Source: an uncultured virus (IMG/VR IMGVR_UViG_2513020035_000002) (Duplodnaviria; Heunggongvirae; Uroviricota; Caudoviricetes). From it: a DNA stretch of 64,000 bases. The position numbers were made by a program, and so were the translations under genes. Below, piece after piece: positions 1-64,000 of this stretch (positions are counted from its first letter, which is position 1; each line of letters opens with the position of its first letter). The stretch lies in IMG/VR virus record IMGVR_UViG_2513020035_000002; one strand, 5' to 3'. The notes under the pieces are model-generated. The model ran no database searches. It saw only the letters and a list, made by a program, of their open reading frames with translations, and was not told the origin of the DNA.

Positions 1-213
1 TTACACTTTAGTAATCTCCTCCACTATATATTGCTCTTTCACTCTCTTGCAGGTACATACAAAGTATTCCGGATGTTTCAGGGCTCCTTCTAAAGTGTCA
101 GGAAGAATCATCTCTTTGGTATGTCTATCCATTGCCACTGTTGCATATAGAATACCTTCATTCTTGCATCTCTCAATTAATGCACTTTTTAGTTCTTCTA
201 CGCTATATTCCAT
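1..213 (-). CDS. hypothetical protein (70 aa)
   Basis: Complete ORF with TAACTTTG (-7-like) upstream on the minus strand at 236-243. Confidence 0.6.
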   Translation of the reverse strand: MEYSVEELKSALIERCKNEGILYATVAMDRHTKEMILPDTLEGALKHPEYFVCTCKRVKEQYIVEEITKV

Positions 214-351
214 TTGTGTGAAACTTTATCGCTGCAAAGTTATGGAAAATATGTATATTTTGTGCAATAATATTCCTGTAATCGATCAAAAAAATCGTTC
301 TTTGACTGGTTCACCACTTCTTTTTCATATCTTTGTCGATAAAAACAGGTT

Positions 352-1044
352 ATGATAATAAATACAATGAGCATTGAGGAAATGCAGACAGAGGTTGAAA
401 AGGATTCTAATGCTCTTTATGCTAAAATACGACATTTAGGCGAAGAAAACAGGCGTTTTTATATTAAATCTACAAAGTTTCCTGCATATAAAACATTTAA
501 ATGGACCTCTCGGATAACTAACAATGAATGGAACATTATTATATTGGCAAGAGATAAAAAGGAAACACCACATCCGGCTTTTATTCCCTACGTAAAATAT
601 CAGTCTTATGGAGTTGGCGTTGTGTATATGCGTCCTGTTGACGAGAGAATACTGACTATCACTTATACTCCTCATCTCTTTCATCGCTATCGTGAAAGAT
701 ATTTAGGTGAATCGGGAAATGGTTTGACTACCGACGAAATAATAAATGATATGTTTATTCATAGTTCCATACCTACTTATGACTTTACATCAGCAAAAGA
801 TAAATTTGTTATTCATATCGCTCAAGGACTCATTCTAGGAGATTACAACGATGATCGTACTCGTTTAACAGCTAAGACATTTGTGGCAAAGGATATGCTG
901 TTTAGTTCTCAAGAATCTGTTGATAGTGAAGCCGTTGAAATGATAGAACTTATAAAGAAATCAGTTCAATATAAAACGAATCAAAAATCACCTTATGGGG
1001 TTGACGGTATAACAGGAGAAATATTTGAGGCGCGATTATTCTAA
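352..1044 (+). CDS. hypothetical accessory protein (230 aa)
   Basis: Long ORF; TATCTTTG at 328-335 just upstream. Confidence 0.7.
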   Translation: MIINTMSIEEMQTEVEKDSNALYAKIRHLGEENRRFYIKSTKFPAYKTFKWTSRITNNEWNIIILARDKKETPHPAFIPYVKYQSYGVGVVYMRPVDERILTITYTPHLFHRYRERYLGESGNGLTTDEIINDMFIHSSIPTYDFTSAKDKFVIHIAQGLILGDYNDDRTRLTAKTFVAKDMLFSSQESVDSEAVEMIELIKKSVQYKTNQKSPYGVDGITGEIFEARLF

Positions 1045-1160
1045 ACCATGGCGAAGTAAGTTAGATTGTCGCAATGTAATTCATGATGGAAGATGAGTTT
1101 GATATAAAGACTACTAAGATCAACTTTTGGTATAAGATGCTGATTTTTCAGTATATAAAA

Positions 1161-1196
1161 ATAGCTCCCTAGTTCGTCCGCCGACGAGGGAGCTAT
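1161..1196. terminator. hairpin, possible terminator
   Basis: ATAGCTCCCT...AGGGAGCTAT inverted repeat. Confidence 0.4.
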
Positions 1197-1446
1197 CAAC
1201 ACAAAAACTAAACTANNNNNNNNNNNNNNNNNNNNNNNNNNNNNNNNNNNNNNNNNNNNNNNNNGACACATTTTTGGAAATCTAGTTGTATATTCTGTGT
1301 ATCAATTATATAGTCCTGCTTTTTTTTATGGTTCGACCATAATTCGACCATTTGATGTTTTATGTACTATCAAGATTTCTATATTTCATATTTTATATTA
1401 CTTTAAATATTATATTTACGCATTGTCAAACTAAAATAGTGCGTTT

Positions 1447-1829
1447 ATGAAATCGTTATTAAAAAATGTCCTAAGAAGGATAAGTAAAAAACAATCTTCT
1501 AAAGAAGATAATGCAACAGCCTTTTATCCCCAGTGTTGTGCNNNNNNNNNNNNNNNNNNNNNNNNNNNNNNNNNNNNNNNNNNNNNAAAGTGGATGATTC
1601 CGCTCGTATGCGTATAAAAATGTCTTATGACCAAAATGTAAAAGAAACTATATCAAGCTTGAAAACACTTGCTAATGATATGTCTAGTGGCTTTGTTACT
1701 TTTAAAAAGTTTCAGACTAGGCGTTATCAATACAACCCGGATGCAGATGCAACTCTATATGCTTCAAGACTGCTTCGTGCAGCTTCTATATTGGAGTTCC
1801 TATTAACTGATCCTGATAATAAATCTTAG
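1447..1829 (+). CDS. hypothetical protein interrupted by N run
   Basis: ATG 1447 (MKSLLKNV) joined across the Ns to ORF ending 1829. Confidence 0.5.
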
Positions 1830-2332
1830 AGATTCATTTTTTCAGCTAGAGCAGAGAGCCCTATCAGTAGTTCAGTTATATTTTTGGCTTTTCCGACAAC
1901 ATCATCAACTTTCGCTGCTGTATCAGGGCTTAACTCCTTTTCTAATCGTTCTAGCTGCATTTGAAATGTATCAAAACTTAATATATATAAGTCTCTTTCA
2001 ACAGTGAATCCCCCTTTTTCTGCAAAATTNNNNNNNNNNNNNNNNNNNNNNNNNNNNNNNNNNNNNNNNAATATTTCAAAATTCAACGTAAGATATTCAA
2101 TACCATATCCTTTATAGTCAATAAATCTCCTATTTTTGAACTCCTCTAAAACTATTTCATATTGTTCTTTACTGATCCTAAGGTCTGGTATATCTTTATA
2201 ATTTAGTTTAGCTGTTCTTTTCCCGTTTGCTACAACCAAAATATAATTTAATACTTTATCCTTCTCTTCAGCTGTTATAACTAAAGGATATTCTCTTTCA
2301 TCTTTTGGGAGTACAGTTCTAATTGGGCGCAT
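1826..2332 (-). CDS. hypothetical protein
   Basis: ORF in the repressor-side operon. Confidence 0.65.
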   Translation of the reverse strand: MRPIRTVLPKDEREYPLVITAEEKDKVLNYILVVANGKRTAKLNYKDIPDLRISKEQYEIVLEEFKNRRFIDYKGYGIEYLTLNFEIXXXXXXXXXXXXXXNFAEKGGFTVERDLYILSFDTFQMQLERLEKELSPDTAAKVDDVVGKAKNITELLIGLSALAEKMNL

Positions 2333-2352
2333 ATTTGAAAAAAATATTTATT

Positions 2353-2739
2353 CTATTGTTTATATAGTTTCATTCTAGTATCACTGTAATACATTATATC
2401 TTTTTCTATTTCGCAGGGAATTGTTAAGTTGTCTTTTTCTACTATTAGATTCACTATATTGTTATTTATAGAGTATTTACCTGATACCGTTTCTTTCCAT
2501 TCATATTCTAAATCCTCATTATCATCTGCAACATTATATATTGTGAAAGATTTTAAACCAAAAGATATAGCGAAGAAAGGTCTTAAATAAGGAGTTCCTT
2601 CTTCAAACGACAATCGAGTTTTGCCATACCAATCTTTTGTAGAAGTCCATGTTGTTCCTGCTAAGTTAATACTGTCATCAGAACATGAGCTAAATATCAG
2701 TACTAATAAAAGGGGTAGTATAAAAAAAGTCTTTTTCAT
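2353..2739 (-). CDS. lipoprotein, possible superinfection exclusion
   Basis: Signal peptide with lipobox-like FSSC followed by SDD; directly downstream of the repressor. Confidence 0.7.
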   Translation of the reverse strand: MKKTFFILPLLLVLIFSSCSDDSINLAGTTWTSTKDWYGKTRLSFEEGTPYLRPFFAISFGLKSFTIYNVADDNEDLEYEWKETVSGKYSINNNIVNLIVEKDNLTIPCEIEKDIMYYSDTRMKLYKQ

Positions 2740-2749
2740 ACATATATAT

Positions 2750-3136
2750 TTATCCTATATTTCGTTCATTCTTCAACATAGCCAGTTCACCCTTTAATTT
2801 TTGGTTTTCTTCCAAAAGCCGTTGGGTAAGCATTGTCTTCTCATTGATTTCATCCTGCAAATTGGCTATGGTATATACAATACTTTTCAATTTGTCCATT
2901 CCTGGTTCTGTTTCTTCTTTTTGAATGAGCATGGAACCAGTTCCTCTTAACAACCATTCAGCGGAAATTTCCTCAAATGAGGATGAAATTGCTATTATTG
3001 TTGCAAGGCTAATTTCTCTTTTTCCTATCAGTTGATTATTAATAGTTGTGGGCTTTAATCCACACTTAATAGCAAATCCCCTCTCTGATAGCCCTGAATA
3101 GGTTATTACTTCTTTAATTCTGTTTATCATAATCAA
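2750..3136 (-). CDS. XRE/CI-like HTH repressor
   Basis: LSERGFAIKCGLKPTTINNQL HTH and ISAEWLLRGTG motif; divergent from the lytic genes. Confidence 0.85.
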   Translation of the reverse strand: MIMINRIKEVITYSGLSERGFAIKCGLKPTTINNQLIGKREISLATIIAISSSFEEISAEWLLRGTGSMLIQKEETEPGMDKLKSIVYTIANLQDEINEKTMLTQRLLEENQKLKGELAMLKNERNIG

Positions 3137-3147
3137 TCAAAAGTTAA

Positions 3148-3214
3148 ATATCCACAAATGGGGATATAAAATAGGTTTTAAATTTTTAAATATCCACATT
3201 TGAGGATATATTTG
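3148..3214. promoter_or_regulatory. two palindromic operators and rightward -7 element
   Basis: ATATCCACAAATGGGGATAT (3148-3167), ATATCCACATTTGAGGATAT (3190-3209); TATATTTG at 3207-3214. Confidence 0.75.
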
Positions 3215-3283
3215 CATCATAAATCAATCAATCATACAAACATACAAAAATTGATTGATAAAACCAATTAAAAAATAACGATT

Positions 3284-3577
3284 ATGAGCTACAATTTATC
3301 ACAAATAATGAAGTCTGCACACCGCAATTACAAGAAGGGTGGAAAAACATTTTCAGAGTGTTTAAAATCTGCATGGAGCTTCGCAAAACTCCAAGAAAGT
3401 TTCTCACCGGAAGCAGTGAAATCAAGAACTGATAAATTTTTAGCTGAAAGACATGAAGCTATGAGCAAGACTGCCAAAGCTACACTTAGCAAGGAATATA
3501 ATAACCTTAATATTCCCGCTTCCGCTTACTACAACCCAAATAGTACTCATTACGGTGCACATTACGTCGGAGATTAA
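3284..3577 (+). CDS. early phage protein
   Basis: First ORF after the divergent promoter. Confidence 0.75.
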   Translation: MSYNLSQIMKSAHRNYKKGGKTFSECLKSAWSFAKLQESFSPEAVKSRTDKFLAERHEAMSKTAKATLSKEYNNLNIPASAYYNPNSTHYGAHYVGD

Positions 3578-3592
3578 TCAAATTATACAACA

Positions 3593-3829
3593 ATGGATAA
3601 AAGAACCGAACTAGAAATACAGCGAGACAAATATGAAGCTGTGATTGAAGAACGAGACGCGTTGATCAGCTCTTTGAGAGGTGAAAATGAAAAACTCAAA
3701 CGAGATTTAGAATCAGAACGTGGATTTTATAGAGAGAAAGTTTCCCAATGTGATGATTTGAAGAAATTTATTGAATCGCAACGAAACTTAATGGACATAG
3801 TTTTGAAGAACAACCAAAGTATTCTCTAA
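3593..3829 (+). CDS. coiled-coil hypothetical protein
   Basis: Heptad-rich 78 aa ORF. Confidence 0.7.
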   Translation: MDKRTELEIQRDKYEAVIEERDALISSLRGENEKLKRDLESERGFYREKVSQCDDLKKFIESQRNLMDIVLKNNQSIL

Positions 3830-4141
3830 CCCTCACTAAAGTCAAACCAACCCGCCGGTTATCCGGTACCCAGTCCGGTCTTTGAGCCTGCCCTTGAAGG
3901 GAGACTGGGAACAACAGAGAAGAGTTCTTTGACATATTGGTAAAATGGTGTTTTGGAAGCCGACACGTGCCGAAAGGGATTACTGACGTAGGCGGGCTTC
4001 TCAACGATATAATGCTGTGGTTAATGGTCAAGCCGTATCGTTGTAAAACTAAATCAGTTAGACGNNNNNNNNNNNNNNNNNNNNNNNNNNNNNNNNNNNN
4101 NNNNTGTCGGCAAATCGTGGCATTTGCTTTATGTATATAAA

Positions 4142-4212
4142 GGTGATGTAGCTTAGTTGGTTAGAGCGTATGTTTTTACATGAGGTCGGCGGTTCGAATC
4201 CGCCCATCACTT
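4142..4212 (+). ncRNA. tRNA-like RNA with a 4-nt anticodon loop
   Basis: Acceptor GGTGATG/CATCACT; D arm GCTTAGTTGGTTAGAGC; T arm GGCGG-TTCGAAT-CCGCC; anticodon arm TATGT-TTTT-ACATG. Confidence 0.75.
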
Positions 4213-4435
4213 CAATGTTTAATTCTTAAATATAGAATATGAAAGTTGTAAGAAAAATGATAGTTGCGTATCGTTATAAAAAGATGCATTTCTTCACGCA
4301 ATACGCAACTACGATTATTCAATTCACTGTACCTGATCGCAATCATCCTATATGTACGACTGATGCTGAAGTTAAAGATAAGATTTTTTGTGCTACGAAA
4401 CATCGAGTTATAGAGATAATTGCTTCATGCAGTAT

Positions 4436-5257
4436 TTAGATTAATTCAACTTGAATGTTATATCTTGTTTTAATATTCTCTTTTAATTTAATCATATAAT
4501 CTCTATTTGATTTGCTTTGTACAAGGCTGTATAATTGAATACCAGCATTAGTCAAGCCAAAAGATTGAAATTCAATAGTGTGTTTTCTATGCGGAAGTGT
4601 AATTGTTAAGGAACTCCCTTTTATTTCAATCTCTTCTTCGTCTATAGAATAAATACATTCAGCTTCTGTAAACAAACCACAATCACATAGAGATAGGAAT
4701 TGGCTGTATGGATAAATTTTTTTCTCAAATAAAAAGCGAGGGACAATACGATTGTTAAGTATGAATGGACATATTTCAACGAACCATTTTGCCTCATTGA
4801 CTTCTATATGTTTTAGAACAAATAATGTTCTTTTATTATATGTGTTTGGTGATTTGATTTCACCGGCTAAAATTCTAGACCACAATGTTTTAGCTTCATC
4901 ATCAGAGATGTCTTTTGCATAATCAAAGAATTGTGATGCCCAATCTACATTAACAGGTTCATCTGATACATTCTCAATTATAGCCAATTCTTCGGCTGCC
5001 ATTGAATATATATCAGCTATATTATTACATTGTCTTTGCTCTCTAATTGACTTTACAGAGTCGATTGTAGTTGAAAGAAGAGCTTGTTTCATCTGTAGTT
5101 TCATATCTAAATTGCAGTTAAGCTCTTTTACTTCTCGTTCAGCTTTTGCTATTCTTTTTATTTGATACGGTTTGAAAAGCCCTGTGCAACCGTTACTAAA
5201 TGTTTCAATAAGTTTTACTAAGGGTTCGGAAAGTCCGACTAAATCTTTTATTTCCAT
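4436..5257 (-). CDS. DUF2806-like moron protein
   Basis: DWASQFFDYAKDISD...LWSRILAGEI motif; own TATTTTTG element at 5286-5293 (minus). Confidence 0.7.
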   Translation of the reverse strand: MEIKDLVGLSEPLVKLIETFSNGCTGLFKPYQIKRIAKAEREVKELNCNLDMKLQMKQALLSTTIDSVKSIREQRQCNNIADIYSMAAEELAIIENVSDEPVNVDWASQFFDYAKDISDDEAKTLWSRILAGEIKSPNTYNKRTLFVLKHIEVNEAKWFVEICPFILNNRIVPRFLFEKKIYPYSQFLSLCDCGLFTEAECIYSIDEEEIEIKGSSLTITLPHRKHTIEFQSFGLTNAGIQLYSLVQSKSNRDYMIKLKENIKTRYNIQVELI

Positions 5258-5761
5258 AATAATAAATTTAAAAATTCGACAATGACAAAAATATAAATAA
5301 AAATGAAAGGGCATACCCGTTTTTGATTATAAATTTAAAATTCGACACTTTATTTTTATTAGGGTGTGTCCTTTATTNNNNNNNNNNNNNNNNNNNNNNN
5401 NNNNNNNNNNNNNNNAGCATTTGAAAGGACAAGTTTTTGAAATAATAAACACCCCCACAGTATTGTTTAGGTTATTATCACTAAAATATAATTTACTTAT
5501 TTGTTTATGAAATTTCCCCAATTTATCAGCAAATACTTAGTCAGGAAAATTAAGATGTGAGTCATTGAGGAAACACAACTTTACGGTGGTTACTGAGAAA
5601 TAACCTCCTTTATTGTAAATGCACCTTTGAAAGAGTGGCGCATCCGATTGTGGTATGTCACTCATTTCAAAGATGAATATGGCTCAGGCGATAAGCCTGA
5701 TTGGGAACGGTTATTGGCTTATCTCACTCATTGAGTAGTCCCATTAATTAATAACATATTT

Positions 5762-5959
5762 ATGATTCAAGTAACAATTAGAAACGATAGTAATGAGAAT
5801 TTGGAAGATGACACATTCTCATTACGTGTAGAGAATATGCCGATAAAATCAGCTAAAGTAGTAGCCGAAAAGCTTCCTGCTATGATACAGAAAGCTTTTC
5901 GGGATTATGCAGATTGTAAAGTCGGGTTTAATCGAGATAAAAAGAGAGATGATAAATAA
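5762..5959 (+). CDS. hypothetical protein
   Basis: 65 aa ORF. Confidence 0.55.
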   Translation: MIQVTIRNDSNENLEDDTFSLRVENMPIKSAKVVAEKLPAMIQKAFRDYADCKVGFNRDKKRDDK

Positions 5960-6105
5960 ATTTCTTCACTTAATTTTTGATTATACACCCCAAAGTTAAG
6001 TAAATCCTCCGAATAAAGCGTGATGCTGCCGATCGAATTGGTTCGGGGGAGCTTTTATTTTANNNNNNNNNNNNNNNNNNNNNNNNNNNNNNNNNNNNNN
6101 NNNNN

Positions 6106-6312
6106 ATGGAAAAAGAAATAGAAAGACGCAGTATAATCAATGTTTTGCGAAACATGGACGTTGGTGCAATAGAAGTATTTCCTATCATTCAAAAAACGTC
6201 TGTTACTTACACTTTAAATGCTCGGCTTTATAAAGAAAAAGCTGAAGGAATGGTTTGGAAAACAAAGTCAGATGTAAAAAATATGCAGTTTATAGTAACC
6301 AGAATTGCATAA
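6106..6312 (+). CDS. small phage protein, possibly DNA-binding
   Basis: 68 aa basic ORF. Confidence 0.6.
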   Translation: MEKEIERRSIINVLRNMDVGAIEVFPIIQKTSVTYTLNARLYKEKAEGMVWKTKSDVKNMQFIVTRIA

Positions 6313-6329
6313 CTACCTTGCTTGTTGAG

Positions 6330-6584
6330 ATGATCAGAGGTGAAATGGCTGAAATATTGCTAGATAATATTCTCCGTCTGTTTTCTACAGAAACGTTTGG
6401 AAAAGATAAGTCTGCGTATTATGTAGGTGGGGAAAAGAAATTGATGAATCTTATAGAAGCGGGTAAGATTGAAAGTGATAAGCCTGTAAATGCTCAAAAT
6501 GGTAAATGGCACTGTAATGCTGCTCAGGTATTACTTCATTGCCGATGCGCTAAGAAAGTCAAACTTAAAAAACGGAAGAAATGA
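6330..6584 (+). CDS. excisionase-like/winged-HTH small protein
   Basis: SAYYVGGEKKLMNLIEAGKI resembles a Xis-like HTH; start uncertain. Confidence 0.5.
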   Translation: MIRGEMAEILLDNILRLFSTETFGKDKSAYYVGGEKKLMNLIEAGKIESDKPVNAQNGKWHCNAAQVLLHCRCAKKVKLKKRKK

Positions 6585-6772
6585 AAACATTGAAAATCGT
6601 TCATAACATTTTTACAGTGGTTGCCTTATTGGTAGCTATGTATATAGGTGGGGGAATCGAAGCTACAAGAAGTGATATCGCTTGGTCATATATCATATTC
6701 TTCGTAGTCGTTGTACTATTGGTTACTAGATTTATCTATGAAGATAAGAAACAAAATAAAAATAGCCTGTGA
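6581..6772 (+). CDS. small membrane protein
   Basis: Two hydrophobic segments. Confidence 0.7.
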   Translation: MKTLKIVHNIFTVVALLVAMYIGGGIEATRSDIAWSYIIFFVVVVLLVTRFIYEDKKQNKNSL

Positions 6773-6828
6773 AGGTCAACATTGCTTAATTTTAGTATTA
6801 GCCAATTAGCCCGGTTCTCCGGGCATCT

Positions 6829-6899
6829 GCCGGGATAGCCCAGTTGGTTAGAGCGCATGTTTCTACATGAGGTCAGCGGTTCGAATCTGTTTCCCGGCT
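6829..6899 (+). ncRNA. tRNA-like RNA with a 4-nt anticodon loop
   Basis: Acceptor GCCGGGA/TCCCGGC; D arm; CATGT-TTCT-ACATG; T arm AGCGG-TTCGAAT-CTGTT. Confidence 0.75.
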
Positions 6900-6991
6900 C
6901 AACTCAATCAGAGTTAAGTAACCCGTGAGGGTGAAAATATATTTGCATTATATATACAATCAATGTAGCCGGAAGCGTCTGGCTACGACCT

Positions 6992-7089
6992 GAAGGAATG
7001 GCGGAATTGGTAAACGCAAGTATGCAGATAGATTGAAGAAAGTCATACATAGGTAATCTATCATCCCGGTTCGAGTCCGGGTTCCTTCA
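6992..7089 (+). ncRNA. tRNA-like RNA with Leu-type D arm and replaced anticodon domain
   Basis: Acceptor GAAGGAA/TTCCTTC; GGCGGAATTGGTAAACGC; T arm CCCGG-TTCGAGT-CCGGG. Confidence 0.7.
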
Positions 7090-7355
7090 CAGAGAATTTT
7101 TCTTTTTATGTTTAACTAATGTTGCCAGCGAAAAGGACGCTGTAGGGTTAAAGCCCCTGTTATTTGAGTTTTAATTGTTCTATACTATTCCGGTGTGCTT
7201 TGAACGGCTATCCGGAAGCAAGAAGCTCGTGAGAGTGCTATTTAATAGTTAATGTCGTGTNNNNNNNNNNNNNNNNNNNNNNNNNNNNNNNNNNNNNNNT
7301 TTATTTTGTGTTTGTGTTCTAGGTGAATGGTTCGTGAGAATAGTTCACTTAAAAC

Positions 7356-7422
7356 GGATGGCTGGTGTAATTGGCAGCATACGCAGATATGCGTGATGTG
7401 GGTTCGATCCCCACGCCATTCA
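7356..7422 (+). ncRNA. tRNA-like RNA with a 4-nt anticodon loop
   Basis: Acceptor GGATGGC/GCCATTC; ACGCA-GATA-TGCGT; T arm GTGGG-TTCGATC-CCCAC. Confidence 0.7.
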
Positions 7423-7523
7423 CCCTTCTGATCCTAATTAAATTATAGTAGTTCATGAGTTTTGTTTTGTGTTTGTGATTGGGGTGTATGGTCTGTGAAG
7501 ATAGTGCACCTTTTTAATTAATC

Positions 7524-7606
7524 GGGCGGATATGTATATCGTTGGTTGAAACTGCGGTGAGGTGCACCAATATTCCGTGAGACCGGTTCGACTCCGGTTC
7601 CGTCCA
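7524..7606 (+). ncRNA. tRNA-like RNA with acceptor and T arm only
   Basis: GGGCGGA/TCCGTCC-A; ACCGG-TTCGACT-CCGGT; no canonical D stem. Confidence 0.6.
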
Positions 7607-7701
7607 CTAGCATTTACATTATGTATAAATCAGGGAGCCGTACACCCTTCAAAGCGTAGCCGTTCCATAAGGTACATTGGATTATTCATTTTCTTATTTT
7701 T

Positions 7702-7732
7702 CTGCCTGTACAATATCGTACAGGCAGTTTTT
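7702..7732 (+). terminator. intrinsic terminator closing the ncRNA region
   Basis: CTGCCTGTAC-aatatc-GTACAGGCAG then TTTTT. Confidence 0.75.
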
Positions 7733-7740
7733 ACTACCTG

Positions 7741-7842
7741 AAAATGGCGTTAAAATGGCGAAGTTTCTGTTTGCTAAACTTGTCAATAACGATTACCTTT
7801 ACTGATGTAATGAGCTAAAAGTCAAACCATTAAATTAGAATT
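7741..7842 (+). promoter_or_regulatory. repeated ~100 bp promoter cassette, copy 1
   Basis: AAAATGGCG x2, TTTG-N20-TACCTTTA, AAGTCAAACC leader. Confidence 0.8.
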
Positions 7843-8625
7843 ATGACAGCGAGAAAAAACACTGTATCAACGGTTCAGAATGAAGAGAAGAAGAAAAATT
7901 CTATCAGACCGCTTCTAGCTTCTGAAATTGAATGTAGGGTTGGTACTATGAAACCGGACGGTTCGGGCTGCTCCTTGCTATTATACAAGGATGCTCGAGT
8001 AGACATGAGAATACTTGATGAAGTGTTCGGAGAAATGAACTGGAAACGGCACCATGATGTCGTTAATGGGAATCTATTCTGTACGTTGTCCATTTGGGAT
8101 AATGAAAAGAAGGAATGGGTGAGTAAACAGGATGTTGGGACAGAATCTAGCACAGAAAAAGAGAAAGGGCAGGCTTCGGACGCCTTTAAACGTGCAGGAT
8201 TTAACTGGGGAATTGGGCGTGAACTTTATACGGGTCCTTTCATTTGGATTCCACTTGAGAAAAATGAAATATATCAGAGCAAAACAGGTTCTCCTGCTCT
8301 ATACACCAAATTCAGTGTAAAAGAGATTGGTTATAACGAGCAAAAGGAGATTATTTTACTTGTTATTGTGGACAATAAAAACCGCGTTCGTTTTGCTTAT
8401 GGTAATACAAAGGAAAAAGTATATGCTCCCAATGTTTCTGCTTCAAACGCTTCGGGCAAAGTATATACTGGTGTAGACCTGGATCGTGCAATTAAACAAA
8501 TGACTGGTGTTAAAAGCCGCGAAGAGCTTGAGAGAGTTTGGGCTGAACATCCCGAACTTCACAATAATAAGGAGTTCAGAAACATAACTATTGACATGCA
8601 GAAAACGTATCCTCCTAGAAATTGA
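7843..8625 (+). CDS. Sak/Rad52-like ssDNA-annealing protein
   Basis: YKDARVDMRILDEVFG and KGQASDAFKRAGFNWGIGRELY. Confidence 0.8.
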   Translation: MTARKNTVSTVQNEEKKKNSIRPLLASEIECRVGTMKPDGSGCSLLLYKDARVDMRILDEVFGEMNWKRHHDVVNGNLFCTLSIWDNEKKEWVSKQDVGTESSTEKEKGQASDAFKRAGFNWGIGRELYTGPFIWIPLEKNEIYQSKTGSPALYTKFSVKEIGYNEQKEIILLVIVDNKNRVRFAYGNTKEKVYAPNVSASNASGKVYTGVDLDRAIKQMTGVKSREELERVWAEHPELHNNKEFRNITIDMQKTYPPRN

Positions 8626-8630
8626 TAATA

Positions 8631-9545
8631 ATGATAGAATTAGTGAAATCCAGTGTGGTTTTCAATGAGGAAAACCACACTTATATGCTCGGTGAAAAAC
8701 AGTTGCAAGGTATAACCGGTATGATTAGCCGGCAGTTGTTCCCTGACAAATATAAAGATGTCCCCGATTTTGTATTGAAGAGAGCTGTAGAGAAGGGTAG
8801 CCTTATTCATGCTCAATGCCAGTTTGCTGATGTAACAGGCTTACCTCCTGAAAGTATTGAAGCAGAGAATTATATCAGAATGAGGGTAAATGCCGGATAT
8901 AAGGCGCTTGCCAATGAATATACCGTTTCTGATAACGAATACTTTGCATCGAATATAGATTGTGTTTGGGAGAAAGCCGGTAGAATTAGTCTTGTTGACA
9001 TCAAAACTACCCTTCATCTTGATAAGGAGTATTTAAGTTGGCAGTTGTCAATCTATGCTTATTTCTTTGAACTTCAAAATCCATTACTCAAAGTTGATAA
9101 ATTGTTTAGCACTTGGTTGCGTGGTAATAAACATGAATTTGTTGAAATTAGTCGTAAGTCTGATAAAGAAGTCAAGAAGTTAATGGAATGCGAGAAGAAG
9201 GGTGAGCAATATCTATCCAATCTTCCCGTTCCTGCCCCTGATGATGACAAGTTACTTATTCCAATGCAGCTTGTAAATACTATAATCGGGATTGAGGAAG
9301 AACTTGCAGATCTAACCAAGATTCAGAAAGATTATAAGGCAAAATTGAAAACTGCTATGCGTGAGAATGGTGTCAAGTCATGGGATGCCGGAAGATTGCG
9401 AGTTAGTTATACACCCGCTTCTACGAGTGACAATTTTGATACTAAAAAGTTTCAGGCTGACTATCCGGAATTATATTCTAAGTATATCAAAACAGTTCCT
9501 AAAGCTGATAGTATCCGTGTAACAATAAGGGAGGATAAATCATGA
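8631..9545 (+). CDS. PD-(D/E)XK exonuclease-like protein
   Basis: ASNIDCV...LVDIKT...WQLSIY; adjacent to the recombinase. Confidence 0.75.
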   Translation: MIELVKSSVVFNEENHTYMLGEKQLQGITGMISRQLFPDKYKDVPDFVLKRAVEKGSLIHAQCQFADVTGLPPESIEAENYIRMRVNAGYKALANEYTVSDNEYFASNIDCVWEKAGRISLVDIKTTLHLDKEYLSWQLSIYAYFFELQNPLLKVDKLFSTWLRGNKHEFVEISRKSDKEVKKLMECEKKGEQYLSNLPVPAPDDDKLLIPMQLVNTIIGIEEELADLTKIQKDYKAKLKTAMRENGVKSWDAGRLRVSYTPASTSDNFDTKKFQADYPELYSKYIKTVPKADSIRVTIREDKS

Positions 9546-9991
9546 GTTTAAATAAATTGATGCTTATCGGGCATGTTGGCAAAGACCCCGATATTAGAAT
9601 TTTGGAAGCTGGTTCTAAAGTGGCCACTTTCTCCTTTGCCACCACTGAAAAAGGTTATACCCTTGCCAATGGAACACAGGTTCCTGAAAGAACTGAATGG
9701 CATAATATTGTTGTTTGGCGTGGTCTTGCCGATGTTGTTGAGAAGTATGTCCATAAGGGAGACAAGTTGTATCTGGAAGGAAAGATAAGAACTCGGAGTT
9801 ATGATGATAGCAGAGGAATTAAACGGTATATTACAGAACTTTTTGTTGATAATATGGAGATGCTTTCTGTTAAGCCTCAACAAGCGCCACCACCGCCACC
9901 TCTTCCGGAACACACCAATAATCAGACTCGAAGTGCGGTGAATGAGTGCCCGCCACCGCCACCACCGACCAAGGACGATTTGCCATTCTGA
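9542..9991 (+). CDS. ssb: single-stranded DNA-binding protein
   Basis: LNKLMLIGHVGKDP, TEWHNIVVW, C-terminal DDLPF. Confidence 0.95.
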   Translation: MSLNKLMLIGHVGKDPDIRILEAGSKVATFSFATTEKGYTLANGTQVPERTEWHNIVVWRGLADVVEKYVHKGDKLYLEGKIRTRSYDDSRGIKRYITELFVDNMEMLSVKPQQAPPPPPLPEHTNNQTRSAVNECPPPPPPTKDDLPF

Positions 9992-9997
9992 TAGGTT

Positions 9998-10450
9998 ATG
10001 GAAGCAACATTGACGAAGAAAGATGGCAAAATCCAAATGGATAAGTCTTTCGAGTTCATGTGCAGCACACTTCGTAATGGAGAATACACTGTAACCATTA
10101 AGAAAAAAACACAGCCGAGAACATTAAATCAAAATGCTCTCATGTGGAAATGGTTTCAGTGTATTGGTGCCTGTTTGCGTGAATACACAGGTGAAGAGTA
10201 TTGGAGCACTGCTGCTGGAGTTCAGGATATACATGACTTGTATTGTAAGAAGTTTCTTGTGAAACAGGTTCATGTGAATGGTAAAGTGGAAACTATTGTG
10301 CGAGGAACAAGTAAACTTAATACTTTAGAGATGCATAATTTCATGGAAAGCGTGAAAATAGATGCGGCCACCGAGTTTGGTATTACACTTCCATTGCCTG
10401 AAGACCAGCATTACTTAGATTTTATTCATGAGTACCAAAACCGGTACTAA
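9998..10450 (+). CDS. NinB-like protein
   Basis: RTLNQNALMW and TSKLNTLEM motifs. Confidence 0.65.
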   Translation: MEATLTKKDGKIQMDKSFEFMCSTLRNGEYTVTIKKKTQPRTLNQNALMWKWFQCIGACLREYTGEEYWSTAAGVQDIHDLYCKKFLVKQVHVNGKVETIVRGTSKLNTLEMHNFMESVKIDAATEFGITLPLPEDQHYLDFIHEYQNRY

Positions 10451-10468
10451 TTAATCCTTTTATAATTT

Positions 10469-11137
10469 ATGATTGCAAATTTGAGAAACTACGAACCCGA
10501 GACAATCGAGTTTGTAGTTCCCGATTCTATTCGGGAAAAATTTCCCCCTGTTTTATTTCAGGGTTCTACGAATGTAGATGAATTGATAAAGTTGGTGAAT
10601 GAGCATTTCAATGCTACATTCCCTGAAAGTGAGGTGACACAACGTTTACTGGATGAATTTGAGATTTCCGAAATTCGTGAAGAGTATTGCATCAAGCAAG
10701 AGAATGAGGTCCCCAAACGCGAACGTGAACTGTTGGAAGCCATTGAACGTGCAAAGAAAATTAAGAGTGATGCACAAGACAGGTTAGCTTCTATTAAGAC
10801 TGAAATTAAAGACCTGGCTGCCGAGGTCAAAAAGGGGACGAGGGAGTATCATCTTTCAAGTAAGAATACGATCCGGTTTGCTCTTGATGGATATTTCCTG
10901 TATTATTCATGGGTGAACGGTGAGTTTAAGCTTGTGAAAGCTGAAAAAATTCCTGATTGGGACAAACGTTCTCTTTGGGCACAGGAAGATCGAAACAGAA
11001 AAGCGATGCTTGATTTGTTTGGTATTGAATATCCTGAAGTAGAACGTCCTATTGATGATACAGAAGATTATGGGGACAAGTTCGAAGAAGACCTGTCTGA
11101 TAAACTTCCTGAAGAAGAACCGGAAGACGATGAGTAG
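10469..11137 (+). CDS. hypothetical protein
   Basis: 222 aa ORF in operon. Confidence 0.75.
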   Translation: MIANLRNYEPETIEFVVPDSIREKFPPVLFQGSTNVDELIKLVNEHFNATFPESEVTQRLLDEFEISEIREEYCIKQENEVPKRERELLEAIERAKKIKSDAQDRLASIKTEIKDLAAEVKKGTREYHLSSKNTIRFALDGYFLYYSWVNGEFKLVKAEKIPDWDKRSLWAQEDRNRKAMLDLFGIEYPEVERPIDDTEDYGDKFEEDLSDKLPEEEPEDDE

Positions 11138-11405
11138 ATTGCAGCACAAAAAAGGCAGGAAGTCCAACTATGTGAAGCGGCTTGTGAATAATCCAGATTG
11201 GGAAGAAGCCAAGCGTAAAGTTCGTATTAGGGACGGACATAAATGCCAGATGTGCGGTAAAGACTTTAATTTAGAGATTCACCACAAAACATACAGGGTT
11301 AACGGAAAATCAATCGTTGGTCATGAGCTTGAACATCTTGATTGTCTCGTTACCCTTTGTGGTGACTGTCATTCGAAAGTTCATAAATATCACATCAAAT
11401 TATGA
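11130..11405 (+). CDS. HNH endonuclease
   Basis: RDGHKCQMCG...LEIHH...LVTLCGDCH. Confidence 0.85.
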   Translation: MSRLQHKKGRKSNYVKRLVNNPDWEEAKRKVRIRDGHKCQMCGKDFNLEIHHKTYRVNGKSIVGHELEHLDCLVTLCGDCHSKVHKYHIKL

Positions 11406-12559
11406 CATACCAGTTAAGAGACTACCAAAAAAGTGCTAGTGATGCAGCGGTCAGCGTTTTTAAATCCAAGGAAAAGAAAAACTACGTGATAGTTCTTCCC
11501 ACTGGTGCCGGGAAGTCCCTTGTCATTGCCAATATAGCTGCACGGATAGACGGGCCGCTGATAGTGTTCCAGCCTAGCAAGGAAATACTCGAACAAAATT
11601 TTGCGAAACTTCAATCATACGGCATATTCGATTGTGGAGTTTATTCAGCTTCTGCCGGAAGAAAGGATATCAATCGTATTACGTTTGCTATGATTGGTAG
11701 TGTGATGAAACACATGAGTTTCTTCAAACATTTCAAGCACGTTCTGATTGATGAATGTCATTTAGTGAATCCGGAGAAAGGAATGTATAAGGAATTCTTT
11801 GAAGATGAGCAAAGGAAAGTTATTGGGCTGACAGCGACTCCTTACAGATTATGTTCAGGAAGAGGTGGTGCTATGCTTAAATTTATAACTCGTACCCGGC
11901 CAAAGGTTTTCACTGATGTTATTTATCACTGTCAGGTGAGTGAACTACTTGCTAAAGGATTTCTCGCAAGTTTGAAATACTATGATATTACAAAGTTGGA
12001 TTTAAGTAGAGTCAGGACTAATTCTACTGGTGCAGATTACGATGAAAAAAGTCTTCTGCAAGAGTTTGAACGTGTGGACATATACAAAGATATAGTTGGA
12101 TGGACAAAACGTCTGTTGAACCCCAAATCGGGCATACCACGCAAAGGTATTTTAATATTCACGAGGTTTATTCGTGAAGCTGAAAAACTGGCTTCCGAAA
12201 TTCCTAATTGTGCGATCGTTAGCGGTTCTACTCCAAAGGAGGAAAGGGCACGAATTCTGAAAGGTTTTAAAGATGGAAGAATAAAAGTTGTTGCTAATGT
12301 CGGAGTACTTACAACCGGATTCGATTACCCGGAGCTTGATACGGTTGTTCTTGCACGTCCAACCAAATCCCTTTCCCTCTATTATCAAATGGTCGGTCGT
12401 GTCATTCGTCCCTGCCAAGGTAAAGAGGGTTGGGTTGTTGATTTGAGTGGGAATTTCCGGCGCTTTGGGCGTGTTGAAGAGTTACGCATAGAACAGCCTG
12501 AAAAGGGAAAATGGTGTATAATGAGTCGTGGCCGTCAATTAACCAATGTAGTATTTTAA
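11402..12559 (+). CDS. SF2 DExH helicase (YejH/RadD-like)
   Basis: PTGAGKS, DECH, TAT, QMVGRVIR. Confidence 0.92.
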   Translation: MTYQLRDYQKSASDAAVSVFKSKEKKNYVIVLPTGAGKSLVIANIAARIDGPLIVFQPSKEILEQNFAKLQSYGIFDCGVYSASAGRKDINRITFAMIGSVMKHMSFFKHFKHVLIDECHLVNPEKGMYKEFFEDEQRKVIGLTATPYRLCSGRGGAMLKFITRTRPKVFTDVIYHCQVSELLAKGFLASLKYYDITKLDLSRVRTNSTGADYDEKSLLQEFERVDIYKDIVGWTKRLLNPKSGIPRKGILIFTRFIREAEKLASEIPNCAIVSGSTPKEERARILKGFKDGRIKVVANVGVLTTGFDYPELDTVVLARPTKSLSLYYQMVGRVIRPCQGKEGWVVDLSGNFRRFGRVEELRIEQPEKGKWCIMSRGRQLTNVVF

Positions 12560-12564
12560 TTATC

Positions 12565-13029
12565 ATGTGGAGAAATTACAAGAAGAAAGAAAAGAAAAAG
12601 CCTCTTTTCGAGGTAGAAGGTGTTAAGGTCAAGAAGAAACCTGATCTTGTCAATGAACTAGACAGAATATTTAGTTTATTCATCCGTTATCGTGATACGA
12701 TGCCTAATGGATATTTTCAGTGTATTTCATGTGGTAAAATAAAGCCTTTCAATAAAGCAGATTGCGGTCATTACATCAACCGCCAACACATGAGTACTCG
12801 CTTTGATGAAATGAACTGCAATGCTCAATGTTCACATTGTAACCGCTTCATGGAAGGAAATATTCAGGATTATCGCAGACGTCTAGTTGCCAAGTATGGT
12901 GAACGAAATGTGCTACTCCTGGAAGCCAAGAAAAATGTTTCTAAGCAATTTAGTGACTTTCAATTAGAAAAGCTGATTACTCATTACAAGGAAGAAGCGA
13001 AAAAACTGAAGGAAGCAAAAGGTCTGTGA
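12565..13029 (+). CDS. NinG/Rap-like nuclease
   Basis: CISCG, DCGHY, RFDEMNCNAQCSHCN. Confidence 0.85.
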   Translation: MWRNYKKKEKKKPLFEVEGVKVKKKPDLVNELDRIFSLFIRYRDTMPNGYFQCISCGKIKPFNKADCGHYINRQHMSTRFDEMNCNAQCSHCNRFMEGNIQDYRRRLVAKYGERNVLLLEAKKNVSKQFSDFQLEKLITHYKEEAKKLKEAKGL

Positions 13030-13064
13030 GTTTTATTACTAATCGGAGTACAATCCCTTAAAAT

Positions 13065-13877
13065 ATGGAAAGAAATTCATTCATCTTTTATAAAGGGTGG
13101 AGAGAAGCAATCAAGGATTTGCCGGATGATGTCAGGCTGGAGATTTACGAAAGCATAATTGAGTATGCGACAACGGGAAATCTTCGGGGGTTGAAACCTA
13201 TGGCAAATATTGCTTTCAACTTTATAAAGATAGATATAGACAGGGATACTGAAAAGTATATGTCTATTGTGGAAAGGAATAAGAGCAATGGTTCTAAGGG
13301 GGGACGTCCGAAAAGTGAAAACCCAAAAGAACCCAAAGAACCCACAAAACCCACTGGGTTATTTGGAAACCCAAAAGAACCCACAAAACCCGATAATGAT
13401 AATGAATATGATAATGATTATGTAGATGATAATGATTCTCATTTAAAAAAGAAAGAAACTTCTCCTAAAGGAGAATCAAAGAAAGACGAGCTTTCTTTGT
13501 TCCCCGAGGAAAAGATTGATTGGGGTGGGCTAATGGATTATTTTAATTCCACGTTTAAAGGTAAACTTCCTGCTATAAAGTCCATAGATGCAAAACGAAA
13601 GAAAGCTATTAAAGCACGTGTCGCACAATACGGGAAGCAAGCTGTATTCGATGTGTTCCAATTGGTTTTAGACAGTCCTTTCTTGCTTGGACAAAACGAT
13701 AAAAATTGGAGGTGCACTTTTGACTGGATATTCAAGTCTGCGAATTTTACTAAAATTTTAGAAGGAAATTACAATGGAAAACGAACTGATACTGCGGCCA
13801 CAAGAAGAGAATCGGTTAGCAGTCTTACGGACCTCGCCGAAAAACTATTGCAAAGCTCTATGCCCCAAGAAGGTTGA
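13065..13877 (+). CDS. replication initiator-like protein
   Basis: NGSKGGRP, internal repeats, FDWIFK...KILEGNY C-terminus. Confidence 0.75.
   Translation: MERNSFIFYKGWREAIKDLPDDVRLEIYESIIEYATTGNLRGLKPMANIAFNFIKIDIDRDTEKYMSIVERNKSNGSKGGRPKSENPKEPKEPTKPTGLFGNPKEPTKPDNDNEYDNDYVDDNDSHLKKKETSPKGESKKDELSLFPEEKIDWGGLMDYFNSTFKGKLPAIKSIDAKRKKAIKARVAQYGKQAVFDVFQLVLDSPFLLGQNDKNWRCTFDWIFKSANFTKILEGNYNGKRTDTAATRRESVSSLTDLAEKLLQSSMPQEG
13318..13437. repeat. iteron-like repeats, probable origin
   Basis: AAACCCAAAAGAACCC and GAACCCACAAAACCC each twice, then GATAAT repeats, inside the initiator gene. Confidence 0.55.
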
Positions 13878-14421
13878 AGATGTATTTCAAAGTGATGAAC
13901 CTTCTATTGGCACTATTATAAGAAAGTTTGGTGAGCCGCAAGCCAGAGCAGTGTTGGTCATATTGATAGCTGATGCCTTGGAGTTTTTCAATGTCGGTAA
14001 TCCAATGTCGGCTACACAAGTCGCTACTACAGTAGATTTAATCATTGAAGAATATCCATATATGAAAACTGATGATTTTAAACTGTGTTTCAAGAACGCA
14101 ATGAAAATGAAATATGGCAATATCTATAATAGAATTGATGGTCAGGTCATCATGAGTTGGCTTCGTGAATACAATAAAGAACGTTGTGCTGTTGCTGATA
14201 ATCAGTCATGGAATTTTCATAAAGAGAATTTGTCGGAGGAAGTGAACTATACAAGTGGCTTGTCGTATGAAGAATACCGGAACGAACTCAAACTTAGAGT
14301 TGGGCAAGGAGATGAAGAAGCTGCTAAAGCGTTAAGTCTCTCAAATGAAATAATCTCTTATCTAAACAAAAGAGAAAATGGCAAACAAGAAGCAGAAGGT
14401 GACAATTTACTGGAACACTAG
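13774..14421 (+). CDS. replication-associated hypothetical protein
   Basis: Overlaps the initiator; helicase-loader position. Confidence 0.65.
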   Translation: MENELILRPQEENRLAVLRTSPKNYCKALCPKKVEDVFQSDEPSIGTIIRKFGEPQARAVLVILIADALEFFNVGNPMSATQVATTVDLIIEEYPYMKTDDFKLCFKNAMKMKYGNIYNRIDGQVIMSWLREYNKERCAVADNQSWNFHKENLSEEVNYTSGLSYEEYRNELKLRVGQGDEEAAKALSLSNEIISYLNKRENGKQEAEGDNLLEH

Positions 14422-14599
14422 GCATATCAAACTTGAAGATATTCCTGAAGTGAAAAGAAGAATACGGGAGCGTTTTGGTATTCCTAATCACACAACTGTT
14501 AATGGTGAAACGGATTGTTATATCCGTGAGGAAGATATGGAATTGCTTCGGGAAACGGAAAAACGTGGCTTCATTCAAATACGTAATAAGCCTGCATGA
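14378..14599 (+). CDS. hypothetical protein
   Basis: 73 aa ORF. Confidence 0.6.
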   Translation: MANKKQKVTIYWNTRHIKLEDIPEVKRRIRERFGIPNHTTVNGETDCYIREEDMELLRETEKRGFIQIRNKPA

Positions 14600-14700
14600 A
14601 AATGGCGTTAAAATGGCGAAGTTTCTGTTTGCATAACTTGTCATTTTACGATAAATTTACTGATGTAATGAATTAGAAGTCAAACCAATATAATTAAATT
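14599..14700 (+). promoter_or_regulatory. repeated promoter cassette, copy 2
   Basis: Same layout as copy 1; TAAATTTA at the -7 position. Confidence 0.8.
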
Positions 14701-16456
14701 ATGGAAGTACAAAACATTAGAATTGACCTTATCAGTCCTTCTCCTTTGAATCCGAGAAAGACTTTTGATGAAGCAGCTCTTGAAGAGCTTGCAAGCAACA
14801 TTGAAAAGCAAGGTTTATTGCAACCTATCACTGTCAGAGTTGCTAAATCCGAGGAGATGACTAACCTAGAAACCGGAGATGTTACCCCACTACCTTACAC
14901 ATACGAAATTGTTTGCGGTGAGCGTCGTTTCCGGGCTGTGTCACTTTTGAAAGCAAAGGAAGATGAAGCGAATGTTGCAAAAATCAAAGCCCATCGAAAA
15001 AAGTCGGAAAAATTTCAGACAATATCCTGCATTGTCAGAGAAATGACAGATGATGAGGCTTTTGAAGCGATGATTACCGAGAATCTTCAAAGAAAAGATG
15101 TTGATCCCATCGAAGAAGCTTTTGCCTTTGCGCAGTTGGCTGAAAAAGGACGAACTTTGGAAGATATTGCTCTTAAAATAGGAAAGTCTACCCGGTTTGT
15201 TTTTGACCGTATTAAATTGAATTCTCTTATTCCTGAACTAAAAGAGCGGGTAAGAAATGGAGATATACCATTGTCCGGTGCTATGATTCTTTCTAAATTG
15301 GATGAAGATACTCAAAAAGAGTTTCATGAGGAGGAGGAAGAACAATGTACTACTGCTATGATTCGAGAATTTGTGAGTAATTCTTTCATGGAGCTTGGTA
15401 ACGCACCTTGGATTAAAGATGATTCCGATAATTGGGNNNNNNNNNNNNNNNNNNNNNNNNNNNNNNNNNNNNNNNAATACTGATATTAAATCATGTTCTC
15501 AATGTGAGAATAATACGTGTAATCATGGTTGTTTGTTCTATGAAATGAATAGTAAGGATGCTAGATGTATCAATGCTGCTTGCTATGAGAAAAAACAGAT
15601 TGCTTATGTGACGCGGAAAATTCAACTAGAATATGAACATCTTGTTAAAGTTGGCGAACCTCTTTCATTTGGAAAAACAGTAATTATCGCTAGACGTCCC
15701 GATACATATTGGGGAGAAGATAGAAAGGTTTTCTATGAAAAAACTTTGGAAGCTGTTAAACAACTTGGATTTGAAATAGTTGATCCTGATGAAATCTTTA
15801 GATGTAAGTGCTGGTATTCAGAAGATGATGAACGCACTTTGAAAATGCTTGAAGATGGAGAAGTTTATCGTTGTCTTTCATTTTTTGGACATTATTCTCC
15901 CGAATTTAACGTTAGTTTCTATTATGTTAGAAAAGAAACGGCTTCCTCTACTTCCGCCGTTGCCGATCTAAAAGAGATAGAAAGGGAAAAAATAAACGCC
16001 CAATTAAAAAGAGCGAAGGATATAGTCAAGGAGAAGTCTGCTGAAGAAATGCGTAAGTGGGCGCAAGAGAAAACATATTATCAGAGAACAAAAGAATTCT
16101 CTGAAAATGAACAACTTGTTTTTGATGTGCTGGTTCTTAGCGGTTGTAGCAGTACTTATCTTGAAAAACTGAATTTGAAAAAATGGAATGGTGAGAGTGA
16201 TTTTGTAAATTATGTCAAGAACAACCAAGCTGACCGACACCAATGGTATAGAGCCTTTATTGCTGAATGCTTATCATCGAATAATGTGAATTTCTACTCC
16301 TATTTGCAAAAGTGTCAGAAAATCCTTTTTGCAGAACAATATCCGGATGATTTCAAAGCGCTCTCTAAGAAACTTGCGGATTCATATGATAAGAAAGAAA
16401 AGAAGCTCAAAGAAAGACTGAAAGAGCTAAATAACGATAACACAGAGGAAGCCTAG
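14701..16456 (+). CDS. ParB/Spo0J-family protein with long C-terminus, split by N run
   Basis: PSPLNPRK, GLLQPI, GERRFRA, ENLQRKD. Confidence 0.85.
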
Positions 16457-16483
16457 TGGTTTCCTCTCTTTATTGACGCACTT

Positions 16484-17248
16484 ATGAAAACGTGGACTGG
16501 CGAACAACTTGCTATACTTGACAGTGAGTACCCGACTGCTGATTTAAAAGAACTTGCTAGACGTCTTGATAAAACACTTAGTGCTGTTAAAACAAAGGCC
16601 TTGATTCGAAAACTTAGGCGCTCTCCGAGAATCTCGTTTTGGAATAGTGAGAGACTTGATAAATTGAAAAAGTTGTATCCCAATCATACTAATGAGGAAA
16701 TAGCACAGATATTAGGTACCACTTATTCTGCTGTAAATGGAATTGCATTTAAATTACGGCTCTTTAAATCTAAAGAATTTAAATTTCAATGCGCTTCTAA
16801 AAGCTTCTTTCCCAAAGGCCACCAACCGATGAACAAGGGACGTAAGCAAACGGAATATATGTCAGAGGAACAATTGGCAAAAACGAAAGCTACTCGATTT
16901 AAGAAAGGACATATCCCCAAAAATCATAAACCAGTCGGTTATGAACGCATAACTCGTGACGGTTACATTGAAGTGAAAACTGCCGAACCGAATGTCTTTG
17001 AACTTAAACATCGGCTTGTATGGATTGAGCATAATGGAGAAATCCCCCCTGGTTATAATATTCAGTTTAAGGATGGCAACAGGCAAAACGTTTCCATTGA
17101 GAACCTTTACATGATTAGTCGTTCTGAACAATTAAAAAAAGAGAATTCTTTGTATGCCCGATATCCGGAAGATGTTCAGTACCTAATCAAGCTAAAAGGA
17201 GCTTTGAATAGGCAAATTAATAAAGCAACAAAAAAGAATGAATCATGA
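16484..17248 (+). CDS. HNH endonuclease-like protein with N-terminal HTH repeats
   Basis: KHRLVWIEHNGEIP...FKDGNRQNVSIENL. Confidence 0.75.
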   Translation: MKTWTGEQLAILDSEYPTADLKELARRLDKTLSAVKTKALIRKLRRSPRISFWNSERLDKLKKLYPNHTNEEIAQILGTTYSAVNGIAFKLRLFKSKEFKFQCASKSFFPKGHQPMNKGRKQTEYMSEEQLAKTKATRFKKGHIPKNHKPVGYERITRDGYIEVKTAEPNVFELKHRLVWIEHNGEIPPGYNIQFKDGNRQNVSIENLYMISRSEQLKKENSLYARYPEDVQYLIKLKGALNRQINKATKKNES

Positions 17249-17682
17249 CTGATGGAGCAATAGATAGATTGAAAGAAATGGTTAATAAACCATTCCTTTA
17301 TCAGAATGAAGAAGTTGTAATTCTCAATTACTGTGACGGTACCGGTGATGATGGTACCGAAGTTGAGATATACTTGAATAATGGCAAAGTATTGGTATTT
17401 AGTATGTTTGATTTGGCTTCCAAGTTGAACCGTTTCCGGTCGATAACAAATACAGTTGTTGTGTTGGCTAATGAACGGTTGAATAAGGTGTCTACAGTGA
17501 ACCCTACCATTTTACAAGATTTGAGGAATTTGGTTCTTCAACAAATTAAGGATGTGAAAGAAGATCCTAGTAAAGTGAGCCAAGCAAAACAAGTTTTCCA
17601 AGGGGTTAATACCGTAATCAATCTTGCTAAGACAGAATTAGAGTACAGGAAATATTTAGATACAACAGACCCCTCAAAATAA
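17245..17682 (+). CDS. hypothetical protein
   Basis: 145 aa ORF. Confidence 0.7.
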   Translation: MTDGAIDRLKEMVNKPFLYQNEEVVILNYCDGTGDDGTEVEIYLNNGKVLVFSMFDLASKLNRFRSITNTVVVLANERLNKVSTVNPTILQDLRNLVLQQIKDVKEDPSKVSQAKQVFQGVNTVINLAKTELEYRKYLDTTDPSK

Positions 17683-17791
17683 ATAATAGTATGCTGATAG
17701 ATAAAGAATATGTTCATTGGTTTCGCATCAGAGGCCAACCTAATAGAATCGTGTGAGATTATTCATAGTCTAACAATTTAACCCGATCGAT

Positions 17792-18085
17792 ATGATAACA
17801 TTGAATAGGTTTGCCCAGAGATGCTTGAATATCATGAGGAAACGCTTTAAGATGAATGAGCATAGCTCAAGAAAAGCGTTTAGCATAAGAATTGAAGCCG
17901 TTTGGAGAAAATTCGATATTGCTTCTAAATATAGGAGTGATAATCTTCCTAAATATTCGGAAGATGAAGAATTGGCAGCCGAGATGATAATTTACCTTGT
18001 TGCCTATTTAAAAAGATTTGGTTGTGAGGACATTGAACGGCTTATCAAAGATAAGATAGAGTTCGATGATAGAAAAAATGATTAG
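17792..18085 (+). CDS. hypothetical protein
   Basis: 97 aa ORF. Confidence 0.6.
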   Translation: MITLNRFAQRCLNIMRKRFKMNEHSSRKAFSIRIEAVWRKFDIASKYRSDNLPKYSEDEELAAEMIIYLVAYLKRFGCEDIERLIKDKIEFDDRKND

Positions 18086-18145
18086 GTGTTGTTACTGACT
18101 GTTTGTGTTGTTGATTTTGTGTTGTTGATTTTAATATAGTTAGTT

Positions 18146-18802
18146 ATGACAGAGATTATTCAAGTCTGCCTACTTGATTTTAATAAGGGGCAGCTCACGG
18201 GATTGCCGAAAAATCCACGTTTTTTTCGTGATTACCGCTTTGAAGCGATGAAGAAAAGCATTCAGGATTCGCCAGAGATGCTTGAGCTTCGAGAACTTAT
18301 AGTTTTTCCCTACAATGATGGCAGATATATTGTTGTTTGTGGTAATTTACGTTTGCGAGCTTGCAAGGAGTTAGGTTATAAAGAACTGCCTTGTAAAATT
18401 CTGGCACCTGATACCCCCGTTAAGAAGTTGAGGGAATATGCCACTAAAGATAATGTCAATTTTGGTGAGAATGATTTGGACGTTATGGAAAACGAGTGGA
18501 ATAAGGCGGAACTCCAAGATTGGGGCATCGAATTTGCCCCGGAGAAGAAAGAGGATGAATTTAAAGAGCGCTTCGATGCCATCACGGATGATACAGCCAT
18601 TTATCCTCTCATTCCAAAGTATGACGAAAAACATGAGTTGTTTATCATCACCTCAAGTAATGAGGTAGATAGCAACTGGCTTCGTGAAAGGCTGGACATG
18701 CAGCACATGAAGTCGTACAAAACCGGGAAAATAAGTAAATCCAATGTAATTGATATAAAAGACGTTCGCCATGCCCTGCAAGATAGTAATACCAAGTCAT
18801 AA
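18146..18802 (+). CDS. ParB/Srx N-terminal domain protein
   Basis: NPR, VVCGNLRLRACKELG, KDNVNFGE. Confidence 0.75.
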   Translation: MTEIIQVCLLDFNKGQLTGLPKNPRFFRDYRFEAMKKSIQDSPEMLELRELIVFPYNDGRYIVVCGNLRLRACKELGYKELPCKILAPDTPVKKLREYATKDNVNFGENDLDVMENEWNKAELQDWGIEFAPEKKEDEFKERFDAITDDTAIYPLIPKYDEKHELFIITSSNEVDSNWLRERLDMQHMKSYKTGKISKSNVIDIKDVRHALQDSNTKS

Positions 18803-19523
18803 ACGCCATGACCGGGTGTTCGCTAAAAAGTTGGTGAACGATCCTATCATTTGCGTTGCTGAAAGTCAAGCTGACTTATATCAACAATTTAACCCGGAAT
18901 GTGAAATTGTTACTCATCCTGACGACGTTATGGGCCTCATCCCGAAACGTAACTGGATGGCAAAGCATTTTGGAGAACTTTTCATGCTTGATGATGATGT
19001 CCATGCCTGCAAACCTATTTATGTGGAAAAAGGAGAACCTAGCCGGATAAAGGATAAAGATAAGATAACCAATATCATTCAGTCATTATTTGAGATGGCC
19101 AGTATGATGGATGTACATCTGTTTGGCTTCACCGCTCGGATATCGCCGGTAATGTATGATGAATCCGCTTTTCTTTCTCTTTCGAAAATGATAACCGGTT
19201 GCAGTTATGGAGTAATCTATAACAAAAACACTTGGTGGAATGAGGAAATACGTTTGAAGGAAGATTTTTGGATTTCTTGTTACATGAAGTACAAAGAACG
19301 TAAGGTTTTAACCGATTTGCGGTATAATTTTGAGCAAAAGAACACTTTTGTAAACGCTGGTGGGCTTGCTTCTATAAGGAATCAGGAAGAGGAACGTAAA
19401 TCTATCCTCTTTATCAAAAAGAATTTTGGTGATAGTATTTTGCTAAAGAGTGCAACCACTAATGGGAAAGACAAAACAAAGCAGCTCGTTCAATATAATA
19501 TATCATGCAAATTCAAATTCTAA
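18771..19523 (+). CDS. GT-A glycosyltransferase, TAGT/GREB1-like
   Basis: IVIPSHKR, KRNW, FMLDDD, KEDFWIS, NAGG. Confidence 0.65.
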   Translation: MPCKIVIPSHKRHDRVFAKKLVNDPIICVAESQADLYQQFNPECEIVTHPDDVMGLIPKRNWMAKHFGELFMLDDDVHACKPIYVEKGEPSRIKDKDKITNIIQSLFEMASMMDVHLFGFTARISPVMYDESAFLSLSKMITGCSYGVIYNKNTWWNEEIRLKEDFWISCYMKYKERKVLTDLRYNFEQKNTFVNAGGLASIRNQEEERKSILFIKKNFGDSILLKSATTNGKDKTKQLVQYNISCKFKF

Positions 19524-19532
19524 TAGTCTGTA

Positions 19533-19634
19533 AAAAAGGCGTTTAAATGGCGTCCATTCTGTTTGTCATATTCGCCTTTTTTAGCTAATTTTACTGATGT
19601 AATAAACTAAAAGTCAAACCATTAAATTAGAATT
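19533..19634 (+). promoter_or_regulatory. repeated promoter cassette, copy 3
   Basis: Diverged tandem repeat; TTTG-N20-TAATTTTA; 3' leader nearly identical to copy 1. Confidence 0.75.
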
Positions 19635-20210
19635 ATGATTATAAGAACAGTTTGCGGATATGATTTCTTTGAGGTGAGTTCTGCAATGCAGAAAGCCATT
19701 AGGCGAGCCGACACCGGGGTAGCCGGCTTTTTTGCATTGGAACTTTGGGCGAGTGGGTACCGCGACTATGTGTGGAAGCGTCTGTTTACCATTAGTGCTG
19801 AAGATTGCTATGGAATCATTACTAAAGAGATAGAAGCATTGTGGCAGGGGCATGAGCTGGTAAACAAGACTGCTACTGAACCCAAAGGGAGGATATTTGT
19901 CAGTAAAGCTGTTATTCTCCTTTGTGAATGTAGAAAGAATCGTGATGCGGATCATTTGCAAAACTTCATCTATGATAGAAAGGATATTGATATAGAAAAG
20001 TGGATAAATGATGTCAGGCGTTACCCTATTCCTATTCCAGATTACACTTTCGATGTACATACACGAAAGGGTAAAAAACATGGGAGAACCAAAGAAGAAT
20101 TCTTTCAGGAAGAATACAAGGCGTTACAACCTCGTGTTCCTGGTTTATTCGATGATTTGGTTCAACCCAGTCAACCAAAGTTTTTTAATGATGAAACCAC
20201 AGCTACTTAG
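19635..20210 (+). CDS. RarA/MgsA C-terminal-like protein
   Basis: SAMQKAIRR and WKRLFTISAED; no Walker A. Confidence 0.7.
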   Translation: MIIRTVCGYDFFEVSSAMQKAIRRADTGVAGFFALELWASGYRDYVWKRLFTISAEDCYGIITKEIEALWQGHELVNKTATEPKGRIFVSKAVILLCECRKNRDADHLQNFIYDRKDIDIEKWINDVRRYPIPIPDYTFDVHTRKGKKHGRTKEEFFQEEYKALQPRVPGLFDDLVQPSQPKFFNDETTAT

Positions 20211-20229
20211 CCGTGGTTTCATCATTTTT
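20187..20229 (+). terminator. intrinsic terminator
   Basis: AATGATGAAACCAC/GTGGTTTCATCATT plus T tract. Confidence 0.6.
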
Positions 20230-20259
20230 CATATAAGTCAAACCAATTTAATTAAAAAA

Positions 20260-20907
20260 ATGAACACGTATTACAAATTTGCGCCAAATGTATTTTTGGC
20301 AAAGTGTGATGAGAAGCACGAAAAAGGTGAAACTATTGAAGTTACCACCAAGTATGGAAAAGAAAATGAATGTATTGTTTTCAACCTCATTTACGAACGT
20401 GATGGATTCTATTACTACTCAATCGTACGGGCTGATGGCTTTAATGTGCAAGAGTGGGCCAAACAAAGAGCTGAACGTCGTCATGAATGGGCTACATCTG
20501 CTGTACAGAAAAGCTGTGAATATTACAACAAGTCCAATAAAGATAAGGATTTTCTTTCTCTAGGTGAGCCTATCAAAGTGGGACATCATAGCGAGAAGCG
20601 ACACAGAAAAGCGATAGATGATGCGTGGAACAATATGGGGAAAAGCGTTGAGTTTAGCGATAAGGCTGCCGAACATGAAAGAGTTGCGAAGTATTGGGAA
20701 AAAAGGGCTAATACGATAAACTTGTCCATGCCGGAAAGTATAGATTTCTACGAACATAAGTTGGAACAAGCAAAAGAATATCACGAAGGATTGAAGTCCG
20801 GTAAGTACCGACGCGAGCATACATACGCTATGGCTTATGCCAATAAAGCAGTAAAAGAGGCTAAAAAAAATTATGACCTTGCAGTAAAGCTGTGGGGCGA
20901 TGTTTAA
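20260..20907 (+). CDS. DUF3560-like protein
   Basis: GEPIKVGHHSEKRHRK. Confidence 0.75.
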   Translation: MNTYYKFAPNVFLAKCDEKHEKGETIEVTTKYGKENECIVFNLIYERDGFYYYSIVRADGFNVQEWAKQRAERRHEWATSAVQKSCEYYNKSNKDKDFLSLGEPIKVGHHSEKRHRKAIDDAWNNMGKSVEFSDKAAEHERVAKYWEKRANTINLSMPESIDFYEHKLEQAKEYHEGLKSGKYRREHTYAMAYANKAVKEAKKNYDLAVKLWGDV

Positions 20908-20935
20908 TAATTTGTAGTATCTCAAATAATTTACT

Positions 20936-21434
20936 ATGAGAGAATTATCAAAAGAAACCTCATTACAAAGGGTAATGAGGGCTTCAGGTCGTGTACCTGT
21001 ACAATGCTCATGCAGTGTTTGTAAACAACAATGTCATACGCCATGTTTAGGTACTCCTGATGATATTGAACGAATTATTGATGCAGGTTATGCCGACAGG
21101 TTAGCGCTGACGAACTGGGCTGCTGGTATATTCTTAGGGGGTATTAATNNNNNNNNNNNNNNNNNNNNNNNNNNNNNNNNNNATTGCTATTCCGATGATT
21201 CAGCCCGTTGCTGGTAAGGAGTATTGTGCTTTTTTCGAGAATGGACTGTGTATCTTACATGATAAGGGTTTGAAGCCCACTGAAGGACGTTTGTCTCATC
21301 ACACAGTCAGGAAGGATAACTTCAATCCTGCTATGAGTATTGCTTGGAACGTTGCAAAAGAATGGCTGATGCCGGAGAATGAGGATGTACTTTCTCGTGT
21401 AGTAAATAAATTCTTGAATGCGAGGAAGCCATGA
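20936..21434 (+). CDS. Cys-rich metal-binding protein (YkgJ-like), split by N run
   Basis: CSCSVCKQQC...CAFFENGLCILH..KP. Confidence 0.6.
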
Positions 21435-21757
21435 ATGTGTGTCAATCAATACCTCGTAGAGATTGTAAGGTGTTTGCTAAATGTGGAGCAAAATCCTTAT
21501 CACATTGCCGGCGGCACCGCGAAACTGATGAGAAGTGTAAAAGTTGTACTCTAATTCGTCGTAAGCCGCGTAATCGGATTATAGATGATTCAGGACGTGA
21601 AATGAAAAAATGTACCCATTGCGGAAATTACTTCTACTTGAACCGGTTCTACAATCGTATAGTGGTGAGAAAAGGTAAGGAATATCATTTGTTGACTTCC
21701 TGGTGCCGTATGTGTATGTCACAGATTAATAATCAGAGGGCAAAGAAGAAAAAGTGA
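21431..21757 (+). CDS. Zn-finger protein
   Basis: Several CxxC motifs. Confidence 0.6.
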   Translation: MNVCQSIPRRDCKVFAKCGAKSLSHCRRHRETDEKCKSCTLIRRKPRNRIIDDSGREMKKCTHCGNYFYLNRFYNRIVVRKGKEYHLLTSWCRMCMSQINNQRAKKKK

Positions 21758-21778
21758 CTTGTCTATTAAATTTTTTGT

Positions 21779-22540
21779 ATGAAATATTATGCTTCAGTCA
21801 GCTTTGGAAAGGATTCCTTGGCAATGCTTTTCATGCTAATAGATAAAGGATATCAGTTGGATGAAGTCGTTTTCTATGATACAGGTATGGAATTTCAGGC
21901 AATCTATAACACTCGTGATGCTGTTCTTCCAATTCTTAAAAAACTTGGCATTAAATATACAGAACTGCATCCGGAGCAACCTTTTCTTTGGACAATGTTT
22001 GAAAGGCCGGTTAAGAAAAGAGGGACCAATATTATCCATAAAAAAGGATATAGTTGGTGTGGGGGAACATGCCGGTGGGGAACGAGTGAAAAACTTCGTG
22101 CGTTGAAAGCTCACACAAAAGATGGAATTGATTATGTCGGTATTGCTGCCGACGAGACCCATCGCTTTGAAAAGGAAAAACGACCTAATCGGGTTTTACC
22201 ACTTCGTGACTGGGCATTACTGAAGCTGATGCACTCCAGTATTGTTACACAAAAGGCTTTGTTTGGCATGAGGATGGAGTAAGGCTATATGAGCTACTTG
22301 ATCGTGTGAGTTGCTGGTGTTGTGGAAATAAGAACTTGAAGGAGTTGAAGAATATGTATTTGTACCTTCCATGGTATTGGAAAAAGCTGAAAGAACTTCA
22401 GTTAAATACTGATAGACCTTATCGGCGTAATAGTGGAGAAACCATTTTTGATTTAGAGGANNNNNNNNNNNNNNNNNNNNNNNNNNNNNNNNNNNNNNNN
22501 AAGATTTAGACGTGAATTGTTGAAGAAAAAAACTGATTAA
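21779..22540 (+). pseudogene. PAPS-reductase-family protein with an apparent frameshift
   Basis: SFGKDS PP-loop; RVSCWCC in another frame; shift at GGG 22212-22214. Confidence 0.7.
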
Positions 22541-22628
22541 AATGGCGTTAAAATGGCGAAGCTTCTGTTTGTTAAACTTGTCAATAATGATTACCTTTAT
22601 AGATGTAAAGCATTAAAAGTCAATCAAT
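22539..22628 (+). promoter_or_regulatory. repeated promoter cassette, copy 4
   Basis: AAAATGGCGTTAAAATGGCG; TTTG-N20-TACCTTTA. Confidence 0.8.
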
Positions 22629-22874
22629 ATGAAGAGGAATGAGAAAATAGAAAAATTAGAAAGACTAGGTATTTTTAATCAATGGAAATATAATACAGAA
22701 AGAGCAAATGAGGCATTTAATATTGAGTGTCCTGACTTCTCAATGACAAATGAAGAGCGGGTGAACAATTTGTTAGATGTTGATTGCTGCTTTCATCGGT
22801 TTCTAACTATTTCATTCCCTTTCTATGATACTCCTGAAGGTGCTGCTTTTTGGGAGAATATAGTAAAAATATAA
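22629..22874 (+). CDS. hypothetical protein
   Basis: First ORF after cassette 4. Confidence 0.65.
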   Translation: MKRNEKIEKLERLGIFNQWKYNTERANEAFNIECPDFSMTNEERVNNLLDVDCCFHRFLTISFPFYDTPEGAAFWENIVKI

Positions 22875-22885
22875 TTGAATTCAAA

Positions 22886-23992
22886 ATGGATGATAAACGA
22901 AAACAAATATTGGTAGATTACATATCCTACCTGTATACGACGGGTAGGAGCTATGACAGCATCGGGAAATACATCAAATATGTGACTGATTTTCTTGAAA
23001 ATTCCGAAGAAATCAATCGTCGCGGTTATTTGCAATATAAACATGAAAATGCAGATGTTATGGTGCGCCATTCATTTATGTGCGCGGCTGTTTGTGATTT
23101 ATTGTCTTATCTTAAAATCGGATATGGCCGACAGGAAAAGGCTGTAAAGCCTTTGGAGAAACTTGAGGTTATTTCAGAGAAGAATAAGAAACTGCTTAAT
23201 GATTTTATAATATGGTTGACTGATAACAATGATTATTCCTCTCACACAATTGATGTCTATTATACCTCGTTGAAAAAATATTTTGAATACGCCAATGAAC
23301 TAAATATGGATAATTGCAGACGATTTATAAAAAGCCTTGAAGAGGAAAAACTTTCTCCAGCTACCATTCGATTACGTATTACAGCCATTGAGAAGTTCTC
23401 CAAATGGGTGAAGAAACCTATTGAACTGAAACGACCTAGAATGAAACGCAAGTTGGATGTAAACAATGTGCCGACAGAAGAGGAATATAATAGGTTACTG
23501 GAGTATCTGAAAACAAAACTCAACAAGGATTACTATTTCTTCATTAAGGTATTGGGTACTACAGGAGCTCGGCTCTCGGAGTTTCAGCAATTCACGTGGG
23601 AGGATATAGCGGTCGGCGAAGTTGTTTTGAAAGGGAAAGGGAACAAGTATCGGCGTTTCTTTTTCCAAAAGCAATTGCAGAGGGAAGTGAAGGACTATAT
23701 AAAGGAGACAGGCAAGTCCGGTACTCTTGCTGTTGGGAGATTCGGGCCGTTGACTCAAAGAGGTCTTTCACAGCATTTGAAAGTATGGGGTAAACATTGT
23801 GGTATCGATTCGAAAAAAATGCACGCTCACGCCTTCCGGCACTTCTTTGCTAAAATGTTCCTGAAGAAAACCAAAGATGTAATTCAATTAGCAGACCTTC
23901 TTGGTCATGGTAGTGTAGATACAACAAGAATTTATTTACAAAAAAGTTATGATGAACAACAAAGAGACTTTAATAAAAACGTTACGTGGTAG
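22886..23992 (+). CDS. tyrosine recombinase
   Basis: TGARLSE, KGKGNK, HAFRH, LGH, TRIY. Confidence 0.92.
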   Translation: MDDKRKQILVDYISYLYTTGRSYDSIGKYIKYVTDFLENSEEINRRGYLQYKHENADVMVRHSFMCAAVCDLLSYLKIGYGRQEKAVKPLEKLEVISEKNKKLLNDFIIWLTDNNDYSSHTIDVYYTSLKKYFEYANELNMDNCRRFIKSLEEEKLSPATIRLRITAIEKFSKWVKKPIELKRPRMKRKLDVNNVPTEEEYNRLLEYLKTKLNKDYYFFIKVLGTTGARLSEFQQFTWEDIAVGEVVLKGKGNKYRRFFFQKQLQREVKDYIKETGKSGTLAVGRFGPLTQRGLSQHLKVWGKHCGIDSKKMHAHAFRHFFAKMFLKKTKDVIQLADLLGHGSVDTTRIYLQKSYDEQQRDFNKNVTW

Positions 23993-24979
23993 TGTAGCCC
24001 AGCTCAATGAATTATCGGATATGACTGAAGGCATAGATGTTTATGACGCTGCCGGATATGTTGATACTGAATTTCTTATGGAAGCGCTTTCCTGTGTTAA
24101 TACTTTTATGGATGCGAGTAATATGGTTATTACGAAAATATCCTCACTGTTAGCGCCGGACGCTCCGGTTGATGAAAGGAAGAGCCAGGCTGATGAAGGT
24201 AAGAAATGGAATGTGGAAGAGATACTGAAGCATTGTACTCTTGAGGATAGTGTTCTTAAACTTCCGAAAGTACAATTCAATAAGAAATCCTATGCTGAAG
24301 CAAAGAAATGGATAGAAGAAGCTGGCGGCTCATGGCAGGGAGGTAAGATACAGGGATTCACATTTCCTTTTAATCCGGAACGTGTGTTCTCCATCTTGAA
24401 AGAAGGTAAGCGATGCGATTTGCAAAAAGACTTTCAGTTCTTTGAAACACCTGCTGATATTGCAGACTGGTTGGTAATGCTTGCCGGTGGAATTCACGAA
24501 ACAGATACCGTACTTGAACCAAGTGCCGGACGCGGTGCTCTGATAAAAGCGGTCCATCGGTCATGCCCGTCAGTAATAGTTGAATGTTATGAACTGATGC
24601 CGGAAAACAGGGAGTTCCTTCATACACTTGATAACGTAATATTGCTTGGTGAGGATTTCANNNNNNNNNNNNNNNNNNNNNNNNNNNNNNNNNNNNNNNN
24701 NAAGATAGTGTAGGAAATTACACTAAGATTATTGCTAATCCTCCATTTTCCGGTAATCAGGATATTGACCATGTAAGACATATGTATGAACGCTTGGAAG
24801 AAGGTGGAATTCTTGCGGCTATAACCAGCCGGCATTGGAAGTTTGCGTCTGAAAAGAAATGTGTTGAGTTCCGGGAATGGTTGGAAAAAGTTCATGGAGA
24901 AGTTTTTGAAATTGAAGCCGGTGAATTCAAAGAAAGTGGAACTACTGTTAGTACGATGGCAGTGGTTATAAAGAAGTAA
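23949..24979 (+). CDS. N6-adenine-type DNA methyltransferase, split by N run
   Basis: FFETP, VLEPSAGRG, and IANPPF after the gap. Confidence 0.8.
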
Positions 24980-25007
24980 TTTAAAACGGACAGAAAGGAG
25001 GTAAAGT

Positions 25008-25253
25008 ATGATACTTACTACTGATAAGATGGCATTTGTTACCGATCAAGATAATTCAGACAAATACATTGAGGAGCTTATAACTGAGTATGGAACTAAT
25101 CAATATCGCATAAAGATTAACCGTACGCTTAGTCCACCATATTACCAATTATTCTACGAATGGAAAGAAGGTAAGCGGAAATTAAATCGTGAACTTTTCT
25201 CTTCCAGTAAGTTGGGAAAGATTGTAAATTTCATAAATGAAAACATTCAATAA
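25008..25253 (+). CDS. hypothetical protein
   Basis: 81 aa ORF. Confidence 0.6.
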   Translation: MILTTDKMAFVTDQDNSDKYIEELITEYGTNQYRIKINRTLSPPYYQLFYEWKEGKRKLNRELFSSSKLGKIVNFINENIQ

Positions 25254-25262
25254 AATCAAGAA

Positions 25263-25805
25263 GTGAAAGCAATAACAATAAAACAACCATGGGCCTCATT
25301 GATCGTTCACGGTATCAAGGATATTGAGAACCGGAGTTGGGCGTGTCCATGGAAATACATAGGACATAGAGTGTTAATCCATGCAAGTGGAAAACCTGTA
25401 GAAATGAGAAATCCCAATGGTGTATTTACAAAAACTCAATGGGATAGTCTGCCTGTTGAGTTTCAACGAAAAATAATATGTGCAGAGGGCATTGTCAATT
25501 CTGCTATCATTGGAAGTGTAGAAATAATTGGATGCTCTATCAATCATCCTTCTAAATGGGCAGAGAAATCCGATGATAGTAAAGGCTATTATGAAAATCC
25601 TATTTATAACTGGGTACTAGCTAATCCTATATTATTTCCAGAGCCGATACCGGCTAAAGGGAAATTGTCATTTTGGGAGTATCCCAATATCAATTCAGAG
25701 GACGATATCTGCTTGTGTAATTTGGTCGTAAATGAAAGGAATCAAGTCGTTAGCTACAGAGAGTATTACCGATGTGCATACTGTGGTAGTAAATGGAGTA
25801 AATAA
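25263..25805 (+). CDS. ASCH-domain protein
   Basis: AITIKQPWASLIVHGIKDIENRSW, IHAS, KGKLSFW. Confidence 0.85.
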   Translation: MKAITIKQPWASLIVHGIKDIENRSWACPWKYIGHRVLIHASGKPVEMRNPNGVFTKTQWDSLPVEFQRKIICAEGIVNSAIIGSVEIIGCSINHPSKWAEKSDDSKGYYENPIYNWVLANPILFPEPIPAKGKLSFWEYPNINSEDDICLCNLVVNERNQVVSYREYYRCAYCGSKWSK

Positions 25806-25835
25806 CAATAATACAAAATAATAGTAACATAATAG

Positions 25836-27046
25836 TTAGATATGAATTATACTGTCAATATCTTCTTCATTATCAATATACATTTTGATGTATTTTCTTA
25901 ATAGGGCTGGATTATTGGCACATTCATCTGTTTTAATTATTTGGAGATTATTTAATCCATATAAAGATGTCAAATTCCAATTTGTCATTTCTTGTAGTGA
26001 ACGTTTTATCTCAATTNNNNNNNNNNNNNNNNNNNNNNNNNNNNNNNNNNNNNNNNNNNATTTTGCGTCTTTAGTGAATATTGTAATATTCTTCTTTTGA
26101 GGATTAGTGGATGAAGATTGTCTTTCAAAAAAGGCTTTAAAATATTGGCTGTCATTTATGCCTAATGAATGCCCAAATATTGTAATATCATCAGCATCCA
26201 TTAAATCATATACCATAGCAGGAGGATTATATTGAGAATCAAATGATTTCTGTATGAAGTCATAGTTATGAACAATTTTCTCGTCTTTTGTTCCTAATAT
26301 AATATTTCCATCTAAGATACATCCATGTACATAGTTTATTGTATCATTAAACTCCATTGCAAAACTGGAATNNNNNNNNNNNNNNNNNNNNNNNNNNNNN
26401 NNNNNNNNNNCTACTTCACTAAAACTCGTGTAGTTAAAAGAATATATGACAATTTGATCATTTGATTTATTCCGCATAAAGGTTCTTGCGACAATTGCAG
26501 CTATAGAATTTTCGTTAATAGCTTCTTGCTGTACTTTTATGAGATATTGTATTAATCCATTTTTTATGAGTTGTAAGGCTTTTTGGTCTCGTTCAATAGG
26601 AGGATTTAATATATCTTCATGCGAGAAACTGATATAACAAGAAAAGCGTGGTAAGATTAATATTCCGTTTTTTAACAAATTATTGACAATATCCACATTA
26701 GATTTTATACATTCATAAAATTCTGTGACTGGTCCATTTGCCTGAATTNNNNNNNNNNTGTTCTAAAACGTTCCTTTCTTTATCGTTGTATAGGTCTATT
26801 ATTTGCCCATTATTGTTTTTGATTCTTATATAATAATTGTATAACTCATTCTCCAAATCATACCATTTTACAGCATCTAAATTATCNNNNNNNNNNCCAT
26901 TTGTCATTTAGATGTTTGATTAAAGGAGATGGGTAGTCTTTGGGACAAAATTCAGATTGGCAAAAGTCCTTGTATGAAGTCTTTCTGCCTAAACAAAGGT
27001 CAAATCCGTTACCTATTATCAGAACTCTTTTTCTGTCTTTATTCAT
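25836..27046 (-). CDS. AbiH-family abortive infection protein, split by N runs
   Basis: N-terminus MNKDRKRVLIIGNGFDLCLGRKTSYKDF read from the minus strand; SFNYT, VHG, IFGHSL. Confidence 0.85.
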
Positions 27047-27147
27047 ATTGCAAAGGTAAGGAAAAATTGTAATAATAAGAACTGAAATTTATATAATTGT
27101 TGAACCTTTGGTGTATTGTTTATTCGATACACCTTTATTTTTTTGTG

Positions 27148-27939
27148 ATGATGAGAAAAATGATTGTAACTGGCAGTGAGGGATTTATTGGTAAAGCCCT
27201 TTGCCGAGAATTAGCCAAAAGAGGTGTTGAAGTCATAGGACTTGACCGAAAGTGTGGTACTGAAGCTACGGAAGTATGCGAGCTCCTGAAGAATGGGGGG
27301 ATTGATTGTGTGTTCCATTTGGCGGCGCAAACCAGTGTGTTTAATGGAAACCTGGAACAAATCAGGAGGGATAACATTGATACTTTCATGCGAGTAGCTG
27401 ATGCTTGCAATCAAAATCATGTGAAGTTAATATATGCCAGTTCGTCAACGGCTAATCCGGAGAATACCACTTCTATGTATGGAATAAGCAAGTATTTCGA
27501 TGAACAGTATGCATCTATCTATTGTAAGGCTGCGACCGGGTGCCGGCTACATAATGTATATGGACCTAATCCGCGAAAAAGAACTCTTCTCTGGTTCCTG
27601 ATGGAAAAGGAAAACGTGTCATTATACAACTGTGGTCAGAATATCCGGTGCTTCACTTACGTAGATGATGTCATTGAGGGGCTTATCTATTCGGTGGGTT
27701 GTAACCGGCAACTTATCAATATTTGTAACGTCCAACCTGTGACTACTATGTATTTTGCTTCTTTAGTAAAATACTACAAACCGCTTGAAATTGAGCTAAT
27801 TAATGAAAAACGGGATTTTGACAATTTGGAGCAGTCGGTGAACCGGGATATCTATTTAGTACCTTTGTCTTACACATCTGTCGAGGACGGAGTAAAGAAG
27901 ATCTTTGATGAAAGGAAAGGGAAAGATATGTCGTATTGA
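27148..27939 (+). CDS. NAD-dependent epimerase/dehydratase
   Basis: VTGSEGFIG, HLAA, YASS, YGISK, NVYGP. Confidence 0.9.
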   Translation: MMRKMIVTGSEGFIGKALCRELAKRGVEVIGLDRKCGTEATEVCELLKNGGIDCVFHLAAQTSVFNGNLEQIRRDNIDTFMRVADACNQNHVKLIYASSSTANPENTTSMYGISKYFDEQYASIYCKAATGCRLHNVYGPNPRKRTLLWFLMEKENVSLYNCGQNIRCFTYVDDVIEGLIYSVGCNRQLINICNVQPVTTMYFASLVKYYKPLEIELINEKRDFDNLEQSVNRDIYLVPLSYTSVEDGVKKIFDERKGKDMSY

Positions 27940-28504
27940 CGACTGGGATAAGCCGGAAGCGGTGAAATGTAAGAGCTGGTCTCATCAGGAACGGTTATGT
28001 GATCTGAAAGAAAAGGTATCACTTCATAAAAAGGGTGATATCTATTACATCTCCCAGTTCACCCGTTCCAAGACTGGTACCAGCTTTTCAGAAATTAAAC
28101 AGTCGGAGGAACTTGCATCATTCTTTGCAGAGAGANNNNNNNNNNNNNNNNNNNNNNNNNNNNNNNNNNNNNNTGAGTTTCTCCACCGCTTCATAGTAGG
28201 GGGATATGAAGGATGGTGTATAGTCACCACACCGCGACGGAGACACAACGAGGGCTTTCATTTTTCAACCTCTATCTGTACGAAAATTGCGGGGGCGGTG
28301 AAAATACCATTCTATGAGAATGCAATTCAGTGCCTAACTAAAGATAGATTGAATCCGGAATTCTTTCTTCTTCGTCCGATAAAGGAAAAGAAGATAATAG
28401 TGTACGATGACATATTAACAACTGGCAGCACACTGCTTGCCACCTATGAGCTTTTAAAGGATAGAGAGCAGCTTCTTTTTCTCGTAGGAATAAATAACAA
28501 TTGA
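27905..28504 (+). CDS. type I phosphoribosyltransferase-like protein
   Basis: IIVYDDILTTGST PRPP-binding motif. Confidence 0.8.
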   Translation: MMKGKGKICRIDDWDKPEAVKCKSWSHQERLCDLKEKVSLHKKGDIYYISQFTRSKTGTSFSEIKQSEELASFFAERXXXXXXXXXXXXXEFLHRFIVGGYEGWCIVTTPRRRHNEGFHFSTSICTKIAGAVKIPFYENAIQCLTKDRLNPEFFLLRPIKEKKIIVYDDILTTGSTLLATYELLKDREQLLFLVGINNN

Positions 28505-28505
28505 T

Positions 28506-29084
28506 ATGGGAAAGCAAGAGAAACCATTAACATTCAAGCAAGAGAAATTCTGTAAATACTACGTTGATACAGAAGGTAATGCTAGTGAAGCATATAGGAT
28601 GTCTTATGATGCGTCAAAGATGAAACCTGAAACGATTTGGAGTGCTGCTAGCAGATTGTTAGCCAATAGCAAGGTTAGTACAAGGATAAATGAGATTAAG
28701 GCGCAGAGAGCGAAAGAGTCTGAAGTAGAGAGGAAAACTGTTGAGAGGGTATTAATGGATATAGTACTTGCCAATCCCGATGATCTTCATTTTGTTGACC
28801 CTGCAACCGGGAAAACAAAAATGAGAACTCCTTCCCAACTTCCCAAACGTGCCCGTAACGCATTGAAGAAGATACAGAATAAGAGAGGAGAGGTTACCTA
28901 TGAGTTCAATGGCAAAACAGAAGCGGCCCGGATTCTTGNNNNNNNNNNNNNNNNNNNNNNNNNNNNNNNNNNTGCCTGGAATGGATGGGAAGCCGATAAG
29001 AATGTCAACATCAAAGGTGGAGACGGAAATAAAGTCGGTGAACTTCGTATCGGATTTGAAGATAATGAGTATTCGGAAGAATAG
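28506..29084 (+). CDS. terS: terminase small subunit
   Basis: LTFKQEKFCKYY, NASEAYRMSY, ASRLL. Confidence 0.85.
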   Translation: MGKQEKPLTFKQEKFCKYYVDTEGNASEAYRMSYDASKMKPETIWSAASRLLANSKVSTRINEIKAQRAKESEVERKTVERVLMDIVLANPDDLHFVDPATGKTKMRTPSQLPKRARNALKKIQNKRGEVTYEFNGKTEAARILXXXXXXXXXXXXAWNGWEADKNVNIKGGDGNKVGELRIGFEDNEYSEE

Positions 29085-29145
29085 AACAATTTGAACTGCA
29101 AAATCCAGTATTCACCCTACGGAGAAACCTTACTTTTAGAACAAT

Positions 29146-31161
29146 ATGGTTATAAATTATAAGAAGCTAAATCCTAACGGATTCTATCTATTGAAGTACT
29201 TGAATGATGAGACTATCCGTTTTATCATTCTCTATGGAGGTTCATCTTCCGGTAAGTCGTATAGTGTGGCACAAACCATACTGATACAGACATTACAGGA
29301 CGGTGAGAACACTCTTGTCATGCGTAAAGTAGGAGCTTCTATTCTCAAAACCATTTATGAAGATTATAAAGTCGCTGCGGCCGGTCTTGGCATATCCCAT
29401 TTGTTCAAGTTCCAACAGAATACTATTAAGTGTCTGGTTAATGGTGCGAAGATAGATTTTTCCGGTCTTGACGATCCGGAAAAGATAAAAGGTATCTCCA
29501 ACTATAAGCGTGTTCAGTTAGAGGAATGGTCAGAGTTCGAGCATCCGGATTTCAAGCAGCTACGTAAGCGTTTGCGTGGTAAGAAAGGGCAGCAGATTAT
29601 TTGTACCTTTAATCCGATCAGTGAAAGCCACTGGATAAAGAAAGAGTTCATTGATAAAGACAAATGGCATGATGTACCGATGACGGTTACCATTGCCGGC
29701 AAAGAGTTGCCGAAAGAACTTACCAAGGTCAAATCCGTAAAGAAGAATGCACCCAGGCAAATACTTAATCTTCGTACTAAGCAAATCGAGGAACAGGCAC
29801 CTAATACAGTTATTATCCAATCTACCTATTTGAATAATTTTTGGGTGGTCGGTAGTCCTGACGGTACGTATGGTTTCTATGATGAGCAATGTGTTGCCGA
29901 CTTTGAGTATGATAGAGTCCACGATCCGGATTATTACAATGTGTACGCATTGGGAGAGTGGGGTGTTATTCGTACCGGTAGCGAGTTCTTCGGTTCGTTC
30001 AACCGTGGCAAACATTCCGGTGAACATAAATATATCCCGGACCTGCCTATTCATATATCAGTAGATAATAACGTACTGCCATATATCAGTGTGTCGTACT
30101 GGCAAGTAGATTTCACTACCGGTATCAAGGTTTGGCAGTTCCATGAGACATGCGCCGAAAGTCCTAACAATACAGTAAAGAAGTCCTCTAAACTTGTAGC
30201 CAAGTATCTGAAAGATATCAGGTATAGTGATAAAGTCTACCTACACGGGGATGCCTCAATAAAGGCGGCCAATAGCATTGATGATGAAAAACGTTCTTGG
30301 ATGGACTTATTCATAGATACATTGCAGAAAGAAGGATTCGAGATTGAGGATAAGGTAGGCAATAAGAATCCGAGTGTTGCCATGACCGGTGAGTTTATCA
30401 ATGCTATCTTTGATTGTACTGTTCCCGGTATAGAGATATACATTGACGAATCATGTTCGGTATCTATTGAGGACTACATGAGCGTACAGAAAGATGCTAA
30501 CGGTGCCATTCTTAAAACTAAGGTCAAGAATAAAACTACCTTGCAGACTTATGAGGAGCACGGGCACCTGTCTGATACGTTCCGATATGTCGTTGTGGAT
30601 TTGTGTAGTGAGCAGTATATAGAGTTTAGTAACCGGCGAAAAAGAAACTTGTATGCTTGTAATGGCACTATTAATTTCTTCAATCCAGATACCGAATGTA
30701 AATACACTAAGAAGATTCTATATGTGATGCCGAATGTTAATGGGAAATTTGTCCTTATACAAGCGTTTAGATGTGGAAATAAATGGCATGTTGTTGATGT
30801 CGTATTTATGGATACTACTTCAACAGAAGATATACGTTCTTCTATTTTGTCCCATGAATCTGATTCATGTGTAATTGAATGTACAGATGCTTATTTCCCT
30901 TTTATCCGGGAACTCCGTTCTAGTACAAACAAGGAGATTCGTGTAATGAAAGAGTTTCCGGATGTAGATAAGCGTATTGCTGCAACATCTGATTATGTGA
31001 AAAATAGTATTCTTTTTTCTGCATCAAAAGTAGAATCTGATACGGAATATGTTGCCTTCATGAATAATCTGATGGACTATAATAAAGATAGTGAAACAAA
31101 AGAGGCCAGTGCTGTTTTGAGTGGGCTAGTACAGTTCGTTGTAAAATTAGGTTTGAATTGA
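29146..31161 (+). CDS. terL: terminase large subunit (PBSX-like) with C-terminal extension
   Basis: YGGSSSGKS, QLEE, TFNP, HLSDTFRY. Confidence 0.92.
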   Translation: MVINYKKLNPNGFYLLKYLNDETIRFIILYGGSSSGKSYSVAQTILIQTLQDGENTLVMRKVGASILKTIYEDYKVAAAGLGISHLFKFQQNTIKCLVNGAKIDFSGLDDPEKIKGISNYKRVQLEEWSEFEHPDFKQLRKRLRGKKGQQIICTFNPISESHWIKKEFIDKDKWHDVPMTVTIAGKELPKELTKVKSVKKNAPRQILNLRTKQIEEQAPNTVIIQSTYLNNFWVVGSPDGTYGFYDEQCVADFEYDRVHDPDYYNVYALGEWGVIRTGSEFFGSFNRGKHSGEHKYIPDLPIHISVDNNVLPYISVSYWQVDFTTGIKVWQFHETCAESPNNTVKKSSKLVAKYLKDIRYSDKVYLHGDASIKAANSIDDEKRSWMDLFIDTLQKEGFEIEDKVGNKNPSVAMTGEFINAIFDCTVPGIEIYIDESCSVSIEDYMSVQKDANGAILKTKVKNKTTLQTYEEHGHLSDTFRYVVVDLCSEQYIEFSNRRKRNLYACNGTINFFNPDTECKYTKKILYVMPNVNGKFVLIQAFRCGNKWHVVDVVFMDTTSTEDIRSSILSHESDSCVIECTDAYFPFIRELRSSTNKEIRVMKEFPDVDKRIAATSDYVKNSILFSASKVESDTEYVAFMNNLMDYNKDSETKEASAVLSGLVQFVVKLGLN

Positions 31162-31220
31162 AATGTGCTATATGTGATTGAAAATAAGAATGTTATATTG
31201 TTGGTATTATGTTTTCGTAA

Positions 31221-31271
31221 TTTCAAGATTTTAGTGTTTTGGAAAACGGTTTTCCTTTTTACTTAGTTTTG
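31221..31271 (+). promoter_or_regulatory. late-type promoter, copy A
   Basis: CAAGATTTT...GGAAAAC...TAGTTTTG. Confidence 0.6.
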
Positions 31272-31287
31272 CTCAAAAAGGAACCCA

Positions 31288-32733
31288 ATGAATATTTTTT
31301 TTGATAATCTATTTGGAAAGAAATCTAAGACTAAAGGTGAAGTTGAAATAGTTACTTCATCTGAAAATAAGGATATAGATACTCAAAGTGGCAAGGCTGA
31401 AAAATGGTCAGTTGCATACATTGAGGACCTTACTAGTCCTATTGTAGCGGGCAGTAACTATCTAACGCTATTCAGTACGATACCTGAAGTCTTTTTCCCG
31501 ATCGATTATATTGCATCGCGAATTGCAGGTGCTAATTTTCAATTGAAGAAAACTAAGGATGACAGTATAGTATGGGCGAATAAACGAATGAATGGCATAC
31601 TTAGTCGTCCTAATTGTTTGATGCGTTGGAAAGAATTGATTTATCAGCACCATATTTATAAATTGTGTACAGGGAATAGCTTTATTCGTGCCGCTATGCC
31701 TGATGTCTTTTCTACAGCTGAAAAATGGAGATATTGCGATAATTATTGGGTGCTACCTTCTGATAAGACTATTGTAGAACCTGTTTACGGGAATATGCCA
31801 TTGTTTGGCATTGCCCAAACAGAAGATATTATTCGTAGCTATCGTTTGGAGTATGGTTGGAATGGTAGTTTGGAAATTCCTCCATACCAAATATGGCATG
31901 ATAGAGACGGAAGTGCAGAGTTCTATTCAGGGGCTATGTTCTTGAAGTCCAAAAGTCGTCTTGCTTCCCAAAATAAGCCAATGTCAAATCTAATAGCTGT
32001 ATATGAAGCTAGAAACGTGATTTATGTAAAGCGGGGTGGATTGGGCTTTATTGTAAGTAAGAAAACTGATGCTACCGGTTCAATAGCGTTGACTGACGAT
32101 GAAAAGGAACAGCTTTTGAAGCAAAATTTTGAGAAGTATGGTGTAAGGAAGGGCCAGGTACCTTATGGTATTTCAGATGCAGACATTGACTTTGTTCGTA
32201 CTAATCTTTCTATTGCAGAGTTACAGCCGTTTGAAGAGACTTTGGCTGATGCAATAAATATTGCAGGGGCATACGGCATCCCTGCCGTTCTTGTTCCGCG
32301 AAAAGACCAGTCCACATTTAGCAATCAGGCTACTGCTGAAAAGAGCGTATATTGTTCAACTGTTATTCCTATGGCCAAACAATTCTGCAAGGATTTTACA
32401 GCTTTCCTTGGTCTTGAAGGAGGTGGATATTATTTGGATTGTGATTTCTCTGATGTTGATTGTTTGCAGGAAGGATTGAAAGAATCCGAGGACGTAAAGA
32501 CAAATATAAATAAACGTTGTCGTGAACAATTCTCATGTGGGCTTATAACACTCAATGACTGGCGTGCCCAAATAGGCGAAAGTATGATAGAAAATCCCTT
32601 GTTTGACAAATTGAAATTTGATATGTCAGATGAGGAACTGGATAAAGTAAATCGAGTTTTTAACACTAAAAGTGGAGATGAAAAAGATGGAAGAGAAAAT
32701 CAAAAGCCTTCAGTACAAGACAAAGGCAAATGA
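31288..32733 (+). CDS. portal protein (HK97-like)
   Basis: GNSFI, IAGAYGIPAVL, TFSN, GLITLNDWR. Confidence 0.9.
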   Translation: MNIFFDNLFGKKSKTKGEVEIVTSSENKDIDTQSGKAEKWSVAYIEDLTSPIVAGSNYLTLFSTIPEVFFPIDYIASRIAGANFQLKKTKDDSIVWANKRMNGILSRPNCLMRWKELIYQHHIYKLCTGNSFIRAAMPDVFSTAEKWRYCDNYWVLPSDKTIVEPVYGNMPLFGIAQTEDIIRSYRLEYGWNGSLEIPPYQIWHDRDGSAEFYSGAMFLKSKSRLASQNKPMSNLIAVYEARNVIYVKRGGLGFIVSKKTDATGSIALTDDEKEQLLKQNFEKYGVRKGQVPYGISDADIDFVRTNLSIAELQPFEETLADAINIAGAYGIPAVLVPRKDQSTFSNQATAEKSVYCSTVIPMAKQFCKDFTAFLGLEGGGYYLDCDFSDVDCLQEGLKESEDVKTNINKRCREQFSCGLITLNDWRAQIGESMIENPLFDKLKFDMSDEELDKVNRVFNTKSGDEKDGRENQKPSVQDKGK

Positions 32734-33783
32734 TGTTGATGAGAAGGGTATCGTTACCGTTGCGGTGAACGGTATCGGTGTGAAGGACTCACAAAATGAC
32801 ATATCTATGCCCGGCTCATTCAATAAGACATTGAAAGAAAATATTGGTCGGATGCGTTGGTTCCTGAATCATCGTACAGACCAGTTGTTAGGTGTTCCGT
32901 TGAGTGGTAAGGAAACAGAAGGTAATTTGGTTATGGTCGGTCAGTTAAATCTTGAAAAACAGATTGGACGTGACACGTTGGCTGATTATAAGCTGTTTGC
33001 AGAGAATGGAAGAACCCTAGAACACTCTATCGGAGTAAAAGCTATCAAAAGGGATTCTATCGATCCTTGTAAGGTGCTTGAATGGCGTATGATGGAATAT
33101 TCAACATTGACAAGTTGGGGGAGTAATCCCCAGACGTTCCTTGTGAATATTNNNNNNNNNNNNNNNNNNNNNNNNNNNNNNNNNNNNNNTCTGCTACTGC
33201 TGACCAGGTAAAGGAGGCTGTTGATTTCGTCCGGAAAGCGTTCTTGCAGCATGGATATAGTGATGAACGTTTAAAAGGATACGATATGGAATTAAGTTTA
33301 TTACTGAAGAGCCTCAACGGTGGTGCCGTTGTCTCATGTCCTCATTGTGGTTATCAATTTGATTATGATGCAGAAACGGAGCATACCTTTGCCCAACAGG
33401 TATTAGATTATGCTGCTGATTATCAGAGATGGATAACACAGGACATTGTAAGGGAAGAAATGGAGAAGCTCACTCCGGAGATTAGAACCCAAGTAATTTC
33501 TCTTATTGATTCTGTCAAATCAGAAAAGAAAGAATTTACTCAAAAGGGTCTACAAGACCTTATGAATTATGTAAGATGTCCCCACTGTTGGGGAAAAGTA
33601 TATCGTTCGAATGCTATTCTGCAAAATACTTCTGAAGATACCACCGGAAAAAATGAGCCGTCTGTTGACACTCAAGAAAAGAATGACGGGGAAAATGGGG
33701 ACGATGAAGTAACGATTAAAGCCGCTGATAATGGCACTTTACTCGATTTCAAGAGTTTGAATAGCTGTTTCGAGAATAAATAA
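32687..33783 (+). CDS. prohead protease with Zn-ribbon extension, split by N run
   Basis: KDSQND.SMPGSF, FLNH, HSIG, EYSTL..GSNP; two CPHC motifs downstream. Confidence 0.8.
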
Positions 33784-33800
33784 CTTAAAATTTAAATTTT

Positions 33801-35378
33801 ATGCCAATTAGAAAATTTACAGTATCAGATTTTAATCTGAAAACGGACGGTCTGCCGGCAGAACAGAAAACATTTATGGAAAATATCGCCGGCATGATGT
33901 GTGAAGTAGTTAACAAGTCACTTGAAGGATTTGCTTCACCGGAGGAGGTAACGAAACAGTTTGGTGACATCAATAATCTATTGAAAGCCTATGATGGAGA
34001 AAAGTTCCAGCAATTGGTAAAGGACAACGAGCAACTTGTAGAACAAGTTAAAACTCTTGGTGAAAGTATCGAGAAAATGAAGCAGAAAGGTCTTTCTATG
34101 GATACTATCAACAAGTTCGATGAGAAGTTGAACGAGATGCTTGATTCTGAAAAATTCAGAGATTTCGCAGAAGGAAAAACACGCAAATCAGGAGAATTTG
34201 ACGGCTTCTCCTTGAAAGATGTCGTTTCCATGACTGACAATTACACCGGTGATTTGTTGATTACTCAACAACAGAAACGTGTTGTGACTCAGGTTGCCAA
34301 CAAAAAGTTGCATATGCGTGATGTATTAACGACGCTGACAGCTGATCCTGCATATCCTCAACTCGCCTATGCGCAAGTATATGCTTTCAACCGTAATGCC
34401 CGTTTTGTAACTGAGAACGGTCGTTTACCGGAATCAAGTATCAAGGTAAAAGAGATACAGACAGGAACTAAGCGCCTTGGTACTCATATCCGTATTTCAA
34501 AACGTATGTTGAAATCAAGAGTGTACATTCGTTCCTACATCTTGAACATGCTTCCTGAAGCTGTTTGGATGGCAGAAGACTGGAACATCTTGTTTGGTGA
34601 CGGTAATGGTGAGAATTTGCTTGGTATTATTAATAATACTGGGGTGACTTCTGTAGAGAAGATTATCAGTACAGCCATTGTTACAGGTGCCGCCGGTGCT
34701 GTAAAAGCTATTACCGGATATAACGGTGATAAGGATGTGATTGTAGAGTTTGCAGAACCACAGGATTTGATTCTTGATGGAATGAGTATCACGTTCGCTG
34801 GTGCCGCTGTTCTTACAGAACTGAACAAAACACACGCTCTTGTGAAAATGGAAGATGGTCGTATCCTTATTCCTGGTGTCGCGTTCTCCGGTGCTGAAAC
34901 GGCTACGGATAAAATGACATTCAGTGTTCATGAAGCCGGCTTTAAGAACATTGAGGAACCCAACTCTGAAGATGTAGTGAAAACAGCTTTCGCCGCAATG
35001 ACATATGCCCAGTATTTTCCGAATGCCATTATTCTTAATCCAATGACTGTTAACGGTATGGAATCAGAGAAAGATACGACAGGACGTAATCTTGGTATCG
35101 TTAAAATGGTTGATGGGGTGAAATATATTGCCGGTCGTCCGATTATCGAGTATGGTGGTATTCTTCCAGGTAAGTATCTTTTAGGTGACTTTAACCAAGC
35201 CGCAAATTTGGTTGATTATACCACTTTGACACTTGAATGGGCTGAAGATGTGGAGACCAAGCTTTGCAATGAGGTTGTGCTGATGGCACAAGAAGAAGTT
35301 ATCTTCCCGATTTATATGCCGTGGGCTTTCGCTTATGGGGATTTGGCCGCATTGAAGACTGCAATAACTAAAGCGTAG
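33801..35378 (+). CDS. major capsid protein (HK97 fold)
   Basis: Coiled-coil N-terminus, FVTENGRLPES, ILFGDG, LLGDF; position after the protease. Confidence 0.9.
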   Translation: MPIRKFTVSDFNLKTDGLPAEQKTFMENIAGMMCEVVNKSLEGFASPEEVTKQFGDINNLLKAYDGEKFQQLVKDNEQLVEQVKTLGESIEKMKQKGLSMDTINKFDEKLNEMLDSEKFRDFAEGKTRKSGEFDGFSLKDVVSMTDNYTGDLLITQQQKRVVTQVANKKLHMRDVLTTLTADPAYPQLAYAQVYAFNRNARFVTENGRLPESSIKVKEIQTGTKRLGTHIRISKRMLKSRVYIRSYILNMLPEAVWMAEDWNILFGDGNGENLLGIINNTGVTSVEKIISTAIVTGAAGAVKAITGYNGDKDVIVEFAEPQDLILDGMSITFAGAAVLTELNKTHALVKMEDGRILIPGVAFSGAETATDKMTFSVHEAGFKNIEEPNSEDVVKTAFAAMTYAQYFPNAIILNPMTVNGMESEKDTTGRNLGIVKMVDGVKYIAGRPIIEYGGILPGKYLLGDFNQAANLVDYTTLTLEWAEDVETKLCNEVVLMAQEEVIFPIYMPWAFAYGDLAALKTAITKA

Positions 35379-35382
35379 GATT

Positions 35383-35805
35383 ATGGATTACATACTTAGA
35401 GGTAACGATAAGGATGTAACCAATGTGCTTAAAGAGCAACGCATTCGGATTAATAGAGGGATGATTCAACTCATCCCTATTTCCGAATGTGGTCTTGTTA
35501 CAGAAGAAGATGCCCGAAAGACATTGGAATGTATGCTTGCAGAAAAAAATGAAGAGATTGGCAGGCTTACTGCATCCATTGCAGAGAAAGATAAGACAAT
35601 TGTTGAACTGACAGAAGAGCGTGAAACAATGAAAGCTCGCATTGCAGAACTTGAAGTACAGGTGCCTTCTGATGAAAAGAATCTTCCGGTTGCCGATTCA
35701 AAAGATTTGCAAGAGGAAGATGCCAAGGAGGTAACTGTTACAGATGATAAAGCCGTTTCCGTAGAAGATGAAAAGAAAACCGGGAAAGGCAAGACTTCTA
35801 AATAA
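35383..35805 (+). CDS. hypothetical head-region protein
   Basis: Coiled-coil ORF. Confidence 0.7.
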   Translation: MDYILRGNDKDVTNVLKEQRIRINRGMIQLIPISECGLVTEEDARKTLECMLAEKNEEIGRLTASIAEKDKTIVELTEERETMKARIAELEVQVPSDEKNLPVADSKDLQEEDAKEVTVTDDKAVSVEDEKKTGKGKTSK

Positions 35806-35813
35806 CTATCGCT

Positions 35814-36356
35814 ATGTTGATTGATGTTTCATATTTTATGTCAGGTCCCAGGCATATTGAGAATGTTTCGGTCGCTGAAATGCCTTCGCCCCAATCTCTT
35901 GCTGTGAATGAGGTGATAAATGGGTATATTAAGGCATTTCAGCCCGAATTTCTCCGGAATGTTGTTGGTGTGACTCTTTCCCAAGCTATCACAGATTATT
36001 TGGAGCTTATTGAACGGGAAAAGGAAGATTCTTCAGATGAAGTTGATATTTCAGAAGAGAAGGAAGCCCCCCAGTCCGGATATGCAGTATTATGCGAGAA
36101 GCTGTGTGAACCGTTCGCTGACTATGTCTTTTATCATATTCTTCGTGACGCAAACACCCAGGCTACAATAACCGGGCTTGTCCGTTTGAAATGTGCTAAT
36201 GAATATATAGCTCCTTTGAAGAGACAAGTAAGCACATGGAATAGCATGGTAGAGAAGAATAAACAGTTTGTTGAATGGGCTATGTCGAATGATTGTCCTT
36301 TCGATGTGAAAATAACCAAGAATCTTTTGACCCCAATTAATGCTTTCAATTTATGA
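35814..36356 (+). CDS. putative head-tail connector
   Basis: Position and size only. Confidence 0.55.
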   Translation: MLIDVSYFMSGPRHIENVSVAEMPSPQSLAVNEVINGYIKAFQPEFLRNVVGVTLSQAITDYLELIEREKEDSSDEVDISEEKEAPQSGYAVLCEKLCEPFADYVFYHILRDANTQATITGLVRLKCANEYIAPLKRQVSTWNSMVEKNKQFVEWAMSNDCPFDVKITKNLLTPINAFNL

Positions 36357-36925
36357 TAGATTTAGATATAACAGAACTGTTTGAGGAGATTGTAAAGGAA
36401 CTTCCAGAAGGGCTTGAAATTCTCTATCCAAATGGGAAAGGGGGAACTAAAGTTATGAAGTCCCCAAGGTTGAATTACATCTTCGGTAGCAGTCAATATA
36501 TCAAAGATATTTTAGATGAATACAGTAAGTCTTCTGCCCAGTCTGAAAGGAAGTTTCCATTGGTTGCACTATTCACTCCAATTAGTGAGGATAGAGGTGA
36601 TGCGGATTATTTTTCAAAAGCAAAGGTTTCGTTAATTATAGCATGTTCTTCTTGTAAAGAGTGGAGCAATGAGATGCGCAGAACCACATCTTTTAAAAAT
36701 ATCCTTCGGCCAATCTATAAACGTTTATTGGAAGTATTATATGAAGATTCTCGGTTCGACTGCGACTATGACGAAAAAGTGAAACATAGTTATTCAGAAA
36801 ACTATTCATATGGCAGATACGGAGCCTATACAGATTCCGGTGAGGCTGTGAGCGAGCCGATTGATGCCATAAATATACGCTCGATGGAAATAAAAATTAA
36901 TAATCTTAATTGTAGAAGAAAATGA
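36353..36925 (+). CDS. putative tail completion protein
   Basis: Position only. Confidence 0.5.
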   Translation: MIDLDITELFEEIVKELPEGLEILYPNGKGGTKVMKSPRLNYIFGSSQYIKDILDEYSKSSAQSERKFPLVALFTPISEDRGDADYFSKAKVSLIIACSSCKEWSNEMRRTTSFKNILRPIYKRLLEVLYEDSRFDCDYDEKVKHSYSENYSYGRYGAYTDSGEAVSEPIDAINIRSMEIKINNLNCRRK

Positions 36926-37761
36926 GAAAGATTAGAACGTGTAAGGGTTCCCGGATGAACACTGGTAGTTCTGCTTGTAGCATTGACTGGAAAAAGGTCA
37001 AAGGTGCTATCTTGACAGAACATGGTGTCAAACTCCCTGCTGATATAACAGGTGAGAAGTTGCTCGAATTGTGCCATGCAGACCGTCCCGGGCGTATTTA
37101 CCCTATTTTGCCATTCCTGGAGTATGCCAAGAATGGTGGAGAGCCTCAAGTTAATCCTGTAGGGTACGGTGCAAGTGAATACAACGGGCTTAGCGCTCAA
37201 ACAGACACCTTCACTTTGAAGAAATTTGATGAGGTTTTGAATGCCCAGCTTCTGAAATGTGCCAATAAAGGATGGGACGTTTACTTTTGGAATCAGGATA
37301 ATATGTTGATCGGTTATAATGATGACACTGATATCCTTGCCGGTATTCCGATGTCTACTGTTTACCCGACCGTGACACAGTACCCGACCAGTAGTGCTAA
37401 GTCTGCGATGACTGTTAGTTTTTCACATGAAGATGTGGAAGACAGCCAATTGCACTTTGACTACGTGCAGTTAGACTTCAATCCCAAGAATTTCGTTAAA
37501 GGCTTGGTTGATGTTGTGTTTCAAAAGTTGGAGGCCGAAAATACTTACAAAATAGTTGAAGTTGTTGGTGGTTATGACCGTACAGAAGAATTTGGCAGTC
37601 TTATTGCTGATGGTGCTGCTGAAGTTATGAATAACGTAACTTCTGCTACATATTCGGATGGTATCATTACCATTGTTCCTAAAGCCGGGGCGGTTCCTTC
37701 GTTGAAAGCTCCTTCTGTATTGTATGAAAAAGGAATCAGAGGTATCGAGCAGGTGTCATGA
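36922..37761 (+). CDS. putative major tail tube protein
   Basis: Position, 279 aa, beta-rich composition. Confidence 0.6.
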   Translation: MRKIRTCKGSRMNTGSSACSIDWKKVKGAILTEHGVKLPADITGEKLLELCHADRPGRIYPILPFLEYAKNGGEPQVNPVGYGASEYNGLSAQTDTFTLKKFDEVLNAQLLKCANKGWDVYFWNQDNMLIGYNDDTDILAGIPMSTVYPTVTQYPTSSAKSAMTVSFSHEDVEDSQLHFDYVQLDFNPKNFVKGLVDVVFQKLEAENTYKIVEVVGGYDRTEEFGSLIADGAAEVMNNVTSATYSDGIITIVPKAGAVPSLKAPSVLYEKGIRGIEQVS

Positions 37762-37913
37762 AGGTAGATAATGTTACGTTCGTCGAGGTTGCTGTGAAGG
37801 GCATGACGAAGGAAGAGTTTATTAATGCGCACATTAAAGTCGTGTGGCAGGAACTGAAGGAAGCTGACCGCAAGAAGAAGCTCTCGGAAGTGTACGATGC
37901 GATAACTAAGTAA
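37758..37913 (+). CDS. small protein (51 aa, MKVDNVTF...YDAITK)
   Basis: ATGA overlap with the upstream stop; not in the ORF track. Confidence 0.65.
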   Translation: MKVDNVTFVEVAVKGMTKEEFINAHIKVVWQELKEADRKKKLSEVYDAITK

Positions 37914-37916
37914 CCG

Positions 37917-37948
37917 ACGGGCTGGGGTGTGATTACAGCCCGGCCCGT
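37917..37948 (+). terminator. GC hairpin after the tail tube genes
   Basis: ACGGGCTGGG...CCCGGCCCGT. Confidence 0.55.
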
Positions 37949-37992
37949 TATANNNNNNNNNNNNNNNNNNNNNNNNNNNNNNNNTTTACTGT

Positions 37993-38514
37993 ATGGCAGA
38001 TTTTGATGAATTACATAGAGTTATTCATTCCATTGCATCCGGGTTTGAAGAGGAATGTATTAGGTGTATGGAAGAACATAAGAATGTGCTCGTTGATTGC
38101 ATTCAGGAGCAATTATATTCCGGTCTGGACGGTACTGAACATCTATTGAATCCTGATTATGATACTGACACCTATTTTAACGAGCCCGGTCCCTGGCAGA
38201 ACCGTGCGGAACAATATAAACGATGGAAGGAGAGGATAACTCCACCTCTTAGAAGTGAGATGCTTTATTTGCCACCGCGTCCGGTTGAGGTACCTAACCT
38301 CTTTATTACTGGTACTTTCTATGATAGCATAACTGCCGATAGAATTGATTCCGGGCTTCGATTCTCAACGAAAGGATTTACGGACGGTAGTTCTATTGAG
38401 AAGAAATACGGTGAGCAGATTTTAGGCATTGGTGATACAGCTAAAGAGTACTTTAATATTATGTATCTCCGTCCCTGGATGGAACGTTTCTTTTCAGAAT
38501 GTGGATATCGGTAG
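37993..38514 (+). CDS. putative neck/tail morphogenesis protein
   Basis: PNLFITGTFYDSI motif; position. Confidence 0.6.
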   Translation: MADFDELHRVIHSIASGFEEECIRCMEEHKNVLVDCIQEQLYSGLDGTEHLLNPDYDTDTYFNEPGPWQNRAEQYKRWKERITPPLRSEMLYLPPRPVEVPNLFITGTFYDSITADRIDSGLRFSTKGFTDGSSIEKKYGEQILGIGDTAKEYFNIMYLRPWMERFFSECGYR

Positions 38515-38517
38515 AAA

Positions 38518-38706
38518 ATGGCTTGTAGTTGCGAAATAAAAAAGATGCAGAGTGAACTGGAACGTATCAGTGATCTTGCAAAGAAAGCAGCTGTCTTGGA
38601 TGGTTGCATGTATGTCGTTTATCAGAAAGAAGATGGTACCTATGCTTTTGATAAACTAGGAGTTGAGATAAAAGGAAAGATTGTTGAATATAGACATTAC
38701 CTGTAA
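38518..38706 (+). CDS. hypothetical protein
   Basis: 62 aa ORF in operon. Confidence 0.65.
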   Translation: MACSCEIKKMQSELERISDLAKKAAVLDGCMYVVYQKEDGTYAFDKLGVEIKGKIVEYRHYL

Positions 38707-38708
38707 TT

Positions 38709-41700
38709 ATGGCAGATTTAAAATTAAAAGATTTCGTTGATGAGAACGATTTGCAGAAATTGGTGGAGCTTGATAATACTATTGAGCGTGTGAGGGCTGA
38801 TTATGTTAATGCGGCCAAAGAATTAGCAAAAGGTTTGAAACTAAATGTAGAAGGCGTTGCTGATCTTGAAAAGTTGAGTAATCTTTATAATACTCAAGCA
38901 AAAACGGCTGGTTCTGCATCTGCTGAATTAACCGAAGCTCTTAGAAAACAGTCTGAAATAACTCAAACTGTCAGTAAGAAGATAGAGGAAAAGCTAAATG
39001 TAGAGAAATTATCTGCTGCTGAACTGAAGAAACTAACCAAGGCAAACTCGGATAATGCTGCGTCCTTGGAAAAGGCTGCTAAAGCGGAAGCTAACTTGAC
39101 AAAAGCGCAGAATGCCGGTAATACTACTCGTAAGAAAGCTGTTTTATCTGAAGAAGAACGTTTAAAACTTATCAGAACTGCTATTACCTTGACTAATCAG
39201 GAAGTACATAGCCGTTCACAAGCAAAGGAAATGAATAAGCAGCTGCAAAAGGCTGTTGATGTTTTGAAAGATACGGATGAAAACTATATTCGTACACTTG
39301 CCCGTCTTAATTCTACTATTGGAATCAACACTGATTACATAAAGCGAAATTCCGATCGATATAGTCAACAGAAAATGACAATTGGTGCATACCGGGAAGA
39401 AGTAAAGGCTGCATGGGTTGAGATACAGAACGGTAATAAGTCCATGCAGAATATGGGTATTATTGCCCGGAATGCAGGAAGGATGCTTAAAACGGAGATG
39501 GCTCCTGGGCTAAGCCAAGTTAGTGCAGGATTGAAAGGATGGGCTGCTGGATATATTGGTGCACAAGCTGTTGTTAGTGGAGTTGTTGCTTTATTTACAA
39601 AACTGCGTGAAGGAGTAGGTGATATTGTTAAATTTGAATTAGCTAATAGTAGGCTTGCTGCAATATTAGGAACCACTTCTGATAAAGTGAAGGAGTTAAC
39701 TGCGGATGCTCAACGTTTGGGCGCTACAACGAAATACACTGCATCCGAAGCTACGGATTTGCAAATAGAACTTGCTAAACTAGGTTTTACTCGAAAAGAA
39801 ATATTAGATGCAACAGAGCACGTTCTAAAATTTGCACAAGCTACCGGGGCAGAATTAGCAGATGCGGCTTCATTGGCAGGGGNNNNNNNNNNNNNNNNNN
39901 NNNNNNNNNNNNNNNNNNNNNATGTTTAATGCTGATACAAGAGAAACTGAAAGATATGTGTCTGCGATGGCTGTCGCAACAACCAAAAGCGCATTGTCGT
40001 TTTCATATCTCGCTACTGCATTACCAATTGTTGGACCGGTTGCAAAAGCCTTTAATTTCAGTATTGAAGATACTTTGGCTTTGTTGGGTAAATTATCGGA
40101 TGCCGGCTTTGATGCTTCAATGGCTGCTACTGCTACCCGTAATGTTTTTCTAAATTTAGCTGATAGTAATGGAAAGCTGGCGAAGGCGTTAGGTAAGCCC
40201 GTTAAAACATTGCCTGAGTTAGTTGAAGGATTGAAATCGCTAAAAGAAAAAGGAGTAGACTTGAATACTACTCTTGAATTAACTGATAAGCGTAGTGTTG
40301 CCGCTTTTAATGCCTTTCTCACCGCTGTTGATAAAATATTACCACTTAGAGAACAGATTACTGGTGTAGAACGTGAATTGGGCGATATGGCTCACACGAT
40401 GGGAGATAATGTTCATGGAGCTCTTGCTAACTTATCTTCAGCATGGGAAGCGTTTATGCTTTCTTTCTCCGAGTCAACGGGACCTGCTAAGGAATTTCTT
40501 AATTGGATGGCTGATAAAATAAGAGATATCGCCAATGATTTGAAATCTCCTGAAGAAAAAATAGAAAAGATAGATTATAATTTTAGAACACTTGCAAAAA
40601 AAGATGCGAACAAAAAGTTATTGGAAGTAGAAAAAGATTTCCAGGTAGAATATAAGAGGCTTATTGATGCTGGTGATACAGAGGAACAAGCATACACAAA
40701 AGCTGTTATTCAAATGAAAAATAAACGTATTGAAGTAACGGCCCAAGAGAGAGAAGCTTTAAAACGGATGAAAACTCGTGCTCAATATGCAACATCAGAG
40801 TTTGAAGATATGTCTTGGATAAAGAATGGTGCTGCTAAAATGTTTGGCTATTACACATCGGAAGCAGAAAAAGCGGATANNNNNNNNNNNNNNNNNNNNN
40901 NNNNNNNNNNNNNNNNAGGCTCAGTTGGAATTTTCTAAAAACTTATTCAAAATAGCATCTAGCGATGAGTTTAATCGTGGACTTGATGTGATTGCAGAAA
41001 AGTTCCGTCCAAAGGGTAACGACAAAAATGGTTCAGGTATAACAGTCCTTACTGATAAAGAAAAACGTGAACAGGAAAAAGCTCTCAAAGAGAAGCTGAA
41101 AATTCATGAAACTTATCAGGAGTCAGAACTAGCTCTTATGGATGAGGGACTGGAGAAAGAACTTGCTAAAATTGGTGTTGCTTACTCGAAGAAGATTGCT
41201 GCCGTCAAGGGTAATAGCAAAGAGGAAATTGCTACACGTCAGAATTTAGCTAAGGAAATGCAGGAAAAGCTAGATGAGTTTACTATTAAGTATAATTCTG
41301 ATCGTGAGAAGAAGGATGTTGAGAACGCTCTTGCTGTTGTAAAAAAGGGGTCCCAGGAAGAACTTGATTTGAAATTGCACCAGTTGGAATTGCAACGTGA
41401 AGCAGAAATTGATGCAGCAGAGAAAACAGGTGAAGATGTTTTTCTCATTGACGACAAATATGCAAAAAAGAAACAAGAACTTTACGAAAGACATGCATCC
41501 GATCAGGTGCAATTAATAGCAGAGAATGCAGCGCATGAGCAGGAAATCCGGGATGCTGCCTATGTTATGGATACGCTTGCTCTTAAAAAACAGTTAGCTT
41601 CTAAGGAAATAACCCAGCAGGAGTATGCAGAACTTGAGTATCAGTTAAAATTAGATTATGTACGTAAAACCTCGGAAGCTGCCATTGACGCTTTGGAATC

Positions 41701-42720
41701 CGAACTTGCTACTGCCAACTTGAGTACGGACAAAAGGGAGAAACTTGAGGAGAAACTTGCAAAATTGAAAGCGGACCTTGCCCAAAAAGAAGCAGAAACA
41801 GAAATAGATGCTATCAATAAAGTTACTAAAGCGGATGAGAAAGCACAGAAAGAACGTCAGAGGAATCTGAAAAAATGGCTTCAAACTGCATCTCAAGCAG
41901 TGGGTGCTATTGGTGATCTAGTCTCTACTATTTATGATGGTCAGATTCAGAAAATAGAAGAAGAGCAGGAAGCTAATGATGAGAAATATGATAAGGATGT
42001 AGAACGAATACAGAATCTAGCTGATTCNNNNNNNNNNNNNNNNNNNNNNNNNNNNNNNNNNNGGGAGCAATCTCCGAAGAAGAAGCAGAAGCTCGTAAGC
42101 GTGCGGCCAAGGAAAGAACTGAAGCTAAGAATGCTGAACTTGAAAAACAAAAACAAGAAATGGCACGTAAACAAGCCATTTGGGAAAAGGCGACTAGTGT
42201 CGCTCAAGCTGGAATAGCCACTGCACTGGCAATAACTGAAGCTTTACCGAATATTCCTTTATCTATTGTTATTGGTGCCATGGGAGCAATTCAGGTTGCA
42301 ACTATTCTTGCAACTCCTATTCCTTCCTATGCAGACGGTACTCAAGGTAATGATAGGCATCCCGGCGGTACCGCTTTAGTTGGTGATGCCGGTAAACATG
42401 AAGTTATCATGTATTCCGGAAAAGCATGGATTACTCCTGATACTCCAACTTTAGTTGATATTCCTAAAGGTGCGCAAGTCTTTCCTGATGTTGATAAGGT
42501 AGATATCTCTAATTTTGATATACCGGATTGGGACTTTCCCACATTTTCACCGACATATTTTGCATCTTCTTCCGGTGACACCATTGTTTTCAATGATTAT
42601 TCCCGGTTAGAAAAAAGGGTTGATAGAACAAATTTCCTTTTGATGAAGAGTCTAAAAATGCAACGCCAAGATGCTTCTAACCGTGAATTTGAACTGTATA
42701 AGTTATCTAAACTGAAATAG
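38709..42720 (+). CDS. tape measure protein, split by three N runs
   Basis: LGATTKYTASE, LAKLGF, GFDASMAATATR; long helical repeats; ALVGDAGKHE. Confidence 0.9.
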
Positions 42721-42722
42721 CC

Positions 42723-43333
42723 ATGATTGAAAGATTAAATCAGATAACATTGAGTGATTTCATTGAACTTTCATGCGGAAACTATGCTTGTTTGCTTTCG
42801 GACTGCAAATCTATGTCCGAAAGCACGCTTAAAGAAATAGCGTCTAAATTACTTGTCGAATACAGAAGTATTGTTAATCCTTCAAATATGAAGGCTATGG
42901 TAATGGATAAAGAGGATATGCTGAAAGAACGTGCCAAACTATTGAGTCTTCGTATTTGTCAGGTTCTTGTTTCTCTTGGCTTTTATGATGATGTTCGTCA
43001 GGTATTGGNNNNNNNNNNNNNNNNNNNNNNNNNNNNNGTCAACTAAATGTAGATACCCGAAATATGAGTGATGAACAAGTAATATCGAAGATTGATTATT
43101 TACTTCATTCTGCAATTTTTGAGCAAAAACGGAATGAGGAAAGACGCAGTGAGGAACATAAAGGAAGTAAGGCTACTCCTGAACAAATTCGTTCTTCTTT
43201 TGATGCAGAGATTGCTTTTCTAATGACATTCTTTAAAATGAGTATTGATTCCCGCGTAATTAATGCTGCTGTCTATGCGAATATCGTTCATCAAGCTGAT
43301 GTTGAAATATCGATCAGAAAAAGAAGCACATGA
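42723..43333 (+). CDS. hypothetical protein, split by N run
   Basis: Two ORF fragments either side of the gap. Confidence 0.6.
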
Positions 43334-43440
43334 TAATATTGGTATTACATATATGCTGTAATTCGATTAATTTCTAATTAAAGCGAATTATTTCATACAG
43401 TCGTTTGTACATCTCCTTTAGAATCACAAACGACTTTTTT

Positions 43441-43728
43441 ATGAATAGAAAAAACAGCATCCATTGTATAAATAGGCATTTATACAATGTTTTATTGTCA
43501 GAATTACGTACATTAGAGACGAAGTGTAATCGGATAACGGCAGAAGTGTCCGAGGTAAAAAAAATGATTGCCTTATTGCCCCCCGATATAGGCACTCTTA
43601 TTAGTTCAATCGAGCGTTCTGCTAAGGAAATGCACGAACAAAGTATCATGCACCGGAAATATGTGGAAAGGTGCATTAATGGCGAACCGAAGATACACCT
43701 AATAAGGAGGGCTGACAATGGACTTTGA
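43441..43728 (+). CDS. coiled-coil hypothetical protein
   Basis: Overlaps the sigma gene start. Confidence 0.55.
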   Translation: MNRKNSIHCINRHLYNVLLSELRTLETKCNRITAEVSEVKKMIALLPPDIGTLISSIERSAKEMHEQSIMHRKYVERCINGEPKIHLIRRADNGL

Positions 43729-44191
43729 AAAGGAATTATCAGAAATATATCCTTGGATATTAAAGGTGGCAAGAAAATTCTGCTGTTCCATGCAAGATGC
43801 TGAAGACTTAGCCGGTGATACAGTTTATAAGCTACTTGTGAATCGTGATAAATTTGATTGTTCTAAACCACTTCAACCGTGGTGCCTTATTATAATGAGG
43901 AATACTTATATAATAAGATACAATAGAAATTCCCTTATACATTTTACAGGGCTTGATATGGTAGACGGAAGTGCCATTTCTAACTGTACAGCTCATTCAA
44001 TACTGTTTGATGATTTGGTTTCCACAATACAACGGTGTGCTAAAAAATCCCGTTGTATTGATAGTGTGATGTATTATGCTAGTGGGTATTCATATGATGA
44101 GATAAGTGAAATCCTAAACATTCCTGTTGGAACTGTAAGAAGTCGTATTTCTTCTGCTCGGAAGTTTATACTCCAAGAGATTTCTTATTAG
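43718..44191 (+). CDS. ECF-type sigma-70 factor
   Basis: DAEDLAGDT (region 2); GYSYDEISEILNIPVGTVRSRISSAR (region 4). Confidence 0.9.
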   Translation: MDFEKELSEIYPWILKVARKFCCSMQDAEDLAGDTVYKLLVNRDKFDCSKPLQPWCLIIMRNTYIIRYNRNSLIHFTGLDMVDGSAISNCTAHSILFDDLVSTIQRCAKKSRCIDSVMYYASGYSYDEISEILNIPVGTVRSRISSARKFILQEISY

Positions 44192-44327
44192 TGAGTTAAA
44201 TAAGTATGTCAAAAGTGACATCATATTGTCTCAAAAAAAGGATAGAAATACCATTCTTTTTGGTAGCTTTGTGTATTGATTTTGTATATTTAATATTGAT
44301 ATTTTATTTGTTTAATTTTAGAATTTA

Positions 44328-45399
44328 ATGCACATGAAAGAAGGAACTATTATTCAAGCAATTGGAATTAATGATTGGGAAAATCAAACAGGTGGAGATT
44401 TCACAAATATTCCGTATGAGGATAGTATTATAAAGATTTCAATAGCTCCTCCCAAACATTTTACAATCCAAATTTATGAAAACAAAAAACTCATTCATAA
44501 ATTTGTTTCACAGCCTATATCTTTTAAAAACAATGGTATGGTATTTATGGTTATTAAATGGGATGAAGTATCAGGGATTACATTTAGATTGGAGGATAAA
44601 CAAATAGCTGATAGTAGCAAGCAAAATGCAATCGAAATTACACCTGTAAATCTTAATGTAAAACAGGCTTGGGTTTATAAAGAACCTAATATTAAAGATA
44701 AATGTTCTAAATGGATTGAATGGAGGAAAGAAAATTTCCCTAATCCACAANNNNNNNNNNNNNNNNNNNNNNNGTGAAATTGAAAAAGATGAAATTTTAA
44801 AAGACAAAGAAGAACAAGTAGAAGAACTTCGGGACAAAATAATGGCGTTAATAGACCTCTATTATTCTGTATTTATATCCAATAAAAGATATCTACTATC
44901 ATGTATATATTCTTTATTAAGAGCATTGTTGTTTTGGCCGAAAACATCNNNNNNNNNNCAATAAAAGAAAGATATATAAACCATTACTTATAAGAATAGC
45001 TGGTTTTGAAAATTTACCTCTTCCTGTTTATGCAATACCAAGTAAACTTGGAATAGAAAAATCTGACGAGCTTGTTCCCCATGTTATGTTTGAAAATCAA
45101 ATAGCAAGTATTGATTTCAAAGATGATAGATTTGATATTATGGATATACAGGAATGGCTCGAACAACCTATAATTGTAGATACTGAAAAAGATGTATATA
45201 AAGTAAANNNNNNNNNNTATTATTTGATTCTGCTAATAGTTGGGGAGCACATAGTGATGAAAGTGTTCCTTTCTTCTTAAACAGGGTAAAACGAATAGAA
45301 GTTTTGTCAGATGAATTTTTACTCAATATTATAAAGAATGTAACAGAGGTTACAATTGAATCAGGAAAGTTCGTTCTTAACAAGATAGAAAGGAAGTAA
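44328..45399 (+). CDS. AT-rich moron protein, fragmented by Ns
   Basis: Consecutive ORF pieces; TAGCTTTG at 44264-44271. Confidence 0.6.
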
Positions 45400-45609
45400 A
45401 TTATNNNNNNNNNNGTATATCAATTCTATATTTCCCCAATAATGCAATTATGCTTAGAGAAACAATATTCGAAGCTTTAAAAAAAGAGGTGTAACACTAG
45501 TGGAACTTGCTAATCATTTATGGAGAACATTGAAAAGTCCTTTTTATATCTTGGTATAGATATTGTTTTGAAAAACAAATAGTTATATCATATTTTAGCA
45601 AAGCGTGAT

Positions 45610-45660
45610 TTTCAAGAATTTAGCCAATCGGGAAACTGGTTGGCTTTTTCTATATATTTG
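45610..45660 (+). promoter_or_regulatory. late-type promoter, copy B
   Basis: CAAGAATTT...GGGAAAC...TATATTTG. Confidence 0.6.
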
Positions 45661-45686
45661 CTCGTGAACGTTCAAAAGGAGTTAAA

Positions 45687-47708
45687 ATGCTTTGTAAATA
45701 TGTACTTACCGTTGATAGTATTTCCTATGATATTCCCAAATCTTGTATTCAGAATTGGGATGAAATAAAGTTTTCCCGTAAACGCTCCGGACTTGAAGGA
45801 ATAACTAGAACCTTTACTTCAAAATTCCAGTTTGTGGGAGAAGCCTATGATCTCATATTGGAGGAGTATTTGAGCAAATACCTGGCTTCTAATGCTAGTA
45901 TCACTGTTTATACTATAACTAATTCTCATACTTATGAAGAATTCTTCAGTTGCCGACTGGATTTCGGTTCATTGACCTATGATGGAAATGCTGTTTCTAT
46001 TAATTCGATAGATGATAGTGTCGCTAATATCATAAAGGCTAACAAAGGAACGCAGTACGAATATTCGGTAGATGAGANNNNNNNNNNNNNNNNNNNNNNN
46101 NNNNNNNNNNNNNNNNNNNNNNNNNNNNNTTATGATTCTGTAAGTATGAATTATAGTCAACCGCATACATTAGGTGGTAATACTGTAGAAAATGATGCTT
46201 CTTTGCAATATATTGTAATTGACAAAGGAATATATGTAGAAGCTATAACATATTCGCTTCCCTTATATATTTCTGGTGGTGAACTTCCGTCACGGGATTC
46301 ACCTCTTGAGTTTTATGATGCACCACAGGAATCGAAAGATGATCCAAATGTATTTGTTAAAGCCTTGTCCGACATTGATATAGTATTGAATTTTAGTTTT
46401 GAATACTATATCAGTTATAGTGATGCGTATACAACTAAAGCTGAAATTGTTCTAGGTGGGCGTTACGAAGATGGTCGTTTAGTCGAGTTGAAAAGATGGG
46501 GGTATAATAAGGGGGATGTTACTCCAAGTAATCTGAATGAATCCATCAAGATTCATCTGACTAAAGGGCAGGCTTTATTTTTTGATTTGAAGGTAACATT
46601 TAACAGAGTTAATGCTTCTACTGGCAATATTTATTTTCGTAATTTCAAATTTGAGACACGCTTTACTTCTCGAGCTAACCCTATCTATGTGGATGCAATA
46701 AGACCTATTGATGTGTTAAACCGATTGCTTAAAAGCATGAATGGTGGAAATGAAGGTATCTATGGTGAAATAGCTTCAGGTGTTGATGAAAGGTTAGATA
46801 ATTGCGTGATATTAGCTGCTGAAAGTATTCGTGGAATCCCCCAAGCTAAGCTATATACTTCTTATACAAAGTTTAAAAACTGGATGGAAACAGTTTTTGG
46901 CTTTGTGCCTGTGATCAATGGTGTCACTGTTTTTTTTAAACACCGGGACAAATTGTTTAGTGATAACAATGTAAAGGATTTAAATAGCAGCTTTTCTAGT
47001 TTTGAGTATAAGGTTGATTCATCAAGAATATATTCTTTGGTTAGGGTAGGATATGATAAACAGGACTATGAAAGTATGAATGGTCGTGACGAATTCCGAT
47101 TTACTACTGAATATACTACTGGCATTGATATAACTGATAATGTATTAGAGTTGATTAGCCCTTACCGTGCTGATGTTTATGGAATTGAATTCTTATCGCA
47201 AAAGAGAGGCCAAGATACAACGGATAGTGAAAGTGACAATGATGTGTTTTTTGTTTGTGCCAGTACTACATTACATGATAATGGCGGAGTACAAACATAT
47301 AAAGAGTATAGGCTTATAAGGAGCGGTTGGGAAATAAGTGGTGTACTTGATCCTGAAACGATGTTTAATACCATGTATTGGCAAGGAGGCATATTGCAAG
47401 CAAATGCCGGCTATATTGGTATGTTCACTAAAAAACTATCTTATTCTTCTTCTGACGGTAATAGTGATGTTGTTGTCAATGGTATAGGAATGAAAGATGA
47501 TTTTAACGTTGAAAGTGGTATTATAACTTGTGGAGATGTTTCATTCACAACTTATAATGAAGATATTCCACCAACAGATGATGAAACGATTAAAATCTTA
47601 AAAGATGATCTAGTTTACGAGGGCTACATCAAAGAGGTGAGTAGTACAGTTGAGAGAAACGAGGGAGTGAAGTATGATTTATTTGTCCGTTCAATAACAA
47701 AAGCCTAG
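45687..47708 (+). CDS. tail tip/baseplate protein
   Basis: Large beta-rich ORF after the tape measure gene. Confidence 0.65.
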   Translation: MLCKYVLTVDSISYDIPKSCIQNWDEIKFSRKRSGLEGITRTFTSKFQFVGEAYDLILEEYLSKYLASNASITVYTITNSHTYEEFFSCRLDFGSLTYDGNAVSINSIDDSVANIIKANKGTQYEYSVDEXXXXXXXXXXXXXXXXXXYDSVSMNYSQPHTLGGNTVENDASLQYIVIDKGIYVEAITYSLPLYISGGELPSRDSPLEFYDAPQESKDDPNVFVKALSDIDIVLNFSFEYYISYSDAYTTKAEIVLGGRYEDGRLVELKRWGYNKGDVTPSNLNESIKIHLTKGQALFFDLKVTFNRVNASTGNIYFRNFKFETRFTSRANPIYVDAIRPIDVLNRLLKSMNGGNEGIYGEIASGVDERLDNCVILAAESIRGIPQAKLYTSYTKFKNWMETVFGFVPVINGVTVFFKHRDKLFSDNNVKDLNSSFSSFEYKVDSSRIYSLVRVGYDKQDYESMNGRDEFRFTTEYTTGIDITDNVLELISPYRADVYGIEFLSQKRGQDTTDSESDNDVFFVCASTTLHDNGGVQTYKEYRLIRSGWEISGVLDPETMFNTMYWQGGILQANAGYIGMFTKKLSYSSSDGNSDVVVNGIGMKDDFNVESGIITCGDVSFTTYNEDIPPTDDETIKILKDDLVYEGYIKEVSSTVERNEGVKYDLFVRSITKA

Positions 47709-47712
47709 AAAT

Positions 47713-49026
47713 ATGATTATAAGCCCGTTTACCCCACTGTTTTTTTCTCCGTCTACCGATAAATTTGGAGCGAAGAGTAAATATGTGCAATTATTCGCAC
47801 GTACAGACAGGATTTTTGTTGAATTGATTTTGACAGCCAAAGAGCAGGAGCCTATAGTTTACATTAATAATCTTTTAAGTAATATATCTACACCTGTATC
47901 ATTAAGCTCATGGAAGATGAATGATGATAAGATTCTTTATTTCTATAACATTTCATTGCTTCCATGTGGATACTATACTGTAACAGTTAATGGGAATACG
48001 AGTGAGATTTTTAAAGTTACGGACGATGAATGTGAGTTATCAGAAACCAGCCTTATTCAATATTCAATGAAAGATAATAAGCAGCGTCTTGATGCTGTCT
48101 GGTGGATAGATGGGATGCAATACTTTTTTGATTTTCGCGTTCCTGGTGGTTTCAAAGATAACGGATGGACGTTCGGTGTGGATAATGAGCAGTTCGTGAC
48201 CTCTGATGAGGATATTGTTGAGCTATTCAGCCACGAATATACAACAGTATTATTCACGCTTGGAAATGGGATGGGATGCCCTGTGTGGTTTGCTGAATTA
48301 TTGAATCGTGTCTTATGCTGTAATTACGTCTACTTTGATGGTGTTCGATATACCAGAAAGGAAAGTAATGTTCCGGAACTTAACCAGCAAATAGAGGGAT
48401 TGAAGAGTTTTGTGTTCAATCAAATGTTACAGAAGGTAAGAACGATGAATCCAGTTTTGGAATGGAATAACCAGCTTGCTATGAGGTGTGTACAAAGCGG
48501 TGCTTATAGGATAGCAGATGATGAAGGAATGCGTAGTATCAAGTATGGTTCAGAAAGTGGGGTTGCAGAGGTCGGAGCATATATCAATATGACTAAGGCT
48601 ATTCCTAATACTGGAGTTTCTATTAATAGTGATACTATGGTTACTGTCAACAGTATTCATCACCCAGGTGTTGATGAAAATTCATATTGGGATTTGATTG
48701 CAATCAAGACGACTGACATAGATAACAAGTATATTGGTAGAAGAGGTTACGGTAAACTTACAGTTAATGGACTGGATAGACTAAAGAACGATTTGGACAA
48801 CGGTTCGATAAATTTGCGTGCTGTACTATATAAAGGAGATTCGTATACTAACCTCATTGAAGGGAGTGTAATCAGTAGGGATGGTGTATGTGTCTTGAAA
48901 GGTATTAACGGTGGAGATATTGGTGCTCTGAAGGAGTTCCAACTTTATCTTGATAATGTCTATGATTGCGACATAGATAATCTTGGTATGACCATTGAGC
49001 TTGTATGGGTATATGAAAATGATTAA
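47713..49026 (+). CDS. tail protein
   Basis: Position. Confidence 0.6.
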   Translation: MIISPFTPLFFSPSTDKFGAKSKYVQLFARTDRIFVELILTAKEQEPIVYINNLLSNISTPVSLSSWKMNDDKILYFYNISLLPCGYYTVTVNGNTSEIFKVTDDECELSETSLIQYSMKDNKQRLDAVWWIDGMQYFFDFRVPGGFKDNGWTFGVDNEQFVTSDEDIVELFSHEYTTVLFTLGNGMGCPVWFAELLNRVLCCNYVYFDGVRYTRKESNVPELNQQIEGLKSFVFNQMLQKVRTMNPVLEWNNQLAMRCVQSGAYRIADDEGMRSIKYGSESGVAEVGAYINMTKAIPNTGVSINSDTMVTVNSIHHPGVDENSYWDLIAIKTTDIDNKYIGRRGYGKLTVNGLDRLKNDLDNGSINLRAVLYKGDSYTNLIEGSVISRDGVCVLKGINGGDIGALKEFQLYLDNVYDCDIDNLGMTIELVWVYEND

Positions 49027-49037
49027 AAAAGAGAATT

Positions 49038-52000
49038 ATGACAGAAACAGAAAAACAACAGATTATTAGCCTTGTGTTACAAGCGTTGAAGACAAACAGT
49101 CTTACAATAGAGCAACTGACTGATACAACAGAGCTATCCAAAGATATGTACGTTGAAGTTAGTGGCGGTCGGAAAATATCTANNNNNNNNNNNNNNNNNN
49201 NNNNNNNNNNNNNNNNNNNNNNNNNNTTTACTTTCAAGTACCATTGCTAAAATGGTGAATGGTGATTTTGATGCATTAGTGGAGAATGTCAATAAGATTG
49301 CAAAAGATTTATCGGATGGAGACGCCGAGTTATTGAAACGTATAACAGGAGTGTCTGATAAATCCAATCCTTTGACTGACCCATTTAAAAGTATTGGCTC
49401 TTTTACTACTATTGGTAGCTTTAAAGATAAATTAAAAACAATGTATTCCGGGGATTCTTCTATTGGGAATTATCGGTGTATTTTGTCTGTTGATTCGTCT
49501 AAGATTCCTGTAAATATACAAATTGAACGGTTGGAGCTTAATAAGGTTTGTCAATCATTCACTTCGTGTATACAACTGGCTACCATGTCAGACAATGCCG
49601 AAGGTGTATATTTAGGTACAGTTTGTACAATCTCACGAATAGGTATTGTTTCCAATGAGAGTGTTGCATGGGGCAAATGGACTTCTGTAATAAATGACTT
49701 TGAGGAAAGGATAGGAAAAGCGAACGGTATCGCTCCTTTGAACGAAGAAAGTAAAGTTCCTTCTGAATGTCTGCCTGAACCGTTGTCTCTTGGGGAAGGT
49801 GAAGAAGAAGCTTTCCCCGGCAACCGTGGAAAGTCTTTGGAAGATACAATGAAAAATATCCCTTCCGATATAATCAAACCGGGTTCTTTCTCCGTCCTGT
49901 CTGACGCTTCCTATCTCGATGTGTATTTTAAGAAAGTGTCCAAAACAACCGGTAAAGAAACGGATGACAGCTTCCGTCTGCCTTCTGCTACCCTTGAACA
50001 AGCCGGCCTTTTGTCCGCCGAGGATAAGCAAGCCCTTGAGGATATGAAGAGCGGCACGCCCGCTGACGATGTAACACACCCCATCGTCATTGTTGATGAG
50101 ATCCGCCCATTGAAAGACGGCTACTATACCCTTGAAACCGCTATTGCCGCCATTGTCTCCTATCAACAGGAATCTGGCGTCAAATATGAGCGAACGGGTC
50201 TCATCATTACTTACAAAACAGGCGAGTATGAAATGGAAACCCGGCAGTTCCAGGGTGCTGTGTCCGATTTTGCGACCCCTTCTCTTTGGAAACCCTTCGG
50301 GAATGGTGGTGGCGGTTCCGTTTTTGAAACTTCCGATGAACCGGCGGAAGGGGGAAAGGACGCCTTTTCAACTGGTGGCGCCTATGCCTATGTTCCGGCC
50401 AACCTCGACGTAAACGTGGAAACAGAAGGCATTGTAAAACTTCAGATGAAGAACGCTGCCGGTGAAACCCTTGGCGATGAAGTGCAGTTCGCTATCGGCA
50501 CGGGTGGCGGCGGTCAAACTGGTGGTACCATTGTTGCCATTGCTTTCCAGTCGACACCTGTCTATGGTTCTTACGGCTCCACGCTACGAACCTTTGCCGC
50601 CATTCGTTCCGTGACCTCGAACGGTGTCGAATCCTCTGACAACCTGATTGAGAAACTGGAACTCGTAGACCGTGAAAGCGGGCTTACCGTCTGGACTGAA
50701 ACCGTCAACAAAGCATCTTCCGGTGACATGAAGGACTTCTCCTTTGAACTGGACTTCACCACATACTTTACGGCTGCTGGTACTCGGAAATTCAAGCTGA
50801 TAGCCACTGACGAAAGCGGCAACACCGGTTCCAAGAATGTCAATGTAACAGCTGTTGATATTACCTGTACCTGTGTGCAGGTGCTCAACTATACCCCTGA
50901 AACTCTGCTTACTCCGACAACTGAAAGTTTCAGCCTTCCACTCTATAAGTTCGGAAACAACACCTCTGATAAAGGTATCAGTGCCCAGGTTGACATCAAG
51001 ATTAATGGTGAATGGCAATCCCTGTCTACCACCGTTGTAAATGACAACTACTCGCACTCCGTTGTAATCCGCCCTGCTTCCCTCGGCCTAGAACACGGTA
51101 CCTATCCCTTGCGCATCCAAGGAACGGATGTCGCATCCGGAGTGAAAGGAAATGTCATCTACACGGCTGTCATGGTAATTGACCCGAATAGTTCCACACC
51201 TCTTGTCGCCTTGAGATACGATGATAAAAACGGTGGAGTAGTCCGACTGTACGAAACCGTAGAACTTGATGTTGCCTGTTATGACCCGTTGGAAATGACT
51301 TCACCCGTCAGCGTGAAAGCCAATAACGTGCAGGTAACACAAATTGCTGCCAGTCGTAACAAAACCTATCAGGTCAAACAACAACTGCAGGGCTACAAGG
51401 CTGACGGCACCGATACGGTCAACTATACTGCCGTATGCAAGGACGTGACTAGCGAACCTGTCCGGGTGACAGTTAGCGGTTCCGCCATTGACGCCGCCAT
51501 AAAAGAAGGCGCCATCTATAACTTTGACTTCTCATCCCGTACCAATCAGGAAACTGACCATAGCATTGTCAGCGGTAATTATGAAATGAAAGTGGACGGT
51601 GCCAACTGGACTACCAACGGTTTTGGCACATTCTTGGGTGAGAACTGCCTTCGCGTAGCCGAGAATGTGGGCGTGTCATTAAACCATGCCCCGTTTGCCG
51701 GCTCGTCCATCGAATCCAACGGTGCCGCCATCCAGTTCGCTTTCGCTTCCAAGAACGTGACCGATGATGATGCCCTGCTCCTTAGCTGCTATGACGAAAC
51801 GTCCGGTGCCGGCTTCTATGTCACCGGCCGGGTGGTCGGCATCTTCTGTAACAATGGCGTTTCCCGTCGTGAAGAACGCGCCTATCGACAGGGTGAAAAG
51901 ATAACCGTAGCCGTGGTTGTTGAACCTGCAAGCAACTACGTTGAACGTGACGGCACACGGTATTCCATGATGAAACTCTTCCTCAACGGTGAGGAAGTCG

Positions 52001-55000
52001 CCTGCCTTGGTTATGTTCCGGGCGGCGGCTCCCTGATTCAGACCAAGTATATAACGATGGACGGCAAACTGGGTGATTTGTATCTTTATTACATGATGGC
52101 CTGGAACTCCTATATGGAATGGGCACAGGCGTTCAAGAACTACCTTGTCCGTCTGACCGATACAGAGGTAATGGTGAAGGAATACGCCTTTGAGGACATC
52201 CTTAAAAGCCAGACAGCCGAGGGTAGTACCCAAAGCCGCCCGTCGGCTGCCGAAATCTATTCACGCGGTATGCCTTACATTGTCGAATGCCCCTATGAAG
52301 GCTCCGATATAGAAGCACTGGACGGCACCACTTCCACCAGTACGAAGATATACATCACGCTCTATTACTTTGACCCCGAACGCCCGTGGCGTAACTTCAA
52401 GGCCGTGAGTGTCCAAGCCCGCAACCAGGGAACCACCTCTGCCAAACGCCCGGTAAAGAATAAACGCTACTACCTCGCCAAGAGCAAAGGCAAAAACAAG
52501 GACACTCGAATCATACTACTTAATCCGGACGATACGACGGAGGAAGGACGCCGTGCAATAGCCTTGGCTGCCATCAACAAGGTACAGGTCGGTGATAATA
52601 CAATCCCGGTCGATGTCATTACCGTAAAAGTCGATTACTCCGATTCCGGTAATGCGAACGACTGCGGCGCCTGTGAAATGATGAACGTTACATACCGTGC
52701 CTTAGGTGGTAACTATATGACACCTGTCCAACGTGCATTTGACGGAACATTTGACAGCGGTGACTTGCATATCGAAGACTTGCAGATGAACCACTCTACC
52801 GCCAATCACCCGGTAGCCACCTATCGGTGTAAGGATGACAGCCTGCAAAACGTCTATTTCCATGCCAAAGGCAACTGGAAAGAAGACAAAGGGGAACAGT
52901 TCGCCCTCGGCTTCAAAGATACCCCCGGCTATAACAAAGGTTGCCTGAATTATGGTGACTTCATAGAGTTCTTCGGTACTCCTGACGAAACTTTAGACGC
53001 AATTGAGATACGCTTCAAACAGACTGACGGACTCGATACGGACAGCGTGTACCTGCTTTCCCTGTATTGCGGTAGTTCGTACCGGATAATGAGGTATCAG
53101 GACAGCTCATGGAAAAAGCAGTCCGGTTCCATGAAGTATGAAAACGGCAAATGGAATGTCACCGGTGACGTCCTGAATCCGGTTGAAGGTTTCGAACTTC
53201 TTAACTACCAAGGTATGGACTGGTTTCAGGGCGTTGGTTCTGTTCAGGATATGATGGCCATGAAAACGGACAAGTCCTCATGGGTTCAAAAACTCGTGGA
53301 TAACGGAACTATCTCTGCTGATACCTTCCCGGCATGGACTTACTACTTTGAATCGCTTGTCGATGATGACCAGCTCGCCATTGATTACGCTTTGGGTAAG
53401 AAAGTGCCCTATAACCTCTACCGATGGTTGCGCTTCTGTGATTCCTGCGATTACTCCAAAGGCGGAAACTGGCAAAGAACATGGAAGGAAAACCTGTATA
53501 AATACGCCTGCCCAGAAAGTGTCTTGAGTTATGACATCTTCACCGACTACCTTGCCGCCACTGACCAACGCGCCAAGAATATGCAGCCGATGTGGTTCTT
53601 GGAAGAGTATGCTTCCGTAACAGACGGTGTGTACAGCTCCGAGGATGCCATGCGCATGTACCTGAATAAAATCTATGACTGCGATACGCTCAATAGCAAG
53701 GACAACGACGGTGGTTGCACGGTTGATGCCGAGGTGGACCCCAACCGGACGAGCGATGAAACATTCACTAACCCTTATGCTGGCTACGGCTCCGTTCTGT
53801 TTAATAACATCTATCTCCAGCAAGTAGTGTGGACTGACTCATCCGGTACGGAACTCTCCCTGCGTACCGTTGCCGCCGCCATGCGTAACGTTCAGGCGAC
53901 CATTGACGGCGTCACCCTGCACCCGTTCTCACCCGAAGGAGCTACGCATTTCTTCATTGACAAACGGCTCAAAAAATGGCAGAAACTGGTTAGTTCTTAC
54001 GACGGTGAACGGAAATACATCTCCTATACTGCCACCTCTGATGCTATTTACTTCTATGCCCTGCAAGGTCTTGGACTTACCGCCCTTCCGTCTTTCATCG
54101 AAAGACGTTGGCGTATTCGTGACGGCTATTTCCAAACTGGTGATTTCTTCAGCGGTGTAATTTCCGGGCGCGTATCTTCCAAATCAAACGCCACCATCCG
54201 GATTGTCGCTGCTAAAAACGGTTACTTCGGTGTCGGCAATGACGCTAGCGGCAACCTTTCCGAAAGCTGCTTCCTTGAAGCGGGCGAAGAATATGTATTC
54301 ACCAACTTCTCACATGAGGAAGGCGCCTTGCTGTATATCTATCAGGCTGACCGCATGAAGCTGCTCGACCTGTCTGAAATCTCCCTGTCAAGTACGGTGA
54401 GCTTCTCCGCCATGCAACTTGTGGAAACCCTTATCTTAGGCTCTGACACCCATACAGAACAATCCATCGGTTCTTACGCACCGCTTACCTCGCTGAACTG
54501 CGGCGAAATGCCCTTCCTCGTATCACTCGATATCCGGAACACACAAATCGCTACGCTCGTTACCGACAAATGCCCACGTATCGCCCATATCAATGCGTCC
54601 GGTAGCAAACTGGAGAACATCACTCTTGCAGAGACTTCTCCGATTAATGACATCTCTCTTCCACCAACAATGACAAGCCTCCGTTTTGTCGGTCTTCCTG
54701 AACTGACCTATACCGGTCTTTCCGCCCCGTCCGGCCTGCATATAGAATCCATGCCGAACGTCCAACGCCTGCGTCTTGAAACGTCGCCTCAACTTGACGC
54801 CATTCAGATGCTCCGTGACGTCCTCGCTTCACAAGCGGCATCCCGTAAACTTTCCATGCTCCGTATCTCGAACATGACCCTGAAGGCTGACGGCTCCGAG
54901 CTTCTTGCCATTCTCGAATATGGAGTTGCCGGAATGGATGAGGACGGCAACAGACAGGATAAACCGGTAGTCAACGGCACGTATGAACTGACAGTTATCC

Positions 55001-55251
55001 GTGAAACGGATGAAATCGAATCCCTTGAATCCGGTATTGACGGCCTTGTCATCCTTACCGTCATAGATGCCTACATCGACCTGATCAACTGGTTCAATAA
55101 TGAGTCTTATGGCGGAGAACCGTACTACGATAACGTAACGCTGGACAACATCAATGAAGTCCTTGAATATTATAACGGCGAAACCTACGAAGAATATCTC
55201 GAACGCTTCGCTGAAGACAATATGGATATTAATGATTTAATCAACAAGTAA
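49038..55251 (+). CDS. giant tail fibre/adhesin (~2000 aa) with LamG-like, CotH-kinase-like and LRR regions
   Basis: Start MTETEK joined across an N run; LPSATLEQAGLLSAEDK, MKLFLNGEE, DQRAKN...YDCD, LxxLxL repeats. Confidence 0.75.
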
Positions 55252-55253
55252 CT

Positions 55254-56042
55254 ATGACGAATGAACAAAGCGCAACGCTGCTTCGCTTGAATAAACAGGC
55301 ACAAGTGGCAGCACTGAACGCCGTGGGCTTCTCGGATGTCACCGAGAATTCCCGCGCATCTGAATTTGGACAACGTATCAAGTGGGCCGCCGGTCTGCTT
55401 GATCTGCATCTTGCCTGTAATCGTATTTCGGATAACTCCAAGGCATACTTTACTGCTGCCGAATGGAACTCCCTTACGCTCGCTAATAAGCAACTGTATA
55501 TCAAACGCGGGCTTCGTATCCGTGCCCATGGACACTCCTTCGTAATCGCCGCCCAGGAGTGCTATAATGCCGATATGACTACTACCTTCTATTGGGGCGG
55601 TCAGGGTAAAGCCATAGACGGCCTGAACCAAAAAGGACTGGGTGCCATGTACGGCTGCTTCACGGGTGAGGAAGATACCGACCTGATTATCACTACCCTG
55701 AAAGAGCAAAACAATAGCGGTGTAATCGGTGCGCCGGCTGCCGAAGCCGCCCGTGCATACCGTGCCTACACTTTGGAAAGTGACGGTATCGAGGATGAAT
55801 CCAACTGGTTCCTTCCTTCATCCGGCCAAATGCTTCTGATGTACCGCTATCGCGATAAAATCAATGAGATGATGCGTACCTTTTGGAGTAGTGATAGTAT
55901 GCTGATGACTGATAAATACTACTGGTCATCAACAATTTGGGATACTAACTCCGCCTGGACATTCGAACTGAATACCGGGCGTATTACGAATCAAAACAAA
56001 AATTCAGCCCTTCTTCATGTGAGAGCTGTTGCTTCCGAATAG
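55254..56042 (+). CDS. CLec-fold receptor-binding paralogue
   Basis: WFLPSSGQM, YWSST, VRAV; clearly paralogous to the next gene. Confidence 0.8.
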   Translation: MTNEQSATLLRLNKQAQVAALNAVGFSDVTENSRASEFGQRIKWAAGLLDLHLACNRISDNSKAYFTAAEWNSLTLANKQLYIKRGLRIRAHGHSFVIAAQECYNADMTTTFYWGGQGKAIDGLNQKGLGAMYGCFTGEEDTDLIITTLKEQNNSGVIGAPAAEAARAYRAYTLESDGIEDESNWFLPSSGQMLLMYRYRDKINEMMRTFWSSDSMLMTDKYYWSSTIWDTNSAWTFELNTGRITNQNKNSALLHVRAVASE

Positions 56043-56067
56043 TATTAACTTAATATTATACAATAAA

Positions 56068-56911
56068 ATGGATAAGAATATCGCCAGCGCCATGCTTCTG
56101 CGCCTGAATAAACAAGACCAAATAGAAGCTTTAAAGTCAATAGGTTTTACAACTGTAAATGAAAACACCCCCGCAAGCGACATCGCCAAATATATGCAAT
56201 GGGCAGGTACGCTTCTTGACCTTTCTTTGGCTACTCTCCGAATTGAAGACGGTGAACAAGTCTTTTTCACGGCTTCCGAATGGAACTCCATGAGCGCAAA
56301 TAACCGCTCCAAGTATATCCGTATTGGCATCCGACTTCGTGCCGAATGCCACCAGTTCATTATCGCCAAAAGTGACTGCGTTGACGCAGGCGGCAACAAA
56401 ACGTTCAAATGGGGTGGCTACGGAACCGACCTACGCGGCCTGAAAAACTACGGTAGTGGTAACCAAGAACTCTATGATACCTTCGACGGCAAAGAAAATA
56501 CCGATGTTATAATAGAAACCCTTGCAGGCGTCAAGGACACCCAGGGAACTGTCGGCGCCCCTGCCGCCGAAGCTGCCAGAGCCTATAAAGCCTGTACGCT
56601 TGAATCTGACGGAATTGAAGATACAACCGTGTGGAACCTGCCCGCACTGGGTGAACTTATGCTTATGGCCAAGTATAAAACCGAAATCAATGAGCTCATA
56701 ACTTCTATGTTTGGCAATCAAAATATATTTACAAACGACTGGTATTGGTCTAGTACCGAATATGACGCTTCCAGCAGTTGGTACGTGTACTTCATCGGCG
56801 GCTACGTCAACACGTACTACCGCCAGTACGCGTACCGGGTTCNNNNNNNNNNNNNNNNNNNNNNNNNNNNNNNNNNGTCCCCTCGCCGCAATAAACACTT
56901 TATCCCTTTAA
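56068..56911 (+). CDS. DGR target protein (CLec fold, C-terminal VR)
   Basis: WNLPALGEL, YWSSTE; removing the Ns gives RVRPLAAINTLSL*. Confidence 0.88.
56767..56890 (+). repeat. DGR variable repeat (VR)
   Basis: Differs from the TR only at TR adenines (10 mismatches). Confidence 0.95.
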
Positions 56912-56940
56912 TTCTTTATCCCTTAGAGGGTTAGCTAAAT

Positions 56941-56962
56941 AAAAGCCCCGGTAGGGGCTTTT
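56941..56962 (+). promoter_or_regulatory. DGR target hairpin and/or terminator
   Basis: AAAAGCCCC-GGTA-GGGGCTTTT with a GRNA-type loop, downstream of the VR. Confidence 0.75.
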
Positions 56963-57065
56963 TAGTTTCACTTTTTTGTGCTAAAATTGTGTTAATTGCT
57001 TTACAGTTATTNNNNNNNNNNCTTTGTGTCCTCTAATACATACATTAAAATATTGAAAAATTAAC

Positions 57066-57473
57066 ATGGCACTTACACAAGACCTTCCTATATCAAATTC
57101 GATGTATAAGCTTCTGAACCTTATCATTGATGCCCGGCAACAATTCCCCAAGGCGTTCCGGTATGAATTTGGTACGGAGTTGATGATGCTTGCCGTCCAT
57201 TGTTGCGAATATATCCGTTATGCAAATACAGATATGAACCTTGAGCACCGTGCAGATTATCTGATGAAGTTTTTGTGTGAGTTTGATGCATTGAAATTAC
57301 TGCTAAGAGTGTGTGAAGAACGACATTTGACCAGCCTGACTCAAACTGCCGAAATCTGTCTGCTTGCAGAGAGCATCGGTAAGCAAAGTACCGGTTGGTA
57401 CAAAAAAACGGTTGCAGATCTCCAACGGCAAAAAGCTAACGGATCGCAACAAGTCGCAAAGCCGGAGTCATAA
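57066..57473 (+). CDS. avd: DGR accessory protein (Avd-like four-helix bundle)
   Basis: DLPI...FPKAFRYEFG...IGKQSTGW; lies between VR and TR. Confidence 0.85.
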   Translation: MALTQDLPISNSMYKLLNLIIDARQQFPKAFRYEFGTELMMLAVHCCEYIRYANTDMNLEHRADYLMKFLCEFDALKLLLRVCEERHLTSLTQTAEICLLAESIGKQSTGWYKKTVADLQRQKANGSQQVAKPES

Positions 57474-57487
57474 TCGCCAAGGGGATT

Positions 57488-58942
57488 ATGAGTGAGCAAT
57501 TAGAATTATTTATTGGGCATCCCCCCGGTGATGAGCCGGGAAAGACTAAGATAGCGGATGCAACGGCTTCCAGCAGTTGGAACGTGAACTTCAACAACGG
57601 CAACGTCAACACGAACAACCGCCAGAACGCGAACCGGGNNNNNNNNNNNNNNNNNNNNNNNNNNNNNNNNNNTCGTCCCCTCGCCGCAACAGGTAATATA
57701 ATCTATGACATACTTCTTAGCAGTATTTTCGAAGCATCCGAAGATTGTGCCAGGCAGAAAAGAACGAGTACGGATTGTGTTGAGTTTTATAATGATTATC
57801 AGTCCGCATTGGTGCGGCTATGGTATTCTATTATTTACGGTGAATATGTACCGGACTTTTCAAAAGTATTCATACGGACTTACCCGGTATATCGGGAGGT
57901 TTTTGCCGCCGCTTTCATTGATCGTGTTGTCCATCACTGGATCGCTCTTCGTATCGAGCCGATTTTAGAGGAACGTTTTCGGGAACAAGGGAACGTCTCG
58001 AAGAACTGCCGGAAAGGTGAGGGATGTCTGTCTGCCGTGCACTATCTGAATAACATGATAGTCGAGGTCAGTGAGAATTATACTGCCGATGCGTACATTT
58101 TCAAAGATGACCTGTTCAGTTTCTTCATGTCTATCTCGAAATCGTTGGTATGGGAAATGCTGAACATATTCGTAAGGGACAATTATAAAGGCGATGATAT
58201 TGAATGTCTGCTTTACCTTCTAGCCGTTACTATCTTTCATTGTCCACAAAATAAGTGTATCAGACGCTCTCCCGTCTCCATGTGGGACAAACTTCCCAGT
58301 AATAAAAGTCTGTTTCATAATGACCCTGACAGGGGAGTGGCTATCGGGAACCTGCCGTCACAACTCATAGCTAACTTCTTGGCGTCTGTTTTCGATTATT
58401 ATGTAATGGTGATGTTAGGATTCAGGCATTATGTACGCTTTGTTGATGACTTTTGTATTGTGGTGAAATCTCCGGAAGAAATATTGTCCAAAGTCCATCT
58501 TCTTGATGGTTTCCTGAAAGAACAACTCCTTTTACGGTTGCATCCACGCAAACTGTATCTTCAGCATTATAAAAAAGGAGTCTTGTTTGTAGGGGCGTTC
58601 ATTTTGCCTAGTAGAATTTATGTATCTAACAGGGTGGTTGGTAACACATATAACGCTGTCAGGAAATTTAATAAAATAGCTGAAAATGGATTTGCAGAAG
58701 CGTATGTTGAGAAATTTGTGAGTACAATGAATTCTTATTATGGCTTGATGAAACACTTTGCAACGTACAATATCCGCCGTAGAATTGCAGCGATGTTACT
58801 TCCTGAATGGTGGGAATATGTTTATATCGAAGGACATTTTGAAAAGTTTGTATTGAAGAATAAATATAACCATAGAAAACAACTAATTAAACATATCAAA
58901 AAACATGGATCAAAAAAATATCTTACCGCGTGGGATTGCTAA
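57488..58942 (+). CDS. DGR reverse transcriptase
   Basis: FIDRVVHH, GVAIGNLPSQLIAN, YVRFVDDF. Confidence 0.95.
   Translation: MSEQLELFIGHPPGDEPGKTKIADATASSSWNVNFNNGNVNTNNRQNANRXXXXXXXXXXXXRPLAATGNIIYDILLSSIFEASEDCARQKRTSTDCVEFYNDYQSALVRLWYSIIYGEYVPDFSKVFIRTYPVYREVFAAAFIDRVVHHWIALRIEPILEERFREQGNVSKNCRKGEGCLSAVHYLNNMIVEVSENYTADAYIFKDDLFSFFMSISKSLVWEMLNIFVRDNYKGDDIECLLYLLAVTIFHCPQNKCIRRSPVSMWDKLPSNKSLFHNDPDRGVAIGNLPSQLIANFLASVFDYYVMVMLGFRHYVRFVDDFCIVVKSPEEILSKVHLLDGFLKEQLLLRLHPRKLYLQHYKKGVLFVGAFILPSRIYVSNRVVGNTYNAVRKFNKIAENGFAEAYVEKFVSTMNSYYGLMKHFATYNIRRRIAAMLLPEWWEYVYIEGHFEKFVLKNKYNHRKQLIKHIKKHGSKKYLTAWDC
57566..57688 (+). repeat. DGR template repeat (TR)
   Basis: Copy of the VR with ten AAC codons. 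Confidence 0.95.
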
Positions 58943-59183
58943 GCCTATCGAGCAACAGTCGGACGGAACCTGGATTGTGCGTCATCACTTCCGGGTGGTT
59001 GGTACCAGTGAGAATGGTGAGGAACTGGTAACTTTTGCCAGTTCGGAATATCCCGAGAAACCTACCTTGCAACAGATTCAAAGAAGTATTAACCGTTATC
59101 GGGTGTGTCTTACAATGTATGGAGATACGATTTCAGACGAAATAGAAAAGGTTGATCTTTCCGTGTATATGTTTACGGATTAA
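58905..59183 (+). CDS. hypothetical protein
   Basis: 92 aa ORF overlapping the RT end. Confidence 0.65.
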   Translation: MDQKNILPRGIAKPIEQQSDGTWIVRHHFRVVGTSENGEELVTFASSEYPEKPTLQQIQRSINRYRVCLTMYGDTISDEIEKVDLSVYMFTD

Positions 59184-59206
59184 TAGTTCAATCTGTTGGT
59201 TGTTTT

Positions 59207-59234
59207 AGGGGTGCTTTTCAAGCATCCCTTTTTT
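59207..59234 (+). terminator. intrinsic terminator
   Basis: AGGGGTGCTT-ttc-AAGCATCCCT plus T tract. Confidence 0.75.
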
Positions 59235-59305
59235 ATTTATGGAAAAAGTGAAAATTATAATGTCTTGTTTNNNNNNNNNNTATAGATATTTATCATAGAA
59301 TTGAT

Positions 59306-59356
59306 TTCCAAGATTTTCCATTTTTGTAAAACTCGTTATTATACTCAATACATTTG
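59306..59356 (+). promoter_or_regulatory. late-type promoter, copy C
   Basis: CAAGATTTT...GTAAAAC...TACATTTG. Confidence 0.6.
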
Positions 59357-59391
59357 TTCCATACAGAATATTTTATTAATAATTAAACGCT

Positions 59392-59716
59392 ATGAGTATG
59401 GGTATAAAAGTATTGTATGATTGGATTTTGCAATCTAATCGACCGGCACACGTCAAAGCCGGGATGTTCGTCTTTGTTGTAATGCTTGTTTTCTGTTTCC
59501 TTCNNNNNNNNNNNNNNNNNNNNNNNNNNNNNNNTATTAGGCATTGATTTCTGTAAATCTGCTATTGTTTCTTTTACGACAACCGCCATTGCCGCAATAG
59601 TGGTTGAGTACATTCAGAAAAAGTGCGGGTTCATCTTTGATTGGCTTGACGCATTAGCTACTGTTTTGCTTCCTGGGCTGATTACTGTGTTTTCAATATT
59701 GGTAGTAACTTTATGA
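59392..59716 (+). CDS. membrane protein of the lysis cassette, split by Ns
   Basis: Multiple TM segments; FDWLDALAT. Confidence 0.65.
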
Positions 59717-60281
59717 TTAATATTATGAGATGGTTATATGAGCTATTTAATGTAGACCAGATACGAATTATTTTCGTTTCGATGTTCAGTTCTCTTCTTG
59801 CTTATTTAACGCCGACTAAAGGTTTTCTTATAGCATTAGTTGTAATGTTTGGATTTAATATTTGGTGCGGAATGAGGGCTGATGGTGTTTCAATTATACG
59901 TTGTAAAAACTTTAAGTGGGATANNNNNNNNNNNNNNNNNNNNNNNNNNNNNNNNNNNNNNNNNAGTTTAAAAATGCCTTGGTTGAACTTCTTCTCTATC
60001 TTATAATCATTGAGGTAGTCTTCTCCTTTATGAGCTTGATAGGAGACGGTGAGAACTCATTGTTAGTTATTAAGACTATTACGTATGTATTTTCTTATGT
60101 ATATCTTCAGAACGCATTTAAGAATCTGATTATTGCTTATCCTAGAAACAAAGGGTTTCGTATAATTTATCATGTAATACGTTTTGAATTTAAGCGGGCT
60201 ACGCCTACGCACGTACAAGGAATTATTGATAGAATCGAAAACGAACTAGATAAAGAGGAAAGATATGAAAATATTGATTGA
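59713..60281 (+). CDS. putative holin, split by Ns
   Basis: Several TM segments immediately before the endolysin. Confidence 0.7.
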
Positions 60282-60843
60282 TAACGGTCACGGTAGTAAT
60301 ACTCCGGGTAAGTGTTCTCCAGATGGCAGGTTAAGGGAATACTCTTATACCCGTGAAATTGCTGGGCGTGTAGTATTTGAATTGCGTAAATTAGGTATTG
60401 ATGCGGAACTGGTCGTGAAAGAGGAAATAGATGTTCCTTTGTCAGAACGTTGTAGGCGAGTGAATGAATATAAGACTTCTGAAGCAATTCTTATTTCTAT
60501 CCATTGCAATGCAGCCGGTAATGGTTCAATTTGGATGCAAGCACGTGGTTGGGAAGCATGGACCAGTGTGGGGCAGACAAAAGCCGATAAGCTGGCTGAT
60601 TATCTGTATGGGGCTGCTGAAGAATGCTTGCCTGGAATGAAGATACGGAAAGATATGGCAGATGGCGATCCTGATAAGGAGAGTAGTTTTTATATCTTGA
60701 AGCATACGAAGTGTCCGGCTGTTCTGACAGAAAATTTGTTTCAGGATAACAGGGAAGATGTGGATTTCCTGCTGTCAGAGGAGGGGAAACGGACTATTGT
60801 TTCTCTTCATGTGAAAGGCATTTGTAAATATCTAGGCATATGA
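60265..60843 (+). CDS. N-acetylmuramoyl-L-alanine amidase (endolysin)
   Basis: ILIDNGHG, LRE, ISIHCNA, PAVLTE. Confidence 0.93.
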   Translation: MKILIDNGHGSNTPGKCSPDGRLREYSYTREIAGRVVFELRKLGIDAELVVKEEIDVPLSERCRRVNEYKTSEAILISIHCNAAGNGSIWMQARGWEAWTSVGQTKADKLADYLYGAAEECLPGMKIRKDMADGDPDKESSFYILKHTKCPAVLTENLFQDNREDVDFLLSEEGKRTIVSLHVKGICKYLGI

Positions 60844-61310
60844 AGTCGCTTCCGTGGATATTAGTCTGTCTATTGTTGGGTATGATCGTGTGGATGCGTT
60901 GTAATCCGCACGATCCGTCAACGGTGTACATTAAGGGAGATACTGTACATATTCGGGACACATTAAGGGACACAATACTCCAACCGGTAAAAGAAACTCT
61001 GAAACGTATCGATACGGTATATTTACCGATCATGATAGATATTACCACCGACAGAACCGTAGAAGGAGATTCTATTCCGGTACTTGTACCGATTACAAGT
61101 AAAGAGTATAAGACCGATGATTACCGGGCGGTAGTCAGTGGATATAAGCCCAGTCTTGATTCCATGGAAATATACAGAGACAAGGGATTTATTACTCTTA
61201 CTCCTTTACAGAAAAAGAAACGTTTGGGATTAGGTTTACAGATTGGATATGGTTATCCAACAGGTGGATATATTGGGATTGGATTAAATTATAATTTATG
61301 GGAATGGTAA
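60840..61310 (+). CDS. spanin-like lysis accessory protein
   Basis: N-terminal TM and C-terminal Gly-rich beta strands; follows the endolysin. Confidence 0.55.
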   Translation: MKSLPWILVCLLLGMIVWMRCNPHDPSTVYIKGDTVHIRDTLRDTILQPVKETLKRIDTVYLPIMIDITTDRTVEGDSIPVLVPITSKEYKTDDYRAVVSGYKPSLDSMEIYRDKGFITLTPLQKKKRLGLGLQIGYGYPTGGYIGIGLNYNLWEW

Positions 61311-61425
61311 TAATTGTTATTAATTAATGAAAGCAAATTAATTTTCTTGTATATTTGTACCCAAATTTTTTGTTTAAATGGTTTTTTATTAGAAAAATGA
61401 TTTGATAGTATTTTAACGATATGTA

Positions 61426-62865
61426 ATGCAACGAAGTATATTAATTGGCAAGAGGAGGTTAATAATCCAAAGACTTGCTCTTAAAAGATATCGGCGCCGA
61501 GTCACAAGGAAAAAATATAAGAAGCGTAAAAAAAAGAGGGAGATAGAAGAATTTGAGAGAAATGCCCCCTATCGAGCTCTTGCAAAGGATGTAAAGTGTT
61601 ATCAAGATGCGATAAACCTTTTTTTACCTCGTAATTTAAGTTATATGATGACGAATGAAAAGTGCTTATTTTACTCGAAAAAGATAAAGAGGGGAAAGGT
61701 ACAGCATCAGTATATACTTGAGGTCCCAAGAGAGTTCTCTATTATAACTAACCCTGACGAAAGTTATTCGTTTTTACAAAAAATGATAGCTGCGTTTGTT
61801 TATCAAACATGTAATACACTATGGATTGATTATAAACATTGTATTAAAACGGATCTTCTAACACAAGTATTTCTAGATGCAATTTTGCTTGATATAGATA
61901 GATATCATCAACTTTGTAAGAAGGCAAATTTGTATAAATATATAAATTGGGGAGCTGTTGGTGGAAAGAACTATAATGATGAGAAAATATGTAGAATGGT
62001 TAATTCTGTTGGATCTCCCACTGTTCTTATTAATAGAAAAGTGTCTTATAAAGAAATTGTGCCTTTTAGATTGCACTGTTTCGATGGTATGAATGTTTCA
62101 TCTCAGACAAGATTGGTTCAAAAAGAGATTGATACAACCAACGTGATTGAATATGTGAATAAATGTTTGGAAAGAGTTAATAAGACTCTTAATTCTAAGG
62201 CTTTACGAGAAATGGGATATGTTGTAGGCGAAACTTTAATAAATGCTGAAGAACATTCTAGTCTTAATTATCGTTATATGATTGGATACTTCGAGGAATG
62301 TAATGATGATAGCAAACATTATGGCGTTTTTAATCTTGTTATTATGAATTTTGGTCAGTCGATTTATGAAAAGTTTAAATACCCAATCGATGAGGTAAAA
62401 CTAAACACTGAATGTCTTTCAAGGATGCAAGAACTTTCGGATGCTTTTACTAAGAAACGTTGGTTTAGGACTGCAGAGTTCACTGAAGAAACTTTATGGA
62501 CATTGTATTCCTTACAACAAGGGGTAACTAGTGTACCCAATCAGGAACGTGGTAATGGTACTATTCAGTTTATTGAAAGTTTTTTTAAGTTGAAGGGAAA
62601 TAAAGATGTAGATGATGTGTCTCGTATGTATATTCTTTCTGGAAATTCTATCATAGAATTTGACGGGACTTATAGATTGTCTGATTTGAAAGATGATAAT
62701 GGAGTGCCTCGTGGAATAATATCATTTAATTCTTCTGGTTCTTTATTGGATAAGCCTGATACTAGATATGTAAGGAGCGTGAATCAGTATTTTCCAGGTA
62801 CAGCCATTTTTATTCGAATATTGTTAAATGAAGATGATATAAGAAATGAAAACAAATATAATTAA
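61426..62865 (+). CDS. GHKL (HATPase_c-like) ATPase/kinase
   Basis: GETLINAEEHS (N box), NFGQSI (G1), GVTS...RGNG (G2), FPGT (G3); TATATTTG at 61350-61357. Confidence 0.75.
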   Translation: MQRSILIGKRRLIIQRLALKRYRRRVTRKKYKKRKKKREIEEFERNAPYRALAKDVKCYQDAINLFLPRNLSYMMTNEKCLFYSKKIKRGKVQHQYILEVPREFSIITNPDESYSFLQKMIAAFVYQTCNTLWIDYKHCIKTDLLTQVFLDAILLDIDRYHQLCKKANLYKYINWGAVGGKNYNDEKICRMVNSVGSPTVLINRKVSYKEIVPFRLHCFDGMNVSSQTRLVQKEIDTTNVIEYVNKCLERVNKTLNSKALREMGYVVGETLINAEEHSSLNYRYMIGYFEECNDDSKHYGVFNLVIMNFGQSIYEKFKYPIDEVKLNTECLSRMQELSDAFTKKRWFRTAEFTEETLWTLYSLQQGVTSVPNQERGNGTIQFIESFFKLKGNKDVDDVSRMYILSGNSIIEFDGTYRLSDLKDDNGVPRGIISFNSSGSLLDKPDTRYVRSVNQYFPGTAIFIRILLNEDDIRNENKYN

Positions 62866-63187
62866 TTTAGAAAACTATAGGACTCAATTGGGTAATGTGA
62901 AGTCTAAAGTTTTTACAGGGAGAGATAGAGGGTTAGATGTTCGTGAGAAAAGTCATATTGATGAACTTTTTAATGAATGTGAAAAAGTGAAATTTGTTAT
63001 TCCTAATGATATTTTTTCAATAACTCCTTCGTTCTTGGAAGAACTATTTTTTAATGTTGTTAAGGTGTATGGTAAAGAAAAATTATACGAGAAACTAGAC
63101 TTGGAAGGTAACATCTATGATTTGCATGAACCATTGAATGAAGCAATTGACAGAATTTTACAACGTAAAACAGGATTAGATAAATAA
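62846..63187 (+). CDS. STAS-like (DUF4325-type) protein
   Basis: FTGRDRG...SITPSFLEELF. Confidence 0.7.
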   Translation: MKTNIINLENYRTQLGNVKSKVFTGRDRGLDVREKSHIDELFNECEKVKFVIPNDIFSITPSFLEELFFNVVKVYGKEKLYEKLDLEGNIYDLHEPLNEAIDRILQRKTGLDK

Positions 63188-63191
63188 GGAA

Positions 63192-63767
63192 ATGATAGAT
63201 ACTTTACAAGTCATAACGAATTCATTAACTAATGAAAAAATGTTGATGGAATCTACGATGAATTTTTATGATATTCTTGATTATGCTTACAAAATAGCTA
63301 TGGTGGTCATAGCTATTTTTAATGCTTGTTTTGCAGTTTATATTTATAATTCAAATAGTAGAAAGAGTTCTAAAGATAAAGATGCTGATAGAAAGATTGC
63401 TTTATTAAAATCTTTGATATTGGATTATAATTTAAAATTTCTATATGATTCATTTGCTGATTTAGAAAAAGATTTATCTAAATTAAAAGAAAAAGGATGT
63501 GATAAATCAGCTGTTGAAAAGAGTATACAAACCGATTTTAGAAAATTGAATGAACGCTTTGTTAATTTTCTGGAGGCTATAGATGGGACATTATATCATT
63601 CTATGTTGGATGCTTGTGATCAATGTCGGGATAAGATTGTAAGTAACATAGGTGATGACGGAGTTAATTTATGGGTAGATGAAAAATATAAAGATTTAAT
63701 AATGAAGCCTTTGGATGATACAAAGAAAAAAATGTTAAGTCAACTTTTTAACTATAGAGGAGAGTAA
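63192..63767 (+). CDS. single-TM helical protein
   Basis: Hydrophobic IAMVVIAIFNACFAVYIY followed by a helical domain. Confidence 0.7.
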   Translation: MIDTLQVITNSLTNEKMLMESTMNFYDILDYAYKIAMVVIAIFNACFAVYIYNSNSRKSSKDKDADRKIALLKSLILDYNLKFLYDSFADLEKDLSKLKEKGCDKSAVEKSIQTDFRKLNERFVNFLEAIDGTLYHSMLDACDQCRDKIVSNIGDDGVNLWVDEKYKDLIMKPLDDTKKKMLSQLFNYRGE

Positions 63768-63832
63768 TTTTATACAGTTTATAATAATAAGCTGTCACTT
63801 TATTGGAAGGGATAGTTTTTATATTATGGTAA

Positions 63833-63862
63833 AAAAGAAGGGGTGCATCTACCCCTTCTTTT
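63833..63862. terminator. bidirectional terminator
   Basis: AAAAGAAGGGGT-gcatct-ACCCCTTCTTTT. Confidence 0.75.
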
Positions 63863-64000
63863 GTAATTCCTTCTTATCAACAACACACGAATCAACAAAC
63901 TCTCAAGAAGGGTTACATAAGATAGTACTAATATATAAGTGAAAAGTTCGATCGTGGATATAAAAAAAGTGAGGGGAACCACCCCCTCACCAAAGTCAAA

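What the first reader, a model, noticed from the sequence alone, without database searches (positions are those of the whole stretch)
6765..7732. Phage array of 'anticodon-less' tRNA mimics
Seen: about 1 kb with no ORF in the track holds four elements (6829, 6992, 7356, 7524), each with a 7-bp acceptor stem and a canonical 5-bp T arm with a TTCGA loop. None has a 7-nt anticodon loop: two have 4-nt loops, one has an inserted domain, one lacks a D arm. None encodes CCA. A fifth copy sits at 4142. The array has an internal TATATTTG (6938-6945) and ends in a terminator. Inference: random decay would not spare acceptor and T arms while removing the anticodon in every copy, so these may be non-decoding mimics. 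Possible roles are decoys for anticodon nucleases or tRNA-sensing defences, sinks for tRNA-binding proteins, or RNase P/Z processing signals that release the intervening small RNAs.
Basis: partly seen in the sequence, partly recalled or inferred. Interest (0 to 1): 0.88.

Follow-up and report, generated by a model that had tools for sequence, protein, structure and literature searches.

The report
Phage array of anticodon-less tRNA scaffolds
A gut Bacteroides prophage carries a row of tRNA-shaped RNA genes that keep the parts host enzymes recognise but have lost or swapped the codon-reading arm, so they probably work as stable non-decoding decoys or carriers; similar lone RNAs in phages T4 and T5 are known but unexplained.

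Summary
Observation confirmed. Five tRNA shapes (E0 4142, E1 6829, E2 6992, E3 7356, E4 7524) lie in the early operon of a temperate Bacteroides phage, and ARAGORN finds no decoding tRNA in the window. In related prophages none of 38 distinct middles at slots E0-E3 restores a normal anticodon arm. The slot instead holds 3-4-nt loops or 38-105-nt cargo, including a second, circularly permuted tRNA elbow. Acceptor and T stems covary. The same cargo sits on different acceptors. The Leu-type body with unrelated cargo recurs in 92 distinct viral sequences that keep U48, A73 and the host's C74 signature. New parts: an rRNA-leader boxA upstream, and GUGA-loop hairpins just 5' of the shapes (43 of 51). 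Missing CCA is uninformative (host 1 of 57). Best reading: host-matured, non-decoding RNAs whose tRNA body is a scaffold and protein-binding decoy. Processing and function are inferred; RNA data are only suggestive. Closest known: T5 RNA1/RNA2 and T4 RNAC, function unknown. This scan noted similar scaffolds before on other DNA. New variant of a known kind.

The parts
3924..3939 (+). boxA-like antitermination site, identical over 16 nt to a site in the host rRNA leader
   Evidence: Same 16-mer at G001:C2:726-741, between the promoter region and the 16S gene; kept upstream of E0 in L060, L069, L070, L074. The name boxA is recalled.
4142..4212 (+). E0: tRNA shape with a 4-nt loop, G1.U72, U73; in most relatives this slot holds a 77-78-nt cargo forming a second, circularly permuted elbow
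   Evidence: (55 of 67 loci long form)
6809..6824 (+). leader hairpin 4 nt before E1
6829..6899 (+). E1: tRNA shape closest to host elongator tRNA-Met(CAU), anticodon loop cut to 4 nt, U73; relatives carry 14-15-nt middles or 38-105-nt cargo
6916..6934 (+). type-B spacer module: GUGA tetraloop hairpin flanked by AGUA/GAA (bulged-G-like, label recalled)
   Evidence: (2 matches, 0.09 expected)
6938..6945 (+). TAnnTTTG octamer; doubtful internal promoter
6965..6986 (+). leader hairpin 5 nt before E2
6992..7089 (+). E2: Leu-type body (A14, A15, U48, A73) with a 47-nt cargo that can form an H-type pseudoknot; other cargos of 55, 62-63 and 98 nt in relatives
7222..7237 (+). second type-B GUGA module
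7300..7318 (+). GU-rich tract before the type-A hairpin
7320..7351 (+). type-A GUGA hairpin in the leader of E3
7356..7422 (+). E3: minimal tRNA shape, short stem with a 4-nt loop, A73
   Evidence: missing from 9 of 61 relatives
7457..7478 (+). second GU-rich tract
7481..7512 (+). type-A GUGA hairpin with U tract in the leader of E4
7524..7606 (+). E4: tRNA shape without a D stem, with G3.U70 and A73 (tmRNA-TLD-like layout); 5-bp lower stem and a large loop
7561..7568 (+). self-complementary octamer in the E4 loop (possible kissing-loop dimer site)
   Evidence: palindrome of 6-10 nt in 16 of 17 variants; chance per variant about 0.02-0.36
7702..7732 (+). intrinsic terminator closing the array

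Best explanation
The region is a cassette array of non-coding RNA genes in the early rightward operon of a temperate Bacteroides phage. Shown: the anatomy, its conservation by covariation, and the exchange of cargo between bodies. Inferred steps: (1) transcription from the cro-side promoter runs through an rRNA-type boxA to the terminator at 7702-7732; (2) host RNase P, 3' trimming and CCA addition cut out each tRNA shape, as for host tRNAs; (3) the products keep the acceptor stem and D/T elbow but cannot read codons, so the body acts as a natural tRNA scaffold and the anticodon position is a free slot; (4) they act in trans as decoys or ligands for host proteins that read the upper half of tRNA (3'-end-directed toxins and defence effectors, synthetases, EF-Tu), with the cargo adding a second binding surface. 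My odds: functional non-decoding RNA 0.9; matured like tRNA 0.75; trans decoy or ligand as the main job about 0.45.
For: No canonical arm in 14, 9, 13 and 2 distinct middles at slots E0-E3, found in 67, 69, 78 and 60 of 100 loci. Covariation: short E0/E1 forms 97.8% of cells paired, 40 double changes vs 15.8 shuffled; double elbow 99.8%, 10 pairs with double changes; E4 96.8%, 30 vs 11.4. In the viral Leu-type sample, acceptors close in 57 of 66 distinct 5'/3' pairs vs 7.0 when swapped; positions outside the search pattern hold: U48 90 of 92, A73 74 of 92, C74 84 of 92 and U-1 63 of 92, against host C74 57 of 57 and U-1 35 of 57. Cargo falls into 76 clusters among 92, yet three cargos each occur on 3-4 distinct acceptor stems. 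Cargo-free forms are also kept (59 of 69 E1 loci), so the body itself matters. boxA identity with the rRNA leader. Contigs of three RNA libraries cover the array.
Against: No mature ends, strand, CCA or charging were seen: the one raw-read run gave 54 reads, 15 of them host tRNA-Met, and contigs in RNA libraries may be DNA. No partner protein or target was identified. Cargo of the viral sample is only weakly folded (median z -0.97; 13 of 92 below -2) and closes a proximal stem no more often than shuffles (32 vs 32.8). The E1 D stem has a mismatch in 7 of 17 variants, including this window. The inner elbow shows only one-sided changes. ARAGORN called E4 of L060/L067 tRNA-Cys(GCA) and E1 of L069 tRNA-Lys. 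Related sequences share ancestry, so the shuffle controls overstate.
Confidence: 0.45

Rival explanations
1. Punctuation in cis: the tRNA shapes are RNase P/Z cut signals, and the working products are the spacer RNAs (GU-rich tract plus GUGA hairpin at their 3' end) or a restructured early transcript; the hairpins may also be terminators read through under antitermination.
For: 43 of 51 distinct type-A hairpins lie 12-23 nt before a tRNA shape and 0 lie just after one; 26 of 51 have a GU-rich tract upstream. All four array elements have a leader hairpin (z -2.7 to -4.5). The motif is confined to the prophage in 3 of 4 genomes searched, absent from the fourth.
Against: Punctuation needs no cargo, yet cargos are conserved within families and move between bodies. 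Loci were fetched through tRNA shapes, which inflates the association. Only 6 of 160 distant Leu-scaffold loci have the hairpin; leader folding in the viral sample is only borderline above host (p 0.05).
Confidence: 0.2
2. Charged amino-acid carriers: Leu-type bodies (A73) and E4 (G3.U70, A73) are charged by synthetases that do not read the anticodon and either donate amino acids outside the ribosome or, for E4, compete with tmRNA for SmpB and stalled ribosomes.
For: E2 is closest to host tRNA-Leu; A73 in 74 of 92 viral Leu-type bodies. E4 has G3.U70 in 15 of 17 variants, A73 in all and no D stem, like the host tmRNA ends. That LeuRS and AlaRS ignore the anticodon is recalled knowledge.
Against: G3.U70 is lost in 2 of 17 E4 variants and present in only 4 of 13 double elbows; 18 of 92 Leu-type bodies lack A73; E0/E1 have U73 and derive from a Met-type body that needs its anticodon (recalled). 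E4 does not score with Rfam tmRNA models.
Confidence: 0.15
3. RNA-only assembly: the units dock through GNRA loops, kissing palindromes and double elbows into a multimer, as ornate phage RNAs do.
For: Palindrome of 6-10 nt in the E4 loop in 16 of 17 variants, with three different sequences; four GUGA tetraloops in the array; double elbow.
Against: Chance of such a palindrome per variant is about 0.02-0.36 and variants are related; one variant breaks it. Units are lost or added freely between relatives. No Rfam match to known ornate RNAs.
Confidence: 0.1
4. Decaying captured tRNA genes or mere recombination repeats in a variable region.
For: E3 is missing in 9 of 61 relatives and the E0-E1 distance varies from 0.8 to 3.4 kb; E1 D-stem mismatch in 7 of 17 variants; weak cargo folding in the viral sample.
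Against: Compensatory changes in acceptor and T stems, retention of unpaired U48 and C74, and a conserved second elbow on varied outer bodies.
Confidence: 0.07
5. Intron-containing tRNA genes that are spliced to decoding tRNAs.
For: Inserts lie at the anticodon position; 15 of 92 viral Leu-type bodies have YU at 32-33.
Against: Only 3 of 92 have YU plus a Leu anticodon in register; the short forms have nothing to splice; inserts are far shorter than group I introns (recalled); no ligase or splicing nuclease among 54 proteins scanned with Pfam or 19 with PHROGs.
Confidence: 0.03

Closest known systems
Phage T5 RNA1 and RNA2 ('tRNA-like stable RNA with unknown functions', AY543070) and T4 RNAC (species 1 RNA, AF158101)
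   Same: Phage-encoded tRNA upper body with a non-canonical middle. T5 RNA1 has a Leu-type D arm and a T arm around a long insert, like E2; T5 RNA2 has an extra T-loop hairpin in its insert; T4 rnaC ends in a 5-bp T arm. Roles unknown (PMC3014915, PMC9697503; passages).
   Different: Those are single RNAs among many decoding tRNAs in lytic phages. Here a temperate phage has five shapes and no decoding tRNA in the window, with cargo-free forms, cargo exchange at fixed slots, leader hairpin modules and a boxA. No sequence match to T4 or T5.
Engineered tRNA scaffolds for recombinant RNA (PMC3753655, search listing and start of abstract only)
   Same: Cargo in place of the anticodon loop on an intact tRNA body that the host should process and protect (design principle recalled).
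   Different: Natural, arrayed, many body types, and cargo-free versions are conserved.
YrlA Y RNA (10.1101/312249 and PMC4201824, passages)
   Same: The cargo of the long E0 form has the YrlA order: T arm, closed acceptor hairpin, D arm, joined through the anticodon stem.
   Different: The partner module is a second tRNA body, not a Ro60-binding stem; no TROVE gene in 5 of 5 genomes or records searched. This window's own E0 is the short form.
tmRNA tRNA-like domain
   Same: E4 has G3.U70, A73, no D stem, a D-loop GG and a short linker before the T arm, as at the ends of host tmRNA.
   Different: No mRNA-like domain or tag; no Rfam tmRNA score; G3.U70 not invariant.
Phage tRNAs that evade tRNA-targeting defences (PMC11555353, passages)
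   Same: Phage-encoded tRNA-type RNAs in a defence arms race is the likely setting.
   Different: There protection needed the anticodon; these RNAs cannot replace a cut tRNA.

Membership tests
Decoding tRNA | 5-bp anticodon stem with 7-nt YUNNNRN loop | tested here: not met
   0 of 5 window elements; 0 of 38 distinct middles at E0-E3. E4 of L060/L067 has a 7-nt loop on an extended stem, but it starts with G and the body lacks a D stem.
Decoding tRNA | 7-bp acceptor, T arm, host maturation signature (U-1, C74) | tested here: met
   C74 in 5 of 5 window elements.
T5 RNA1/RNA2, T4 RNAC kind | tRNA upper body with a non-canonical middle, phage-encoded | tested here: met
T5 RNA1/RNA2, T4 RNAC kind | Lies in a cluster of decoding tRNA genes | tested here: not met
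   No decoding tRNA in the window; more distant arrays include one tRNA-Ser(GCU).
T5 RNA1/RNA2, T4 RNAC kind | Accumulates as a discrete stable RNA | tested here: inconclusive
   Contigs in RNA libraries cover the array; no ends or strand.
T5 RNA1/RNA2, T4 RNAC kind | Sequence homology beyond generic tRNA motifs | tested here: not met
   blastn of the array against 50,697 phage records gave 2 short hits, neither T4 nor T5.
YrlA Y RNA (long E0 form of relatives) | Circularly permuted tRNA domain with closed acceptor | tested here: met
   inner helices are 100% paired but vary on one side only.
YrlA Y RNA (long E0 form of relatives) | Ro60-binding stem and a Ro60/TROVE gene nearby | tested here: not met
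   Outer module is a tRNA body (by inspection); TROVE 0 of 5; none among 54 window proteins.
tmRNA (E4) | Alanine identity G3.U70 with A73, no D stem | tested here: met
   Window and 15 of 17 variants.
tmRNA (E4) | mRNA-like domain with tag; match to tmRNA models | tested here: not met
   83 nt in all; no Rfam hit at E<=5; ARAGORN no tmRNA.
tmRNA (E4) | SmpB binding and alanylation | not testable with these tools
   Needs biochemistry.
Intron-containing tRNA | Anticodon kept in register next to the insert | tested here: not met
   3 of 92 viral and 2 of 54 genomic Leu-type bodies.
Anti-defence phage tRNA (replacement type) | Working anticodon | tested here: not met

The most novel reading that the evidence does not exclude
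The array is an RNA counterpart of a phage anti-defence gene cluster: a cassette system in which host-matured tRNA bodies deliver a large, exchangeable library of RNA cargos (pseudoknots, a second permuted elbow, kissing loops) that jam tRNA-sensing defences or translation factors. The same design would run through hundreds of phages of Bacteroidota and beyond and would explain T4 RNAC and T5 RNA1/RNA2.
Probability: 0.3. Interest if true: 0.92.

Novelty: new variant of a known kind. Interest (0 to 1): 0.74.

Why it matters
T4 RNAC and T5 RNA1/RNA2 are annotated as stable tRNA-like RNAs of unknown function. This array shows that the design is a large modular family, and it supplies natural controls: the same slot with and without cargo, the same cargo on different bodies, and relatives with and without a unit, in a temperate phage of a culturable gut genus. 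That makes the old question testable. If the decoy reading holds, it adds an RNA-based class of counter-defence and shows that phages use the tRNA-scaffold principle known from biotechnology. Annotation tools report these genes as undetermined tRNAs or miss them.

Tried and rejected
Own-genome search: not held; G001 used as host proxy. Rfam: only generic tRNA hits. Annotated phage records: 2 short hits for the array, none for the double elbow or one distant Leu-type body. Antisense targets in the window: best matches 11-12 nt, one or two each, not pursued as more than chance; the host genome was not available for a target search. Extra T-loops as a general cargo feature: 1 of 92 and 1 of 54, not enriched. 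Universal alanine identity: rejected; my script count of 3:70 pairs matched nothing (pattern fault). One search used a mis-spaced pattern; its 9 loci were not analysed. Short-arm shapes in other viruses: 27 of 50 distinct matches close an acceptor and only 14 of 27 have C74, so that set is mixed and is not used as support. The double elbow was found in 1 of 401 genomes of the order, in the G001 prophage. Raw RNA reads were too few. Ten literature searches found no paper on this array or on swappable-cargo phage tRNA scaffolds; the library lacks most subscription papers, including the original T4/T5 RNA work, and I read no supplements, where candidate-RNA tables might list these elements. PMC13191261 (passages) had nothing on them.

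Full report
Setting. The window is most of a temperate phage: repressor at 2750-3136 (minus), a rightward early operon, Erf-like annealing protein, RecE-like exonuclease, SSB, helicase and replication genes, then integrase, terminase, portal, capsid, tail, a diversity-generating retroelement and an amidase. The array fills the gap between a 63-aa gene ending at 6772 and the annealing-protein gene at 7843.

Observation. All five elements are real. Four score as tRNA in Rfam with E 5e-11 to 2.6e-5; E4 does not, but has 17 distinct variants. ARAGORN finds no decoding tRNA in the window. Missing CCA means nothing here: 1 of 57 host genes encodes it, while 57 of 57 have C after the discriminator, as do all five elements. 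The terminator is confirmed. The internal promoter is doubtful.

Homologues never restore the anticodon. I fetched 76 viral loci through the neighbouring gene and added 24 loci from genomes and pattern hits, some redundant. Slots E0, E1, E2 and E3 were matched in 67, 69, 78 and 60 of these 100 loci, with 14, 9, 13 and 2 distinct middles; none has a 5-bp stem with a 7-nt YUNNNRN loop. Against this, ARAGORN labelled E1 of L069 as tRNA-Lys and E4 of L060 and L067 as tRNA-Cys. The first has a 13-nt arm; the second has a 7-nt loop on an extended stem in a body without a D stem, and the other E4 variants do not keep it. More distant arrays mix shapes with one ordinary tRNA-Ser(GCU).

The anticodon position is a cargo slot. 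E1, closest to host elongator tRNA-Met, has a 14-15-nt middle in 59 of 69 loci and 38-105-nt cargo in 10. E2, a Leu-type body, carries 47, 55, 62-63 or 98 nt. Its 47-nt cargo can form two crossing helices; in 9 variants they are 97.8% and 100% paired, without double changes, so the pseudoknot is inferred. E0 carries a 77-78-nt cargo in 55 of 67 loci: a T arm, a closed 3-bp acceptor hairpin and a D arm, in the order described for YrlA (10.1101/312249, passages). This double elbow sits on very different outer bodies in gut metagenomes. In 13 variants 99.8% of cells pair; the outer acceptor has double changes at 6 of 7 pairs, while the inner arms are nearly invariant. Three E2-type cargos each occur on 3-4 distinct acceptor stems, so cargo and body behave as separate modules.

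Selection on the body. Short E0/E1 forms: 97.8% paired, 40 double-change cells against 15.8 in shuffles, and slid controls at 31-56%. E4: 96.8%, 30 against 11.4. These sequences are related, so the shuffles overstate. One sign of relaxation is a D-stem mismatch in 7 of 17 short variants, this window's E1 among them.

The design is widespread. Of 102 distinct viral matches, 93 close acceptor and T stems and 92 lack a canonical arm; of 104 genomic matches, 80 close and 54 lack one, and by inspection some of these are duplications or long-stem variants. Before any selection, acceptors close in 57 of 66 distinct viral 5'/3' pairs against 7.0 when partners are swapped. Positions outside the pattern are kept: U48 90 of 92, A73 74 of 92, C74 84 of 92, U-1 63 of 92. 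Cargo forms 76 clusters among 92 and is only weakly folded overall. Only 3 of 92 keep YU plus a Leu anticodon in register, which argues against introns.

The spacers are modules too. Four GUGA-tetraloop hairpins lie in the array and nowhere else in the window. Type A has a fixed top and freely covarying lower stems. In 340 loci, 43 of 51 distinct type-A hairpins lie 12-23 nt before a tRNA shape and none just after one; 26 have a GU-rich tract upstream (loci were chosen through tRNA shapes, so polarity is the control). Each of E1-E4 has a leader hairpin (the E0 value is unreliable because of Ns). A 16-nt site at 3924-3939 is identical to one in the host rRNA leader; I read it as boxA (label recalled), which suggests the operon is transcribed under rRNA-type antitermination.

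Expression. Fourteen RNA runs in 8 studies hold 63-86% of the sampled words of 6765-7240. I laid 4 of 24 listed runs. In X3 one contig spans 3234-7768 at depth 24.8 against 8.7 just downstream; X8 and X10 have contigs over the array at 14.5 and 13.5. Contigs give no strand or ends and may be DNA, and no silent control stretch was covered. The raw-read run gave 54 reads, 15 of them host tRNA-Met. Transcription is therefore plausible, not shown.

Mechanism. What is conserved is what RNase P, 3' maturation, the CCA-adding enzyme, EF-Tu and anticodon-blind synthetases read (established knowledge, recalled); what is free is what the ribosome and anticodon nucleases read. I therefore favour host-matured non-decoding RNAs acting in trans as decoys or ligands for upper-half readers, with cargo as a second binding surface (0.45). 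Cargo-free forms are conserved, so the body is more than packaging. Replacement of cut tRNAs is excluded, and in PMC11555353 (passages) protection needed the anticodon. Rivals: punctuation that releases spacer RNAs (0.2), charged carriers or a tmRNA competitor (0.15), RNA assembly (0.1), decay (0.07), introns (0.03). These are not fully exclusive.

Comparison with what is known. T5 RNA1 and RNA2 are annotated as tRNA-like stable RNAs of unknown function, and RNA1 is a Leu-type body with an insert. T4 RNAC ends in a T arm and its role is unknown. The array works like these but fails their cluster-context and homology tests. The long E0 form works like YrlA in fold but fails the Ro60 test. E4 resembles the tmRNA tRNA-like domain but has no tag region and no model match. 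Ten literature searches found no description of this array or of cargo exchange (listed under Tried and rejected). Earlier notes of this scan describe single scaffolds and one double elbow in other phages and led me to the T4/T5 records, which I checked; none matched this sequence.

Verdict. A real, selected, modular array of non-decoding tRNA-shaped RNA genes; a new variant of a known but unexplained kind; function inferred. Interest 0.74.

Noticed in passing
window 55254-58942 (+): Diversity-generating retroelement: two Lcl C-terminal-domain genes, bAvd and reverse transcriptase.
   Followed up: no
window 4436-5314 (-): DUF2806 gene inserted against the operon between E0 and E1; this interval varies from 0.8 to 3.4 kb among relatives, an accessory-gene hotspot.
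   Followed up: partly
window 25839-26696 (-): AbiH abortive-infection gene carried by the prophage.
   Followed up: no
window 18771-19523 and 27097-28504 (+): TET-associated glycosyltransferase, NAD-dependent epimerase and a weak phosphoribosyltransferase hit; possible DNA-modification pathway.
   Followed up: no
window 1155-1298 (-): Weak match to Bacteroides sRNA BTnc049 (40.7 bits, below the 81.9 gathering score).
   Followed up: no
window 38709-42217 (+): Tape-measure-like region split into three overlapping ORFs, two with minor-tail domains; may be an assembly effect.
   Followed up: no
L396, L401, L404, L409, L418, L447, L458 (match near 2489 or as): Leu-type tRNA bodies in proteobacterial MAGs with normal 7-nt loops but non-Leu anticodons (GGC, GGA, CGC, GTC, CGG) and long variable arms, most with CCA; candidate mistranslating tRNAs.
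   Followed up: no
L399:1718-3330 (Pedobacter sp.): Five near-tandem copies of a Leu-type body with the same 59-nt cargo at about 368-bp period, each followed by a terminator-like hairpin.
   Followed up: partly
L515, L525, L542, L561 and others: Stand-alone circularly permuted elbows with tetraloop-closed acceptors in environmental metagenomes, YrlA-like.
   Followed up: no
L042:4424-4585, L049:4466-4608, L075:1217-1380: Long branched cargo at the E1 slot (84-105-nt middles); part of it reminded me of a Bacteroides CRISPR repeat (recalled, not tested).
   Followed up: no
L069:4750-4901: E2-slot cargo with two further T-loop motifs in tandem.
   Followed up: no
L251:7268-7355, L253, L254: Related arrays keep one ordinary tRNA-Ser(GCU) among the non-decoding shapes.
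   Followed up: partly
window 6751-6761 (+): An 11-nt A-rich stretch just before the array is complementary to the GU-rich tract; probably chance.
   Followed up: no
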